A DNA stretch of 51,822 bases from Candidatus Heimdallarchaeota archaeon (lineage in GTDB: Archaea > Asgardarchaeota > Heimdallarchaeia > Hodarchaeales > Hodarchaeaceae): NCBI GenBank assembly GCA_019057635.1, contig DXJL01000149.1, positions 1 through 51,822 of the forward strand, in the 5' to 3' direction. Both the position numbers and the translations under genes were made by a program. This document shows, piece by piece, positions 1 to 51,822 of the stretch (the stretch's first letter is position 1; every line of letters starts with the position of its first letter). The notes beneath the pieces are model-generated. The model worked only from the letters and a program-made list of their open reading frames with translations. It had not been told where the DNA came from and searched no databases.

Positions 1-2
1 TC

Positions 3-1400
3 ATTGAGACAAATATTGGAACTGGCGCAGCTTTCTCTGTAGAAGTCCCAAAATTAATTTTTTACAAATCATTAGAAACCGTTGATCTTCTATTTTGCAT
101 CGTTATAAGCGAAGCTGACATTAACATTATGGCGGAATCTATCCTAGAAGTATACAATTCTTCTGCAGGTCAGTTTGTGCTGAGTCAAGTAATAACAATT
201 ATTATAATTTTCTTTTTAGCATTCTCAATATCTTTGATCGGGTATAGCTACGGAATAAGAGGAATTTTTCAGTCACGTACAAGATTAACTGAAGCTAAAC
301 TTGAAAAATCGGAAAAGGATTATCAAGATTTATTTGAAGACACCCCTCTTGGATTATATCGCTCTACTCCTAGTGGACAGTTTATTGCCGCTAATAAAGC
401 ATTTGTGCAATTATTAGGAGCCAATTCATTTGAAGAACTCGAAAGATGGAATATAAATGAGTTAACTAAAGAAATTGAATATCCACGCGCCGATTTTGCT
501 TTTAGAATAGCTGGAAGTAAGGAAGCAAAAACTTTTGAGTATCGCATTAAACGGTTAGATGGTCCTCACATTTATATTCGAGAACATTCAAGAGCAGTCC
601 TAAATGATGAGGGATCGATTCTATTTTATGAAGGATCGATGGAAGATATTTCTCAACAACGTGCTGCTGAGTTCGCGAAAACTGTTTTAGAACAAAAACG
701 ATCCGATTTCATTTCTATGACAACGCATGAGCTAAGAACTCCATTAACCTCAATTAAAGGCTTTACTGAAATACTTGAAAGGAGTAATGAAACAGATATC
801 GAAAAAGAAAAACGCGTACAAATTTATAGAATGATAAAGAAAAATGTTTTACGTCTTGAACGACTAGTGCAGGGTGTTAGTGATCTCACCCGCATGGAGC
901 AGGGTATCTTCGATTTACAAAAAGAAGAGTTTAAATTATGTGAATATCTTAAGAGGTTAATTCCCTTATTTGAAACATTGCTCGGTCATCCTATGCAAAT
1001 AATACGACATTCCCCTGAAAAAAGCTGTTGGGTCAATGCGGACAAGGATCGAATTGAGCAGATCTTAACTAACTTGATCGACAACGCAATTAAACATACT
1101 CCTGACGATAATCGTCAGATTTTAATTGAAATTGAGGTTCTAGAGAATGTATTACAACTTAAAATCGTGGATAACGGCTGTGGAATATCAACAGAAAACT
1201 TAGAAGTAATATTTAATCAATTTGTCTCCTTACCAACACAATATTCGGTAGTAGGTACTGGAATTGGATTGTACATTTCCAGATTATTTGCTGAAGCTCA
1301 AGGTGGTTCTCTTTGGGCTGAAAGTGAAGGAATTGGATTAGGATCAACATTTATATTAGAAATACCTCTTTTAAAAGAAAAACATCCTCCTTCTGATTAA
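3..1400 (+). CDS. Membrane-bound PAS-domain sensor histidine kinase (5'-partial; frame is open back to the window edge)
   Basis: TM helix, PAS (FEDTPLGLYRSTPSGQF...EDIS), H-box THELRTPLTSIKGF, N-box NLIDNAIKH, G1 DNGCGI, G2 GTGIGL. No stop between position 3 and the ATG at 129. Confidence 0.92.
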   Translation: METNIGTGAAFSVEVPKLIFYKSLETVDLLFCIVISEADINIMAESILEVYNSSAGQFVLSQVITIIIIFFLAFSISLIGYSYGIRGIFQSRTRLTEAKLEKSEKDYQDLFEDTPLGLYRSTPSGQFIAANKAFVQLLGANSFEELERWNINELTKEIEYPRADFAFRIAGSKEAKTFEYRIKRLDGPHIYIREHSRAVLNDEGSILFYEGSMEDISQQRAAEFAKTVLEQKRSDFISMTTHELRTPLTSIKGFTEILERSNETDIEKEKRVQIYRMIKKNVLRLERLVQGVSDLTRMEQGIFDLQKEEFKLCEYLKRLIPLFETLLGHPMQIIRHSPEKSCWVNADKDRIEQILTNLIDNAIKHTPDDNRQILIEIEVLENVLQLKIVDNGCGISTENLEVIFNQFVSLPTQYSVVGTGIGLYISRLFAEAQGGSLWAESEGIGLGSTFILEIPLLKEKHPPSD

Positions 1401-1567
1401 ACAAGAGCAGAGAGTAACTACATCAGCAATGAGAGGAACTAAATCAAGAAAAAATTATCATTTCTGGAAGACATCAAAGATCAATTACCCCCATCTTCAC
1501 TTTTTTAAACCTAATATGAATACTTTACAATATTATCTTCAAATCTCTCAATTATGTTGTAATCACC

Positions 1568-2497
1568 ATGAGCGCAGAAATAATTACTACAGACCGCCTT
1601 TCTAAATTTTATGGTTCCATACGAGGAATAGATGACGTTTCAATCAAGGTTCCGACAGGTGGTGTTGGATTTCTTGGCCCCAATGGAGCAGGAAAGACAA
1701 CATTAATCCGAACATTGCTGGGAATCATTCGTCCAACGAAAGGATCAGGCTATGTCTTAGGGTACAATATCAAATCTGAAATAAATCAAGTGAGGGATCG
1801 TATTGGGTATATTCCTGAGTTTAACACATCTTTTATTCCCGATATGACTGCTATGAAGTTTGTAGCTTTCTGTGGGCGGATGAATGGTCTTGCCAATGCA
1901 GAATCCAAACAACGGGCAAGTGATTCGTTGTATTATGTTGGTCTCGGTGAGGAAAGATATAGAAAATTAGGGACATTTTCCCTTGGAATGAAACAAAAAG
2001 TTAAACTTGCTTCAGCTTTGGTTCATGACCCAGAAATTATAATTGCTGATGAACCAACAAATGGTTTAGATCCCACTGGTCGCACTCAAATGTTAGAATT
2101 AATCCGTAATTTACAAACTGACCAAAATAAACACGTTATATTAAGCTCTCATTTATTGAGAGATGTTGAACAGACAACAGATTACGCCATAGTTTTTTCT
2201 GAAGGAGAAATACTTGCTCAAGGTAAAATTAAAGATTTAACTTCTGGTCGAAGCACTTCTATTAGTGTGAAAGTGAAATATCATCAGGAACAATTCATTA
2301 GGAATTTAAAAGATAAGGGATTTGAGGTATGGGATGAGGGAGGGTTTATCGAAGTAAAAAAATTCAATGATACAGAAAAGGCAATTTTCATAGCTGCTTA
2401 TGACTCTGGTGCGGAAATTAGATACTTTGGAAGTCGGTCTAGCACACTTGAGGATGTTTTTGTCGACTTGTTCCGAAATAAGGAGGGTATTCAATGA
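1568..2497 (+). CDS. ABC-2 type exporter ATP-binding subunit
   Basis: Walker A GPNGAGKT, signature FSLGMKQ, Walker B IIIADEPT, SSH switch. Confidence 0.95.
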   Translation: MSAEIITTDRLSKFYGSIRGIDDVSIKVPTGGVGFLGPNGAGKTTLIRTLLGIIRPTKGSGYVLGYNIKSEINQVRDRIGYIPEFNTSFIPDMTAMKFVAFCGRMNGLANAESKQRASDSLYYVGLGEERYRKLGTFSLGMKQKVKLASALVHDPEIIIADEPTNGLDPTGRTQMLELIRNLQTDQNKHVILSSHLLRDVEQTTDYAIVFSEGEILAQGKIKDLTSGRSTSISVKVKYHQEQFIRNLKDKGFEVWDEGGFIEVKKFNDTEKAIFIAAYDSGAEIRYFGSRSSTLEDVFVDLFRNKEGIQ

Positions 2498-3489
2498 GCG
2501 ATAAATCGAATCAGAATGGTGCATATGTTAGGAAGTTTTCTTTTCGGCCATATACAGGAGTCCGTCGTGGACGAATTTTCCGAATGTGGTCAATTTCTTG
2601 GCAGTGGTGGATTCACGAATGGGACCGATCTCGTGCAATTAAAATTCTTATCGGCTTTCAACTATTTACCCTACTTATAACAAATATCATGGTACTCACT
2701 TTTAAAAATCCTATCTTAAGTAATGAACAGATTCTTGAGGATACCTTAATACCATTAGTAAGGGGAATTGTAAGCTTTCAAACCACTATTCGTGGAGGAC
2801 AGTCAAACCATGATAATGGCTTTGGCGGGGGAACTTTTTCGATCGGTGGAACAAGTCTCTTCATACTGCTTCTTGCTGTACTTGTAGGATCAGGATTGAT
2901 TGCAGACGATATTACGAATAAAACAAATGAGATCTATTATGCAAAGCTAGAAAAATACGAATATATAATGGGAAAATTTGGGGCATTTTTTATCTTCGGA
3001 AATGTAATAATTACTCTCCCGTATGTTTTAGAATTTTTCTTACTCTACATTGGATTAGGAAATATGGATTTTATAGCAGTTCTTCCAGTTCTAGCTCATG
3101 TCATCCTTTTCACTGAATTAATTAATTTAACTTATGCCGCAATCATCTTGGCATTCTCTTCCTTAACTGGCCGACGTCTATATGCTGGCCTTACTACCTT
3201 TATGCTATTATTCCTTGCAAACATGATTATTCCCTCTCTTGCATTTGCACAGGGAGGAGAAGTAGGTCTTCAGTTATTAGGTGATGTTTTAACACTTCTT
3301 CTAATTGGATCCTATATTATAGACGGTGAATCAATAATCAGGTTAGATCTTCTCGGTAGAGAGCATACTCTAAACTTGGCAAATGGAATCGGAATTGAAA
3401 CATGGATGATTTTCGGAAGTCTAGGTTTAATTATCTCACTTGGCATTGCGATAGTAGTATTTCAAGTATATAGGAGGCACAGCATGTGA
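2494..3489 (+). CDS. ABC-2 type permease
   Basis: Multiple TM helices, GSGLIADD...YIMGKF ABC-2 loop, 4-bp overlaps with both flanking ATPases. Confidence 0.85.
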   Translation: MSDKSNQNGAYVRKFSFRPYTGVRRGRIFRMWSISWQWWIHEWDRSRAIKILIGFQLFTLLITNIMVLTFKNPILSNEQILEDTLIPLVRGIVSFQTTIRGGQSNHDNGFGGGTFSIGGTSLFILLLAVLVGSGLIADDITNKTNEIYYAKLEKYEYIMGKFGAFFIFGNVIITLPYVLEFFLLYIGLGNMDFIAVLPVLAHVILFTELINLTYAAIILAFSSLTGRRLYAGLTTFMLLFLANMIIPSLAFAQGGEVGLQLLGDVLTLLLIGSYIIDGESIIRLDLLGREHTLNLANGIGIETWMIFGSLGLIISLGIAIVVFQVYRRHSM

Positions 3490-4406
3490 TCGAATTGGAA
3501 AATGTATCTAAATCGTTTGGTGATGTTGTTGCGATATCAAATTTGAGTCTACATGTTAGAGCAGGTTCTATAACAGGGTTTTTAGGTCCGAATGGAGCAG
3601 GAAAAAGTACAACTTTAAAAGCTATCATGGGTGAAATTTATCCAGATATAGGAACAGTTTCTGTTCTTGGTGAAAATCCTATTAATAATAACAGACTCAA
3701 ACAAAGAACAGGTTATGTTTCAGAGCATGATGATTTGTATCCATGGATGAAAGGCAAACAATTTGTATCATCTCTTGCCAAGCTACTTTTACCTCGTGAA
3801 GAAGCAGAACGAGCAGCAAAAGAGGCATTAAAGAAAGTAGGATTAGCCGTTAAAGGAAAAAAAATCAGAGCTTATTCTAAAGGAATGAAACAACGCCTAA
3901 AAGTAGCCGCAGCTATCGTTCATAATCCAGATTTGCTTATTTTTGATGAACCATTTGGAGGTCTTGATCCACTTGGCCGTCGTGAAATGAAAAAACTGGT
4001 CCTGGAACTCAATCAAGATGGGGTAACAGTTCTAATTTCCAGTCATATTTTGTATGAGCTTGATCAAATGAGTAAACGTATGATTCTCATTCATCGAGGG
4101 CAAACACTTGCTGAAGGAGCTCCCTCGGAAATTTTAGAGCTTATCGATCAGTTTCCACATCAAATATTGATTCATGCGCCAATTGATCACCTTAAAAGTC
4201 TTTCAAAGTTAATGATTGATGAATCGATTATTACTTCTTTGAAATTCAACCCTGATAAATCAGCTACTGATTTAATTGCAATTACTAATAATCCAAAGGA
4301 GTTTTATCCGAAAATGACTCTGCTGATCGCTAAAAACAATCTTTCTATTGAGCATCTTGAAAGCACTACAGATAACATTGAGGCAATTTTCGAATACTTA
4401 ACATAA
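3486..4406 (+). CDS. ABC-2 type exporter ATP-binding subunit
   Basis: GPNGAGKS, YSKGMKQR, LLIFDEP, ISSH. Confidence 0.95.
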   Translation: MIELENVSKSFGDVVAISNLSLHVRAGSITGFLGPNGAGKSTTLKAIMGEIYPDIGTVSVLGENPINNNRLKQRTGYVSEHDDLYPWMKGKQFVSSLAKLLLPREEAERAAKEALKKVGLAVKGKKIRAYSKGMKQRLKVAAAIVHNPDLLIFDEPFGGLDPLGRREMKKLVLELNQDGVTVLISSHILYELDQMSKRMILIHRGQTLAEGAPSEILELIDQFPHQILIHAPIDHLKSLSKLMIDESIITSLKFNPDKSATDLIAITNNPKEFYPKMTLLIAKNNLSIEHLESTTDNIEAIFEYLT

Positions 4407-4421
4407 TGGAGGAATAAGAAC

Positions 4422-5228
4422 ATGACTGTCACACAAGATAAACCAAACTATGGGTATTCCCCTCCCTTACTTTCACGGGGAATATTCTTGATCCAAATTT
4501 TCTTAAATAAATATATGTATGACAAGAAAACATATATTTTGATTTTGATTAGTTTTCTTCCATTACTAACAATTGGCAATATTTTTAGACCTGGAATTGA
4601 TGATTATGTTAACCTAGTAGGTCCTGCTTCAATATTTAGTTTTATTGTTATGCCATTAATCTCCCTAATATTAGGTGTCTCCGCAATTTCTGACGAGAAG
4701 GAGAATAAAACCATCAGCCAACTGCTAGCGCGTCCTGTACGAAGAGAAGAGATAGTTGTTGCCAAATGGATTACTATCATGTTTATTGGTCTAATAATCG
4801 TAGCAATCAATACTTTGATTCTTTACTTGGGATTTTATATTTTACTACCAGAATCTATTGATCTTTTTGGAAATCTATCAGTACTGATTGGTACATGGTT
4901 GTATTTGGGCCTTTGGTACGTAGTATACGCTACGATTTTTTTATTCCTTGGCGTATTCATCGATAAAAATGCAATAGGTCTAGGTCTAGCGATTGCATAT
5001 TTTGAAGTTTTTTTCGGCCAGTTCTTATTTGGTGGTTTTACAGGAGCTTCTCCTTTTTCCATAGCCAATCACATTAATTATATTGCCTCAGAATATTTCT
5101 TAAGTGATTATCTGTCATTTTCTATAGCAAATTTTGAAGTATTTTCTTCAGTCTTAGTCTGTATAGGACTAGTAATTGGTTTTTTATTCCTCGCAGCATT
5201 CACAATGCGGAGAAAAGATTTCCCCTAA
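4422..5228 (+). CDS. ABC-2 type permease
   Basis: ISDEKENKTISQLLARPVRREEIVVAKW motif, about 6 TM helices, RRKDF end; GGAGG SD upstream. Confidence 0.9.
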   Translation: MTVTQDKPNYGYSPPLLSRGIFLIQIFLNKYMYDKKTYILILISFLPLLTIGNIFRPGIDDYVNLVGPASIFSFIVMPLISLILGVSAISDEKENKTISQLLARPVRREEIVVAKWITIMFIGLIIVAINTLILYLGFYILLPESIDLFGNLSVLIGTWLYLGLWYVVYATIFLFLGVFIDKNAIGLGLAIAYFEVFFGQFLFGGFTGASPFSIANHINYIASEYFLSDYLSFSIANFEVFSSVLVCIGLVIGFLFLAAFTMRRKDFP

Positions 5229-6118
5229 TTTCTCTTTTTCTTCTTCCCAGTACCTAAATATAATGAGCTTATTGCAATGAAAACAATAATAAAGTCAATA
5301 CTGCTAATATAACCCAATTCATCCTCTCGTTCAAGTCGAATGTCTAGAGATAGACTAGCAGAATTACTATTATTCACTGATCCTTCCATATCTGAATTGA
5401 TATCATAAAATAACAAGATTCCATTTTTTTTCTCCCATTTAAATTCAGCAGCATATACAAAATCCAAGAAAATACCTGTAGATTCATCATTCATTGTGCC
5501 AGAATATTCTACTTCCATGAAAAAATATTCTTTCGTTTCTTCATAATCTAAATATAGTACTGTCTCAATCCCTTCCAACGCTCCATCTAATTCTGGAATA
5601 GATTGATTCCAAATATTAAAAATTGATAGCCAAGGGAGGGTGACTGGTACTACAAAGAATTCCTCTCCAGCTGATACTCCAGCTGAATTATTAAAGAAAT
5701 TGACTTCGTTTCCTAGGACACTGAGGCCTAATGCATTTTGAATACCCAAAATAACTTGGGACTCATTGCTTTCAACATTTATTGTGCTAGTGTTTGATTT
5801 CATTTGATATACAACATTTACAGGATCTTCATCGTGAACGGATATGATACTGAGGTTGAACGTTGTTCCAACGGGAATAAGTTCCTCTCCCAGCATATAC
5901 CCCCGTGTAGAAATTTCCGTATCAAAGATTCCAAAAGAAAACGCAAAAGTTCTTTTTGCAGCTACTACTGTATAGGTCCATTTGTCTTCGGAATCAACAT
6001 TATAGCTTGAAAAGCTAGCCTCAACTGTGAACGGAGTGAGAAGTACTAAGAGGAACAGGAAAAGAACAGAAATATACCTGATTTGCAATGCTCGTTTAAG
6101 AACTCTCAAATCACTCAT
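5225..6118 (-). CDS. Secreted, C-terminally membrane-anchored surface protein of unknown function
   Basis: Signal peptide (RYISVLFLFLLVLLTPFTVEA), acidic beta-rich body with NxS/T sequons, C-terminal TM plus KKKKRN tail. Start moved to ATG 6118. Confidence 0.75.
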   Translation of the reverse strand: MSDLRVLKRALQIRYISVLFLFLLVLLTPFTVEASFSSYNVDSEDKWTYTVVAAKRTFAFSFGIFDTEISTRGYMLGEELIPVGTTFNLSIISVHDEDPVNVVYQMKSNTSTINVESNESQVILGIQNALGLSVLGNEVNFFNNSAGVSAGEEFFVVPVTLPWLSIFNIWNQSIPELDGALEGIETVLYLDYEETKEYFFMEVEYSGTMNDESTGIFLDFVYAAEFKWEKKNGILLFYDINSDMEGSVNNSNSASLSLDIRLEREDELGYISSIDFIIVFIAISSLYLGTGKKKKRN

Positions 6119-6221
6119 ATCATCAAAATACTTTGAGATATAAAAATATTCAGATGTAGGATTCGTCAATTTACTCTTCAAGTATTACTTATTAGATTAT
6201 AGTGATTTAACGTTAAGAAAT

Positions 6222-7382
6222 TCACCCCATATAATCTCTAATTCGCTTAAAAGCTTCTTTGATTTCCTCTTCAGACCTAGAAAAAGCAACACGGAAATAT
6301 CCATCAGCCGAATCTCCAAATGCCGCACCAGGGATTGTGGCAACGTTCGCTTTATTTAGAATTTCCTCTGCTACAAGTTCTGATGGCTTCTCTGAATGAG
6401 AATATTTGATAAAGCCATAAAATGCTCCATCAACACTATTGAGTGATAATCCATCTATCTTAGATACTTCATCTAGTAACAATTGTCTACGGACAGGAAA
6501 TACTTCTTCAATTACTTTTTGAGCTTCAAACCTATGTTCCAAAGCAGTCACTGCACCCCATTGGCAAAAAGTAGTTGCACAACTTGTACTTGCCTGTATA
6601 AATCGTAAAATACCTTGAGTCAACGTTTTATTAGCAATAGAATATCCGAGGCGGAAACCAGTCATGCTATATGTTTTAGAAAAGCCATTCACAACAATAA
6701 CATTGTCTCTCCAGTTTTCTAATTCAGTTAAAATAGTTTTGAAGGAGCTGGGAGCATACATATAGTCGTTATAGATTTCATCTGCAATTATCATGAGATT
6801 GGTATCCTCGATCAAATCTTTCACAAAAGAAAGCTCTTGGGAGGAAACGATATGTCCAGTTGGATTATTTGGAGAATTTAGGAGTAATGCTTTAACGTCA
6901 GTATTCGAGATGGTTTCCTTAACATACTCCTGATTAAGAGAAAAATCATCTTGCATGGGGACAGTCAAAAATTGACCACCGGAGAGACGCGCCATATCGG
7001 GATAGGAAACCCAATATGGTTCTGGGAAGAGAATTTTTTCTCCCCGATTAAGTAAGGCGTAAATTGATGCTAAAATGCTTTGTTTGGCACCTGAAGTTAC
7101 AACAATTTCCTCATTTGGATTTAGATCAACAGAATAATCATCGGTATAAGCAGAAGCTATCTTATTTCTCAATTCTGGGATTCCTGAACTGATAACATAT
7201 GTCGTTTTTCCTTGATTAATCGCATCGATAGTAGCGTTCACAATAGAGGGTAATGGTTGGAAATCTGGTTGGCCTATTTCCAAATGAATTATATTATGTC
7301 CATTAGCTTCTCTTTCTTTTGCTAATCGAAAAAATTTTGCCGTAGGAGACCCTTGAAGTTGTTTAAGCTGTTCTGATAGCAT
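6222..7382 (-). CDS. PLP-dependent class I/II aminotransferase (aspartate aminotransferase family)
   Basis: IGQPDF, NSPNNPTG, ADEIY, FSKTYSMTGFRLGY (PLP lysine), YFRVAF. Confidence 0.95.
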   Translation of the reverse strand: MLSEQLKQLQGSPTAKFFRLAKEREANGHNIIHLEIGQPDFQPLPSIVNATIDAINQGKTTYVISSGIPELRNKIASAYTDDYSVDLNPNEEIVVTSGAKQSILASIYALLNRGEKILFPEPYWVSYPDMARLSGGQFLTVPMQDDFSLNQEYVKETISNTDVKALLLNSPNNPTGHIVSSQELSFVKDLIEDTNLMIIADEIYNDYMYAPSSFKTILTELENWRDNVIVVNGFSKTYSMTGFRLGYSIANKTLTQGILRFIQASTSCATTFCQWGAVTALEHRFEAQKVIEEVFPVRRQLLLDEVSKIDGLSLNSVDGAFYGFIKYSHSEKPSELVAEEILNKANVATIPGAAFGDSADGYFRVAFSRSEEEIKEAFKRIRDYMG

Positions 7383-7599
7383 TTAATTCACATCTAGATT
7401 TGAATCATGTTGATAAACTTATAAATCTTTAAGATAATGAAGACATTGTCATAAAAGAAATTTTCATTTACCCTTTTGAAAACTATTCCCAAAGAATATA
7501 TTAATTCTAATCTTACTTAATTCCAAAAGTACTAGATTCATCTTCAAAATCTATAATCTAGCGTAATCGCGCTGATGAAATTAAATATATACACGTGAA

Positions 7600-8640
7600 A
7601 TGAGTATGAAAGTCGACCCAAATTGGTTTCTCTTTGTGGAGGAAAAAGAGATACGGTGGAGTTTTGGAAACCCCGATGAGGAGTTTAAAAGTTTTGTGAT
7701 TAATTTTCTTGCTGGATTAGCTCAAATTGGAGAGGAAATCTTTGGAGAAAATGGTGTAGCTTCGATAGAGTTTGATCTACCAAAGAAATCTCAAGTTCTA
7801 TCTTCTGAGATATTTATTGTGAATCTATCAAATAAGTTTTTTATTATTATGTCAGATCCAAGCATTACCATGAAGATGCTGAACCAACAAGGGGGAATAG
7901 CACCTGAAGTTGAAGAAATTTTATCAGCTGTGTTGGTTGGGCAAGCAGCAATACTATTCGGAACTAGTATTTCAGAAGTCTCATCAGATGATGAGAGTAG
8001 TAAAATTAAAAAGGTCTGGCAAAACATAATACTTGATATTTCAGCGAAGTATACAGATGATATAGACAAAATTGTTTCTTCGAACTCATCCAACTTTTCA
8101 CGGCTTGCATTTGAAGATTTGTTATTTCTACACTATCATTTAAGAAAACAATTAGAGCTAGGCAAGATTGTTTCTCCCAAGGGATGGAGTTTGGTGTCTC
8201 ATTACAGTGGTAGTGAAATCCCATTAGAACACAATATGGAATGGGATGCAGTTGTTCTAGCAGGTTATTTAGGGATAATTATTTCTTTTATTACTGCACT
8301 CTTTAATTCTAAACCAAAAACTCTCACCTTTGGAACGCATACAGTCCAAACTCTTTGTTTTATTAATGGAAAAGATGACTATTTCATTGCTATTGATTCC
8401 CCATTTACAAAACTTATTTTAGAGTCTGAATTTCAAACAAAATTCTTCGCACTTCAGGAAGAAGTTATTACGGATTTACACGATGCCCTTCGCAAGCGTA
8501 TTATCGAAGAAATTTTAGCTGCAAACGCAGAAGAATTGGAAAATCAAAATTTAGTCTCATTACTTCAAGATAACGTTTTATCAAGAAAAACACTCTTTAA
8601 ACGATTGTTTTCCCGTAAGAAACGACTTGATTTTAGGTGA
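7600..8640 (+). CDS. Hypothetical protein with probable tandem longin-like domains
   Basis: Two segments resemble longin helix 1 plus strands (INFLAGLAQIGEEIFGENGVASIEF; VLAGYLGIIISFITALFNSKPKTLTF); basic amphipathic C-terminus. Confidence 0.55.
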   Translation: MSMKVDPNWFLFVEEKEIRWSFGNPDEEFKSFVINFLAGLAQIGEEIFGENGVASIEFDLPKKSQVLSSEIFIVNLSNKFFIIMSDPSITMKMLNQQGGIAPEVEEILSAVLVGQAAILFGTSISEVSSDDESSKIKKVWQNIILDISAKYTDDIDKIVSSNSSNFSRLAFEDLLFLHYHLRKQLELGKIVSPKGWSLVSHYSGSEIPLEHNMEWDAVVLAGYLGIIISFITALFNSKPKTLTFGTHTVQTLCFINGKDDYFIAIDSPFTKLILESEFQTKFFALQEEVITDLHDALRKRIIEEILAANAEELENQNLVSLLQDNVLSRKTLFKRLFSRKKRLDFR

Positions 8641-8734
8641 AAACTTCTAAACAAGTTTACTACAATCGCAAACTTTTTGAATAGGAGAGCCTGTTATCTG
8701 TTGTCTAATATCTGAAAAAATGAAGTAGATTAAA

Positions 8735-8983
8735 ATGGCAGATAAAATTGGCGTTATAGAAAATTTTTTCGCAAAGATAAATGTGTGTGTTTTACATGTT
8801 ACTAGCGGTGAATTGTCCTTAAACGACACAATTAGTATAAAAGGGTCAACAACCGATATCACAATGACTGTAAACTCGATGCAAATTGATAAAAAGGATG
8901 TAGAACATGTCAAAACTGGAGAAAAAGTAGGTTTAAAAGTTCCAGATCGTGTTCGACCCGGAGATGAGGTTTTCAAAGAATAA
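8735..8983 (+). CDS. Small stand-alone translation-factor domain II-like beta-barrel protein
   Basis: KIGVIENFFAKINV...SMQID...GEKVGLKVPDRVRPGDEVFK matches the small 'translation elongation factor-like' / U32 C-terminal family pattern. Confidence 0.8.
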   Translation: MADKIGVIENFFAKINVCVLHVTSGELSLNDTISIKGSTTDITMTVNSMQIDKKDVEHVKTGEKVGLKVPDRVRPGDEVFKE

Positions 8984-9205
8984 ACATTAGAAGTTTCAAT
9001 TATTTTTTGATTCAATATTTCCTGAAGATTTTCAATCATTTCGTCAGTATTTCTAGAAAGAATAGTTCCGTGTCGAGTGTAATCTATTTCATTCCATTTA
9101 TATAATAGATCCAGTTTTAATGAAACACTTAACAAGTAAAAATCTTTAAGTATCCCTTAGAAACTGAAAGATTATTTTATTTCTCTCTGGATCAACGTCA
9201 AGGCA

Positions 9206-11593
9206 GTGAAAGGAATTTCTCAACCTAACATCATACCAAAAGATTTGAAACCTGCTGAAATTCTCTGTCTCGACGACGATGAGTGGTTCTTACGTTTATT
9301 AGTTAAAAAATTTCAAAGCGTTGATCCAAATTTTAATATAACAACAGCAATGAGTGTTGAAGAAGCACTAGACTACTTAAAGGAACAATCATACGATTGT
9401 ATTTTGTGTGATCACAAACTCCCTGGGACAATTACCATTCGCGGTAAGATCTTTCCTTCTGACGGTATCCATGTAATGCGGAAATTTAAAGATGAATTGG
9501 AAATCGACTCACCCTTTATCTTCGTGACAGGACAAGGATCAGAAGAGATAGCCTCACAAGCACTACAATTAGGAGCAGCAGGTTATTTCATTAAACGTGT
9601 TCAACCTGGTTACTACAGCTTAATGGCGACATCAATTCGCCAAATTATTGATCGATATTGGTTACAGCGTGAATTAAAGGAATCTGAGTTCCGTTATAAG
9701 GATTTATTTGAAAATGCGACTGGATTAATCTTTATTTTTGATACGAAAGGAAATTTACAAGAATCAAATCAGAACTTCTATACTATGTTCGGTTATAAAG
9801 AGGGGGAGAATTTAACTTACACCCAGATTGCTCACACAGCCGATTTCGATAAATGGCAGAACATGATTGATTCGATAATACTAGGGAATAATCAAATCCA
9901 ATTACTCAGAGCTGTTACAAAAGATAATACCGTACTCCATCTCGATATCAACGCTCGTCCACTCTGGGATAAACGCCAAAAAACAATCATTGGTATTCAA
10001 GCCATTGCACGAGACATTTCAGATCAAGTTAAGACCCAACAAGCATTAATAGATTCAGAAGAAAAGCATAGAAAGATCGTTGAAGGCTCAATTGATGGGA
10101 TAATTTTTCTTGATACTCAAGGTGGAGTCATCGATTGGAATCCTGCAGCAACTATAATAACAGGAATTGATCAAAATGACGCTGTAGGAAAAAAAATTGA
10201 AGAGATTTTACAATCATTAAAACCATCTCAAGTAAATGACCCTGAATCTGTAGAGGTTGATCCTTCGGTTATTCGAAAGGAGTACGAAAAACTATTCGCA
10301 TCAGAAGTCGATCTTCAGACTCCAAAAATGATTGAATTCAGCTTAGAGAATATAAAAACGGGCAAAAGGCATTTAATTGAAACCGTCGGCTTTATTGTTG
10401 AACATTCAAAAGGAAATCGTGTCGCAATTGTAATGCGTGATGTCACAGAGCGTCGTATCGCTGAAGCAGAAAGTCGATCACTTGCACAGCGATTTCAGAT
10501 GCTAATTGAACAAACAGCTATCGGTGTATGGGTAACTGATCTTACAGAAACTACGACATACGTTAATGAAAGTGTCGCACAGATTCTTGGTTATAGTAAA
10601 CGAGAAATTATTGGAGCCTCAGTTTTGGATTTTGCATCTCCGGAAAGTGCCGAAATAATCAAATCCAAAACAAAAAGCCGATTTGCTCAAAAAACCGTAA
10701 ATGATACATATGAACTACATTTCTTTCATAGAAATGGGAAAATCATAACCACACTTGTAACTGCAGCTGCAATTTATGATGAAAAAGGGAATCTTCAAGA
10801 AACTTATGGGCTTATTCGTGATGTTACGGATGAACGGGAGCGAGAACAAGAATTAAAACGTACAAAAGAATATTTAGAGTCAATAATAGCCTCCATGCCC
10901 GCTGGTGTCTATTCTTATGATTTAGATCAAAAAATAACGATGGTAAATCCTCGTTTAGTAGAAATTCTTCGATATACCTCTGAGAAAGAATTAATTGGCC
11001 ATTCAATTTATGATTTATTTCCATCTCGTGAACATACTACAGTTGAAAACTTGGTTAAAGAAAGAATGACTGGCCAACGATCAAAGGAATATATTCCACT
11101 CAATTATCTTACCAGACAAGGTGAAGAAGTGACTACATCTGTTACTTCCATTCCATTAGTAATTGATGAAAAAGTCGAGGGGGCTGTTGTCACAGTTTCA
11201 GATTTAACGGAACAAAGACAAATGGAAGAATATGTGCATAAAATCTCTCACGAATATAGGGTATTGCTAGAAAAACTTCCAGGGGGAATATTAAAAATCA
11301 ATAATCTTGGACAAATTGTCACGTATAATGAAAAAGCAGCTGAACTATTGAATTTCATTGATGTAGTTGATTTAGGAACTTTAAATTTACTGGAATATCA
11401 TCCATTCAAAGAAGCGGGGATTACAGAAAAATTTAGGAATTTGTTATACCAAAAAACTGATGAAGAGGTAATTGTAGCCGAGATTACGGATAATTTGGGG
11501 AAAAAGCACCCATTAAAATTCCATTTCTTTCCTGTGAAAGATCAGTACATGGAGAATCTTTCCTGGTTTTTGGTTGTCAATAGAACAGACTAA
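9206..11593 (+). CDS. Response regulator, REC plus 5 PAS domains, no output domain
   Basis: REC motifs LDDD, LCDHKLP, VTGQG, YFIK; PAS/PAC ends ARDIS, RDVTE, RDVTD, SDLTE and a fifth PAS. Confidence 0.88.
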   Translation: MKGISQPNIIPKDLKPAEILCLDDDEWFLRLLVKKFQSVDPNFNITTAMSVEEALDYLKEQSYDCILCDHKLPGTITIRGKIFPSDGIHVMRKFKDELEIDSPFIFVTGQGSEEIASQALQLGAAGYFIKRVQPGYYSLMATSIRQIIDRYWLQRELKESEFRYKDLFENATGLIFIFDTKGNLQESNQNFYTMFGYKEGENLTYTQIAHTADFDKWQNMIDSIILGNNQIQLLRAVTKDNTVLHLDINARPLWDKRQKTIIGIQAIARDISDQVKTQQALIDSEEKHRKIVEGSIDGIIFLDTQGGVIDWNPAATIITGIDQNDAVGKKIEEILQSLKPSQVNDPESVEVDPSVIRKEYEKLFASEVDLQTPKMIEFSLENIKTGKRHLIETVGFIVEHSKGNRVAIVMRDVTERRIAEAESRSLAQRFQMLIEQTAIGVWVTDLTETTTYVNESVAQILGYSKREIIGASVLDFASPESAEIIKSKTKSRFAQKTVNDTYELHFFHRNGKIITTLVTAAAIYDEKGNLQETYGLIRDVTDEREREQELKRTKEYLESIIASMPAGVYSYDLDQKITMVNPRLVEILRYTSEKELIGHSIYDLFPSREHTTVENLVKERMTGQRSKEYIPLNYLTRQGEEVTTSVTSIPLVIDEKVEGAVVTVSDLTEQRQMEEYVHKISHEYRVLLEKLPGGILKINNLGQIVTYNEKAAELLNFIDVVDLGTLNLLEYHPFKEAGITEKFRNLLYQKTDEEVIVAEITDNLGKKHPLKFHFFPVKDQYMENLSWFLVVNRTD

Positions 11594-12597
11594 ACTTCAA
11601 ATTCAATGACTTTTCCAGTTTCAATACCTTTTCTGGCCGCTTCGACTAATTTTAATGCATTAATACCATCATCAATTGTAACTAAAGGTTCACCATCACC
11701 CCTAATGCAATCTACTAGATTCCACATTTCAGAAAGTAGTGGTTCGCCGTAAACTTTTATCTGTTCTCCATTAGAAAAGGGAATACGAATAGCTGATACT
11801 TCCTTATCCCCTCGGGCAATTTCTAAACTCCTTAATTCAAGAATTTGAGTAAGCAAATTGGCACACAAAGTCGCTTTTGTACCTTCAATATCTATTGTCC
11901 GTAATTTCCCAGCGAATTCTCGACTCATCAAAAATGTTACTATAAATTCTTCCTCTTGAGATGTTAATACAATGATACTGGAATTTCCTATATTGTTTAA
12001 GGTGAGAGCAGAAGAGAATAACTTCAATTTACCTTTGGGAAATAAACGCATAGCTACATCAAAATCGTGGACTCCAATATCTTCATAAACATCACCAATT
12101 GAACCAAGACGTGCTTCAGCAACAGCTCCTCGCCTTTGAAATAGCACTGATCGAGGTTCTCCAATTACTCGCTTATCAAGAATTTCGATTATGCGAGAGA
12201 TAACTGGATTAAAAACTTCTACATGACCAACGATAGTTTTTAAATTTTTACCTTCAAGTTTACTCCTTAAATCAAGCGCTTGTTCTACAGAAGATGCAAC
12301 AGGTTTTTCTATAAGAAGTCCTTTCAAGGAAGGCAAAAGAGAAACGACTTCTAAAGCAACTTTTGCGTGAATGTCTGTTGGTGCTGCAACAATAACGCCA
12401 TTTGGTTTTCGTTCACTTGCTAACTCTTCTATAGTTGAAAAACTTGGAACATTAAATTTTCGACCTACCTTTTCTGCTGTAGCGTTATCAGGTTCAACAA
12501 TTGAATCTAGAAAACCCAATCTATGTAATAACCGCGCGTGGGAAAAACCCATTCTTCCCACTCCTACAACTGTTATTCGTATTGAATCATTTGACAT
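11590..12597 (-). CDS. Gfo/Idh/MocA family NAD(P)-dependent oxidoreductase
   Basis: GVGRMG Rossmann loop, LIEKP, GHVEVFNP, DIGVHDFD. Confidence 0.93.
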   Translation of the reverse strand: MSNDSIRITVVGVGRMGFSHARLLHRLGFLDSIVEPDNATAEKVGRKFNVPSFSTIEELASERKPNGVIVAAPTDIHAKVALEVVSLLPSLKGLLIEKPVASSVEQALDLRSKLEGKNLKTIVGHVEVFNPVISRIIEILDKRVIGEPRSVLFQRRGAVAEARLGSIGDVYEDIGVHDFDVAMRLFPKGKLKLFSSALTLNNIGNSSIIVLTSQEEEFIVTFLMSREFAGKLRTIDIEGTKATLCANLLTQILELRSLEIARGDKEVSAIRIPFSNGEQIKVYGEPLLSEMWNLVDCIRGDGEPLVTIDDGINALKLVEAARKGIETGKVIEFEV

Positions 12598-12634
12598 TTA
12601 CTAATCACCCTACTAGCATTTGAAGAGTTTTACA

Positions 12635-13981
12635 TTAAGCTTGATATGTTTCTTGTGCTAAGATTGCGAGAACTTGCATAGAATAAAAAAACGTGAGCAG
12701 GATGACTATTAGCATTATGAAGTATACAACAATATTCCATTGTTTTAGCACACGATCATAGAAATCACCCAATGGTAAAATTAAGATCAAAGAAATCCAA
12801 GTTGCTCCGAAAAAGACTGTGAATGAATGAGTCTTGAGAGATAAGTCCCGAAATAAGAAACCCGAAAACTCACCTACTAAACCCACTACCCCAATACTAA
12901 GGATTGCAAGGAGAACAGTTATACAAACTGTATAAATTGATCCCCAAGAAATGCCTTTGACGAATGATTGATTTCTGATTCCCCTTTCTTCAGTTGTTTT
13001 GATATCCCCTAAACGAAGGATTATCGGTCCTCCGCCAAAATAAATCCATAAAAAGTTAAAAACAGCCGTAATAAGCACTCGTGAAGAATCTAAGCGATAG
13101 TTTATGTGATAACCCGTTTTTCTGTACACGAAAAAGGTAGCTAGCCAGATAGGCATCATTAACAAGGATGTTAGAAGAAAGCCTGACATGATGCCAAAAA
13201 AACCATCCAAAATGATGTCAGTTTCGGTAATTAGGAAACTATATGGGCTATTGGGGTTTGAATATCTGTCAAACCAATAAAAGTAAATCATTGTAACCAA
13301 GATAAAAGATCCAATATAGTTCAGCAAATTCTGACGGTTAAACCCACCAAAATTTTTATTCAGAGAACTTAAGGTCTGGCGATCACGGTGTACTACTCCG
13401 AAAGAACGTGAATGTGAAATTGTACTTTTTATAGGAAAAGATCTTGATGTTCCTTGTCTGATTATTGTAAGTGGAATACTTGCAGGTTTTAATAATTGGG
13501 ACAACTCTACTTGAAATCCTTCAAATGGTTTCTCAAGTAACAAAGAACGTTTCGTTTTCCTACCAAAATCAGTTGCTCCACAATGTACACAATATCCTGT
13601 ATTTGGAGGATTTGGTTTCCAACAATGATTACAAATAACAGCTTGTGATCCTTCTTGAACGGAAGATTGCAATCGAGCTCCACATAAATGACAAAATAAA
13701 TGTCCTGTGGGGATTTCCTGTCGACATAAAGGACACTTTTGAATTTTGGCAATTACTGGTGATTCAGTGTCGAGAGATTTTCCGCATCTGATACAAAAAA
13801 TCGTTTTGGGAACTAACTCTTCACAATGTGGACATTTAATCTCACTAAATGAAGGTTGTTGAACCTTCTTCAAGGTAGAGCTCAATTTTTGCCCACAGGT
13901 AATACAAAATTCCGTTTTAGGGACGTTATTATTACAATGAGGACAATTAATTAGCGTTATATCCGTATTATCTGAATTCAT
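12635..13981 (-). CDS. Membrane protein with four N-terminal double-CxxC zinc ribbons
   Basis: CPHC/CITC, CPHC/CIRC, CPLC/CHLC, CNHC/CVHC followed by about 6-7 TM helices. Confidence 0.85.
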   Translation of the reverse strand: MNSDNTDITLINCPHCNNNVPKTEFCITCGQKLSSTLKKVQQPSFSEIKCPHCEELVPKTIFCIRCGKSLDTESPVIAKIQKCPLCRQEIPTGHLFCHLCGARLQSSVQEGSQAVICNHCWKPNPPNTGYCVHCGATDFGRKTKRSLLLEKPFEGFQVELSQLLKPASIPLTIIRQGTSRSFPIKSTISHSRSFGVVHRDRQTLSSLNKNFGGFNRQNLLNYIGSFILVTMIYFYWFDRYSNPNSPYSFLITETDIILDGFFGIMSGFLLTSLLMMPIWLATFFVYRKTGYHINYRLDSSRVLITAVFNFLWIYFGGGPIILRLGDIKTTEERGIRNQSFVKGISWGSIYTVCITVLLAILSIGVVGLVGEFSGFLFRDLSLKTHSFTVFFGATWISLILILPLGDFYDRVLKQWNIVVYFIMLIVILLTFFYSMQVLAILAQETYQA

Positions 13982-14112
13982 TAGATCTAAATGTCCTGTT
14001 TCGATTATTAGTTGTTTTCATCTATTCATATACTTGTTTAAAAATGATGTTCTGTTAAAGCAACAACCAATCTTGTTTATTGCTGATTTCTCACAAAGCA
14101 AAAAGAATTTTC

Positions 14113-14565
14113 TTAGTTCCAAATGAGAGTGAATACTCCAAACAAGAAAATTATTAACTCAATGACGATTATTTGTTTTTTCCTATAGTAATTCTGAATA
14201 AAATTCACAGAATTTGACTCTTCGAGAATTTCTAATGGATCCAAATTGAGAAATGACACTGAATAGTTGGAAAAAGGAGCAAATATATACACATTCCAAT
14301 CAATCATATCACTCATGAGATGTATGAAACCACCAAGGAAAAACCAACAGAAATTTGATTTTAGAAGGAAGGAAAAGGAAGTAAGAAAAATCCAAACCAT
14401 TGGATAGTGGGGAAAATAAGTCCGATGGTTCTTTTTTTGAAGAATTCCTAAGAATATATCTACATCTGGAAGAACACAGCCTAGAATTAATAACATATTC
14501 GAGAAAGAATCGATTTGAAGGATATTCACAAATATTATTCCGATTAAAAGATGGATATGAGGCAT
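14113..14565 (-). CDS. YdjM-like membrane-bound metal-dependent hydrolase
   Basis: N-terminal H, GCVLPDVD, HRTYFPH, HLMSD motifs; start moved to ATG 14565. Confidence 0.85.
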   Translation of the reverse strand: MPHIHLLIGIIFVNILQIDSFSNMLLILGCVLPDVDIFLGILQKKNHRTYFPHYPMVWIFLTSFSFLLKSNFCWFFLGGFIHLMSDMIDWNVYIFAPFSNYSVSFLNLDPLEILEESNSVNFIQNYYRKKQIIVIELIIFLFGVFTLIWN

Positions 14566-14692
14566 CAAATTGCATACCAGCTGGAAATCTATATACTGAT
14601 GCAGAATTTTCGAGTTTACTATGCGCATATAATTTAAAAACAAAATTCATTCTTTGATAAAGTGGTCAAATACATTTTGGGATAAATGTGCT

Positions 14693-15076
14693 ATGCCATA
14701 CCGTCAACCTTTAGAAAAGTTGCTTGAAGAAAAGAAAGTTCTTGGAGTGGTAATTTTTGACCCTTCCGGCAATGATTGGTGGCATACAGGGTCATTCCCG
14801 CAAGCAAATGACAGACTTTTAGATGGCTACTATTTAATTCACGAATGGTTAACATACCCAGCTTCTGCTGAAATAGCTGGAGTCAAATATCTGACATTAC
14901 TTAATGCGTACCCAGATTACTGGCTTTTGACAAATATGGAGGGCCAGGGATCCTTAATTCTCCAAAAAGCTACTAACGACTTTTATTTTTTCTGTTATCT
15001 AGATGAATCCATTGATCCACCTGACATCCAGAAAGAAGTAAAAGCGATTGCCGAGCTTTTCGCACAAGGCGTCTAA
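14693..15076 (+). CDS. Asgard profilin-like actin-binding protein
   Basis: 127 aa; VVIFDPSG..WW, EW...SAEIAGVKYLTL, LLTNMEGQGSLI pattern of Asgard profilins; C-terminal helix. Confidence 0.75.
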   Translation: MPYRQPLEKLLEEKKVLGVVIFDPSGNDWWHTGSFPQANDRLLDGYYLIHEWLTYPASAEIAGVKYLTLLNAYPDYWLLTNMEGQGSLILQKATNDFYFFCYLDESIDPPDIQKEVKAIAELFAQGV

Positions 15077-15086
15077 GGGATTTATA

Positions 15087-16511
15087 ATGACATCAGGAAA
15101 CGATTATTCGAGTCTAAGCCATATTTTTCGAGCTTATGACGTACGAGGAGTATATAATAAAGAAATCACTGCTGCAGTCCATTATCGGATTGGTCTAGCC
15201 TTCGGAACATTCTTGCAGAGAAATCAAGGATTTCAAACCCAGGATCATTTTGTCTTTATTGCCTGGGATATTCGCCAAACAAGTTCACTATTAGCACAAG
15301 CTTTTGCTGCCGGAGTCATGTCTTCTGGAATACATATTGAGTATTCTGGGGAAGCATTACAATTTGGTGCATGTATGTTTTCAGCTTGGAAACGGAATGC
15401 ATTTGCTACGGCATACATAACTGCTTCTCATCTTCCTCCTGAATGGAATGGGGTCAAATTTTATTATGGTAATGGAGTGGGTTTTTCTGAAGAAGACAAT
15501 ATGAAAATTCGAGACATTTTCATTGAAGGTGATTTTCTTCAACCATCATGGACAGGGGTAGGACAAATGACTCGCTTGAATCTCAAAAATGAGTATCGTG
15601 ACTATTTAAGTACAAAGTTTACACTTAAAAGACCATTAAAAGTTGTTGTCGACTGTGGGAATGGCTCGTCATGTTTGTCAGCTCCTGAAGTCCTAAAATC
15701 TATCGGTCTTGAGGTAATTCCCTTATACTGTGAAGTCGATCCTGCTTTCCCCAATAGGTCTTCTGAACCCAATGAACAAACTTTGACTGAACTATCGAAA
15801 ATTGTTATTGAAGAGAAAGCAGATTTTGGAGTGGGATTCGATGGGGATGGTGATCGTGCTGTTATTGCCGATAATACAGGCCGTGTCTTACTCGCCGATA
15901 TTACAGGTCTGATTCTAGCCAAATATATGCTCTCGATTTTTCCGAAAAAGAAAAGGGTACTAGCGAATGTAGAATGTTCTCTTGCACTAGAAAAATCACT
16001 CCCTGAATCAACAATTGTTGATCGTATTAAAGTAGGCCATACATTCCTAACTGCAGATGCACAGGAAAAGAAGGATACATTAATTGGAATTGAGAGCTCT
16101 GGACATATGGTTTTTCCACATATATACCTATTTGATGATGCAATGATCATTCCTTTGATTTTAGCTGAAATGCTGTCGACAAAAGATACAGGTCTCTCTG
16201 AATTGGTCGACCAACTGCCATTATTGTATAAACGTAGAGTAGCTGTCCCAGCACCCGATAATATCAAATTTAACGCTATTACAAGTCTGTTACAAGAGAT
16301 TAAAGCATCCCATAATTCTGTAACTGACATCGATGGAATTGGTATTTCTTTTGGTGTTGAATCTTGGGTATTAATTCGTGCTAGTAATACTGGACCAAAA
16401 ATTCGCATCACTATAGAGGCAGAATCAGCTAATCAAGCAGACGAATTGCTAGTTAAATATCAAAAGTTATTAAAAGATAAGCTTCAAGAGATTACCTCTG
16501 CAATGGAATGA
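15087..16511 (+). CDS. Phosphomannomutase/phosphoglucomutase
   Basis: IFRAYDVRG, TASHLP (phospho-Ser), FDGDGDR metal loop, IESSGH, LIRASNT. Confidence 0.95.
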   Translation: MTSGNDYSSLSHIFRAYDVRGVYNKEITAAVHYRIGLAFGTFLQRNQGFQTQDHFVFIAWDIRQTSSLLAQAFAAGVMSSGIHIEYSGEALQFGACMFSAWKRNAFATAYITASHLPPEWNGVKFYYGNGVGFSEEDNMKIRDIFIEGDFLQPSWTGVGQMTRLNLKNEYRDYLSTKFTLKRPLKVVVDCGNGSSCLSAPEVLKSIGLEVIPLYCEVDPAFPNRSSEPNEQTLTELSKIVIEEKADFGVGFDGDGDRAVIADNTGRVLLADITGLILAKYMLSIFPKKKRVLANVECSLALEKSLPESTIVDRIKVGHTFLTADAQEKKDTLIGIESSGHMVFPHIYLFDDAMIIPLILAEMLSTKDTGLSELVDQLPLLYKRRVAVPAPDNIKFNAITSLLQEIKASHNSVTDIDGIGISFGVESWVLIRASNTGPKIRITIEAESANQADELLVKYQKLLKDKLQEITSAME

Positions 16512-16512
16512 T

Positions 16513-17220
16513 GTGTTAGAAATGACTGATAAAATCGGTTTAATAGGTGGGACTGGTCCATTAGGACAAGGATTAGCTTTGCGGTGGGGATTAGCAGGTG
16601 AACCTGTCTGGATGGGATCAAGACTGCAGGAAAAAGCGGATAAAATTACTCTTGAGATAAATTCGAAATTAAATAAGCAGATAATCCAGCCTATGACAAA
16701 TAAAGATTGTATTCAAGAAGCAGACATAATTCTGATCACTACTCCATTCAATTTCATGATTAAAACCATAGAACCACTATTACCTTACTTAACGGAGGAA
16801 AAAATCCTTGTAGATGTCACAGTTCCTCTGAAACCGTTTGAAAAGGGAAAAATGGTTGACATTCTTTCGCAAATAGATCTAAAAGCTCAAAGTGCCACGG
16901 AACTCCTCCGAAAAGTTGTTCCTCCCAGCATACCTGTAGTAGGTGCATTTAAAACCCTTTCAAATTTCACTTTAAGAGACATTGACAGATTACCAACCTT
17001 AGATCAGGATGTTTTCATTTTTAGTAAAGATAAAGAAGCTAAAAATAGAGTGAAGGAGAAAGCCCTAAAAATTGAGCATCTACGACCTGTTGACGCTGGA
17101 GGAACGCTTTCAGCAAGACATGTGGAAAGATTCACTACCTTCCTCATTGGTCTCAATCGGAGATATAAAACACATGATTCTGGAATTAAAGTTTCAGGGC
17201 TACCTACTCGGAAATGGTAA
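16513..17220 (+). CDS. npdG: NADPH-dependent F420 reductase
   Basis: IGGTGPLGQGLALRW, GSR, VDVTVPL, VVGAFKTLS, VDAG, LIGLNRRYK. Confidence 0.88.
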   Translation: MLEMTDKIGLIGGTGPLGQGLALRWGLAGEPVWMGSRLQEKADKITLEINSKLNKQIIQPMTNKDCIQEADIILITTPFNFMIKTIEPLLPYLTEEKILVDVTVPLKPFEKGKMVDILSQIDLKAQSATELLRKVVPPSIPVVGAFKTLSNFTLRDIDRLPTLDQDVFIFSKDKEAKNRVKEKALKIEHLRPVDAGGTLSARHVERFTTFLIGLNRRYKTHDSGIKVSGLPTRKW

Positions 17221-17224
17221 TTAC

Positions 17225-18850
17225 TTAAATGCTTTGTTTAAAAGTATCTATTATATGTCTTTGTGATTTAGAGAGATTATAATGGTCAAGAATAAACGCA
17301 TCCATTTGAGTTATTTCCTCATTTCCCAAACATATTTCTCTCTCTATCTTCATTTCTGCTATTTCTTGTTCCTCTAATGCAGAAAATGGTAATTTAATGG
17401 GAAGTTGCTTCAAATAGCTGATAGGTATTTTTGGAAATATTTTCTTTACTGTTTGAAACTTATGGTTAAGATAAAAAGTTAATAACGAAGAGTTTAGTAT
17501 GATTTCTAGATGTTTTAAATTGAAATGAGACCATTGTGGCTTGAAGGTAATTATGTACACATCGCACACACAAAATAGCATGGTTGGATCATAAACTGAT
17601 ATAAGTTCACGACCAATTCTTCGGAGGAGCAATTTTGGTTTCATATACATTGATTTGTCTTTGAAAATTGATTTTCTGTTCGAATCGAATTCAATATATC
17701 GCCTATCTCCTTTTATGGAAAATTTACTGATATTTCTCCCAGCTATCACTGGTACAGACTCCTGTGTAGAAGGTGTTTCGTTAGTGAAGGTTGACTTAAA
17801 TCCTAACTCGATTCCACGCGTAATAGATGCGATATCCTTTAGGAAAAGCGCTCCTGTTTCCATAATCTCAAGAATTTCAGTGATCTCTGTAGCCAGATCA
17901 GGTAAAATGTACCTGAACTTCTGATCCATAATCATTCTTTGGTCATTCATTTTAATCTGAGAGAATCCACCTTCAACTGAATACTTACTGAATTCAATGA
18001 TGTGGGAAAGACCCTTCTCGGCATCAGTTTTCTTATATCCCATTACAATGCATGTTTCAACAGATACTGAAGGAAATACATTGTCATCCAACATGATGAT
18101 TTTATTGATGTTGAGCTGATTGAGTAATAAATCCCTGAATGCTTGATATCGAAAGTTTGTAGTAAAGTTATTCGGAATAAGGAAGATTAACGCTCCTCCT
18201 TCTCGTAATAGATGTATTGACCGTTCAACAAATAGAAGATAACTTTCTATTTCGGGATCAACACCTTCAAAAATTCTTCTATAGATATTTTTCTCTTCAG
18301 AAGTAAATGAAATCCCAAAGGGGGGATTTCCTATACAAATATCATATCCCTCTTTAGTGTTAGGTGCGGACCATTCATAAAACCAATGAAACGCATTTTT
18401 AACTAAATTTATGTCTGGTTGATTAATGTTAAGATCATCGAAGAAATAACGAGTTAATTTTTCTTCTGTATAATAATTCTTCATGGTTTTAGGAGGTTTA
18501 ATATACCCAATTAACGCATTTCCAGTTTTAAACGAAATTTCAATATCCTTACTTGTCGCTAATTTCCTTTTTTTTGACTCACATAAATTAATAGATTCAT
18601 TATTTATATCTAAACCATGCAAAATTAGTTTAAAATTTATTAGATCACTTTCTCTGATGTTGTTCTTTTGTTTCAAAATTTCAAATAAAAATCTACCATC
18701 TCCAACTGAATTATCAAGGATGCTGATACTTCCAGAACCAAGTGGTTGGTTCAGAATGTCGTTAATAAAATCGAGAGAGAGATTGACCATTAATTTTACA
18801 ATTTTTTCTGGTGTTGGGATCGCTCCTAGTGGTTCTTTTCCTTTTTTCAC
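17225..18850 (-). CDS. Eco57I/TaqI-like (gamma class) amino-DNA methyltransferase with TaqI_C-like specificity region
   Basis: Motif I LDNSVGDGRFL, motif IV GNPPF, LFVERSIHLLREGG, KPKLLLRRI, ILNSSLLTFY. Confidence 0.9.
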   Translation of the reverse strand: MKKGKEPLGAIPTPEKIVKLMVNLSLDFINDILNQPLGSGSISILDNSVGDGRFLFEILKQKNNIRESDLINFKLILHGLDINNESINLCESKKRKLATSKDIEISFKTGNALIGYIKPPKTMKNYYTEEKLTRYFFDDLNINQPDINLVKNAFHWFYEWSAPNTKEGYDICIGNPPFGISFTSEEKNIYRRIFEGVDPEIESYLLFVERSIHLLREGGALIFLIPNNFTTNFRYQAFRDLLLNQLNINKIIMLDDNVFPSVSVETCIVMGYKKTDAEKGLSHIIEFSKYSVEGGFSQIKMNDQRMIMDQKFRYILPDLATEITEILEIMETGALFLKDIASITRGIELGFKSTFTNETPSTQESVPVIAGRNISKFSIKGDRRYIEFDSNRKSIFKDKSMYMKPKLLLRRIGRELISVYDPTMLFCVCDVYIITFKPQWSHFNLKHLEIILNSSLLTFYLNHKFQTVKKIFPKIPISYLKQLPIKLPFSALEEQEIAEMKIEREICLGNEEITQMDAFILDHYNLSKSQRHIIDTFKQSI

Positions 18851-18855
18851 CTTCC

Positions 18856-20598
18856 TTATTCCCCCTGCAAAATTATCTGTTTTTCATTTTGAGATAATTC
18901 ATAAAAATTGAAAACAATTTCGTCAATAATGGACCTAACATAATACATCTTTGAATATTTACCATTTATCTCTTCGACGTAAGATTTATTGACTTTAATT
19001 CCTATTTTTTTTTCTAGCCATGGTAAGTCGTCTACATTTCTTGTTCGAAAAAACCTATCGAGCTGCTTTATTAACTTAAAGAGATTCCTTGTATGATTTT
19101 TTTGATTAAAGATTGACTGATTAACCATATTATCTAGTAGTTGTCTTAGCTCTTTCCCTTCCATAAGATACAATTTGAAGATTTCTCCAATCACGAAGAA
19201 TTGGTCTATGTTTGATTCCTGTTTTACAGTAGAACAAATATCAGAGAGCTGACCTATTTCTATCATATTCTTAATTTTGCTACGGAAGTCAGAATTCGAC
19301 TCACCATTCAAACGAGGAATTATCAATTTATTTAAATATGGTTTATCTAAATCTTTACTTGTTACAAATCGTTTAGTATATATTGCATGTTGTAACCACC
19401 AAGTTATAAACTTAGATTGAAGTAAAGCACCATATGCATGAATATAATTGGACGAGGAATAAGGAGGAATTATATTAATAACAGTTTCATGAGTAAGGTG
19501 GACACCAGAGGAATCAACCCAAATTGGAAGATCTAATTGGAATTTTGGTTTGGTTTTATAAGCAATTATGCGTTGTCCAATGATTTTAGGTTGCCTTAAT
19601 CTTTTAAACTTAATTTCAGGAACATTTTCAGTGACATAATTACGTTCTGGTAATAAAAACCCGTGTGTAAGCGAAACTTTTTCTATTAATGGAGTAGATA
19701 CGTCTTTTACACGAAATTGACTACTTAAACCACGAAAAGCAGTCCATTCAATTCTTCTGTGATCTTTCAGAAGCTTTTCCATTAGTTTCTGCTCTGAGGG
19801 AGTTACACCCACTAAAAAATTATCGAAACGAATCGCATTTTGAGTCTTAATCTTGGAGACGAAAACTAATTTCTCTTTCTCAGAATCCCATATCCCAGTT
19901 TGGAATTCTAAAGATGGAGAGATTTTTTGTAGTGTAAGGGCGACTTGCTCTTGCAATTGACCAGAAAATTGATTTGCTAAATCATATACTTCTAAAAGAC
20001 GAACCTGAGTTAGACATAGTTGTCGAAACATTTTCCATTTATTAGAGTAAATAAAAGGTTTAGGTAAAATAAAAGAAAGGATACCCCTGTCTTTTAAGAG
20101 GTTAATTGACTTCAGTACGAAATATAGAGCAGATTCTGACGGAATATTCTCCTGGGTTTCTTTGGGACGCAGCTTTCTTATTTTATCCCACTCTTGTGGA
20201 GAATATTTTGCATGGTGAGGAGGATTAGATATGATTAAATCGTATTTTCTTCCATTATTCTCTGTATCAAATTCAGTCAGAAAATTTTTGAGATGAAAAA
20301 CAACAGTACATGTATCATCATTTACAGAGTTAATCACTAATGATTTAGCTTTTGAGAGCGCAGAAGGGTCAATATCTAAAGCATCGATATTGATAGAACT
20401 AAATCTATTCTTTAATATCTGAATAAGTGTTTTGCAAAAAATTCCTTCTCCAGCTGATGGATCTAACACTAAGAGAGTATCATTATCTCTTGGTTCATCA
20501 AGATAATAGATAATGTTTCCAATTATTGCCTGTACAATGTTTTCAGGTGTAAAATATTGCCCTTTTTCACTCTGAGTACTTGACAAGCTGAGTCCCAA
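18856..20598 (-). CDS. Gamma-class amino-DNA methyltransferase with variant NPPH motif IV
   Basis: GQYFTP, VLDPSAGEGIF, YDLIISNPPH, LLKDRGILSFILP, PKIIGQRI. Confidence 0.88.
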   Translation of the reverse strand: MGLSLSSTQSEKGQYFTPENIVQAIIGNIIYYLDEPRDNDTLLVLDPSAGEGIFCKTLIQILKNRFSSINIDALDIDPSALSKAKSLVINSVNDDTCTVVFHLKNFLTEFDTENNGRKYDLIISNPPHHAKYSPQEWDKIRKLRPKETQENIPSESALYFVLKSINLLKDRGILSFILPKPFIYSNKWKMFRQLCLTQVRLLEVYDLANQFSGQLQEQVALTLQKISPSLEFQTGIWDSEKEKLVFVSKIKTQNAIRFDNFLVGVTPSEQKLMEKLLKDHRRIEWTAFRGLSSQFRVKDVSTPLIEKVSLTHGFLLPERNYVTENVPEIKFKRLRQPKIIGQRIIAYKTKPKFQLDLPIWVDSSGVHLTHETVINIIPPYSSSNYIHAYGALLQSKFITWWLQHAIYTKRFVTSKDLDKPYLNKLIIPRLNGESNSDFRSKIKNMIEIGQLSDICSTVKQESNIDQFFVIGEIFKLYLMEGKELRQLLDNMVNQSIFNQKNHTRNLFKLIKQLDRFFRTRNVDDLPWLEKKIGIKVNKSYVEEINGKYSKMYYVRSIIDEIVFNFYELSQNEKQIILQGE

Positions 20599-20613
20599 AA
20601 ATCGTATTTTTCG

Positions 20614-22578
20614 CTAGGAGCTGAGATTTAACATAGCTTTAATTTTCTTCGCAGTGAAAGTCTTACCAGTAAGTACATTGCCACTCATTATAATAAGACG
20701 ATGTTTGTTTTTCCTTATTCTTAATAGTAAATCCTTCAGTATCTCATCGTAATCGTCTGATCTCGTGGATAACTCAACCACTTGACTACTACTAGGAACA
20801 CGAAGGGAATTCATATATGAATCTATTAAACTTTCATAACGGTTATAAATTATGATATCTGCATCACTTTTAGTAAGAGATTGCTCTTCTTGACTCCTAG
20901 CATCGAAATTCAATTTGAGATCAATTTTTGATGTACTAGTATGTAGGAATATTGGATTAAAAGCTCTAAATTTCTTAATTAATGTCTCCCTATGAGTTGG
21001 ATGTGATGGAGAGTTAAGATTAGTTCCGTCAAAAATCACAATATTGGATTTATTACGACGAAGAAGGCAAGATACCAGCCATATTGCGAGAAGATATGTA
21101 TGAGCACTTTCCCATGAAGAATAATCATGTAGATTTTCACGGTATAACTTTCGAACATGATCGGTTGAAATGATAGTAACCCTCGGACTTTTAGATGAGG
21201 TGCATAGGCTTAAAACTTTTTTAATATTGTCGAGAATTGTATATAGCTCTTTTTTAGAATTGAATGACGGTTTCACTTCCACTTGTTCTCGTAACAAATC
21301 CAAACAGATACCTATAAATTCACGTTGAGCAGATTTTGTTTTGTTAATATTTAAATGGGTAACGACCTCAGTTCCATCAATTTTTACATCCTTGAGATAA
21401 GTTGGTCTTTGGGATTCACTCCTTCTTCTTATATCAGCAAACAATGCATCATTAGGGAGGGGTTTGTTTCCAAGAATTTTCCCCTTAGCATGGTGAAATA
21501 GTAAGAAATCTTCAAGGAATTTAGGGGCAATGCCATAGAGTAACCGCCTTATCAAATAATTCTTGTATTCCTCCTTATTATCATCGAGAGAATATGGTAA
21601 AGGGATTTTATGAATTGATATTAGATGTATTATCTCATCTATGCGCTTGTTTGGAAATTTAAGCCTTTTGAGAATACGAGTTAAGAAATTTTTATTTAGA
21701 TCTGGAAGGAGGAAGGATGAATTAGAAGGGATGGCAGATAACTGATGAAAAAGAACAGAATATCGGAGATTTATTGATGATTCATTAGTTAAATCATCTA
21801 AAATACGCAAAGTAATCTCAAAACGAGATAAATTTATTGAAGGTAGAATATTCTGCATTAATTCATCTTTATATTCAGGTATTAGATGTTTCAGAAGATT
21901 GGTGGAATTTAGAGATCGAATTGCTTGCAGCCAATATAGCCCACCCATTAATTTATGAAATTCGGTTTCAATTCGCTCTTTTGAAATTTGGTCAAAGATG
22001 TGTAAATGCCTTGGTACCGCAGCAAGGGATGATTCCTCAACAGAATATCCTAATTGAGAAACAAATCTGAATATTCTGATTAATCTGAGGCCATCTTCCT
22101 CTAAACGAGCATCAGGGTCACCAACCAAACGTAAAATTTTATTAACAATATCAGAACGTCCATTGTAAGGATCTGTAAAAAATTCAGTAATGGGATCATA
22201 TGCAATTGCATTAATTGTGAGATCACGTCGAGCAAGATCCTCTTCAATATCAGTTACAAATTGAACATGGGATGGACGACGACCATCTTCATATTCCCCT
22301 TCGACCCGAAAAGTTGTAATCTCTATTGAAAGATTTTTAAATAGAAGAGTAACCGTTCCGTGTTGTATACCAGTTGGAATTACCTTGAATTTCTTAAATA
22401 ACTCCATAACTTCAGATGGAGATGCGTCTGTTGCAATATCCCAGTCATTTGGTTGAATTTCACCTCTTAGAAGATCACGAATTGACCCGCCAACAATAAA
22501 TGCCTTATATCCTACGGAAGAAAATTTGTGACAAACCTCAAGAATTTCTGCAGGAAAGTGACTTGCGGTGAATTCCAT
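20614..22578 (-). CDS. cca: Class II CCA tRNA nucleotidyltransferase fused to a C-terminal P-loop kinase-like domain
   Basis: VGGSIRD, DWDIAT (DxD), EITTFR, flexible loop YEDGRRP, RRDLTINA, EDGLRLIR (EDxxR), SKERI; Walker A GNVLTGKT at the C-terminus. Confidence 0.88.
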   Translation of the reverse strand: MEFTASHFPAEILEVCHKFSSVGYKAFIVGGSIRDLLRGEIQPNDWDIATDASPSEVMELFKKFKVIPTGIQHGTVTLLFKNLSIEITTFRVEGEYEDGRRPSHVQFVTDIEEDLARRDLTINAIAYDPITEFFTDPYNGRSDIVNKILRLVGDPDARLEEDGLRLIRIFRFVSQLGYSVEESSLAAVPRHLHIFDQISKERIETEFHKLMGGLYWLQAIRSLNSTNLLKHLIPEYKDELMQNILPSINLSRFEITLRILDDLTNESSINLRYSVLFHQLSAIPSNSSFLLPDLNKNFLTRILKRLKFPNKRIDEIIHLISIHKIPLPYSLDDNKEEYKNYLIRRLLYGIAPKFLEDFLLFHHAKGKILGNKPLPNDALFADIRRRSESQRPTYLKDVKIDGTEVVTHLNINKTKSAQREFIGICLDLLREQVEVKPSFNSKKELYTILDNIKKVLSLCTSSKSPRVTIISTDHVRKLYRENLHDYSSWESAHTYLLAIWLVSCLLRRNKSNIVIFDGTNLNSPSHPTHRETLIKKFRAFNPIFLHTSTSKIDLKLNFDARSQEEQSLTKSDADIIIYNRYESLIDSYMNSLRVPSSSQVVELSTRSDDYDEILKDLLLRIRKNKHRLIIMSGNVLTGKTFTAKKIKAMLNLSS

Positions 22579-22675
22579 GGTCAGACCTCATCTGTATACT
22601 TTCGAATTGAGGAAAAGGACTATTAAAAGCTATAATATCTTCCATTGATTAACTAAACTTTCTGAGAGATGATAT

Positions 22676-25297
22676 TTGCAACAGCTATCTCAAAACCTAA
22701 AAGAGCTTTATGTATTACTTCTTCAAGAAGGACGCTTCCTAAATTGGTCGGATGCAGTCACCTTTGAGGTAGCTTTAAATTCACTTATTAAATTCCTCTC
22801 CTTATTTTATTACCAACCATGGAACAAAATCGTAGAAGAGCCATTTTCTTCATTGAAAAAGACAGAAAAAAGGATGATTTTTCTCGAAAAATTTTTTCAT
22901 TCATTTGAGTATTCTGCAGGTGGAAATGAAAAGCAGGCTGTAGAGAAATCAATATTTTATCTATCAGCTCCTACACCGAAAGAAAAACAACTACTAAAAA
23001 GTATTCCAGGTGAAGATTGGAATCAAGTGATTAATCTTCTAGAGACTTATACATTCAACTCTGTGGAAAAATTCCAAGAGTCTACTAACCAAGAGGGTGA
23101 AATAACCCCTGAATTTCTTTCATTCTTTGCAGAAATTGTCATAAATGAATTTGAAAAAGATTTTTCAGTTTCACCTAAAGTATCAAGTCGAAAAACAAAA
23201 GGAGTATACTATTCACCTTGGAAAATCATCAGAGAATTGGCCGATAATCTCATATCTGATGACAGAACTCAGGTAACGGTTTTAGACCCTAGTTGTGGGA
23301 CTGGTTCATTTTTACTTTATACGACAGAAAGAATTTATCAAAATCAACAGAAATACGAAGGCAATTATGAAGATAATCCATCAAACATCGTCAAAAACTT
23401 CATTTACGGTGTAGATAAATCAAGTTCGGGTATATTAGTTACAAAATTAAGATTACTTCTCTGGATTTTAGGTAAAGATCCCGAATCAAATTTAGATACT
23501 GAAACACATATTTTTTCAAATATTCGAGAGGGAAACTCACTTTTTGGCTTTATTAATGAAAAATTTAATCCGACTATTGATTTAATTAATTATTTATCCC
23601 AGAATATTCAGAAAATAGGGGTAAAGAGTTCCAAACTTGTTGAAATGGAAAAGTATCTGAATAAAGATTGGGTTATTTGCTGTGACATACTCAAATCTGT
23701 TTTAACAGAGAGAGATTTCGTAATTAGAGCAAATATCGATTCTTTAATGGAACAGGTAAATAAAGATCTTTCAAAGATATTTAATAATGCATACGTTCAA
23801 TTTTTATCAACCTTAACGAACCAAACTATGAATTTGAAGTCCCTATATAATACAAAAGTAACCCAACTTGAATTTTTTCATTGGGGATTGATGTTTCCCG
23901 AGATTCTGAGACAAGGTGGATTTGATATTTGCTTGGGTAATCCTCCATATGGTCGTTCAATCCTTTCAGTGACTGAGAAAAATATCTTGAAGGCGTCCTA
24001 CAGTTCATGTAAGGGCTCTAACGCGAAAAAAATTAGTTTAAATGCAGCTGGGGCATTTATTGAACGTTCAATAAAACTCCTTAAACCAGAAGGTCGTTTG
24101 GCATTTATTCTCCCATTTTCAATCCTTAGGGTTGAAGAATTTGAAAGAATTCGTGATTATATTCTAGAAAAAACCGTGATAGACGAAATTCACGATGAAT
24201 CTGCAGCATTTCAAACTGTAACACTAGAGATGTGTTCATTAATCTTAACCAAACAACAAAAAAACGACTATCCGATTTTTATTAAACCTAGAAAGGGTTT
24301 AAAACTAGTATCACAGGTAAATAAATCGGTTTTTATGAACTACAAACGGTTTATGATATATTATGACACAAATTGGCAGATAATTACTCGAAATGGGGAA
24401 TTTTCTCAAATAATGGGAGATTATGGAGTAGATCATAGGATTGTTAAGAAAGATTTGAAACGGAATTACACTCCTTCCATGGAATATGTAGTTCCTTTTC
24501 TTCATTCAGGAAGATGTGTCACTCGTTATGCACTGAATCCTAATTATTTTCATTGGTCAAAATCGAATCATAAGAATCCTAGATTTATCGACTATCTTGA
24601 GAAACCTAAACTTGTTTGTACTGCAATTGGTAACGAGTTTCGGGTAGCTTACAAACCTAGGGGAATCGTACCAGGAACAAATGTCTCAATAATGGAAATT
24701 TCAAACCCTCAACATGATTTCTTTCCTCTAATGATTATACTCAATTCTTCTCTAATTAATTATTTATTAAAACGATATATATTGAATTATTCTCATCTAA
24801 CGGTCTATCTACACAAATATTATACACAATTAATACCAATAAAATATCCATGGTCTTATGAAAAGGAATGGAGAATAATTGGGACCTATATATCCTTGTT
24901 GAATCAGATACAACAATTGAACCTTGGACTCTCCTACCAGAAAGAATTGAAATTTTTGGGAGAAATTACAGAGCACATGGTTTACCATTTATATCTTCCA
25001 GAAATTTATACAGATTCAAAATTGACGTTAACATCCATACTTCAGGATTCCCTTCTTGAAATCCAATTTGAGGATTGTATTGAGGCACTCTTATCCCCAA
25101 CTAGCGATATTGAGGAGATTATAAAGGAAAAAAATTCTGATGTAATGATAGCTGAAGCAAGAATACTGGCTGTCATTAGTACATTGAAAACTGAATCAAT
25201 TCTTAATATCCTCTCTCAATCCAAGCAACTAAGAGAAAAATCGGGAATAACGAAAAAAATACTCCTTGATACAACACCAAAGATGATTCGAACATAA
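22676..25297 (+). CDS. Eco57I-like amino-DNA methyltransferase (no recognisable nuclease domain)
   Basis: GVYYSP, VLDPSCGTGSFL, IYGVD, FFHWGLMFPEI..GGFDICLGNPPY, ILNSSLINY. Confidence 0.9.
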   Translation: MQQLSQNLKELYVLLLQEGRFLNWSDAVTFEVALNSLIKFLSLFYYQPWNKIVEEPFSSLKKTEKRMIFLEKFFHSFEYSAGGNEKQAVEKSIFYLSAPTPKEKQLLKSIPGEDWNQVINLLETYTFNSVEKFQESTNQEGEITPEFLSFFAEIVINEFEKDFSVSPKVSSRKTKGVYYSPWKIIRELADNLISDDRTQVTVLDPSCGTGSFLLYTTERIYQNQQKYEGNYEDNPSNIVKNFIYGVDKSSSGILVTKLRLLLWILGKDPESNLDTETHIFSNIREGNSLFGFINEKFNPTIDLINYLSQNIQKIGVKSSKLVEMEKYLNKDWVICCDILKSVLTERDFVIRANIDSLMEQVNKDLSKIFNNAYVQFLSTLTNQTMNLKSLYNTKVTQLEFFHWGLMFPEILRQGGFDICLGNPPYGRSILSVTEKNILKASYSSCKGSNAKKISLNAAGAFIERSIKLLKPEGRLAFILPFSILRVEEFERIRDYILEKTVIDEIHDESAAFQTVTLEMCSLILTKQQKNDYPIFIKPRKGLKLVSQVNKSVFMNYKRFMIYYDTNWQIITRNGEFSQIMGDYGVDHRIVKKDLKRNYTPSMEYVVPFLHSGRCVTRYALNPNYFHWSKSNHKNPRFIDYLEKPKLVCTAIGNEFRVAYKPRGIVPGTNVSIMEISNPQHDFFPLMIILNSSLINYLLKRYILNYSHLTVYLHKYYTQLIPIKYPWSYEKEWRIIGTYISLLNQIQQLNLGLSYQKELKFLGEITEHMVYHLYLPEIYTDSKLTLTSILQDSLLEIQFEDCIEALLSPTSDIEEIIKEKNSDVMIAEARILAVISTLKTESILNILSQSKQLREKSGITKKILLDTTPKMIRT

Positions 25298-25412
25298 ATT
25301 ATGATCTATTTGACCTATAGACAAGTTCAATATTTCTTTCTTGATGTATTTCTATCTTTTACCCATTCATTTACCTTCACCGACTAAAAGGACTGATTTG
25401 GTAAAACTGGGA

Positions 25413-25470
25413 TAATACGTGAGTAATACGAAAAATAATACGTCAATTTAGGTAATCTCCCATTTAGGTA
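25413..25470. repeat. Short direct repeats: TAATACG x3 and ATTTAGGTA x2
   Basis: TAATACG at 25413, 25424, 25436; ATTTAGGTA at 25446 and 25462. Confidence 0.55.
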
Positions 25471-25571
25471 GACCTGCGGCAAGAATCTAAGAAATATTTA
25501 TAAAGTTAAACATTTAGTATAATTGTCACTCAGTTTTTTATCTTTAGAAATTAGTACAAAGAGGCTAACGG

Positions 25572-25739
25572 ATGCAAGACCCAATTGATGGTGCACAACT
25601 CCTCAAGGGATTAACGCAAGAAATGACTGATTCTCAGAAATCGATTATCACACAATTAGTTCAGGGTCAAAATGTTTTTTCTAAATATTCAATTTCTGAC
25701 GCTCTAACTGAACTTGATGATCTTTTTGATTCAAAATAA
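25572..25739 (+). CDS. Small acidic hypothetical protein (55 aa)
   Basis: GAGG SD at 25561, then ATG; MQDPIDGAQLLKGLTQEMTDSQKSIITQLVQGQNVFSKYSISDALTELDDLFDSK; below the ORF track cutoff. Confidence 0.5.
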   Translation: MQDPIDGAQLLKGLTQEMTDSQKSIITQLVQGQNVFSKYSISDALTELDDLFDSK

Positions 25740-25933
25740 TTGATTGGTTGAAGTGTAAATCACGCATAATATCTGTACACAACTTGTGTCGTTCTTCCTC
25801 ATTTCTTGATGATGACATATTACCAGAACTCGAAATTCAGAGTAACAAACCCATGACTGAATTTATAGATTATGGGTGATATTTGAAATCGTCATATTTG
25901 GATAAGTGAATAGTCTGTAGGCGGCCCTTTTCA

Positions 25934-26115
25934 ACTCTCATTAACCTTATCTGCCGTTCTGAAAGACTTACCCAAATAAGACAGCTAAGAATAATGATTC
26001 CCAACCATCTTTGGAGCTATTCTTCCTGATTCATAGACGCATGCCTGCTTAGATGCAGGTCTTACCGCCTCTCCACAGGCGTTTAAGGTCTCCGCGGAAC
26101 TCTCGGCGACCTGAT
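25934..26115 (-). ncRNA. Putative TnpB omega-RNA (reRNA) scaffold plus flanking guide
   Basis: GCCGAGAGTTCCGCGGAGACCTTAAACGCCTGTGGAGAGGCGGTAAGACC...ATGAATCAGGAA resembles conserved tnpB 3' ends; hairpin CCTGC-N6-GCAGG; locally GC-rich. Confidence 0.6.
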
Positions 26116-26383
26116 TGACTAGGAACGTTTCTTCTTTTAAACTTAGGTAACTCTCTGATCTAAATCAAAGTTGCTTCTTTCCTGTTATTCTCGGATCAAG
26201 AGGTCAATTAGTTTCTCGTTTTGACCAGCATCTCATGAGATCGGTCTACTACTCTGCTCTTTCCATATTTTCCGCTCTCTTCCCCTTTCCTTTGCAATAT
26301 TGCTTCTATTCTCTTCCCTTTTCCCTGGAATATCTGTCCATATTTGTCTCTATTTGTCCACAGAAATATTCACTATTGTCAAC
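25954..26383 (-). mobile_element. Non-autonomous IS607-family derivative (MITE-like) with tnpB tail remnant
   Basis: Right end GTAAGTCTTTCAGAACGG, left junction TTTAGGG|TTGAC with three 10-bp tandem repeats, and a TnpB-like tail VAESSAETLNACGEAVRP. Confidence 0.65.
26331..26360. repeat. Three imperfect 10-bp tandem repeats (TATYTGTCYM)
   Basis: TATCTGTCCA TATTTGTCTC TATTTGTCCA. Confidence 0.75.
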
Positions 26384-26421
26384 CCTAAAATTTTAATACT
26401 AATTGATTATTTCCAAGATTC

Positions 26422-27396
26422 GTGAGTCAAGATATTATTGATGCATATCAAAGAATAAAGGATTATGTAAATAAAACACCTGTTATGACATCTCGTACTC
26501 TTAATGAACTCATCTCAGCTCATATTTACGTTAAATGCGAGAATTATCAGCGAATAGGCGCATTTAAAGCTCGTGGAGCTTTTAATGCTATTAAACAACT
26601 CATAGAAGACTCACATCCTGCTGGAGTGATAACTCATTCATCAGGTAATCATGCTCAGGCTGTTGCTTTAGCTGCACGTGAATTAGGAGTGAAAGCATTA
26701 ATAATTATGCCTAAAAACGCCCCTCTTGTTAAAAAAGCGGCTACTAGAGGATATGGTGCGACAATTATTGAATGTGGAAATTCCCCAACAGATCGTGTAG
26801 TAAAAACCAAAGAAGTAGTTGAAAAATATGGGTATCCGCTTGTTCACCCTTACAATGATTACAAGATAATCCATGGGGCAGGTACAGCTGCTTATGAACT
26901 TTTAACCGAAGTAGGGAAACTAGATTATGTATTAGCACCTGTAGGAGGTGGAGGATTACTCAGTGGAACTTCAATATGTGTCAAATCTCTATTTCCAGAT
27001 ACAATTGTTATCGGCGTCGAACCACTAAATGCTAATGATGCATACCTCTCATTTAAGGATGGAACAAAAATATACCCATCTATAAACCCTAAAACTATCG
27101 CTGATGGGTTACGTACTAATTTGGGAGATATCACATTTAAAACTATAAAAGAAAACGTAGATGATATAATTACAGTGTCAGAAAAACAAATTATTTCCGC
27201 TATGAAGTTTCTTTGGGAAAGAATGAAGATAGTAGTTGAACCATCTGGAGCTGTTCCCTTAGCAGGATTATTTCGTCTTGCAAATGAAGAATCGAACTAC
27301 AAAATCAAAAATAAGAAAATTGGTTTGATTATTTCGGGAGGGAATATCGATTTAACTGATTTTTTTAACACATTATCAAGTTTAATTGCAGAATGA
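26422..27396 (+). CDS. PLP-dependent serine/threonine dehydratase (serine racemase-like, no ACT domain)
   Basis: KCENYQRIGAFKARGA, SSGNHAQ, VGGGGLLSG, VEPSGA, ISGGN. Confidence 0.93.
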   Translation: MSQDIIDAYQRIKDYVNKTPVMTSRTLNELISAHIYVKCENYQRIGAFKARGAFNAIKQLIEDSHPAGVITHSSGNHAQAVALAARELGVKALIIMPKNAPLVKKAATRGYGATIIECGNSPTDRVVKTKEVVEKYGYPLVHPYNDYKIIHGAGTAAYELLTEVGKLDYVLAPVGGGGLLSGTSICVKSLFPDTIVIGVEPLNANDAYLSFKDGTKIYPSINPKTIADGLRTNLGDITFKTIKENVDDIITVSEKQIISAMKFLWERMKIVVEPSGAVPLAGLFRLANEESNYKIKNKKIGLIISGGNIDLTDFFNTLSSLIAE

Positions 27397-27398
27397 TA

Positions 27399-27998
27399 TC
27401 AAGGTGAAGCAGATTTTTGATTAGTTACCCCGTGTCGGGAAATTATCTGATCTCCTTCACCTAATTTGATATTCGCAAAACGACTGAAGACAAAGAGAAG
27501 ATCAGACAAGCGGTTAATATATCTCAAGATCTCAGGATTAACTTCCTCTAATTTCATAAATCGAATAATATTCCTTTCTACACGCCGACAAATGGTTCTA
27601 GACTGGTGTAAAAATACTGCTGATTTTATTCCTCCTGGAATAACAAAATTTTTTATCGGAGGAAGTTGATCGGTCAGTTCATCAGCAATTGTCTCCAATT
27701 CAATTATGTCTTCAGAGGTAGTCCTTTTAATTCCCTTTAATAGATCATTTTTTTCCTCGAAATGGTGAATTGGGGTAGCTAATTCAGCTGCTATCATGAA
27801 TAAGTGCTGCTGGATCTTATGGACAAATTCAGCAAGGAGAGGCTTCGAAAAAACTTTACTTACCCCTAAACTTGTAATTAATTCATCAACTGTCCCATAA
27901 GCTTCTATGCGTGGGTCAATTTTTTCGATCCGCTCTCCTGTTTTCCCTTTATCCCCTTTCCTAGTATAGATACTCCTAGACATGTTCATTATCTTCAT
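27399..27998 (-). CDS. pduO: PduO-type ATP:cob(I)alamin adenosyltransferase
   Basis: IYTRKGDKGKT, EAYGTVDEL, FVIPGG, RTICRRVER, YINRLSDLLF. Confidence 0.93.
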   Translation of the reverse strand: MKIMNMSRSIYTRKGDKGKTGERIEKIDPRIEAYGTVDELITSLGVSKVFSKPLLAEFVHKIQQHLFMIAAELATPIHHFEEKNDLLKGIKRTTSEDIIELETIADELTDQLPPIKNFVIPGGIKSAVFLHQSRTICRRVERNIIRFMKLEEVNPEILRYINRLSDLLFVFSRFANIKLGEGDQIISRHGVTNQKSASP

Positions 27999-28025
27999 AC
28001 CTTACTAATACTCATTTAATTCTTC

Positions 28026-28910
28026 TTAGCTTAAGAAATTAATGATATGGTTAGCAATTTCTTCGCCTTTTTCTTCTTGGAGAAAATGGCCAGCATCTCT
28101 TATTACAATTTCGGGATTATCTTCGGCAGTTGGAAGTAGTTTTCTGAAAAATTTATCTGCGCCTTTTGTAATAGGATCCTTATCCGAAAACATAACTAAT
28201 GCTGGTTTATTCCATTTTTTTAATTTTTCTCTTGTCTCAAGCATAATAGTTGCCACAGGATTGTCGGGAGAGATTGGAACAAGTAATGGCCAGGCTCGTG
28301 CTCCAACTTTATATTTTTCTTCAGGAAAAGGGGCTTCATACGCTTTTATAATTTCAGGTGCTATGTTTTCCTTATTTGCCAATCCTAGTTCTATAACCAT
28401 CCCAATAGGCAAATCAGGATTGTTTTCCACAAATTCTCGCCATTGCATAAAAGCTTCAGTCGGTTTAGATCGACCTGATGGCAAACCAGTGTTCATAATT
28501 ACTAAATTCTTGATCTTCTCTGGGTTATTCGCTGCAAATGGTAGTCCGATCAATCCACCCCAATCCTGAACAACAAGTGTAATATCATGTAAATTTAATT
28601 CTTCCACGAATTTTGTTAATGTACGATAGTGCATATCATATGTATAATCCTCTAAAGAAGTAAATTTATCTGATCTTCCAAAACCAATGAAGTCAAACGA
28701 AATAACTCGCTTTTTAGCATTTGTAAATGGTTTGACCATCTTACGATAAAGATATGAATAAGTTGGTTCACCATGAAGACATAAAATGACATCACCTGAT
28801 CCTTCATCAATATAATGAACTCTTGCGCCATTTAATGTTACATATTTAGGTTCATATGGAAATTCAGGTAAAGTATCAAAATTCTTTTCTGGTGTACGTA
28901 TTAGATTCAT
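28026..28910 (-). CDS. Haloalkane dehalogenase (alpha/beta hydrolase)
   Basis: LHGEPT, GFGRSDK, nucleophile QDWGG, YEAPFP, GHFLQEE. Confidence 0.92.
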   Translation of the reverse strand: MNLIRTPEKNFDTLPEFPYEPKYVTLNGARVHYIDEGSGDVILCLHGEPTYSYLYRKMVKPFTNAKKRVISFDFIGFGRSDKFTSLEDYTYDMHYRTLTKFVEELNLHDITLVVQDWGGLIGLPFAANNPEKIKNLVIMNTGLPSGRSKPTEAFMQWREFVENNPDLPIGMVIELGLANKENIAPEIIKAYEAPFPEEKYKVGARAWPLLVPISPDNPVATIMLETREKLKKWNKPALVMFSDKDPITKGADKFFRKLLPTAEDNPEIVIRDAGHFLQEEKGEEIANHIINFLS

Positions 28911-29034
28911 GATTATCCCATCTAAGATTTCTTTATAATTATTAAGACTTGATTTCCTCATTATCATAAAATTATGGCTTCAAGGTTAGAATTGTAAATA
29001 AACCGTTTTTCCTATCTCTAATTGAAATTAGTGT

Positions 29035-29067
29035 GTACTTTGTATAAAGTACTTCCTTCATACAAAG
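29035..29067. promoter_or_regulatory. Palindromic operator-like site just upstream of a TATA-like box
   Basis: GTACTTT-GTAT-AAAGTAC (29035-29052) nested with CTTTGTAT-N14-ATACAAAG; TTTAATA follows at 29071. Confidence 0.6.
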
Positions 29068-29118
29068 CTATTTAATATGAAAGAACCACAAGTTTAATTA
29101 GCAACCTACATGTCTTAG

Positions 29119-29760
29119 GTGATTGCATTGAATGATGAAATTAATTTAAAGGAACTAGAGCAAAAAACATTTAATGAATTTATGATTGATGGAATTACGG
29201 AACTTTTAGCTGGCTTTGTATTATTATTTTCCCCGATACTTATCTTGAATCCGATTTTTGTTGTTTTCGTTCCCTTTCTCCTTTTTCTTAGTCCACAGGC
29301 TATTGAATATATTAGGCAGCGAACAACTTATCCTCGCATTGGTAGAGTGGAGTTTAAAGATCAAGAAAAGATAGAGAATTATTCTATGAAGACATCTCTT
29401 CGAGATGTGCTCATTCTTCTCCTAGTTGCAGTGATTCTTACTTTTACTTTTATGATGGTATTTGAAGGAACGATTCTTGATATTTCCTTATGGTACTCAT
29501 GGGTACCCTGTATGTTTGGCTTAATCATGTTTGGCCCGAGTTTATTCCTTGTAGAGAAAACAGGTCAAAGATATTACTACGTTTTCGGAATATTTTCCTC
29601 CCTCCTAGGATTAGGAATTTCGACACTTGACTTCCCGAATATTTTTGATGGTATGTATTTGTACTTCTTTACTCTCGGATTATTGGTATCAGCATTAGGC
29701 GTAATTAGGTATATCTGGTTTATCCGAAATTATCCTGTTATTGTTCTTGAGGAGGATTAA
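29119..29760 (+). CDS. Hypothetical membrane protein (about 6 TM)
   Basis: Hydrophobic helices, DG..E near the N-terminus and RTTYPRIG motif; coupled to a wHTH regulator. Confidence 0.8.
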   Translation: MIALNDEINLKELEQKTFNEFMIDGITELLAGFVLLFSPILILNPIFVVFVPFLLFLSPQAIEYIRQRTTYPRIGRVEFKDQEKIENYSMKTSLRDVLILLLVAVILTFTFMMVFEGTILDISLWYSWVPCMFGLIMFGPSLFLVEKTGQRYYYVFGIFSSLLGLGISTLDFPNIFDGMYLYFFTLGLLVSALGVIRYIWFIRNYPVIVLEED

Positions 29761-29762
29761 TT

Positions 29763-30083
29763 TTGGAAGAGCATCAAGGTATTGCAGATGATTTTCCATT
29801 TAATACAGATATTGATAAGGTTATCCATGTGCCCTCACGACTTATTATCTTATCTTATTTATATGTTGTTAAAAACGCCGATTTAATATTCTTCAGGAGA
29901 AAGACACAGCTTTCTTGGGGTAATCTTTCTACCCATGCCTCCAAACTAGAAGCAGCGGGATACATCAAGATAACAAAAAGTTTTCGAGAAAAAAAGCCTA
30001 CTACTATCTTAGAAATTACGCAAAATGGAATATCGGCCTTTGAAAAATATAAAAGCATGATGCAAGGAGTTTTAGGGGATTAA
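29763..30083 (+). CDS. Winged-helix transcriptional regulator (HTH_34, MarR/ArsR-like)
   Basis: IHVPSRLIILSYL, LSWGNLSTHASKLEAAGYI, KPTT..ITQNG. Confidence 0.9.
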   Translation: MEEHQGIADDFPFNTDIDKVIHVPSRLIILSYLYVVKNADLIFFRRKTQLSWGNLSTHASKLEAAGYIKITKSFREKKPTTILEITQNGISAFEKYKSMMQGVLGD

Positions 30084-30098
30084 AGACTAGGTTTGATC

Positions 30099-30878
30099 TT
30101 AATAAAAACCCTCAATGAACGCTCGAACGTTTTTTCCTAACACAGTATGATTATATCCCCCTTCCAGACAGGCAAATCGTCTGTTTTTTCCATAGTCCTC
30201 ACTGAATGACTTCAATAATGTACCTATTGATCGATAGTCCTTTGTTGTGAGGAGCCCCCCCCAATCATCTTCATGTCGGTCAAATCCTGCGGATACGGCC
30301 AAAAAATCCACTTTCCTATGTTGTGCAAGGAAATCTATTAAATTTGAGAGGAATTCTTCAGATGTATTTCCATCACAGGCATAATAAGTGACAAGAGGAT
30401 CGTTTCTAAATATATTATTTGAGCCATCACCAAAATGAAGGTCAAAATCTACTATCAAAGCATTTTGTATTTGCTTGTGCATGCAATAATATCTAACAGC
30501 AATAGCAATATTATTGAAGTAGCAGAACCCCCAATAACCATCAGGAGACGCATGGTGACCTGGAGGACGAATTACAGCAAACATGGGTTGCTGATTGTAC
30601 GCATTTTCCGCAGCTAATAATGCTCCCCCTACAGCCAATAAAGCACTTTGATAAATTTGGTCGTAGTCATTTTGTACACGAGTTGCGTGGTCTTCTGTAT
30701 GGACGAGTAGGACATCTTCTATTGTAGCAGGAGAAGGAGATATAACTGAAAAATCTGATAATTCATTCATAATCGCCTCCATTCGACCAGGTTCTGCAGC
30801 GGGATCAAAAGTGTATTCCAAATAGTAATCTTCATGAAAAATGACTTGTTTATGTATATCCTTTCTTCTTTTTAGCAT
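30099..30878 (-). CDS. Histone deacetylase family protein
   Basis: RPPGHHA, GFCYFNN, DFDLHFGDG, SAGFD, LEGGY. Confidence 0.95.
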   Translation of the reverse strand: MLKRRKDIHKQVIFHEDYYLEYTFDPAAEPGRMEAIMNELSDFSVISPSPATIEDVLLVHTEDHATRVQNDYDQIYQSALLAVGGALLAAENAYNQQPMFAVIRPPGHHASPDGYWGFCYFNNIAIAVRYYCMHKQIQNALIVDFDLHFGDGSNNIFRNDPLVTYYACDGNTSEEFLSNLIDFLAQHRKVDFLAVSAGFDRHEDDWGGLLTTKDYRSIGTLLKSFSEDYGKNRRFACLEGGYNHTVLGKNVRAFIEGFY

Positions 30879-30901
30879 TAATTTGGCTGAGTTGGGAGTA
30901 A

Positions 30902-33247
30902 TCATAATATTGGTTTTCCTAGACGCCATTCAACCTCAAATTTGATTGATTGTTGAATCTGATCCATAAAGTGTGGAGATAATCCCAAATAATCAACGCA
31001 AAGAAGTTGATCCAATTTCATTTGGATTTTCAGATATTTAGTCTTTTCTCCAATTTTTGGAATGTGTAATTCAATTAATTCTTGGAGACATTCTTTTATT
31101 TGGTGTATGGTAGTGTCTGGCATCTGTCTTGGATCAAGTACAAGTAAATTTTGGCATTCACTTAGCGACAACTTCAATGAGCCTAATCCTAAAGTTCTTG
31201 TTCCTTGAATTTCACGTAACAATACACCTAATGATGAATTCATGAATCCAAGTAAAAATTCAGTCCAAACAGGGCTATCTGGCCAAAATCCTATCCATTG
31301 TTTGTCTACATGTAACTCTTGCGTATTATAAGCAACAAATGAACGCAAATAAGTCATATTTGGAATAAGAATTTCTGGTTGAATTTTTGAGATACAATAC
31401 CAAGTTGATTTGCTTTTATTTAGGAAATATGGTCTGGAGAGAATATCATTTTTGATACTATCTAAATAATGCTGTAAATGAACGTCTTTCTCAATGTTGA
31501 TCTCAGGTGGAATAGACAACAGGTATAACGATTTCTGAGGAGCAATTATACTTAAGCTGATAAAGTCTTTTGGTGATTTAGTCATAGAAACTAAGTGTTT
31601 TTGAGAAAGACTAAATTTTTGTACCATATCTTCAGATAAATAGAAATATCTATTAGCTCCAGTTGTAGAACCTAAAGAAAGTTTCCCTAGGTGGTTCAAT
31701 AGACAGAATTTGTCTTTATTGGCTAAAAGAATATGATGGAGAAAGAAGGGGGCCATGGTAAAATAATCAATTCTCATTATTGGAAATCGGTATGTGTTAT
31801 CTCGAGAAAATAAGAGATGGGAATTTGTAATTCGACTCATTCGATATTCATTATTTTCAAAAGATTCGATATTTATATCCTTTAATTGAGTTGAACGTAA
31901 TTGTTCCACAGAATCAATATATTCAGACAATGGTTCGTCGATCTTTAACAATTCAGACAATTTTTTCTTCCAGACTAACACTGTAGTAGAATTTACTTCA
32001 TCAAAATGTTCAACCTTATGTCCAATAATAATATTCGTTATAATTTCTGCTTTTTTCCATGGCTCTGAAGGAAGCTCAAGAATTAAATCAATGTTAAAGT
32101 ATTTTTCAAGGAGAAGGGAATTTATAGGAGATAGGAATCGTGAAGAATACCAAGATCGTGATAAAACTAATCCTAATACTCCGTTTGGGTTAAGCTTAAA
32201 CATCAACATTATCCAAAAGTAAAAATAAAGATCTGCTTTCGAATCAACTTGCTGATTACTTCCTGAAAAGATTGATTGATATTCTGGAATAGTAACAAGT
32301 TTTGCAATAATTTTCTTCTTATCTATATTATGATGACGAATATAAGGAGGATTACCAAGACACAAATCAAATTTTAGATTGCTTGGCTCTTCTATAAGCA
32401 GAAAATTCTCTTTTTTAATATTTACAATTGATTCTACAAAGTTTTTCATCTCTCCAACAGAAATTGATTCATAAGATACAACTTTTGTTATCCAGTGATG
32501 TAGAAAAACTAATTTTGTTAAAATAACATGAGTAGGATCAATATCAAAACCATATAAATTGGAGAGAAATTTCTGGAAATATTGCTGGTATTCGTAATTG
32601 GAAATCGAATTCTTAATCTTGAAGATTATGGTGCTATAAATTTCTATTATTTCATGCAAAAATAACCCAGTGCCGCAGCTTGGATCAATTATAGACGTAG
32701 ATGACAACTGGTTTACAAAAGTTTTGTAAATATCTTGGTTCTCTTGTGAAATTTTTCCCTGAAAGATAATTCGATGTATTAAAGATTGATCAATTACTAA
32801 AGCATTATTGAGCATCAAGTACTTGTATAGACTGAAGTAACAGATGAACTGAACCTGATTTTGTGGGGTAAAGAATAAACCTGTATTTTTTTTCTTCTGG
32901 GTTCGTGTTAACGTTTCATAGAGATAGGAGAGTCGATAAATATCAATTCCTTCCTTACTTACTCCGTGAATGACCTCCCACCACCAATATGTCTCCTTTA
33001 GGTAATCAATAATAAGAGTATTTTCCTTTACAGCTAAAGAATCGAATATGAATCTCATTCTAGGTAGCGATTTCCCATTAGATAACATATTTATAAAAGA
33101 AGTTTTATCAGGAGTATCATTTAGCTCTGAAATGGGGAAAACATAATAAAATGTAAAGACACATCTGAAAAACGGGAGTAGGTCTGGATATTTAATAGAT
33201 TCTTTTTCCAGACGTTCCAAAAATTCCTGAAGTAATAAGTCCATCAA
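30902..33247 (-). CDS. Eco57I-like amino-DNA methyltransferase
   Basis: GLFFTP, IIDPSCGTGLFL, LYGFDID, FDLCLGNPPYIR, ADLYFYF, TGANRYFYL, LGLGSLKL. Confidence 0.9.
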   Translation of the reverse strand: MMDLLLQEFLERLEKESIKYPDLLPFFRCVFTFYYVFPISELNDTPDKTSFINMLSNGKSLPRMRFIFDSLAVKENTLIIDYLKETYWWWEVIHGVSKEGIDIYRLSYLYETLTRTQKKKNTGLFFTPQNQVQFICYFSLYKYLMLNNALVIDQSLIHRIIFQGKISQENQDIYKTFVNQLSSTSIIDPSCGTGLFLHEIIEIYSTIIFKIKNSISNYEYQQYFQKFLSNLYGFDIDPTHVILTKLVFLHHWITKVVSYESISVGEMKNFVESIVNIKKENFLLIEEPSNLKFDLCLGNPPYIRHHNIDKKKIIAKLVTIPEYQSIFSGSNQQVDSKADLYFYFWIMLMFKLNPNGVLGLVLSRSWYSSRFLSPINSLLLEKYFNIDLILELPSEPWKKAEIITNIIIGHKVEHFDEVNSTTVLVWKKKLSELLKIDEPLSEYIDSVEQLRSTQLKDINIESFENNEYRMSRITNSHLLFSRDNTYRFPIMRIDYFTMAPFFLHHILLANKDKFCLLNHLGKLSLGSTTGANRYFYLSEDMVQKFSLSQKHLVSMTKSPKDFISLSIIAPQKSLYLLSIPPEINIEKDVHLQHYLDSIKNDILSRPYFLNKSKSTWYCISKIQPEILIPNMTYLRSFVAYNTQELHVDKQWIGFWPDSPVWTEFLLGFMNSSLGVLLREIQGTRTLGLGSLKLSLSECQNLLVLDPRQMPDTTIHQIKECLQELIELHIPKIGEKTKYLKIQMKLDQLLCVDYLGLSPHFMDQIQQSIKFEVEWRLGKPIL

Positions 33248-33468
33248 TTTACCCTTTTATAGACTAATAACAACTAAATCGATTTTTATCACATACATAA
33301 GATGAGGTGTATTCATCGATTTAACTACAAGTTTTATTCTCTTCTTTATATACGAATGGTATCAATTTTAATCCTCTCACCCTAAAAAAGAATAAAAATC
33401 TTGATGGATAGTAATTTACTGTAAAGGAACGATTCAATGAAAAGAACTATAGAAGGGTGATACACAAG

Positions 33469-34047
33469 ATGAAAATATCATCTATCATACCCATTTCTGA
33501 AGTTAATGGTCCAGGACCACATTACACGGTATGGGTTCAAAGATGCACGTTAAAATGTCCAGATTGTTTCAATCCCCATACGCATGACCTAACTTCAGGA
33601 ATGGAAAAGAAATTATCACATTTACTCCAAGACATTAAGAATTATTGGTTGAAGAAACAAATAATCGGTGTAACATTGACAGGAGGGGAACCTTTTCAAC
33701 AAATTAATGAGGTTATCCAGCTTACTAAACCCATTAAATCACAAACTAGCTTGGGAATAATTATTTTAACTGGTTACAGCCCTAAAGAGCTAATCCGACT
33801 CCCAAGTATTAAATCAGTTACAGAAAATATTGACCTAATTATTGCAGGACGATATCGTAGAGAATTTAAGATCCAATCAGGTTTGAGGGGCTCCAGTAAC
33901 AAAAATTACCTTTACTATTCAGATTTCTATAAGAAATTCGTTTTAGACGAAATTCCACTGATGGAAGTCATTACAAATGAGGTCGGTGAAATAATTATAT
34001 CTGGAATTGAGCCAGACATTTTACTTGATACAATAAACCCCGAATAA
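33469..34047 (+). CDS. NrdG-like radical SAM (single 4Fe-4S cluster) protein
   Basis: VNGPG..WVQRCTLKCPDCFN (CxxxCxxC), LTGGEPFQQ, TGY, IDLIIAGRY, LRGSSN. Confidence 0.88.
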   Translation: MKISSIIPISEVNGPGPHYTVWVQRCTLKCPDCFNPHTHDLTSGMEKKLSHLLQDIKNYWLKKQIIGVTLTGGEPFQQINEVIQLTKPIKSQTSLGIIILTGYSPKELIRLPSIKSVTENIDLIIAGRYRREFKIQSGLRGSSNKNYLYYSDFYKKFVLDEIPLMEVITNEVGEIIISGIEPDILLDTINPE

Positions 34048-34073
34048 GTACAGAATAACAATTTTGCTATATT

Positions 34074-35267
34074 TTAGGACTGATCAACATTCAAAACAAA
34101 TTGAATAACAATTTCAGCGGCTTTTGCGATTTTAGGGCCTGACAGTTTATCAGCTGTATCTTCTAAAGTATGCCAGTAAGGAGGAAGCCCTTCTTTTGCC
34201 AGTCCAAAAAGGGTCGCTGCATGTAACCCTTTTCTTGAAAAGTTGGCTGCATCACTACCTGCGAAAGGTAGAGGCCCTACTCTTATAGGCACACCAACTT
34301 GGTTAGCTGCGGATGATATAAGATCAATAACCTTTGACGAATGTTTTGCAAGAAACATAGGTTCTCGTGTTGCTAACAAAAGATCATCAGCACTTAGAGT
34401 TTCCAAATTAAATAGCATCCCATTACGAGAGCGCAGTTCCTTCTGATGTTGGGCAACAAATCGTTTCGAGCCTCTCATATGTTCCTCCCCTGCAAAGCTA
34501 ACCAGCCAAACTTCTGTTTCTTCAGGCCTGTGTTTCGCTAGATATCTGCCACATTCCATTACTGCACCTACTGCCGTTAAATTATCATTAGCTCCCATTA
34601 CTACATTATCTGATCTTAGAAAGAGAGTAATGATCGTGACGAATATTATTCCTAGTAAAGAGAAAAGTAGGTGTGCCGTATCTAAGATCGATATTAGATT
34701 TTGATCTGCAAAAAGAGTTCTTAGAAGAGCTATAACGATATTAAGAACCACAATTACTACAGTAAATATGATGACATATACCGATTTTTCCCCAAGCTTA
34801 CCAAAGAGTGGGAATTCAAATGCAGAGTCATGATGTCCTGAAAGTAAAACCAAATTCTTAGGAGGTTTATTTGGGTTAATTTTCCCCACAACATGAAACG
34901 TTGAGATTTCAGGAAAAAGAAAATCTACTGCTTCATACAACAATATCTGCTGGAGAAAATATATAGCTAAACCCACAAATAGTAAAATTGATGTGAGTAA
35001 GGGGAAGAAAAAATATGCAACTATTCCAAGATAGTAGAAGAGGGCAGTAATTTTTATGAAATCGAGAAATCCTCCAGGCCTACATGAAAAGTCTTCCTTC
35101 TTAACAGAATCGCAAAAAGTAGCCATTTCGGTGTAAATAATTTCTCCTGCTTTCCTTTCTTCCTCAGAACCACTGATTCTCGGTCCTACCTCATCACAAA
35201 TTGTGTTTATAAAAGATAATATCGGTTCACCAGTGGGATCGAGTTTTCTTTGATTTTCATTTGGCAT
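34074..35267 (-). CDS. M28 family metallopeptidase with inserted TM helices
   Basis: GPRISGS, SGHHDS, GANDN, AGEE, NLET, GSDA, YWHTLED. Confidence 0.9.
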   Translation of the reverse strand: MPNENQRKLDPTGEPILSFINTICDEVGPRISGSEEERKAGEIIYTEMATFCDSVKKEDFSCRPGGFLDFIKITALFYYLGIVAYFFFPLLTSILLFVGLAIYFLQQILLYEAVDFLFPEISTFHVVGKINPNKPPKNLVLLSGHHDSAFEFPLFGKLGEKSVYVIIFTVVIVVLNIVIALLRTLFADQNLISILDTAHLLFSLLGIIFVTIITLFLRSDNVVMGANDNLTAVGAVMECGRYLAKHRPEETEVWLVSFAGEEHMRGSKRFVAQHQKELRSRNGMLFNLETLSADDLLLATREPMFLAKHSSKVIDLISSAANQVGVPIRVGPLPFAGSDAANFSRKGLHAATLFGLAKEGLPPYWHTLEDTADKLSGPKIAKAAEIVIQFVLNVDQS

Positions 35268-35444
35268 TTTTTTCCGCTCTGTAATTTTGAGGAGTAGTTA
35301 ATTTGTAGATTCTTTTTCATTTTATAAGAGTAATAAATCGTCCTACAACTAGGCTACTTGTTATAATTAATGATACTTGTATCTAGTATTAACTGTTAAA
35401 ATGTCCTGCTGATTGGTCAGAATTAGAAAAATTCTCATCTATCC

Positions 35445-36200
35445 TCATTTGTTACATACAAATATCATATCTGTTGAGGAATCCCCATCATAAGAATCCT
35501 TGTTATAACTCCCATACACTTCAATATTTTTGAATTGAGTTACTTCCAATAATTCTTTCATTTTATTTACAGTTATACGGGGAATATTAGCTTTACCAGT
35601 TGTCACCAATTCGTAATCGAAAACCTCAGATTTTCGAAATAGAGTGACTATTTCTGGATGGATGAAGTTCTCATCGGTAGAAAATCCACGTAGAAAGACA
35701 TATTCACCATTTGGAGTACGAACACTTCGAGGCGGTGACCAGCCATTACGTTCTTTCATGGTATTTAATATTTGGAATATCAAAATCCCTCTCGGTTTAA
35801 GATGTTGATAAAGTTTGGCTATAACAGGTTTAAACGAAGCAGGTGAAGAAGCAATTAATCCAATTGAATTTCCTAGGCTATAGATAGCGTCAAATGACCT
35901 TTTTGACAATAAATTAGGATCTAGAAAATTCCCTACAATGAATTCAGCTTCAGGAACCCTTTTTTTTGCTTCCTTGATCATGGTGGGATCGAGATCTATT
36001 CCTGTTAAGGAACATTGAAAATTTTGGTTCAATTCTTTCAGATGTCGCCCAGTGCCGCAACCAACAGAGAAGATGGAACTTCTAGCTGATATTTGCTTAG
36101 AAAAAAAACTAGAAAGAAATGGAATCTCGCGAGCTAACCTTTTTTCCCAATTAATTAGTAAATCGTAATGGTTCCCACCAGATAGAAGTGAATTACTCAT
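35445..36200 (-). CDS. Class I SAM-dependent methyltransferase (glycine/sarcosine N-methyltransferase-like)
   Basis: VGCGTGRH, GIDLD, FDAIYSLGNS, LKPRGILI. Confidence 0.88.
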   Translation of the reverse strand: MSNSLLSGGNHYDLLINWEKRLAREIPFLSSFFSKQISARSSIFSVGCGTGRHLKELNQNFQCSLTGIDLDPTMIKEAKKRVPEAEFIVGNFLDPNLLSKRSFDAIYSLGNSIGLIASSPASFKPVIAKLYQHLKPRGILIFQILNTMKERNGWSPPRSVRTPNGEYVFLRGFSTDENFIHPEIVTLFRKSEVFDYELVTTGKANIPRITVNKMKELLEVTQFKNIEVYGSYNKDSYDGDSSTDMIFVCNK

Positions 36201-36753
36201 AATTAACTTCCTTTCAGCAATCATCAAATAATATTATTCTTCGACAAAATACAAATTAGTCCAATCAGGGAATAAAAATGTATATTCTCCTACTGCATTT
36301 CTTATCGCAGATACCATTCCTCTGTAAAAAGAATCAAGGCTTATACTCTTTTTGTGCTGATTCAAACTGATTTGAAGAGTGAGTTAGCACAGATTTGTAC
36401 CCCTTATTCTGATTAACAATTAAATAAAGAACACGAATGATGGTGATTCGTCGATAAGCTTCAGGAATTACAGTCACATCAGTTTTCCGATCAAACTTCC
36501 CGTTTGCTCTCGTTTAAGTTTATGATTACTTCTATAATCTGATTTACCTCCACAAATGCTTCTTTCATGTCTTCATTCAAAATAATCATTCCATCGAAGA
36601 CTACTCAGGTAATCAATGTGTCAAACCTAAGATCAAAATTTGATAAAAAAGAAAAGAAAATAAATAAGTTTTTAAGCCGACTTAAATCATACATTTTTAA
36701 ATAGGGAATGACTTTGTTCTTACTACAGTATCAATAACTAAGGATCACTTCAA

Positions 36754-37116
36754 ATGCCATTCGATTCATTCTTCCGAGAATTAGAAAAAACCAATAATAG
36801 TGGAAAAGAAAGAATACTCTGTTATTGTCGTCATCCAAACGTGGGTCAATTGAAAATTCAACCTGATGATAGTTATTTCTTTGAAGGTGACTGTACTTCC
36901 GATAAAGCATGTTTTAAGATCCAATTTGACTGCAGTAGAAGCCCCTCGCGTAATCTACAAGTTCTTACAAAAATAAGCCCAAAAAAGAGAAAGGAGTGGG
37001 AGACACGCCCCACATTGGATAAATTCTTTGAAAAAGATTATATATCTCGTGTGAGTAAAAGAGACATACCTAGTCCACCCCCACCACATAACGTGGACAA
37101 TCCAACCGATTCTTGA
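36754..37116 (+). CDS. Small Cys-containing hypothetical protein, 3' end overlaps the thiolase
   Basis: ATG start, CYCRH..C..C..C, TLDKFF motif; most of the ORF fills otherwise intergenic space. Confidence 0.5.
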   Translation: MPFDSFFRELEKTNNSGKERILCYCRHPNVGQLKIQPDDSYFFEGDCTSDKACFKIQFDCSRSPSRNLQVLTKISPKKRKEWETRPTLDKFFEKDYISRVSKRDIPSPPPPHNVDNPTDS

Positions 37117-38222
37117 CGCTTAATCATCTCATGTAAGAGGGTTACTGTAATACGTGACCCAGTACAACCTACAGGATGACCTAACCCTATCCCAGATCCA
37201 TTTACATTAGTAATTTCGCGATCAAAACCCATTTCGCGTTCTGCAGCAAGATATGTTGCAGCAAATGCTTCATTCATTTCTATAAGCCCAATATCGTCAA
37301 AAGTATAATCAGACACTTTAGAAAACAAGTTTTTTGTAGCTGGAACTGGGCCCATACCCATTCGATCTGGATCTACACCACTTATGCCATAACCAACTAT
37401 TTTAGCTAATGGTTTTATACCCAAGTCATCAGCTTTTGATTCATTCATTATTAGAACTGCAGCTGCTCCGTCATTAATCCCAGAGGCATTTCCAGATGTA
37501 ACAACTCCATCTTTTTTGAACACAGGTCTCATTTTTGCTAATTGATCAAGGGAATAATCACGAGGATGTTCATCAACTTCAAAATTGGTTACTCCTTTTC
37601 GTGTTTTCACCTCAATTGGGACAATTTCATCCTTAAACCGACCAGATGATGTGGCTTTTAAGGCATTCTGATGTGAACGATAGGCAACTTCATCTAATTC
37701 TTCTCTAGTCAATTTAAATTCTTCAGCCAATATTTCCGCGGTCATACCCATGAGTTTGTCACCCCCGGCCTTAAGACCCTCCATAACACCATCAACGAAT
37801 ACTTTATCAAAGTATCGAGATCCCCAACGCATATCATAAGAAAGGTAGGGAATTGTACTCATAGATTCCACCCCACCAGCGAGAATAATCTCACTAGTTG
37901 GTTCAGCTTGTATCTGGTGCATTCCAGAGACAATAGCTTCCATTGCGGAGGTGCAAACACGATTAAGCGTTACTGCAGGTACCTCTTTGGGAATGCCTGC
38001 TCGTAAGGCTGCAATTCGGGTGACATTCATGTAGCGATTGTCTTCAACACAACATCCAAATCTAACATCATTAATTTGCTCTGCAAGGTTCTCAACGCCA
38101 TTCCGTTCAATAGTTGCTTTCATAACGACAGCAGCGAGATCAGGAGCTTGCATATTCTTTAAAGTGCCTCCAAAACTACCTATTGCCGATCTGACGGCTT
38201 CTACTATTACAACATTATCCAT
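37038..38222 (-). CDS. Acetyl-CoA C-acetyltransferase (thiolase)
   Basis: NRVCTSA (catalytic Cys), GGVESMS, NEAFA, GHPVG, LCGGGG. Confidence 0.95.
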   Translation of the reverse strand: MDNVVIVEAVRSAIGSFGGTLKNMQAPDLAAVVMKATIERNGVENLAEQINDVRFGCCVEDNRYMNVTRIAALRAGIPKEVPAVTLNRVCTSAMEAIVSGMHQIQAEPTSEIILAGGVESMSTIPYLSYDMRWGSRYFDKVFVDGVMEGLKAGGDKLMGMTAEILAEEFKLTREELDEVAYRSHQNALKATSSGRFKDEIVPIEVKTRKGVTNFEVDEHPRDYSLDQLAKMRPVFKKDGVVTSGNASGINDGAAAVLIMNESKADDLGIKPLAKIVGYGISGVDPDRMGMGPVPATKNLFSKVSDYTFDDIGLIEMNEAFAATYLAAEREMGFDREITNVNGSGIGLGHPVGCTGSRITVTLLHEMIKRQESVGLSTLCGGGGLGMSLLLTRDI

Positions 38223-38271
38223 TCTATAAAATCTCCTATTATTGAAAAAAAGAGAAGAGAAAAATTAATTT

Positions 38272-38712
38272 CTACTTCGATTTATTACTATAGCCAAAAG
38301 TTGCTGCTACTGCAGGTGCTACACTACTTCTTAAAACAATGAAATAGCTATCCAGTAAGTAATCCAGATCAATTGTAACTGAAGAGTCGTTAACTAAGTT
38401 AAAGATTATATAGGCAATAACCATTGCTAATGTAGCGATAATTAGTGTTATCACAAAAGTGATTGAAGCTAAACCAGTTCTTTCACCGAAATCTGTGAAC
38501 ATAGTAGACCCCCAGTATACTACAAAGAGGAATATGAACCAGACAAGAGCTGTAAAAATCCACATTACCCTGAAAGGGGTAAATATTTCGAGAATAGACT
38601 CTGATGGAGCAACTTCAGCTAGAAGATCCTCCACAAATAAGGATACAAAGTAACCAATAATTACAAAGATAAGCGTTCCGACATAGTAAGCCATTTTATT
38701 ATTTTCTGCCAT
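38272..38712 (-). CDS. Hypothetical membrane protein (3-4 TM)
   Basis: Hydrophobic helices; AGGAG SD upstream. Confidence 0.75.
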   Translation of the reverse strand: MAENNKMAYYVGTLIFVIIGYFVSLFVEDLLAEVAPSESILEIFTPFRVMWIFTALVWFIFLFVVYWGSTMFTDFGERTGLASITFVITLIIATLAMVIAYIIFNLVNDSSVTIDLDYLLDSYFIVLRSSVAPAVAATFGYSNKSK

Positions 38713-38862
38713 ATAACATAAACTCCTTATAAACTACTTGAAGAAATTAATAGATGAATGCTTTTCAGCAGTCACCACTCTTATAGAGGTCTTTACAAGA
38801 TAATTAACTGGATAAGAAAAACTTTTCTTGATTTTTCAAATTTGAGTCTGAAAAAAAAATTT

Positions 38863-39645
38863 CTAGCATCTTTTCCATTTGGGGAAATACGGATCCTTAG
38901 AACTTTCTTTCAACCGAATTTTTTCATCTTTAAATTCCGTAGCGAAGTGCTCATTATGTTTAATTAAGTATTTTGCCAGGGGCAAATATTTTGCTAGAGT
39001 TTTTGCGTTGGGAATTAAGCAATGACCTCCGATTGCTTGAGCATAGGGAAGTAGACACCGATCTTCAGTTGATTCAATGAAATCAGTAATCGTAGTAAGA
39101 TTCAAGTCATTATCTCTTGCTAATTTCGCTACTGCTTGTGTAAAGACTATTAAATGCATATAAAATGTTGTATTCAGATTTTTGGCAAATTCAAGTGATA
39201 TTGGATCCTCAATTGCAAGTGTAATCGGAATTTTAAAAAATTCGTACAAATTTTTAATTTCATTTCCTACTATGGTATCTGTAGTAGCCACAAATTTTTG
39301 AAAATGAAGAATGTAGGGTTTTAGATTCGGATGCGTTCCACGAATTGGACTGTAAGCTACTCTTGGGAAAAATTCAGAGATCTTTTGAGTTGTTCCGGGA
39401 TTGATTGTTGAATGTACAATAATTATTGAATCTCTTGAGGCAAACTTATTCGAATACTCGTGTGCAATCTTTACAAAATCTGGTGAATCTGGGTAGCAAA
39501 GATGGAGAAAATCGAACGATGTTTCTTCCTGAGGATTAAGATCAATATCCAGTACATCAAACTTATTTCCCGAGTCCTCTATTATTTCTTTAATAGCAGT
39601 ACCCACCTCACCAAGTCCAATGATTAAATGTGTCGAATTTTCCAT
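38863..39645 (-). CDS. Short UDP-glucose/GDP-mannose dehydrogenase family protein
   Basis: IIGLGEVG, HSTINPGTT, YSPIRG, EFAKNLNT, IGGHCL (catalytic Cys). Confidence 0.82.
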   Translation of the reverse strand: MENSTHLIIGLGEVGTAIKEIIEDSGNKFDVLDIDLNPQEETSFDFLHLCYPDSPDFVKIAHEYSNKFASRDSIIIVHSTINPGTTQKISEFFPRVAYSPIRGTHPNLKPYILHFQKFVATTDTIVGNEIKNLYEFFKIPITLAIEDPISLEFAKNLNTTFYMHLIVFTQAVAKLARDNDLNLTTITDFIESTEDRCLLPYAQAIGGHCLIPNAKTLAKYLPLAKYLIKHNEHFATEFKDEKIRLKESSKDPYFPKWKRC

Positions 39646-39815
39646 AAGAATTCCTTTTTTTACTTTATTAGCAGGTAATTCTGCATCACAGGAAGAAACT
39701 TCATATATTTTTGTGTATGGATTATTGTTGAATTCCTCAATTAGTAATCTAAGCTAGTAGATAAGAGATCTGAAATAGAAATTTAGGATTCTTAAAAAAA
39801 AAGTAAAAGGGAGCT

Positions 39816-42212
39816 CTATAGTCTTTTCTTCTTGAGGAGGAGGACGATAATGGCTATACCCGAAATACCCCATATCCACTCAAATCCAGGAGCCCCACTA
39901 CCGCCTAAGTCCGGTTCCTTTGTTAATACTAAGATTTCCGTAGGAATTCGTGTTAACGTGAGATTAAGGGATGATAGCTCGCCAGAATACAACGGAGTAA
40001 CCCATAAATAAAGATACACAAAGTCAGCATCAGTAGCTGCCCCAAAACCAGTTGTTACATTACCAATTTCTGTATAATCGCTCGGCATATCATACCTATC
40101 TGTAGTAAGATACGAAAACTCGTAGCTATTAGAATGAATTCCTTTAATATCTTGAATGATGACTGGTTTAGCATTTAATGTGAAATTTGTGAAATGAAGT
40201 TCAATATCTGTCCAGTTCATCCACTCGACAGGGACCTTGATCATCCATTCCCTTGAAAGTGTCGTATTGATCAATAGATTTGTACTATTCACATCATCAA
40301 CAAACCAGATATCTTCAATATATGACATATACTCCATATCAGCAGTATAGATATCGAAGTAACAAAAACTCTCAAAAGGTAGCGTTTGAGTTCCATTATC
40401 AAGATAAGAATCAACTGTTACAAAATATCTACCTTCTGTACTTGCAAATGTTTTTGGAAGAGAAATTGAAAATCGATTCTGAGTATAATCATTACTATCA
40501 GAGTAAATTTTGCTGAATTGGTCATGTTGGAGGAGAATTGCTTCTCCATTCACAACACCAAATACATTAATGGATATATCATGATAAATTGTCTCCCCAG
40601 AATGTTGAGCCACCAGATCATTACTTGCATTAAAAGCTACACCTAGTATACCATGCCAAAAGAGTTGTTTTTGATAGAAGAGTGTATTATATTCAAAAAC
40701 ATGACCAACCGTAGCACCAGGAAGATCATTCCTAGCATCAAAGGTGAGAAGATCTGAATCAAGATAAGCATTTGGAGACCAAATATTGTATGGTGGTGTC
40801 ATATCACCAGCGTCTTTGAATTCCTGTGAAACCAGATCATTGTTTTTTGAAACAGTTATTTCAAACCAAGCTTCTTCAGGTAAAGTATTCTCAAGAAGCA
40901 AATAAGCCGAAGATTGATAGAGAAATAAGTTTGTAACTTGTGTATTAGTATTTAGGATATCAAATGTTGATGTGACATAAGGTTGGCTAGGAGTGCCAAA
41001 TATATCTTGAAGTTGAACACCTTTCGACTCAGAAGTAATCTGAACCTGAACACTTGTAGGAGTAGAAACATTAAATTTGAAAATTGAAAAATCATTCGCT
41101 CTAAGCCTTCCAGGGTGTAATACACCTGGGTATAAAGGTTCGGGAGAGAATTTTTCAATACCAAATAAATATCGGGCGGTACCATCATGAATGATAAGCA
41201 TATACTCAGGACGCTTTGAAAATTGAGCGACATTTAGTCCCAATGACCCTCTATAGACAGTATTATTCTCTCTTGGGACGAAATGAGCAGTTGTAGTCCC
41301 ACCTCGAATATTCTCAAAATGTTGGAAAAAGATATCTCCTGCTTCAGGGGTGTATTTATACCAATTAAAAGTAAGCATAGCGTCATCAATTTCTTTTTGG
41401 GTCAACTGTGAATCAGGCGTTCCTACAATCTGTAGGTGTATTTCATCATCTATATCTAAGACTTCAGGTTTAAAGGTAGAAGTCTCAATATTGAAAAAGA
41501 GTTTCTCATCAGTCGGTTCAATTAAGAATACATATTTTCCCTTCTTTTCTGCAATTAATAGGAAATATTCATCATCTCCCTCAACATATTGAAAATATTG
41601 AACAGGAGCTCCATTTGGATCAAGAATTATAACTTTTTCATAACGTGATCCTATACCAGGGTCAGGAAATACATTTAATCGAAGTGATAAAGGCCCAGCA
41701 GAGCCAACCGCAATTTGTAAGTAGAAATTAAAATCTGGATCTACTTCAAACAATTCCTCAGTGTTATCATCAATTGCTAGAGCTGTGTGATTAGTTGAAA
41801 CCTGAAAATCTCCATAGGATTCGGAAGATACACTATCAAAAAGGAGCCAGCTAGTTTTACTGTAGTCAACTGTTCCATCGGTTGTAAAGGGTGAATATGA
41901 AAAAGGATAATTGATTGGAAAAACATTTGTTGCCTCAGTAAGGTCTGGAACTGAAAAACTCTTAATTGCACCATTTCTAATATTTCTGTGTGATATATTA
42001 ACGGGACGAGTTGAAGACAGAGTTACACTCGGCATATCAGTTGATGGAACGAGAGCTACAGCTTTTCTTTTATGATCCATGGATAAATCCACGGAAACAG
42101 ATTCACTAGCATCTGAACTAGCTCCAATTGCCATCGGAGTTACAAAAGAAGTAGAAAAAATGAGTAAAATCATGAATGTAATAATTTGCTTTAAATTTCG
42201 GAAACGTTTCAT
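39816..42212 (-). CDS. Large secreted cell-surface glycoprotein with PGF-CTERM-like sorting signal
   Basis: Signal peptide, beta-rich repeats, many NxS/T sites, C-terminal APGFEW-TM-KKKRL. Confidence 0.85.
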   Translation of the reverse strand: MKRFRNLKQIITFMILLIFSTSFVTPMAIGASSDASESVSVDLSMDHKRKAVALVPSTDMPSVTLSSTRPVNISHRNIRNGAIKSFSVPDLTEATNVFPINYPFSYSPFTTDGTVDYSKTSWLLFDSVSSESYGDFQVSTNHTALAIDDNTEELFEVDPDFNFYLQIAVGSAGPLSLRLNVFPDPGIGSRYEKVIILDPNGAPVQYFQYVEGDDEYFLLIAEKKGKYVFLIEPTDEKLFFNIETSTFKPEVLDIDDEIHLQIVGTPDSQLTQKEIDDAMLTFNWYKYTPEAGDIFFQHFENIRGGTTTAHFVPRENNTVYRGSLGLNVAQFSKRPEYMLIIHDGTARYLFGIEKFSPEPLYPGVLHPGRLRANDFSIFKFNVSTPTSVQVQITSESKGVQLQDIFGTPSQPYVTSTFDILNTNTQVTNLFLYQSSAYLLLENTLPEEAWFEITVSKNNDLVSQEFKDAGDMTPPYNIWSPNAYLDSDLLTFDARNDLPGATVGHVFEYNTLFYQKQLFWHGILGVAFNASNDLVAQHSGETIYHDISINVFGVVNGEAILLQHDQFSKIYSDSNDYTQNRFSISLPKTFASTEGRYFVTVDSYLDNGTQTLPFESFCYFDIYTADMEYMSYIEDIWFVDDVNSTNLLINTTLSREWMIKVPVEWMNWTDIELHFTNFTLNAKPVIIQDIKGIHSNSYEFSYLTTDRYDMPSDYTEIGNVTTGFGAATDADFVYLYLWVTPLYSGELSSLNLTLTRIPTEILVLTKEPDLGGSGAPGFEWIWGISGIAIIVLLLKKKRL

Positions 42213-42543
42213 TTTTTTATCTCTCCATTTTATTAGTCATTGAAGTGAACCATGAAGGATCTTTTAAGAAGCTATCGAATTATCACTATTGTATATTCGT
42301 CAATAGGCATAAATATTATCACTGGACTCACTTTTCTGTCCAGAGAGGATTAGAAATTCATATTTAAAAGTATAGTTTACAACATCGAAATAATAAAATC
42401 CAGACTGTGTCTAAAAATCTGATCGGAGAAACTCGAATACGCTTCACAGATTCTTTTTCAGTTCAAGACAATTTATTTGGCAATACATTAATATAACAAA
42501 ACCATTAAAAACAATACAGCTAAAACTTTGTTAAGCCATTCAG

Positions 42544-42945
42544 GTGAACCGATTGCTAGAGAATGATGACGCAGAAATTATGGACAGGTTGGCACAAATT
42601 GAACAAATTCTGAAAGACGTTCAAAGCAGAATTCCAGATTTAGAAGGTCTTGCCGTTGTAACCAGAGATGGATTACCCATCGCGAGTGCTCTCTATACTA
42701 ATACCGATGAAGATCGTATCTCTGCCATGACAGCAGCTAGCTTATCGCTATCGGAAAGAGTGGTTGTTGAGTTAGAGAGAGGGGTAATGGAACAAGTTAT
42801 TATCACTGGATCTAATGGATTAGTCATTATTCGTGATTCTGGAGAGCATGCTGTTCTAGTAGGTATCGCCCGTGCCAACGCTAAATTGGGATTAATTCTT
42901 TTAGATATGAAACGTGCAGCAAAAAAGCTTGCATCTATGATTTGA
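42544..42945 (+). CDS. Roadblock/LC7 (MglB-like) domain protein
   Basis: LEGLAVVTRDGLPIAS, RISAMTAASLSLSER, GSNG, AKLGLILLDMKRAA. Confidence 0.92.
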   Translation: MNRLLENDDAEIMDRLAQIEQILKDVQSRIPDLEGLAVVTRDGLPIASALYTNTDEDRISAMTAASLSLSERVVVELERGVMEQVIITGSNGLVIIRDSGEHAVLVGIARANAKLGLILLDMKRAAKKLASMI

Positions 42946-43017
42946 AGAGCCTATACTTTCTCAGCCCCTATTTTTGAGAAGGAAAATTTTCATTGGTAGA
43001 ACTTATTACTAATATAT

Positions 43018-44526
43018 TTAGGCAACTCTTTCCAAAAGGACACTCTCGACGATAACGGGACGTAATTTGGCAATAAGCCCTCTTACCTCATCCAAAGCCG
43101 AGTCTGAGGATGCGTAGACACGAAAAACTTCCTCACCTTTGCGCACGGATTCTTTTTTGGATAATATTTGGATTCCTGCAAATCGATCTCCTGGAGCCCC
43201 TGCTGCGCGAGCTATTTCTTTTAAGGCGTAATTATTCCAAGTATGAGGCCACCCATCTCCAGGTGCTTGATACGATAATACAGGTTTCCCAACGAGTTGT
43301 TCACGAATTTCAGCTGATGTTATTTTTGGATCTCCTCCCTGACCTTCAATGATTTCACGCATTTTTTTCAATGCTTTTCCACTGTGTAATATATCGGCAG
43401 CAAATGGTTTGCCAAGACCGCGACCCGTCATACCTGCTAACTCAAAAATAATCCCTGCTAATTCACAGCTTTTTTCAACTAAAGAAGTGGGACCTTTTCC
43501 AGCTAATGCATCTAACGCCTCAGCAGCTTCTAACGCAGGACCAATACTATGACCAACGGGGACATTAGCATAGGTTAATCCTGCTTCAGCTTTTATACCA
43601 AGTCTAGATGCTAAACTAACAAATAAACGGGCTAAAGTACGCCCATCTTCCTCATTATCAACTTTAGTGCCAGTACCAACCGGAATATCCAAGCACATAA
43701 AATCTACTCCCATTGCAAGCTTTTTAGCTAATATTCCTGCAAGAAATAGGGACTCAGGATCAATTCCCAAAGGAAAGGCAGCCTCTGTGATAATTTTATC
43801 AACAACGGGCGCAATCCCCATATCACGGCCAGATACTATACATCCCTTCGTTTTTTTGACTAGATCAAAAACCTCATCAGCATTTAACTCGACAGGTGCC
43901 AAAACCGACATTGTGTCTGCAGTGCCACTGGCTGAAGTGATAGCATAGGTAGATGTTTTGGGAATGAGTAATCCAGCAGCAGCAAGGATGGGTACAATTA
44001 ATAACGTAATTTTATTGCCTGGAACACCTCCAATGCTGTGTTTATCAAAGACTGGAGCTGAAAAATCATGAATTTTCCCCGAATCGGCAAAAGAACGGGC
44101 CATTGCTTCTATTTCATCCAAGGAGAACTCTGTGAAATGCTGGCTCAATAAAAATGCAGAAGAATGGGAAGGAGAAATCTCCGCATTCATGAATCCCTTT
44201 GTAATTGCATCCATGTCTTCTTTATTGAGTATATTTCCTTTAACTTTATCAATAATCAGTCTATGTGCAACTGAATCAAATGTTCGTCTAGTCTGAACAT
44301 CCACTTCCGTCCCTTCCAACAGGCCATATCGTTTGATCACAGATTCAGACAAACCAATCTCCCCTTTTTCGACATATTTACCAGTTAAATAAGCTTGTAC
44401 AGGAAAATAAGTGCTATCAAATGAGATTCGTAATTGACATGGATAAGTAATTGCTTTAGGGAAATTTTGCTCATTAATAAGCGCAAATGGAGAATCTAAA
44501 GGTATTTCTTTAAGTGTTAATTTCAT
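43018..44526 (-). CDS. Archaeal AMP/NMP phosphorylase paralog 1 (thymidine phosphorylase family)
   Basis: N-terminal extra domain, DKHSIGGVPGNK, AITSASGTAD, KKLAMG, LDIPVGTGTKV, GPALEA. Confidence 0.9.
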   Translation of the reverse strand: MKLTLKEIPLDSPFALINEQNFPKAITYPCQLRISFDSTYFPVQAYLTGKYVEKGEIGLSESVIKRYGLLEGTEVDVQTRRTFDSVAHRLIIDKVKGNILNKEDMDAITKGFMNAEISPSHSSAFLLSQHFTEFSLDEIEAMARSFADSGKIHDFSAPVFDKHSIGGVPGNKITLLIVPILAAAGLLIPKTSTYAITSASGTADTMSVLAPVELNADEVFDLVKKTKGCIVSGRDMGIAPVVDKIITEAAFPLGIDPESLFLAGILAKKLAMGVDFMCLDIPVGTGTKVDNEEDGRTLARLFVSLASRLGIKAEAGLTYANVPVGHSIGPALEAAEALDALAGKGPTSLVEKSCELAGIIFELAGMTGRGLGKPFAADILHSGKALKKMREIIEGQGGDPKITSAEIREQLVGKPVLSYQAPGDGWPHTWNNYALKEIARAAGAPGDRFAGIQILSKKESVRKGEEVFRVYASSDSALDEVRGLIAKLRPVIVESVLLERVA

Positions 44527-44780
44527 ATATTGTACATCCTGTTCTACAGTGGATAAAGAGAAATATCTCACCCTTAGAATACTAAATCTTCCCCGAGATT
44601 CTAGAGTGATGAGTTTAGCTACATCTCTTACTGAATGGAGAAAGACTCGTTAAATTGGTTATCTATTGTGAATACTCTTTACTAACTTATTGTTTTACTA
44701 AATCACTGGCCTTTTTTACAGCTTTCTTTTTGGGAAATTTCAGCTAGAGAGTTCATTGACACGCGCAAAAATAATCAATA

Positions 44781-44800
44781 AAAAAGGGGAAGAGAGAAAT
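44781..44800 (-). terminator. Pyrimidine/T-rich archaeal terminator-like tract after the orphan copy of the paralog 2 stop codon
   Basis: Minus strand reads TAG (44810-44808), then TCAATTTATTTCTCTCTTCCCCTTTTTT. Confidence 0.45.
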
Positions 44801-44807
44801 AAATTGA

Positions 44808-44828
44808 CTAAACTCGACCCATGAGCAT
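44808..44828. repeat. Direct repeat copy A (att-like), duplicate of the AMP phosphorylase paralog 2 3' end
   Basis: CTAAACTCGACCCATGAGCAT, 20/21 identical to 47803-47823. Confidence 0.85.
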
Positions 44829-44965
44829 GCAAGCAGTCTTTACATAACGAAGGATGGATAAATCCTTGAAATTAGATTCAAATTGAGAACTCCTTGCAAT
44901 GCTTTAATAAAAATATACTTAGTCTCTTGTTACATAATTTTATTCCATTCAAAAAGGTGAAGATC

Positions 44966-46414
44966 ATGGACCAACAACAGGTTTTACTTGAAAAATGTTT
45001 AGCAGAAACAGAAAAATACGGAGTGAGATTTGCTGATGCACGTATTTTCTCAACGTTGAGAGAATCTATTGAAATGAGAAACGGACAAGTAGAATCTGCA
45101 GGAACCTCACGAGAGAGGGGTATGAATGTTAGGGTGATTATAAATGATGCTTGGGGATATGCAACCTCATCACGAGTTACAAAAACCGAAATCGGTATAA
45201 TGGTTAAACAAGCTATAGATATTGGAAAAGCTAGTTCTCTCAAGCTTCGTAGACCAGTGGTTCTAACTGAAGAACCAATCATCAAGGATACGTATAGGAC
45301 TCCTTTTAAGATTGATCCGTTCGAGGTAGATATTGAGGAAAAAATTGAGCTACTAAAAATGTCAGATTCTACGCTAAGAGAAGCTGGTGACCAAATACGT
45401 GTAGCTGAGAGTGAATTCGCTGCACATCGAGTCGAGTTAACCTTTGCTTCCAGTGAAGGTTCAATGATAAATCAAACACAGACCTATGTAGGAGCACGCG
45501 TAGCTGCAACAGCAGTAGGAGCCGACGTGCATATTCGTAGTTCACGAGATTATAAAATGAAAGGATTTGAACACGTTAAAGAATTTGATTATGAAAAAGA
45601 AGCAAGAAACACTGCGAAAGAAGCTTTAATACTAGTTAATGAAGCAATAAATTGTCCAAATGGTAAAACTGCTTTTATATTAGAACCAGATCAATTAGGA
45701 CTAACGATTCATGAGTCGACAGGCCATCCAACAGAATTAGATCGTGCTTTGGGTTTTGAAGCCGATTTTGCAGGCACTTCATTTTTAACAACAGACAAAC
45801 TGGGAACCAATTATCAATACGGTTCAGACATTGTAAACCTCGTATTTGATCCAACGATTCCTTTTGCCCTTGGAAGCTATAAGTATGACGATGAAGGAGT
45901 AGAAACCAAAAAATTCCCAATAGTTGAAAATGGAATCTTCAAGAATTATATGACTGATCGTGAAACGGCCCACGAACTAGGGTACAAACATTCCTTTGGA
46001 AACGCAAGAATATCCAATTATAATCGAATCCCTATTGTTAGAATGGGAAACTTACATTTACTCCCGGATCCTAAAGGCCCAAAGGATATTGATGAGCTTG
46101 TAGCAGAAACCAAGAATGGAATTTTTGGATTAACATGGAAAAGCCACTCAATAGATGACAAACGAACGAACTTTCAGTTTAGTACACAAATAGGGTGGCT
46201 CATTGAGAATGGAGAAAAAACCAAGCCATTAAAAAATCTTGTATATAATGCAGCCACTCCTGAATTTTGGGGTAACTGTGATATGATTACCCAGGAAACT
46301 AAAAGTTTTGGATTTGGTCCAAGTTGTGGAAAAGGAGTTCCGATACAGGGAATGTGGATAGAGCACGGTGGTGGTTGGGCACGATTCCAAAATGTAAATG
46401 TCTTCGCAGGATAA
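44966..46414 (+). CDS. tldD: TldD metalloprotease subunit
   Basis: GMNVRVI...WGYA, HESTGHPTELD (HExxGH), YDDEG, RMGN, CGKG.P.Q; GGTGA SD before ATG 44966. Confidence 0.93.
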   Translation: MDQQQVLLEKCLAETEKYGVRFADARIFSTLRESIEMRNGQVESAGTSRERGMNVRVIINDAWGYATSSRVTKTEIGIMVKQAIDIGKASSLKLRRPVVLTEEPIIKDTYRTPFKIDPFEVDIEEKIELLKMSDSTLREAGDQIRVAESEFAAHRVELTFASSEGSMINQTQTYVGARVAATAVGADVHIRSSRDYKMKGFEHVKEFDYEKEARNTAKEALILVNEAINCPNGKTAFILEPDQLGLTIHESTGHPTELDRALGFEADFAGTSFLTTDKLGTNYQYGSDIVNLVFDPTIPFALGSYKYDDEGVETKKFPIVENGIFKNYMTDRETAHELGYKHSFGNARISNYNRIPIVRMGNLHLLPDPKGPKDIDELVAETKNGIFGLTWKSHSIDDKRTNFQFSTQIGWLIENGEKTKPLKNLVYNAATPEFWGNCDMITQETKSFGFGPSCGKGVPIQGMWIEHGGGWARFQNVNVFAG

Positions 46415-46423
46415 GTGTAAAAA

Positions 46424-47800
46424 ATGAGCTTTGATACAGATAAAATAATAGAATCTGCCGATTTTGCTATTAGACGAGCTAAAACGGCTGGGATGGATGG
46501 AGCATATGTAAATTCGGGTTTAACTAGAGCCTTCTCTACTCGTTTTGCAAACTCTGCAATTCATCAAAATTTCATGGATTTTGAAACAAGTTTCCGTATT
46601 ACTGTGATCAAAAGGAAAAAGCGAGTTGGAGTTTCAACGAACTCTTTAAGTGAATCAAATGTTGCTTGGGCAGTTGATCGTGGGATTTCGATTGTAAAAT
46701 ATCTACCCGATGATCCTGAATTTCCTGGAGTCTTAACTGAACCTCAACAATACCAAAAATTACAATTGAATGACCCACAGATACAGAATTTATCACCATC
46801 TGATATTGCTGATAAAATAGTAGGCAGTATTAATAGTAGCCATGAATACGACTCAAAAGTTCAATCAGTATCAGGGAATTTAAACTTACAAGATGGCTAT
46901 ACTTTTTTCCTTTCATCAGAAGATCAAGAATATCTTACTCCCGTCACAGGAATAACCTCTACATTTAATGTCGCAGCAGACGACGGATCAGGAGAGTCCC
47001 GAAGTAATAGCTCATTTGGTGGCCGGCGTTTTGCGGAATTGCCCTGTGAAACTGAAGCTGTAGAAGCTGCAAAACGGGCAGTGATGGGACTTAATGCGCA
47101 GGAAATAGAAGCAAAGGAGTATCCTGTTATTCTAGATTATCAAGCTGCAGCTGATCAGTTGACATGGGTTGGATTTGCTCTTTCTGCAAGAACCATCCTC
47201 GACGAGGTATCATTTCTTAAAGATCGGATAGGAGAACAATTTTTTTCAGAATCACTCACTCTACTCAATGACCCCCATGATCCAACCTTTTTAGCCGCAC
47301 GAGCACTTGATCTGGAAGGAGTAGCGAGTCAGAAATATACATTGATTAATAAAGGGGTTGTAGAAAGCTATGCATATGATAGATTAACCGCTAGTAAAAT
47401 GGGGGCAAAAACTAATGGCTGTAGTTTTGCAATCTTCGATGAATCCTTCCCTTTTCCATTTGCATCCAAAGTAGCACCTGGTAATCAAAAAACACGCCAA
47501 CAATTAATTGAAGAAATGGATGATGGACTTCTTATTACCAATCTTCATTATACTAATTACATCGATATGCCTCGTGGTACGGAAACTGGGATGACAAAGG
47601 ATGGATTGTTTATAATCAAGAATGGAGAAATCACGGGTGCAGCGAAGAATATGCGATTTACAGACTCCATCCCAAAGATGTTCTCGACTACAGAAGTATC
47701 AAAGGAAACTCTACAGGCAGTTACCTGCTTTGGAATTCACTGCATCACTCCAGCAATTAAACTTGATTCAATGAATTTTTCAAGCAAGACTAGCCATTAA
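46424..47800 (+). CDS. pmbA: TldE/PmbA non-catalytic subunit
   Basis: TRFANSAIHQN, DLEGV, TGMTKDG, KNMRFTDS; no HExxH; 9 bp after tldD. Confidence 0.88.
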   Translation: MSFDTDKIIESADFAIRRAKTAGMDGAYVNSGLTRAFSTRFANSAIHQNFMDFETSFRITVIKRKKRVGVSTNSLSESNVAWAVDRGISIVKYLPDDPEFPGVLTEPQQYQKLQLNDPQIQNLSPSDIADKIVGSINSSHEYDSKVQSVSGNLNLQDGYTFFLSSEDQEYLTPVTGITSTFNVAADDGSGESRSNSSFGGRRFAELPCETEAVEAAKRAVMGLNAQEIEAKEYPVILDYQAAADQLTWVGFALSARTILDEVSFLKDRIGEQFFSESLTLLNDPHDPTFLAARALDLEGVASQKYTLINKGVVESYAYDRLTASKMGAKTNGCSFAIFDESFPFPFASKVAPGNQKTRQQLIEEMDDGLLITNLHYTNYIDMPRGTETGMTKDGLFIIKNGEITGAAKNMRFTDSIPKMFSTTEVSKETLQAVTCFGIHCITPAIKLDSMNFSSKTSH

Positions 47801-47802
47801 AT

Positions 47803-47823
47803 CTAAACTCTACCCATGAGCAT
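47803..47823. repeat. Direct repeat copy B (last 7 codons of AMP phosphorylase paralog 2)
   Basis: CTAAACTCTACCCATGAGCAT, which reads MLMGRV* on the minus strand. Confidence 0.85.
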
Positions 47824-49380
47824 CCCTTCAATAGTGATAGGATTAAGCTTAGCAAATTTACCTTCAGCAGCGGAAAGACGGGATTCAGAAGACGAATAAA
47901 TTCGGATCAGAGACTCACCCCGTTTAACAGCATCCTTCTTCTTCAAAAAGACGATACCAGCACCTTTATCTTTTGGACAACCTGCGGTCCGAGCAATTTC
48001 AGCAATTTTGACATTATCAATTTGAACAATCCAGCCAGAAGAAGGAGCAGGAATTTCAACAGAATATTGGCCAATTTCAATATCGTCAGGTTTCATATCT
48101 CGATTAGCTGATTGGGCTTCGATGATCTCTCGGAATTTGTCTATCGCTTTTCCACTATAAAGGATTTGTTTGGCCAGTTCCCGACCTTGTCCTCTAAGAG
48201 CTTTGCCAGCCATCTCCAATAATATACCTGATAACTCACAGGATTTTTCTGCTAAACTAGATGGGCCTTCCTTAGGATTTATTAATGTCTGAAGAGCTTC
48301 TTGGGCTTCTAAAGCGCTTCCTACGGTATGACCTACAGGAGATGCTCCAAAAGTAATTCCACTTTCAACTCTAATTTCTAGACGTCTTCCTAGTTCAGCA
48401 AATTCTCTACCTAGAGCTTGGGCTGTTCCTATATCAGAGATTTTAGTACCGGGTCCAGTAGGTAGGTCCATCACGAGAAAATGAATCCCAGTGGCAAGCT
48501 TTTTAGACATAATTGATGCAAGCATCATCGAAGTGGGATTTACTCCGAGTGGAAATTCAACATCTTTAATTAGAATATCATCAGCTGGTGCAAGATTGAA
48601 TCCTCCGCCCCATACAATCATTCCTTTAGTTTTTTGGGAAATTTCCACCAGTTCATCTGAGGTAAAAATGACCTCACATCCCAGTGCTTCCATAGTATCA
48701 GCCGTACCTGAAGGGCTAGTTATTGCTCGACTACTTGTTTTGGGAATTAATAATCCAGAGGCGGCGATAATCGGTACAATCAAAAGAGTTACCTTATTAC
48801 CGGGAACACCCCCAGTAGAATGTTTGTCAAAGACTGTATGCTGCCCGAAATCTATCATTTCTCCTGTTTGGGCCATAGCTTTTGTTAATTCTTCAATCTC
48901 ATCCATATTAAACGGTTCAAAGATTTGAGAAAGTACAAAAGCAGCTTTTTCTAATTGATTCAATCTGTGATATGCAATATCATTAACAACTTGTTCTATT
49001 TCATTACCCTTGAATGCTCTTCTATGCATCATTCGTTTACGGATTAAATAATAAGAATCGGGTGGTGTGCGACTTAGAGGTAATACTTGAATAATATCCC
49101 CATCCTCTGCATCTAATTCATTTAGCATCTGTTTTGAGATCCATATCTTATCGATGGGTACATGGTCAGAGATGACGATATGCTCGGTAAAGACGGTTTG
49201 TGTTGGGGATATTAATTGAAGTTGCGGATTTTTGAAACTCCCCTTAAACAAACCAGTCTCTGGTGAAAGAATTACTGTATTTTTTGGATATATTCTTACT
49301 TTTTCAGCAGTGAACTTTAATGCGCTTGATTTCTTCCGTGAAACTGGTCTCATTGGACTTGTCATTTTTCTAACATCCAT
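47803..49380 (-). CDS. Archaeal AMP/NMP phosphorylase paralog 2
   Basis: DKHSTGGVPGNK, KTSSRAITSPSGTAD, WGGGFNLAPADD, ASIMSKK, AGCPKDKGAGI. Confidence 0.92.
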   Translation of the reverse strand: MDVRKMTSPMRPVSRKKSSALKFTAEKVRIYPKNTVILSPETGLFKGSFKNPQLQLISPTQTVFTEHIVISDHVPIDKIWISKQMLNELDAEDGDIIQVLPLSRTPPDSYYLIRKRMMHRRAFKGNEIEQVVNDIAYHRLNQLEKAAFVLSQIFEPFNMDEIEELTKAMAQTGEMIDFGQHTVFDKHSTGGVPGNKVTLLIVPIIAASGLLIPKTSSRAITSPSGTADTMEALGCEVIFTSDELVEISQKTKGMIVWGGGFNLAPADDILIKDVEFPLGVNPTSMMLASIMSKKLATGIHFLVMDLPTGPGTKISDIGTAQALGREFAELGRRLEIRVESGITFGASPVGHTVGSALEAQEALQTLINPKEGPSSLAEKSCELSGILLEMAGKALRGQGRELAKQILYSGKAIDKFREIIEAQSANRDMKPDDIEIGQYSVEIPAPSSGWIVQIDNVKIAEIARTAGCPKDKGAGIVFLKKKDAVKRGESLIRIYSSSESRLSAAEGKFAKLNPITIEGMLMGRV

Positions 49381-49587
49381 TTATCCTTTTTCTCGTACAT
49401 TAGTGGCTTGTCAGTAGTTTCTTAATAAACCATTTGTTTTAAGAAGCGAGGATCACGCAAAAATCAGAGGAAAGGAATCTCAATAACAATTTCTACCTAA
49501 TTATATTTTAAATCATATTTTCTGGGAGTTACAAAATAATATTTTTATTGAACGATTTTCTGGATAAAATCTGGATCGGTACTTATC

Positions 49588-50355
49588 ATGATTAACTGGA
49601 ATGAAATTACTACACTTTTATTCGATTTAGACAATACCTTGATCATGTTTGATGAAAATGAGTTCATTCCTTTGTATGGCAAGAATATTTATGCGTATTT
49701 TACCGAAGAGATATCTTCTTATGAAGAATTTATGAAATTATTCTTAACCTCGACTCATGCAATGTTAGAAAAGGAACCTAAAGGACTTACAAACCTTGAG
49801 AAATTTGCTGCTCACTTTAGTCCAAAACTAAATCTTCCTTTTGAAGAAATCTTAAAGCGATTCCTCCGTTTTTATGACCATCAATTTGATCAATTGGCCT
49901 CAGTTATTTCACCAGCTCCATTTGCTCAACCCTTACTTCATCTTGTATCCCAACATTTTCATGTGGTAGCCGCTACTAATCCCCTGTTCCCAAGAATTGC
50001 AACAGAAAAGAGACTTAATTGGGGTAAAATTGGATTAGATATAATTCCCTGGTTAGAAATAACCGTTGCCGATGCTTATTCTACTGCAAAACCGTATCTC
50101 ACGTATTATGAGGAAGTTCTGGAAAAAATCAACAAATCTCCAGGTGAATGTGCAATGATTGGTAATGACAGAATTAATGATATGGTTGCTGGAAAGCTTG
50201 GGATCAAGACCTTTTTGATCGAAACAGATACTGCTCCTGATAAGATCATTACGACGGATCTAGATCGAGAGAATCCCCAGTTTCCGATTGATGATTCAGG
50301 TACCTTAGAGGATCTTTATTTACAATTAAAATTTCATCTTGAAAATAAAAATTAA
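49588..50355 (+). CDS. HAD superfamily hydrolase
   Basis: FDLDNTL (motif I), ATNP, KP, MIGND..ND (motif IV). Confidence 0.92.
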   Translation: MINWNEITTLLFDLDNTLIMFDENEFIPLYGKNIYAYFTEEISSYEEFMKLFLTSTHAMLEKEPKGLTNLEKFAAHFSPKLNLPFEEILKRFLRFYDHQFDQLASVISPAPFAQPLLHLVSQHFHVVAATNPLFPRIATEKRLNWGKIGLDIIPWLEITVADAYSTAKPYLTYYEEVLEKINKSPGECAMIGNDRINDMVAGKLGIKTFLIETDTAPDKIITTDLDRENPQFPIDDSGTLEDLYLQLKFHLENKN

Positions 50356-50366
50356 GTTACCTAGCC

Positions 50367-51182
50367 TCATGAAGGTATGATCAAGGGGTAAAGTATCAAC
50401 ATTAAGACTACTACTAGCCAAAGACGAAACATTAAACGAAATCCAATTGTTTTTATTTTACGTCTCGAATTTTTTAATCTCTCCTGCTGATATGTTTGTA
50501 ACAGCACAAAAATCGTTGGCTCTATCAAAGGTAGAAAAATGAAGATTGTGACTGTAGAAAGACTAATTGGAATGAATAAACTCCCTAAAAATAAAATCCA
50601 TGTAAAGAAAAAGGGTTTTATACTCAATTTATCACGTAAAGTCTCAACATATTGAATATGCGCGATTGCAACACCAATAAATGCCCAAACAATTACTATC
50701 CCTTGTTGTAAAAGAATTGGTGATATACTCTTAACAGATGTAATAAATATAACCAGAGAAAGTAACCCAATAGACACCGATCCGAGAACCAGCTCTATTG
50801 GATTTACTTGTTTAGTTCTATAAGAGAAAAATATCCACCCCGTCGATAAAATTCCAATTATAATTAGCATAAACACTAATTCTGCTCTTAAAGAAGTCCA
50901 CAGTAGCATTATCCCAGCAGTTACAGCAATTAGAAGTATTGGTAACCATTGAATCTCTTTGCTAGGATTTTTTGCAAGCTTCATCAATGAATCTGCACTA
51001 AAGAGGATACTAGTAGCAAAGAACATTGAAAAGATCAATCCAATGATGTCTGAATTATTCATTATGGAGATCCCAACACCAAGACTGCTAGCACCAGTCC
51101 AAATGATAGTTAAACCATGTTCTCGAGGGAGTCGGAAACCCTGATCCTTTAATAACTGATATAACTTCCGCAACATGATCAT
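50367..51182 (-). CDS. YwiC-like multi-pass membrane protein
   Basis: N-terminal LPREHG motif, about 8-9 TM helices, C-terminal KTIG. Confidence 0.65.
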   Translation of the reverse strand: MIMLRKLYQLLKDQGFRLPREHGLTIIWTGASSLGVGISIMNNSDIIGLIFSMFFATSILFSADSLMKLAKNPSKEIQWLPILLIAVTAGIMLLWTSLRAELVFMLIIIGILSTGWIFFSYRTKQVNPIELVLGSVSIGLLSLVIFITSVKSISPILLQQGIVIVWAFIGVAIAHIQYVETLRDKLSIKPFFFTWILFLGSLFIPISLSTVTIFIFLPLIEPTIFVLLQTYQQERLKNSRRKIKTIGFRLMFRLWLVVVLMLILYPLIIPS

Positions 51183-51681
51183 TTTTGTCCGACAATTCCA
51201 TAGTGTTCATATTCACTGACCTCTCTCTCTTTCTCTTACAAACTTAAAAGGCGTCCCTCCCGTATTTCATCAACGCCGAGGTGATGACAAAAAAATTTCT
51301 TAGCTCTTAGGTCATATTCCCTTGTAACTTCGTTAGACGAGTTACCCGTCAAAGGCAAGAGAAGAATGATCCAAACTGGTCGAAAAGTATTGGTGTTTGG
51401 GATGTCGCCAGAAGATCTGATTCAAGTAGTCCCAATGGAAAGCAATGATTCTCTTGTTGCTAACCTACCGGATAGTGGATGTGTGACTCATCCTGTCCAG
51501 AACTATTTTTCAATAGTTGTCTGACAAATTTAGTCATGTGCTTAACATCCTGATTTTAATTTTATTCTAATATCTATTGGAAGAACACTTTATAAGATGT
51601 CTATTCAATAGATGGAAGGATCTGGTTTACAAAAAATTTTCAAATATGCTAGTTCCTTACATAAATCTCCAGTATTATTCA

Positions 51682-51822
51682 TCAAGGTTGTAAAATAATC
51701 TTACCAAAATGATCTCCTTTCTCTAGTAGTCTATGCGCATCCTGAGCTTCTCTTAACGGGAGAACGCGATCGATAACTGGTTTCAACCTACCTTTCCAGA
51801 CAAGTTCTAGCACAGCATTCAA
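51682..51822 (-). CDS. C-terminal fragment of an MDR-family (zinc-binding/quinone) oxidoreductase, runs off the window
   Basis: Manual translation LNAVLELVWKGRLKPVIDRVLPLREAQDAHRLLEKGDHFGKIILQP*. Confidence 0.88.
   Translation of the reverse strand: MNAVLELVWKGRLKPVIDRVLPLREAQDAHRLLEKGDHFGKIILQP

Follow-up and report, generated by a model that had tools for sequence, protein, structure and literature searches.

The window, a stretch of 51,822 nucleotides, comes from a Hodarchaeales archaeon (Asgard archaea). It holds a cluster of four genes that are intact as judged from the open reading frames and their translations: MT1, MT2, CCA-kinase and MT3 (Table 1). MT1, MT2 and CCA-kinase are co-oriented. 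CCA-kinase lies upstream, MT2 follows 15 nt downstream and MT1 after a further gap of 5 nt, while MT3 is divergent from CCA-kinase across 97 nt. Gene order, strands and these three gaps agree with a preliminary description of the same DNA, whose guess of Heimdallarchaeia as the source also proved correct. The neighbours of the cluster are housekeeping or metabolic genes: PGM, F420 oxidoreductase, PALP and cobalamin adenosyltransferase.

Gaps of 5-15 nt are typical for the host genome: among the 18 other co-directional pairs in the window, 11 have a gap of at most 40 nt (hand count, nested ORFs dropped). The intergenic region between CCA-kinase and MT3 has a length of 94-180 nt in 16 loci, and its AT-rich blocks are kept within subclades; we presume that it is a bidirectional promoter region.

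Table 1. The cluster, the parts of CCA-kinase and a further methylase gene, in positions of the window.
Feature	Position	Strand	Description
MT1	17225-18850	-	ORF; 541 aa; NPPF at residue 175
MT2	18856-20598	-	ORF; 580 aa; NPPH at residue 125
CCA-kinase	20614-22578	-	ORF; residues 1-654 plus stop
Circularly permuted AAA_33/PNK/PSTK-like P-loop kinase domain	20614-21258	-	CCA-kinase residues 441-654 plus stop
Walker A, GNVLTGKT	20659-20682	-	CCA-kinase residues 633-640, 14 residues before the C-terminus
Predicted class II tRNA nucleotidyltransferase (head, neck, body, tail)	21259-22578	-	CCA-kinase residues 1-440
CCA-kinase/MT3 intergenic region, candidate bidirectional promoter	22579-22675	.	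97 nt, AT-rich, back-to-back TATA-like blocks
MT3	22676-25297	+	ORF; 873 aa; NPPY at residue 422
Fourth Eco57I-type methylase	30902-33247	-	5.6 kb from the cluster

By its domains, motifs and modelled fold, the N-terminal part of CCA-kinase is a complete class II CCA-adding enzyme of predicted activity. The protein matches the Pfam families PolyA_pol (118.8 bits, cut-off 23) and PolyA_pol_RNAbd (38.9 bits, cut-off 22). Against the NCBIfam equivalog PRK13299 it scores 258.8 bits, which is under the cut-off of 290, and the NCBIfam model "multifunctional CCA addition/repair protein" matches it at 5.6e-20, in the head domain only. The AF2 model of the CCA part has a pLDDT of 87.9, and Foldseek aligns the CCA-kinase model with 1miv_A over 450 columns (E 1.6e-20, TM (target) 0.78). 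All 17 orthologues keep the GGSIRD, DWD, RRD and EDGLR residues unchanged; these correspond to the catalytic and template motifs GGxxRD, DxD, RRD and EDxxR.

The genome has a second CCA gene on a different contig, the CCA2 paralogue of 387 aa, and no class I CCA enzyme was found in it. From these comparisons we classify CCA-kinase as accessory, a paralogue of the class II CCA-adding enzyme of bacterial type. Methylase neighbours occur only beside this kinase-fused paralogue: the shorter CCA2 homologues have none in 12 loci with 1.5-kb flanks examined. The swap of the archaeal CCA enzyme for bacterial-type enzymes in Hodarchaeales is the topic of a 2026 preprint (10.64898/2026.05.29.728689), according to which Hodarchaeum CCA2 adds CCA in vitro. 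The main text of the preprint does not specify the paralogue, and it contains no mention of a kinase, a fusion, methyltransferases or synteny.

By alignments and the model, the C-terminal part of CCA-kinase is a P-loop kinase domain that is circularly permuted, with Walker A as its last element. GNVLTGKT conforms to the Walker A pattern GxxxxGK[ST], and in 17 of 17 CCA-kinase orthologues no substitution occurs at G633, N634, V635, L636, G638 or K639. D473, R476 and FDxTN (516-520) are invariant too. The best matches of the kinase model in VIA-align are PSTK (Z 8.4), Kti12 (8.3), 6PF2K (8.2), Pnkp kinase (7.3) and T4 PNK (6.7). All of these span model residues 67-230, begin past the P-loop of the target and omit its first 24-40 residues. 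Further, 18 of 24 canonical AAA_33 relatives match the kinase profile in swapped order. Foldseek, which aligns in sequence order, gave no match for the kinase domain at E<=0.001, as is expected for a permuted domain. CCA-kinase thus has the fold (Z 6.7-8.4), the Walker A motif and the FDxTN strand in common with AAA_33, PNK, PSTK and Kti12 kinases, but unlike in these its unit of strand 1, P-loop and helix 1 is C-terminal and not in the canonical N-terminal order.

At the sequence level, 8 of 1.84 billion library representatives match the kinase domain at E<=1e-10, and all belong to its own family. Pfam AAA_33 matches 7 of 17 members of the CCA-kinase family (best E 1.6e-05), and the protein in the window has no match at E<=10. 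A probable link of the permuted kinase to the PNK type comes from the domain fusion in P0237 (1535 aa), where a PNKP-type HAD phosphatase is followed by a kinase in the same permuted order. The invariant D473-x-x-R476 sits after the first sheet strand, at a position that we take to match the catalytic Asp-x-x-Arg of PNK. A permuted P-loop kinase topology of this sort was not found in the literature searched. No 5'-phosphate-dependent RNA ligase (PF09414) was found in the genome, which is 91.6% complete, and RtcB, which it does encode, requires 5'-OH ends, so the genome shows no evident classic route of repair by a kinase and then a ligase. The multifunctional CCA enzyme of E. coli, a class II enzyme, combines a CCA head with a C-terminal HD phosphohydrolase that heals 3' ends. 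Like CCA-kinase it is one polypeptide with a C-terminal domain for processing nucleic-acid ends, but the domain added in CCA-kinase is a permuted P-loop kinase in place of the HD phosphatase.

MT1, MT2 and MT3 all exceed the Pfam Eco57I cut-off of 25.3 bits, and in each of them this family score is accompanied by motif I and NPP[YFWH], the marks of gamma-class N6-adenine methyltransferases. MT1 (TaqI_C 82.9, Eco57I 73.4 and N6_Mtase 54.7 bits) is predicted to be such a methylase, with motif IV NPPF and a TaqI_C specificity domain. MT2 (Eco57I 48.9 and N6_Mtase 46.6 bits) has motif I DPSAGEGIF and motif IV NPPH, and carries a TaqI_C-like specificity region. Its profile matches M.BseCI (7e-23) and CamA (9e-17) in the PDB, and hhalign aligns it with MT3 at 99.2% probability over 430 columns, specificity domain included. 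NPPH is found in 13 of 14 MT2 orthologues and is unique to MT2 among the 13 Eco57I-type paralogues of the genome; it could be the mark of an unusual substrate. MT3 (Eco57I 79.4, N6_Mtase 69.9 and TaqI_C 37.4 bits; motif I DPSCGTGSF, motif IV NPPY) carries a TaqI_C specificity domain, with a helical spacer at the N-terminus and a tail that is also helical. Residues 1-175 are similar to the MmeI_hel spacer, though as a lead only (Atlas score 0.91-0.94), MmeI_Mtase is matched in 14 of 16 MT3 orthologues, and the protein is colinear with PglX 8c45_A across 360 residues.

Among the orthologues of the methylases motifs I and IV show little or no variation. Their substrate is probably DNA, since they have TaqI_C specificity domains and their closest solved relatives are all DNA methylases. 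The mean pairwise identity in the TRD of MT3 is 0.70, with 67 of 170 columns invariant, and in the TRD of MT2 it is 0.60, versus 0.46 in the catalytic domain of MT2. By these alignments the specificity domains are the most conserved parts of the methylases, the opposite of what is seen in R-M systems under an arms race.

According to the preliminary description, no restriction endonuclease, HsdR/HsdS or BREX/DISARM gene is recognisable here and no N-terminal PD-(D/E)xK domain is seen in the methylases. Both statements hold: nuclease, HsdR/S, BREX and DISARM families were not found in the four cluster proteins or in 10 neighbouring ORFs, and Pfam detects neither PF04313, PF20464 nor other nuclease families in MT1-MT3. 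MT1 and MT2 open directly with the methylase domain (motif X), so there is no room for an N-terminal nuclease. MT3 is without HSDR_N (PF04313), unlike the next-closest families. An intact nuclease domain had been named beforehand as one of two observations that would overturn the description, and no nuclease family was detected in any of the 16 MT3 orthologues either (E<=1).

We compared the cluster with known systems. MT3 shares the MmeI_Mtase and Eco57I core and the TaqI_C specificity domain with MmeI-family Type IIL/IIG enzymes and BREX PglX; unlike these it has no MmeI_N or HSDR_N nuclease domain. Type IIG/IIL restriction-modification enzymes were rejected because the nuclease domain fused to the methylase, by which they are recognised, is absent. 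BREX, DISARM and MADS were rejected as well: partner genes are missing, and with the NCBIfam models the methylases reach 63 bits for PglX (cut-off 500) and 68 for MAD2 (cut-off 720). PrrC-EcoprrI with T4 Pnk/Rnl1 is a precedent for tRNA damage coupled to an R-M locus, and PrrC-EcoprrI had been cited as a parallel. This analogy fails for every component, as neither a PrrC-like anticodon nuclease nor HsdR or HsdS was found among the scanned ORFs.

Absence of the linkage in relatives was the second of these observations, but it is present in every relative with assessable DNA. MT3 and CCA-kinase are adjacent in 16 of 16 related loci, and among the assessable loci MT2 follows CCA-kinase in 14 of 14. 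MT1 is the variable member of the cluster, with an orthologue in 5 of the 13 related loci that have DNA beyond MT2 (L033, L034, L035, L044 and L045). The flanks are looser: of 12 loci, 6 have the F420-oxidoreductase beside the cluster, and for PALP the figure is 9 of 14. That the internal adjacencies are stricter than the flanks suggests selection on the trio of CCA-kinase, MT2 and MT3 itself. The three families share one narrow distribution that is restricted to one Hodarchaeales clade; the MT2 family is confined to Hodarchaeales-labelled records, with a drop in E-value from 1.6e-74 to 1e-11. As the trio-bearing genomes are one clade, the co-occurrence amounts to a single evolutionary event, and trio-less genomes of the "same genus" are distant (PALP identity at most 41%). 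From this pattern we conclude that the cluster is inherited vertically, clade-wide, at a fixed locus among housekeeping neighbours.

Across its 3.19 Mb the genome contains 13 Eco57I-type methylase genes, all with NPP[YFWH] intact and none with a Pfam nuclease; several are tightly packed against unrelated genes. Trio-bearing relatives have 14-29 Eco57I-type matches each, whereas in three other Heimdallarchaeia families the number is 1-9. For archaea, "persistent" orphan methylases have been established as a category, with groups described (PMC10609329); another example of persistent orphan methyltransferases is CamA of Clostridioides difficile (PDB 7lni). The cluster methylases resemble these in the absence of a cognate nuclease, in clade-wide vertical inheritance at a fixed locus and in conserved specificity domains. 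Here, in contrast to them, a tRNA enzyme is enclosed by two or three paralogues that have diverged far (about 25% identity) and are part of a lineage-wide expansion of 13 Eco57I-type genes per genome.

We consider it probable that the cluster is a clade-specific, vertically inherited block in which an accessory tRNA-end enzyme has persistent orphan DNA m6A methylases on either side. In this reading CCA-kinase retains all catalytic and tRNA-binding parts required to rebuild tRNA 3'-CCA ends. An ATP-dependent kinase of the AAA_33/PNK/PSTK type has been added at its C-terminus, with the first strand, P-loop and helix moved C-terminally. This kinase would phosphorylate a hydroxyl of RNA (tRNA), which would make the protein a two-headed enzyme for tRNA-end maintenance or repair. 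MT2, MT3 and, where present, MT1 would be SAM-dependent N6-adenine DNA methylases without a nuclease, with an ancestry among Type IIG/IIL (MmeI/PglX-like) and TaqI/BseCI-like enzymes. Their specificity would be fixed clade-wide, as befits "persistent orphan" epigenetic methylases, and one asymmetric site may be served by MT2 on one strand and by MT3 on the other. We propose that what keeps the genes side by side is a shared, old arrangement of transcription, in which CCA-kinase>MT2(>MT1) form an operon and MT3 is divergent, presumably without cross-talk.

In the preliminary description the cluster was a candidate system with methylation "wired" to tRNA repair. The conserved and nuclease-free linkage behind that proposal stands, while positive support for functional coupling did not emerge. 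It seems unlikely that CCA-kinase and MT2, with MT3, form a functional module on one pathway. In one version of such a module the kinase and CCA domains would heal tRNA or RNA ends, which would next be amino-methylated, by the logic of Pnkp/Hen1; in another the methylases would be repurposed from DNA to structured RNA. The trio has kept its adjacency though both flanks were rearranged several times, and its families have the same clade-restricted distribution, but the co-occurrence counts as the single event noted above. The restriction of methylase neighbours to the kinase-fused paralogue fits a module too, but a genome with so many such methylases, several tight against unrelated genes, and with ordinary gaps of 5-15 nt argues the other way. 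Unusually conserved specificity domains would suit one fixed, possibly structured substrate, and the NPPH motif of MT2 is atypical; the architecture, however, is of the DNA type (TaqI_C/MmeI), as are the closest solved relatives. Pnkp/Hen1 bacterial RNA repair is a precedent for RNA-end healing coupled to a methyltransferase. The present cluster differs from it in having no Hen1-type 2'-O-methylase and no ligase domain, and in having amino-methylases with DNA-type specificity domains. We give a somewhat lower chance still to the trio being a real machine, a tRNA-end repair enzyme (CCA addition and a permuted RNA kinase) working with DNA-type amino-methylases, which would then mark repaired or mature tRNA/RNA or couple the chromosomal m6A state to tRNA maintenance.

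Cryptic defence, whether by a variant of the R-M, BREX or MADS-like kind or by a system that targets tRNA, with an effector or nuclease unrecognisable by sequence, is very improbable. The methylases do match MAD2, PglX, DrmMI and Type IIG models, but weakly and far under all cut-offs, and PADLOC gives 0 matches for CCA-kinase. MT3 has Type IIG enzymes with HSDR_N as its nearest outgroups, and the unannotated tails of MT3 and MT2 and the small neighbouring ORFs leave some room for such a component; yet the neighbours are metabolic, and a partner of the nuclease, helicase, PglZ or BrxC type is absent within about 10 kb. Vertical inheritance at a fixed locus, with the specificity domains as the most conserved parts, also speaks against defence.

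The Hodarchaeales are central in the debate on the origin of eukaryotes, and the lineage is often placed closest to them. For the tRNA field, CCA-kinase with its conserved, permuted P-loop kinase offers a defined target for assays. The finding that the "wiring" amounts, so far, to no more than conserved synteny guards against over-reading the cluster as a new defence system. Were the machine described above real, it would be a new RNA-repair and methylation module, with the logic of Pnkp/Hen1 built from entirely different parts. The cluster gives a view of one part of a large expansion of adenine methylases that lack a nuclease. Such an expansion is unusual in a prokaryote, and it hints at extensive non-defence DNA methylation in the lineage.

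The preliminary description had placed four long unbroken open reading frames at 17225-25297, separated by 5, 15 and 97 nt, and both the positions and the spacing are borne out by the ORF coordinates (see the table). All three methylases, MT1, MT2 and MT3, score above the Pfam cut-offs for Eco57I/N6_Mtase, and the TaqI_C matches called in two of them are specificity domains. The surrounding genes are metabolic. One flank codes for a GFO/IDH oxidoreductase, a zinc-ribbon protein, YdjM, phosphoglucomutase and an F420-type oxidoreductase; the other codes for a PLP enzyme, a cobalamin adenosyltransferase and an alpha/beta hydrolase. Scans of the whole window for tRNAs and Rfam families gave no match; under permissive Rfam settings, 25298-26421 had a single match at chance level.

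Positions of the cluster genes and of other features mentioned in the text (window coordinates unless another locus is named).
Feature	Position	Strand	Remarks
MT1	17225-18850	-	ORF, NPPF in translation; Pfam Eco57I/N6_Mtase + TaqI_C
MT2	18856-20598	-	ORF, NPPH in translation; Pfam Eco57I/N6_Mtase
CCA-kinase	20614-22578	-	ORF
MT3	22676-25297	+	ORF, NPPY in translation; Pfam Eco57I/N6_Mtase + TaqI_C
Small ORF 3' of MT3	25572-25739	+	55 codons
Dispersed repeat	25949-26385		about 440 nt, between MT3 and the PLP enzyme
MT4 with histone-deacetylase-domain gene	30099-33247	-	MT4: fourth Eco57I-type methylase, 781 aa, NPPY
Histone-deacetylase-domain gene	30099-30929	-	downstream of MT4, co-oriented, 28-nt overlap
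Long ORF	39816-42212	-	798 aa; no Pfam family at E<=0.01
Kinase-less class II CCA paralogue	G000:C163, L002 1405-2568	+	387 aa
ORF after MT2 in a relative	L036 5232-6152	-	in the place of MT1; equivalents in L037-L041

Two further features lie between MT3 and the PLP enzyme. The dispersed repeat recurs on about 26 other contigs of the same genome (G000) at 68-98% identity, several times at contig ends, and resembles a MITE. Because it is inserted here, the gap between the two genes is 1.1 kb, compared with about 0.5 kb at a related locus (L033). The 55-codon ORF is probably a real small gene: its protein is 80% and 75% identical in two close relatives, while their DNA is about 73% identical. 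No further copy of it was found in the G000 genome.

A full-length CCA-kinase, that is a class II CCA-adding enzyme with a C-terminal P-loop kinase domain, is found in 17 of 41 related genomes. Synteny was studied at 16 loci with flanks of up to 8 kb per side, and the proposed linkage is present in the relatives. MT3 is divergent to the CCA-kinase at all 16 loci, the sixteenth being a 2.5-kb contig (L007) with the first 122 MT3 codons. MT2 follows the CCA-kinase at all 14 loci that have DNA there; this count includes L043, where the contig ends after 55 codons, and leaves out L042 and L007, which end too early. In 12 of the 14 the gap between CCA-kinase and MT2 is -23 to 51 nt. MT1 is found in only 5 of 13 loci. 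Conservation is weaker in the flanks: the F420-oxidoreductase borders the cluster at 6 of the 12 loci where this can be assessed, and MT3 has the PLP enzyme as its neighbour at 9 of 14. An ORF of 302-321 aa takes the place of MT1 after MT2 in six relatives, and it matches no Pfam family.

Among the 41 genomes, orthologues of MT2 and MT3 occur only where there is a CCA-kinase: MT3 in 16 of the 17, the exception being the genome that has its CCA-kinase on the 2.5-kb contig, and MT2 in 15. All three families are limited to records labelled Hodarchaeales, with sharp score drops beyond, and the close homologues of this trio of proteins carry source names from that order (Heimdallarchaeia, Asgard), which is the basis for assigning the window to it. 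One genome (G018) has, in addition to a full copy, a second, divergent and partial CCA-kinase and MT2 pair in the same order (contig C190, L030). Its proteins are 46% and 40% identical to those of the window, and its presence may be due to mixing of strains in the bin.

The G000 genome (3.19 Mb, 214 contigs) is 91.6% complete; searches of it found no archaeal SSU rRNA and no class I archaeal CCA enzyme. It contains two class II CCA genes, the CCA-kinase and a shorter paralogue. This agrees with a preprint (10.64898/2026.05.29.728689), which reports A and B paralogues of the class II (bacterial-type) enzyme CCA2 in several Hodarchaeales genomes, CCA2 as the sole type of CCA enzyme in the order, and CCA addition in vitro by a Hodarchaeum CCA2. 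The words kinase, methyltransferase, fusion, synteny and neighborhood do not occur in the main text of that preprint. At 12 loci of shorter CCA2 homologues there is no methylase within 1.5 kb.

The AlphaFold2 model of the CCA-kinase, built from 17 orthologues (pLDDT 87.9, pTM 0.80), matches complete class II CCA enzymes (1miv_A, E 1.6e-20, TM by target 0.78, 450 columns), and the catalytic and template CCA motifs are invariant among the orthologues. In the last ~215 residues D473-H-x-R476, F516-D-x-T-N520, R561 and a Walker A motif are invariant as well. The Walker A (GNVLTGKT, residues 633-640) ends 14 residues before the end of the protein. A separate model of the kinase domain (residues 396-654, pLDDT 86.7) had no Foldseek match at E<=0.001. 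With a structure aligner that scores every representative chain, nearly all of the top matches were P-loop kinases: PSTK (3a4l, Z 8.4, rmsd 3.1, 134 aligned), Kti12 (Z 8.3), 6PF2K (Z 8.2), the Clostridium Pnkp kinase (Z 7.3), T4 PNK and the Trl1 kinase (both Z 6.7). These matches always cover model residues ~67-230 and start at about residue 24-40 of the target, i.e. past the P-loop of the target.

Since a Z near 8 is middling for this aligner, a sequence test was added. The profile of the kinase domain, searched against 1.84 billion representatives, matched 33 proteins at E<=0.001, and the 8 of them at E<=1e-10 are all members of its own family or fragments thereof. Pfam was run on eight weaker matches: AAA_33 is found in seven (the whole domain in six, partial in P0238), and the eighth, P0245, has no Pfam family. 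In 18 of the 24 weaker matches the last 30 profile positions, containing the P-loop, align to the N-terminus, directly before the segment matching positions 71-205. This swapped order shows the C-terminal domain of the CCA-kinase to be an AAA_33/PNK-like kinase in circularly permuted form.

The permuted order is also seen in three other library representatives. P0238 and P0245 are small stand-alone permuted kinases, for which scans of sequence collections gave no genomic context; their Walker A motifs lie at residue 182 of 211 in one and 189 of 209 in the other. In the 1535-aa P0237, which also contains MIB_HERC2 repeats, a PNKP-type HAD phosphatase precedes the permuted kinase. This phosphatase fusion is one independent pointer, and it hints at polynucleotide ends as the target of the permuted kinases. 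RtcB is present in the 91.6%-complete G000 genome, while RNA_ligase (PF09414) and Tpt1/KptA (PF01885) were not found, so that the textbook route of kinase plus ligase is not evident.

Profile matches of MT2 include M.BseCI (7e-23) and CamA (9e-17), and those of MT3 include BsaXI, TaqI and PglX/BrxX. The two align to each other with 99.2% probability in hhalign over 430 columns, which span the catalytic and specificity regions. Residues 1-175 of MT3 are like the helical spacer of the MmeI family (Atlas scores 0.91-0.94, to be taken as a lead only), and MmeI_Mtase is found in 14 of 16 MT3 orthologues. None of these 16 contains a nuclease family even at E<=1, in line with the absence of a nuclease noted from the sequence alone. 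The next relatives of MT3 outside its own family are Type IIG proteins with HSDR_N, and therefore MT3 looks like a descendant of Type IIG/IIL enzymes that lacks the nuclease.

Among the orthologues of MT2 and MT3, motif I and motif IV vary hardly or not at all, with NPPH in 13 of 14 MT2 proteins. The most conserved parts are the specificity domains (TRDs): that of MT3 has a mean pairwise identity of 0.70 with 67 of 170 columns invariant, and in MT2 it is 0.60, compared with 0.46 for the catalytic domain. Such a pattern points to a single fixed target throughout the clade and argues against diversification of the restriction-modification kind. A cryptic defence system is unlikely. What resembles one is a set of NCBIfam and PADLOC matches of the methylases to generic Type I, II and IIG enzymes, PglX, MAD2 and DrmMI, all far below threshold, and the CCA-kinase has no match at all in PADLOC.

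The main rival is a true module in which repair and methylation are coupled, one of the two options put forward in the preliminary description. That interpretation is supported in part, as the linkage is real and ancient and the nuclease is absent, but the coupling itself does not follow, given the history of a single clade, the crowding of methylases and the ordinary gaps. The five genomes labelled as the same genus but without the trio (G004, G006, G007, G011 and G017) are distant: their PLP-enzyme genes are at most 41% identical, the F420-oxidoreductase is found in only one of them, a class I CCA enzyme in one, and none offers an informative empty site. As the trio genomes form one clade, co-occurrence amounts to a single history. 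Further, G000 has 15 Eco57I matches in 13 genes of 541-934 aa, all with an intact NPP[YFWH], with at most ~28% mutual identity and without a Pfam nuclease domain. Relatives with the trio have 14-29 matches per genome and a sister family 22-33, compared with 1-9 in three other Heimdallarchaeia families. A methylase neighbour is therefore not rare here; we found no paper describing such an expansion in Hodarchaeales. In the window itself MT4 is paired with a histone-deacetylase-domain gene, and the pair is kept at three related loci (L035, L038 and L040; 37-66% and 58-81% identity). Gaps of 5-15 nt are typical: by hand count, the genes of 11 of the other 18 co-directional pairs in the window lie at most 40 nt apart. 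The short gaps between CCA-kinase and MT2 in the relatives fit an operon but are not distinctive. A complex prediction for the kinase region and MT2 scored 0.00 without controls and bears neither way. We regard a true module as rather improbable.

We found no description in the literature of a fused CCA-kinase or of a permuted PNK-like kinase, and the CCA-adding enzyme with a permuted kinase is newly described here. For its surroundings we favour, with some reserve, an inherited block, in which persistent orphan DNA m6A methylases flank an accessory CCA-adding enzyme with a permuted kinase.

Follow-up and report, generated by a model that had tools for sequence, protein, structure and literature searches.

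A predicted circularly permuted P-loop kinase domain carried by a class II CCA-adding enzyme of Hodarchaeales archaea

Introduction

Why does a protein that begins as a tRNA 3'-end builder end with a Walker A motif only 14 residues before its stop codon, and does this motif belong to a kinase domain whose parts stand in permuted order? The question is raised by a gene of a Hodarchaeales (Asgard) archaeon, located at 20614..22578 on the minus strand of the window analysed here, a stretch of 51,822 nucleotides (contig DXJL01000149.1). The open reading frame encodes 654 amino acids (P0001) and comprises a class II CCA-adding enzyme and a putative circularly permuted P-loop kinase domain. A preliminary description had proposed a clean circular permutation of a kinase of the AAA_33/PNK/PSTK/KTI12 type on a CCA enzyme, of which it knew no described example. 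Our literature search agrees: no natural permuted P-loop kinase, the AAA_33 group included, and no CCA-kinase fusion was found described. Methyltransferases and one group of GTPases are well-known cases of circular permutation, and none was found reported for P-loop kinases.

The use of a bacterial-type CCA enzyme in place of the archaeal one in Hodarchaeales was reported recently (Cassidy et al., bioRxiv 10.64898/2026.05.29.728689). The preprint covers the gene family and the clade treated here. According to its main text, Hodarchaeales have no class I CCA enzyme, two class II copies (paralogs A and B) occur in some genomes, and CCA addition in vitro is reported for one class II enzyme from Hodarchaeum. 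Our genome searches agree with the preprint on the CCA enzyme classes of Hodarchaeales. The preprint trims the variable C-terminal regions of the Hodarchaeales class II enzymes, and the terms kinase, P-loop, permut, fusion and AAA have zero occurrences in its main text.

Results

Domain organization of the fusion protein

The gene encodes a two-module protein, in which a class II CCA-adding module (residues 1 to ~458) is followed by a P-loop kinase domain (~466–654). This domain belongs to AAA_33, a group with PSTK, KTI12, T4 Pnk/bacterial Pnkp and 6PF2K among its members. The head (catalytic) domain, residues 26–150 (22129..22503, minus strand), matches Pfam PolyA_pol (PF01743) with an E-value of 2.4e-34, and the neck, residues 177–238 (21865..22050, minus strand), matches PolyA_pol_RNAbd with E 7.2e-10. 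The body/tail, residues 239–458 (21205..21864, minus strand), is assigned from tRNA_NucTran2_2 matches, which are found in 8 of the 10 scanned homologs and are mostly weak, and from the secondary structure of the model, where it closes with a helix at residues 446–460. The head contains GGSIRD (30–35), DWD (45–47) and RRD (117–119), and EDGLR (161–165) lies just past it; these correspond to the class II motifs GGxxRD, DxD, RRD and EDxxR. In a 31-row alignment, residues G30–D35, D45, D47, R117–D119 and E161–R165 are conserved in 90% or more of the sequences. Five motifs, A–E, are described for class II CCA enzymes (10.64898/2026.05.29.728689).

The PRK13299 model matches with 258.8 bits (E 8.7e-77) over residues 13–242 only, below its curated equivalog cut-off of 290 bits, and the match to PRK10885 is confined to head and neck (residues 25–238; E 5.6e-20, far under its cut-off). 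CCA enzymes in the PDB match the module with E-values of 5.6e-51 (6ibp) and 2.1e-48 (1miv). By these matches, the N-terminal part is a predicted class II CCA-adding module (tRNA nucleotidyltransferase) of the Bacillus type, and its catalytic motifs are conserved. Neither tRNA genes nor Rfam families were found within the window.

The kinase body, residues 466–624 (20707..21183, minus strand), is delimited by hhalign against canonical AAA_33 relatives and by VIA alignment to the PSTK chain 3a4l_A. It runs from strand 2 with STDHVRK (residues 471–477, nt 21148–21168) to strand 3 with FDGTN (516–520, 21019–21033), HPTHR (526–530), strand 4, a lid with R561 and SDAD (571–574, 20857–20868), strand 5 and a last helix. 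The canonical order, in which strand 1, Walker A and helix 1 come first, is not found; that unit lies at residues 625–654 (20617..20706, minus strand), behind the last helix, as defined by the invariant SGNVLxGK, a profile match and DSSP. Here the strand RLIIMS (627–632) directly precedes the Walker A motif GNVLTGKT (633–640, 20659–20682), after which come 14 residues and the stop.

Conservation of the kinase motifs

We found 32 proteins of this kind and aligned 31 of them (39–73% identity), leaving out the 599-residue partial protein P0003. Columns invariant in all 31 sequences are S632, G633, N634, V635, L636, G638 and K639 around the P-loop, D473 and R476, F516, D517, T519 and N520, and further R530, R561, S571 and A573. 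As this motif set is invariant in 31 homologs, the motif match is not due to chance. The preliminary description had read the order as STDHVRK, FDGTN, SDAD and Walker A last, which is how the open reading frame reads and where the invariant columns fall. G633–T640 fit the Walker A pattern GxxxxGK[ST]. D473 and R476 align to the same [ST]-D-x-x-R motif in 17 canonical relatives, and D517, T519 and N520 align to FDATN in these relatives, giving the Walker B-like D-x-T-N at the end of strand 3. The lid columns R561, S571 and A573 are also invariant in the canonical set (R141, S155 and A157 of P0048). The pairing of D-x-T-N with S-T-D-x-x-R is the one seen in the PNK/PSTK/KTI12/6PF2K group. All full-length members stop 10–25 residues past Walker A. 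A longer kinase gene truncated by the methyltransferase gene was considered as a candidate and rejected, since the end point is shared by all homologs.

The kinase domain escapes standard domain scans, as its match is split by the permutation. For the window protein there is no AAA_33 (PF13671) match at E ≤ 10, which leaves it under the gathering cut-off, and no Pfam or NCBIfam kinase model is reached. The sole Pfam or NCBIfam match in its C-terminal 210 residues is a non-significant one to 6PF2K (E 0.012) on the Walker A piece; NCBIfam gives none there, TIGR03574 (PSTK) included. In an AAA_33 scan of 10 homologs one passes (P0022, 31.1 bits against a cut-off of 27) and one is weak, and 6PF2K and AAA_33 are the only kinase models matched by the window protein and the scanned homologs. 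Residues 463–580 of P0022 match profile positions 21–135 of 143, i.e., the Walker A part is absent from the match.

Permutation relative to canonical kinases

A profile of the C-terminal domain, built from 15 sequences and searched against 1.84 billion proteins, retrieved 25 proteins at E ≤ 0.001, of which 8 are family members or fragments and 17 are canonical proteins of 145–250 residues. All of the 10 canonical relatives that were scanned match Pfam AAA_33, with E-values from 5e-28 to 1.5e-14. For 13 of the 17 relatives, the HMMER alignment falls into two pieces whose order is swapped: profile columns 181–206 pair with protein residues ~28–52, and columns ~22–150 with residues ~53–175. Moving the C-terminal unit to the front in silico, as the preliminary description had suggested, by putting columns 181–206 ahead of columns 21–180, gives a single continuous match in 17/17 relatives and raises the mean best-domain score from 33.5 to 48.9–51.8 bits. 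When the cut is instead made at column 66, 95 or 120 as a control, the match is continuous in 0, 0 and 2 of 17, respectively. With hhalign, the native order aligns over 143 columns (E 3.5e-21) and the permuted order over 164 columns (E 6.2e-32), spanning 4–183 of 185, and the control cuts span 81–129 columns. The kinase body aligns to the canonical AAA_33 relatives with Prob 99.3 and E 6.9e-21 (columns 22–181 against template 51–196).

By these comparisons, the domain is truly permuted in a circular way when set against the canonical proteins closest to it. The clean permutation proposed at the outset is thus backed by profiles, by profile-profile alignment and by the fold comparison below. 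Among the 32 proteins (lengths searched 359–1145 residues) and the 25 profile matches, no CCA enzyme was found with a tandem kinase or an unpermuted one, as would be expected of an intermediate.

Predicted fold of the kinase domain

The AlphaFold2 model of the kinase domain has a pLDDT of 82.3 and a pTM of 0.81. DSSP assigns five strands, and the C-terminal unit consists of a strand (model residues 184–189) and a helix (195–208) in a block with pLDDT 83–94. A VIA search of 48,161 chains, in which the tool rates Z-scores of 7–9 as middling, places PSTK (3a4l_A) on top, with Z 8.7 and an rmsd of 2.7 over 135 aligned residues (model 21–181 against chain 33–171). At least 40 of the best 50 rows are P-loop kinases by title, among them 6PF2K, Kti12, chloramphenicol phosphotransferase, Pnkp 4gp6, T4 Pnk and the Trl1 kinase. 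The fold matches take in model residues 21–181 only, and in the single-domain rows this segment (~21–181) pairs with a chain from residue ~23–40 onwards, just past the chain's own Walker A-helix unit. Foldseek against the PDB returned nothing at E ≤ 0.001, a miss expected for a permuted domain with an order-dependent aligner and one that counts neither way, and a profile search of PDB sequences gave sub-threshold matches only (E 0.15–0.71), on the Walker A piece. The model suggests that the kinase adopts the five-stranded core usual for such enzymes, in which the C-terminal strand would probably take the central position. In a separate complex prediction, the kinase body (15–178) and the C-terminal unit (179–210) with ATP and Mg scored 0.84 and the control 0.68, a pair of values that yielded no verdict and does not enter our reading.

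Distribution, assembly and gene neighborhood

The fusion occurs in 17 of the 22 genomes of one Hodarchaeales clade. The same architecture is found in 31 proteins from independent assemblies, and in 14 species loci that include two complete chromosomes. Independent metagenome contigs from other studies cover, with no joint, the Walker A motif, the stop codon and the beginning of the gene that follows (contig X2 over 20545–20705; contig X3 over 20482–20632 and 20664–20817). An assembly artefact, one of the findings by which the preliminary description would have held the permutation refuted, is excluded; contigs of other studies cross the gene end, and both complete-chromosome records share the architecture. 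Distribution and conservation show that the permutation is natural, fixed and under purifying selection in this clade. Every genome with the fusion (17/17) also has a short class II paralog of ~385–410 residues, and the fused copy therefore need not be the housekeeping CCA enzyme. It may differ from the enzyme tested in the preprint and may have another substrate.

The neighbors of the gene are methyltransferase-like. Downstream, 15 nt past the stop of the fusion gene, starts an operon partner of 580 residues (18856..20598, minus strand), which is Eco57I/N6_Mtase-like by Pfam and has an NPPH motif. Its ortholog adjoins the fusion gene in all 13 loci whose contig reaches far enough. Of 24 genomes of the order, 15 have the partner; each of these also has the fusion, and the partner is found in 0/7 genomes that have no fusion, counts that come from related genomes and are not independent. 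It is always adjacent to the fusion gene, down to 34% identity, and its family is itself clade-specific. A second downstream partner of 541 residues (17225..18850, minus strand; Eco57I/N6_Mtase and TaqI_C by Pfam) is kept in 6 loci, and in 6 another gene stands in its place. Upstream lies a divergent gene for an 873-residue protein (22676..25297, plus strand), again with Eco57I/N6_Mtase and TaqI_C matches in Pfam, and it is found in 14/14 loci whose contig reaches far enough. Genes outside this conserved cluster vary between sub-lineages. The partner proteins match MTase_II/IIG, mad2 and PglX models and resemble DNA methyltransferases. In other Heimdallarchaeia the canonical AAA_33 kinases lie between a gene for a HerA-like ATPase and one for a 329-residue protein without a Pfam match, a genomic context that gives no clue to their substrate.

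Discussion

The kinase domain is covalently joined to a tRNA-binding enzyme in all members of the family. From the family resemblance and from the fusion itself we infer, by analogy, a tRNA- or RNA-directed kinase function. The preliminary description had proposed a tRNA-directed kinase or a nucleotide sensor, which would make the protein a joint 5'-healing and 3'-CCA repair enzyme. Our preferred reading, which we hold to be moderately probable, is that the two-module protein carries out ATP-dependent phosphotransfer with its permuted kinase, most likely to tRNA held by the CCA module. The domain would bind ATP-Mg through G633–T640 and D517, the γ-phosphate would go to a hydroxyl activated by D473, and R476, R530 and R561 would hold the phosphate(s) of the substrate. 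This substrate would most likely be tRNA, or broken or immature tRNA, on the CCA module, such that one protein may couple a phosphorylation step to the building of the 3' end, and the conserved operon suggests that it might act jointly with the neighboring N6-methyltransferase-like proteins. In the source genome (91.6% complete) RtcB is present and no match to a Clp1-type kinase was found. In complexes of class II enzymes with tRNA, the tail domain lies at the elbow of the tRNA, far from the 5' and 3' ends; a domain appended to the tail would therefore be badly placed for 5'-end healing in cis. Internal phosphorylation of tRNA has a precedent in archaea in 2'-phosphouridine 47, which is made by an unrelated kinase (PMC9095486).

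The alternative that survives best, although we consider it unlikely, is a KTI12-like, tRNA-stimulated NTPase or ATP sensor that would regulate or proofread the CCA module, for example through substrate choice or gating of release, without phosphorylating RNA. The structural matches include Kti12 (6qp0_A, Z 7.1), the Pfam KTI12 model matches the canonical relatives with E-values from 1e-8 to 1e-13, the active-site motifs are common to kinases and KTI12, and a domain that follows the tail would, by the geometry given above, sit away from the tRNA ends. Against a sensor speak the invariant Asp of STDHxRK, which in PNK and PSTK activates the acceptor hydroxyl, and three invariant arginines, as well as the true kinases that make up the curated families nearest to the canonical relatives.

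The gene neighborhood suggests a different role, in which the CCA-kinase and two or three flanking Eco57I/TaqI-like N6-methyltransferases would form a clade-specific nucleic-acid modification or conflict module, acting on DNA, or on tRNA in virus-host conflict, rather than in routine maturation. The cluster is kept wherever the contig allows, both upstream and downstream, its 580-residue partner is clade-specific and co-occurs only with the fusion, the partners match models of DNA methyltransferase type, and the short class II paralog could do the housekeeping. Nevertheless, the CCA-kinase matches no PADLOC model, no nuclease or other defence gene is seen in the cluster, restriction-modification genes seldom keep their synteny through an entire clade, and the co-occurrence counts come from kin. 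We regard such a module as quite unlikely.

Some members of AAA_33 are small-molecule kinases (gluconate, shikimate and APS kinases are among the matches). The domain could instead phosphorylate, for example, a nucleoside, nucleotide or sugar acid, with the fusion serving supply on the spot or regulation. The fold matches (Z 5.4–7.1) and the weak NCBIfam matches of the relatives include gluconate, shikimate, APS, adenylate and dephospho-CoA kinases. Against this, we see no NMP-binding or other extra substrate domain, the pair of D-x-T-N and S-T-D-x-x-R is of the PNK/PSTK/KTI12/6PF2K type, a grouping consistent with 6PF2K and AAA_33 as the only kinase models matched, and PSTK and Pnkp rank first for the relatives, which makes a small-molecule substrate very unlikely. 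Hardly credible is an artefact or decay, i.e., a mis-assembly or a dead remnant made of a body without its P-loop and a stray P-loop from a lost second copy: the architecture would arise by tandem duplication and loss of both outer parts, so that remnants are conceivable, and the window protein stays under Pfam thresholds, but the architecture recurs in 31 proteins, 14 species loci and 17 genomes, contigs of other studies span the gene end, all catalytic motifs are invariant, and the C-terminal unit is modelled with the block pLDDT given above.

Returning to phosphotransfer to tRNA, a bolder version of this reading, possible but doubtful in our estimate, would make the domain the first natural circularly permuted P-loop kinase and the heart of a Hodarchaeales-specific module of three to four genes, which would act with N6-adenine-methyltransferase paralogs on tRNA or tRNA-like RNA. 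If this were true, it would mean a new pathway of RNA end repair or modification in the archaeal lineage nearest to eukaryotes, for example one that adds a phosphate to broken tRNA, or to tRNA at its elbow or close by, and couples this step to rebuilding of the 3' end and to base methylation. That clade-specific methyltransferase-like genes are so strictly linked to the fusion points towards a pathway not yet described. In Hodarchaeales, then, a putative phosphoryl-transfer module is joined to a tRNA 3'-end builder. As a clean case with unpermuted relatives, it indicates that the central strand-P-loop-helix unit can come from the far end of the chain, which bears on the assembly of P-loop enzymes from βα-units and on protein engineering.

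Comparison with known systems

The nearest relatives of the kinase domain are the canonical stand-alone AAA_33 (PF13671) kinases of ~190–215 residues (P0041–P0057), for which one cluster member is a hypothetical protein of Dehalococcoidia and another is annotated as "predicted kinase". All motifs align with those of the fusion (Walker A, [ST]D..R, FD[AG]TN, HR, lid Arg, SDAD, and the final strand and helix), at hhalign Prob 99.3–99.9. The canonical proteins are single-domain and begin with the strand-Walker A-helix unit, whereas in the fusion this unit comes last, and the fused family has a four-residue insertion after FDGTN that is absent from them. Among curated families, those that come closest to the relatives P0048 and P0043 are PSTK (E 3e-13 and 1e-12) and next bacterial Pnkp (E 1.7e-7 and 2.4e-10), all below cut-off.

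PSTK (3a4l; TIGR03574), the best structural match, is likewise a tRNA-directed P-loop kinase, and the likeness is one of fold only. It has the normal order of units and a C-terminal tRNA-binding domain of its own, and its substrate is Ser-tRNA(Sec); the fusion domain instead ends 14 residues past Walker A. The 5'-OH polynucleotide kinases (T4 Pnk 1ltq/1ly1, Pnkp 4gp6/4xrp, the Trl1 kinase 9r3w/6u03 and mammalian PNKP 3zvl) share the fold and the motifs (Z 5.4–7.0), but have the normal order and are fused to a phosphatase and/or ligase, not to a CCA enzyme. The Pnkp/Hen1 end-healing system also includes a methyltransferase, just as the CCA-kinase operon has methyltransferase-like genes; Hen1 is a 2'-O-methyltransferase, whereas the neighbors of the CCA-kinase are of the N6 type. 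KTI12 (6qp0; PF08433) has a P-loop fold in normal order and is linked to tRNA (Z 7.1). It works as an ATPase alongside Elongator and carries a tRNA-binding domain at its C-terminus.

Natural permutation within a P-loop NTPase domain is described for the circularly permuted GTPases YlqF/RsgA/Lsg1 (PMC1262696, PMC6912228), which belong to the TRAFAC class, have their motifs in the order G4-G5-G1-G2-G3 and differ from the fusion kinase in motif order and function. The parallel is an analogy only; permuted methylases are treated in PMC10853773 and PMC7824862. For the other half of the protein, the E. coli-type multifunctional CCA protein (PRK10885) provides a precedent, in that a class II CCA enzyme and a second end-repair activity reside in one chain. 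There the extra activity is that of an HD-domain phosphohydrolase, not a kinase.

Results

A conserved C-terminal domain on a CCA-adding enzyme

The 654-residue fusion protein P0001 is encoded at 20614-22578 on the reverse strand, and the feature of interest occupies its final 192 codons. Pfam, NCBIfam and PDB matches identify the N-terminal part as a class II (bacterial/eukaryotic-type) CCA-adding enzyme, with a PolyA_pol head at residues 26-150 (Pfam E 2.4e-34) and a PolyA_pol_RNAbd domain at residues 177-238 (E 7.2e-10). NCBIfam PRK13299 (CCA tRNA nucleotidyltransferase) matches with E 8.7e-77 and 258.8 bits, short of its 290-bit cut-off, and among solved structures the best matches are 6ibp (E 5.6e-51) and 1miv (E 2.1e-48), CCA enzymes of Planococcus and of Bacillus type. 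The CCA motifs GGSIRD, DxD, RRD and EDGLR are kept in 90% or more of the sequences in a 31-row alignment. The C-terminal 210 residues have no significant family match in Pfam or NCBIfam; the sole Pfam hint is 6PF2K (E 0.012), in which the final 31 residues cover the Walker A region of the profile (positions 9-39). Every kinase motif quoted in the preliminary description was found in the translation where it had been placed.

Residues 445-654 match 32 proteins including P0001 itself (E 2.3e-128 to 6.4e-52). Besides two partial sequences, the 31 homologs are 649-685 residues long (29 proteins), and the CCA head domain is present in 30 of 30 family proteins of at least 599 residues. The named members are all labelled Asgard: Hodarchaeales/Hodarchaeota, Heimdallarchaeota, Promethearchaeota and one Thorarchaeota. 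When 31 of the 32 are aligned (the partial homolog P0003 being omitted), the invariant columns comprise S632, G633, N634, V635, L636, G638 and K639 of Walker A, D473 and R476 of STDHxRK, F516, D517, T519 and N520 of FDGTN, R530, R561, and S571 and A573 of SDAD. Family proteins end 10-25 residues past Walker A. Across 185,579 species, each represented by one genome, the fusion was found at 14 loci, two of them on complete chromosomes. The fusion family is conserved, not an accident. An assembly rearrangement, named beforehand as grounds for rejecting the permutation, was not found: independent contigs from other studies' runs span Walker A, the stop codon and the start of the next gene with no joint. 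Mis-assembly is thus excluded by this continuity and by the same architecture in a conserved family, and truncation of the fusion gene by its neighbour is excluded by the same contigs and by the shared end point of the homologs. NCBI names one homolog an "AAA family ATPase", which shows that automatic annotation sometimes detects the domain but not its permutation.

Circular permutation of the kinase domain

A profile of the C-terminal domain only (15 sequences, from the window and the 14 loci) matches just 25 of 1.84 billion representative proteins at E <= 0.001. Eight are fusion-family members or fragments; the other 17 are proteins of 145-250 residues (E 7.9e-7 to 7e-4), on which profile positions ~22-150 fall on residues ~45-180, behind 20-50 N-terminal residues of their own. 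The ten of these 17 that were scanned have AAA_33 as their main Pfam match (E 5e-28 to 1.5e-14) and give secondary matches to KTI12, 6PF2K and Zeta_toxin. On 13 of the 17 canonical relatives the profile aligns in two pieces with their order swapped; in P0048, for example, profile positions 181-206 fall on residues 29-54 and positions 24-142 on residues 57-170. The remaining four include one N-terminal fragment.

The preliminary description had claimed a circular permutation and proposed moving the C-terminal unit to the front in silico. Applied to the profile, by placing columns 181-206 before columns 21-180, this move bears the claim out, yielding one continuous match in all 17 relatives and raising the mean best-domain score from 33.5 bits to 48.9-51.8 bits. 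When the profile is instead rotated at column 66, 95 or 120 as a control, the match is continuous in 0/17, 0/17 and 2/17, respectively; a rotation at column 150 scores about as well as the true one, since little of the score comes from strand 5 and the last helix. Profile-profile comparison with the alignment of the 17 relatives gives, in native order, Prob 99.3 and E 6.9e-21 over 144 columns (query 22-181 on template 51-196), and in a repeat run E 3.5e-21 and score 134 over 143 columns. After rotation E falls to 6.2e-32 with score 199 over 164 columns, covering query 4-183 of 185 on template 28-193 of 219, and the control rotations are weaker (81-129 columns, scores 115-157). One homolog, P0022, scores above the Pfam threshold for AAA_33: its residues 463-580 align with positions 21-135 of the 143-position model, whose first 20 positions, the Walker A part, are absent from the match. 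Judged from these swapped and rotated profile matches and from the P0022 match, the domain is an AAA_33-type kinase with its first beta-alpha unit relocated to the end at a clean junction. We consider it nearly certain that permutation and fusion are both real.

Canonical AAA_33 kinases of ~190 residues in other Heimdallarchaeia (L026 1535-6037, L027 3445-7973, L029 3545-8074, L028 1118-4744, L030 3390-4905) lie in a conserved gene order in which reading frames overlap: a HerA-like (DUF87) ATPase gene of ~990-1007 codons lies upstream in four of the five loci, and a conserved ~329-residue protein without a Pfam match is encoded downstream in four of the five.

Predicted fold

An AlphaFold2 model of residues 445-654, built with a 31-row alignment, has mean pLDDT 82.3 and pTM 0.81. 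In model numbering, which starts at residue 445, a helix forming the end of the CCA tail is followed by strand 23-27 and helices 28-35 and 44-64, strand 69-73 and helix 85-92, strand 98-103 and helices 107-118, 127-143 and 145-148, strand 155-159 and helix 166-179, and finally strand 184-189, the Walker A loop and helix 195-208. Block pLDDT over the last 40 residues is 83-94, and the C-terminal strand would probably lie centrally in the sheet. A Foldseek search with the model gave nothing significant. VIA-align against 48,161 representative chains ranks PSTK (3a4l_A) first, with rmsd 2.7 Å over 135 residues and Z 8.7, a value in the range that the tool itself notes as middling. There follow 6PF2K, the putative kinase 2rhm, chloramphenicol phosphotransferase, adenylate kinase and Kti12, and further down PezT, the Pnkp kinase 4gp6, gluconate kinases, PPK2, T4 Pnk and the Trl1 kinase; to judge by the titles, P-loop kinases fill at least 40 of the 50 rows. 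In single-domain rows, model residues ~21-181 align with chains from residue ~23-40 onwards, directly past the targets' Walker A-helix unit, the offset that a permutation predicts.

Distribution and gene neighbourhood

We searched 83 genomes of the class with the kinase-domain profile. Of the 22 that belong to the window's genus-level group, 17 give a strong match (E <= 1.4e-72), as against 0 of the 61 others, six of which have weak matches only (E 6e-5 to 8e-4), mostly canonical kinases of ~170-200 residues. The window's genome (91.6% complete) lacks the class I CCA enzyme domain PF09249, for which four archaeal controls were positive, and carries two class II genes, the fusion and a 387-codon gene on another contig (L002 1405-2568, G000:C163, forward strand). 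The two copies share 32% identity over head and neck; the loop before motif B reads GHPPK in the short copy and DGRRPS in the long form. The short gene is preceded by a 243-codon ORF and followed by a further ORF with a 4-nt overlap. A short copy (open frame of 373-414 codons) is present in 17 of 17 genomes with the long form; elsewhere in the order there are one short form only and one fragment, and 5 of 24 genomes have no PF01743 match.

The window and the 14 loci share the gene cluster around the fusion gene. A divergent gene of ~800-870 codons lies upstream in 14/14 loci, and a same-strand gene of ~530-610 codons directly downstream in 13/13, among loci whose contigs extend that far; a third gene (~540 codons) is present in six loci and replaced by other genes in six, and the outer genes vary between sub-lineages. 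By Pfam all three are paralogous Eco57I/N6_Mtase-type SAM methyltransferases, two with a TaqI_C (TaqI-like specificity) domain, and motif I and NPP[YFH] are visible in their translations. In the window they lie at 17225-18850 (reverse), 18856-20598 (reverse; 580 residues, NPPH motif) and 22676-25297 (forward), with gaps of 15 nt between the fusion gene and the 580-codon gene and of 5 nt between the two downstream genes. Of the 24 genomes of the order, 15 encode an ortholog of the 580-residue protein, always adjoining the fusion gene (34-88% identity); the 7 genomes without the fusion have none. These co-occurrence and synteny counts come from kin genomes and overstate independence. In the two fusion genomes lacking the ortholog, the fusion gene sits on short contigs. 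This family is confined to the same archaea, with about 50 orthologs at E <= 1.5e-74, then a gap, then generic matches at E ~1e-11 over 21% of the query. Against type II/IIG, MADS mad2 and BREX PglX models the methyltransferases match far below the curated cut-offs, and the CCA-kinase protein has no defence-model match. G+C is slightly lower at 18001-26000 (0.319-0.339) than in most of the window (0.34-0.395). On either side of the cluster, at 14654-17220 and 26422-27396, lie ordinary metabolic genes (phosphoglucomutase-like, F420/NADP oxidoreductase-like and a PLP-dependent enzyme).

Discussion

A full, strongly constrained set of P-loop kinase motifs is covalently joined to a tRNA 3'-end polymerase, and we think it very probable that the domain has kinase or NTPase activity. 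With active-site roles assigned from work on T4 Pnk, Pnkp and PSTK, K639/T640 and D517 would hold ATP-Mg, D473 would activate the acceptor hydroxyl, and R476, R530 and R561 would contact the phosphates of the substrate and the transition state. Among curated families, PSTK and bacterial Pnkp lie closest to the unpermuted relatives. Since PSTK is also the best fold match and the fusion partner binds tRNA, we rate an RNA- or tRNA-directed phosphotransferase as the most likely activity, with a slight leaning in its favour.

The 5'-OH end proposed in the preliminary description as the target of a combined 5'-healing and 3'-CCA repair enzyme would be compatible with the window's genome, in which RtcB is present and the Clp1 P-loop domain (PF16575) and Tpt1/KptA (PF01885) are absent at 91.6% completeness. 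The class II tail domain contacts the tRNA elbow, far from the tRNA ends, and the kinase would hang on this domain, which argues against simple healing in cis. Action in trans or in a dimer, a target site in the tRNA core, and a KTI12-like role as a tRNA-dependent ATPase are all real alternatives to a 5'-OH end reached in cis. CCA addition is needed, as ARAGORN calls only 14 tRNA genes in the draft genome and 5 of the 14 end in CCA, a rough count that misses intron-containing genes; the window itself (1-51822) has no tRNA gene by ARAGORN and no Rfam family at gathering score. The constant presence of a short paralog means that the fusion may not be the housekeeping copy and may instead have a specialised role, in repair, in quality control or on a special substrate. 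The gene order is kept down to 34% identity although the outer genes vary, which speaks for a functional link with the methyltransferase-like neighbours; to our knowledge, such conservation is unusual for restriction-modification methylases. That they share one pathway with the CCA-kinase is a tentative idea, which we would sooner doubt than assume.

Cassidy et al. (10.64898/2026.05.29.728689) report that the Hodarchaeales have class II CCA enzymes only, in some cases as two paralogs, A and B, and they report CCA addition in vitro by one Hodarchaeum class II enzyme; our survey agrees, with no class I domain in the window's genome and two class II forms in 17 genomes of the order. Their trees are built on the catalytic core only, and the main text makes no mention of a kinase, P-loop, permutation or fusion. 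Our literature searches found neither a naturally permuted P-loop kinase nor a CCA enzyme-kinase fusion described, in line with the preliminary description, which knew of no such example. Among P-loop GTPases (PMC1262696, PMC6912228) and methyltransferases (PMC10853773, PMC7824862), natural cases of circular permutation are known. The domain matches none of PSTK, KTI12 and Pnkp by any curated model. By its sequence it is a descendant of the AAA_33 kinases, predicted to work as they do; those kinases are defined by an N-terminal Walker A, and the departure from that order is the new feature.
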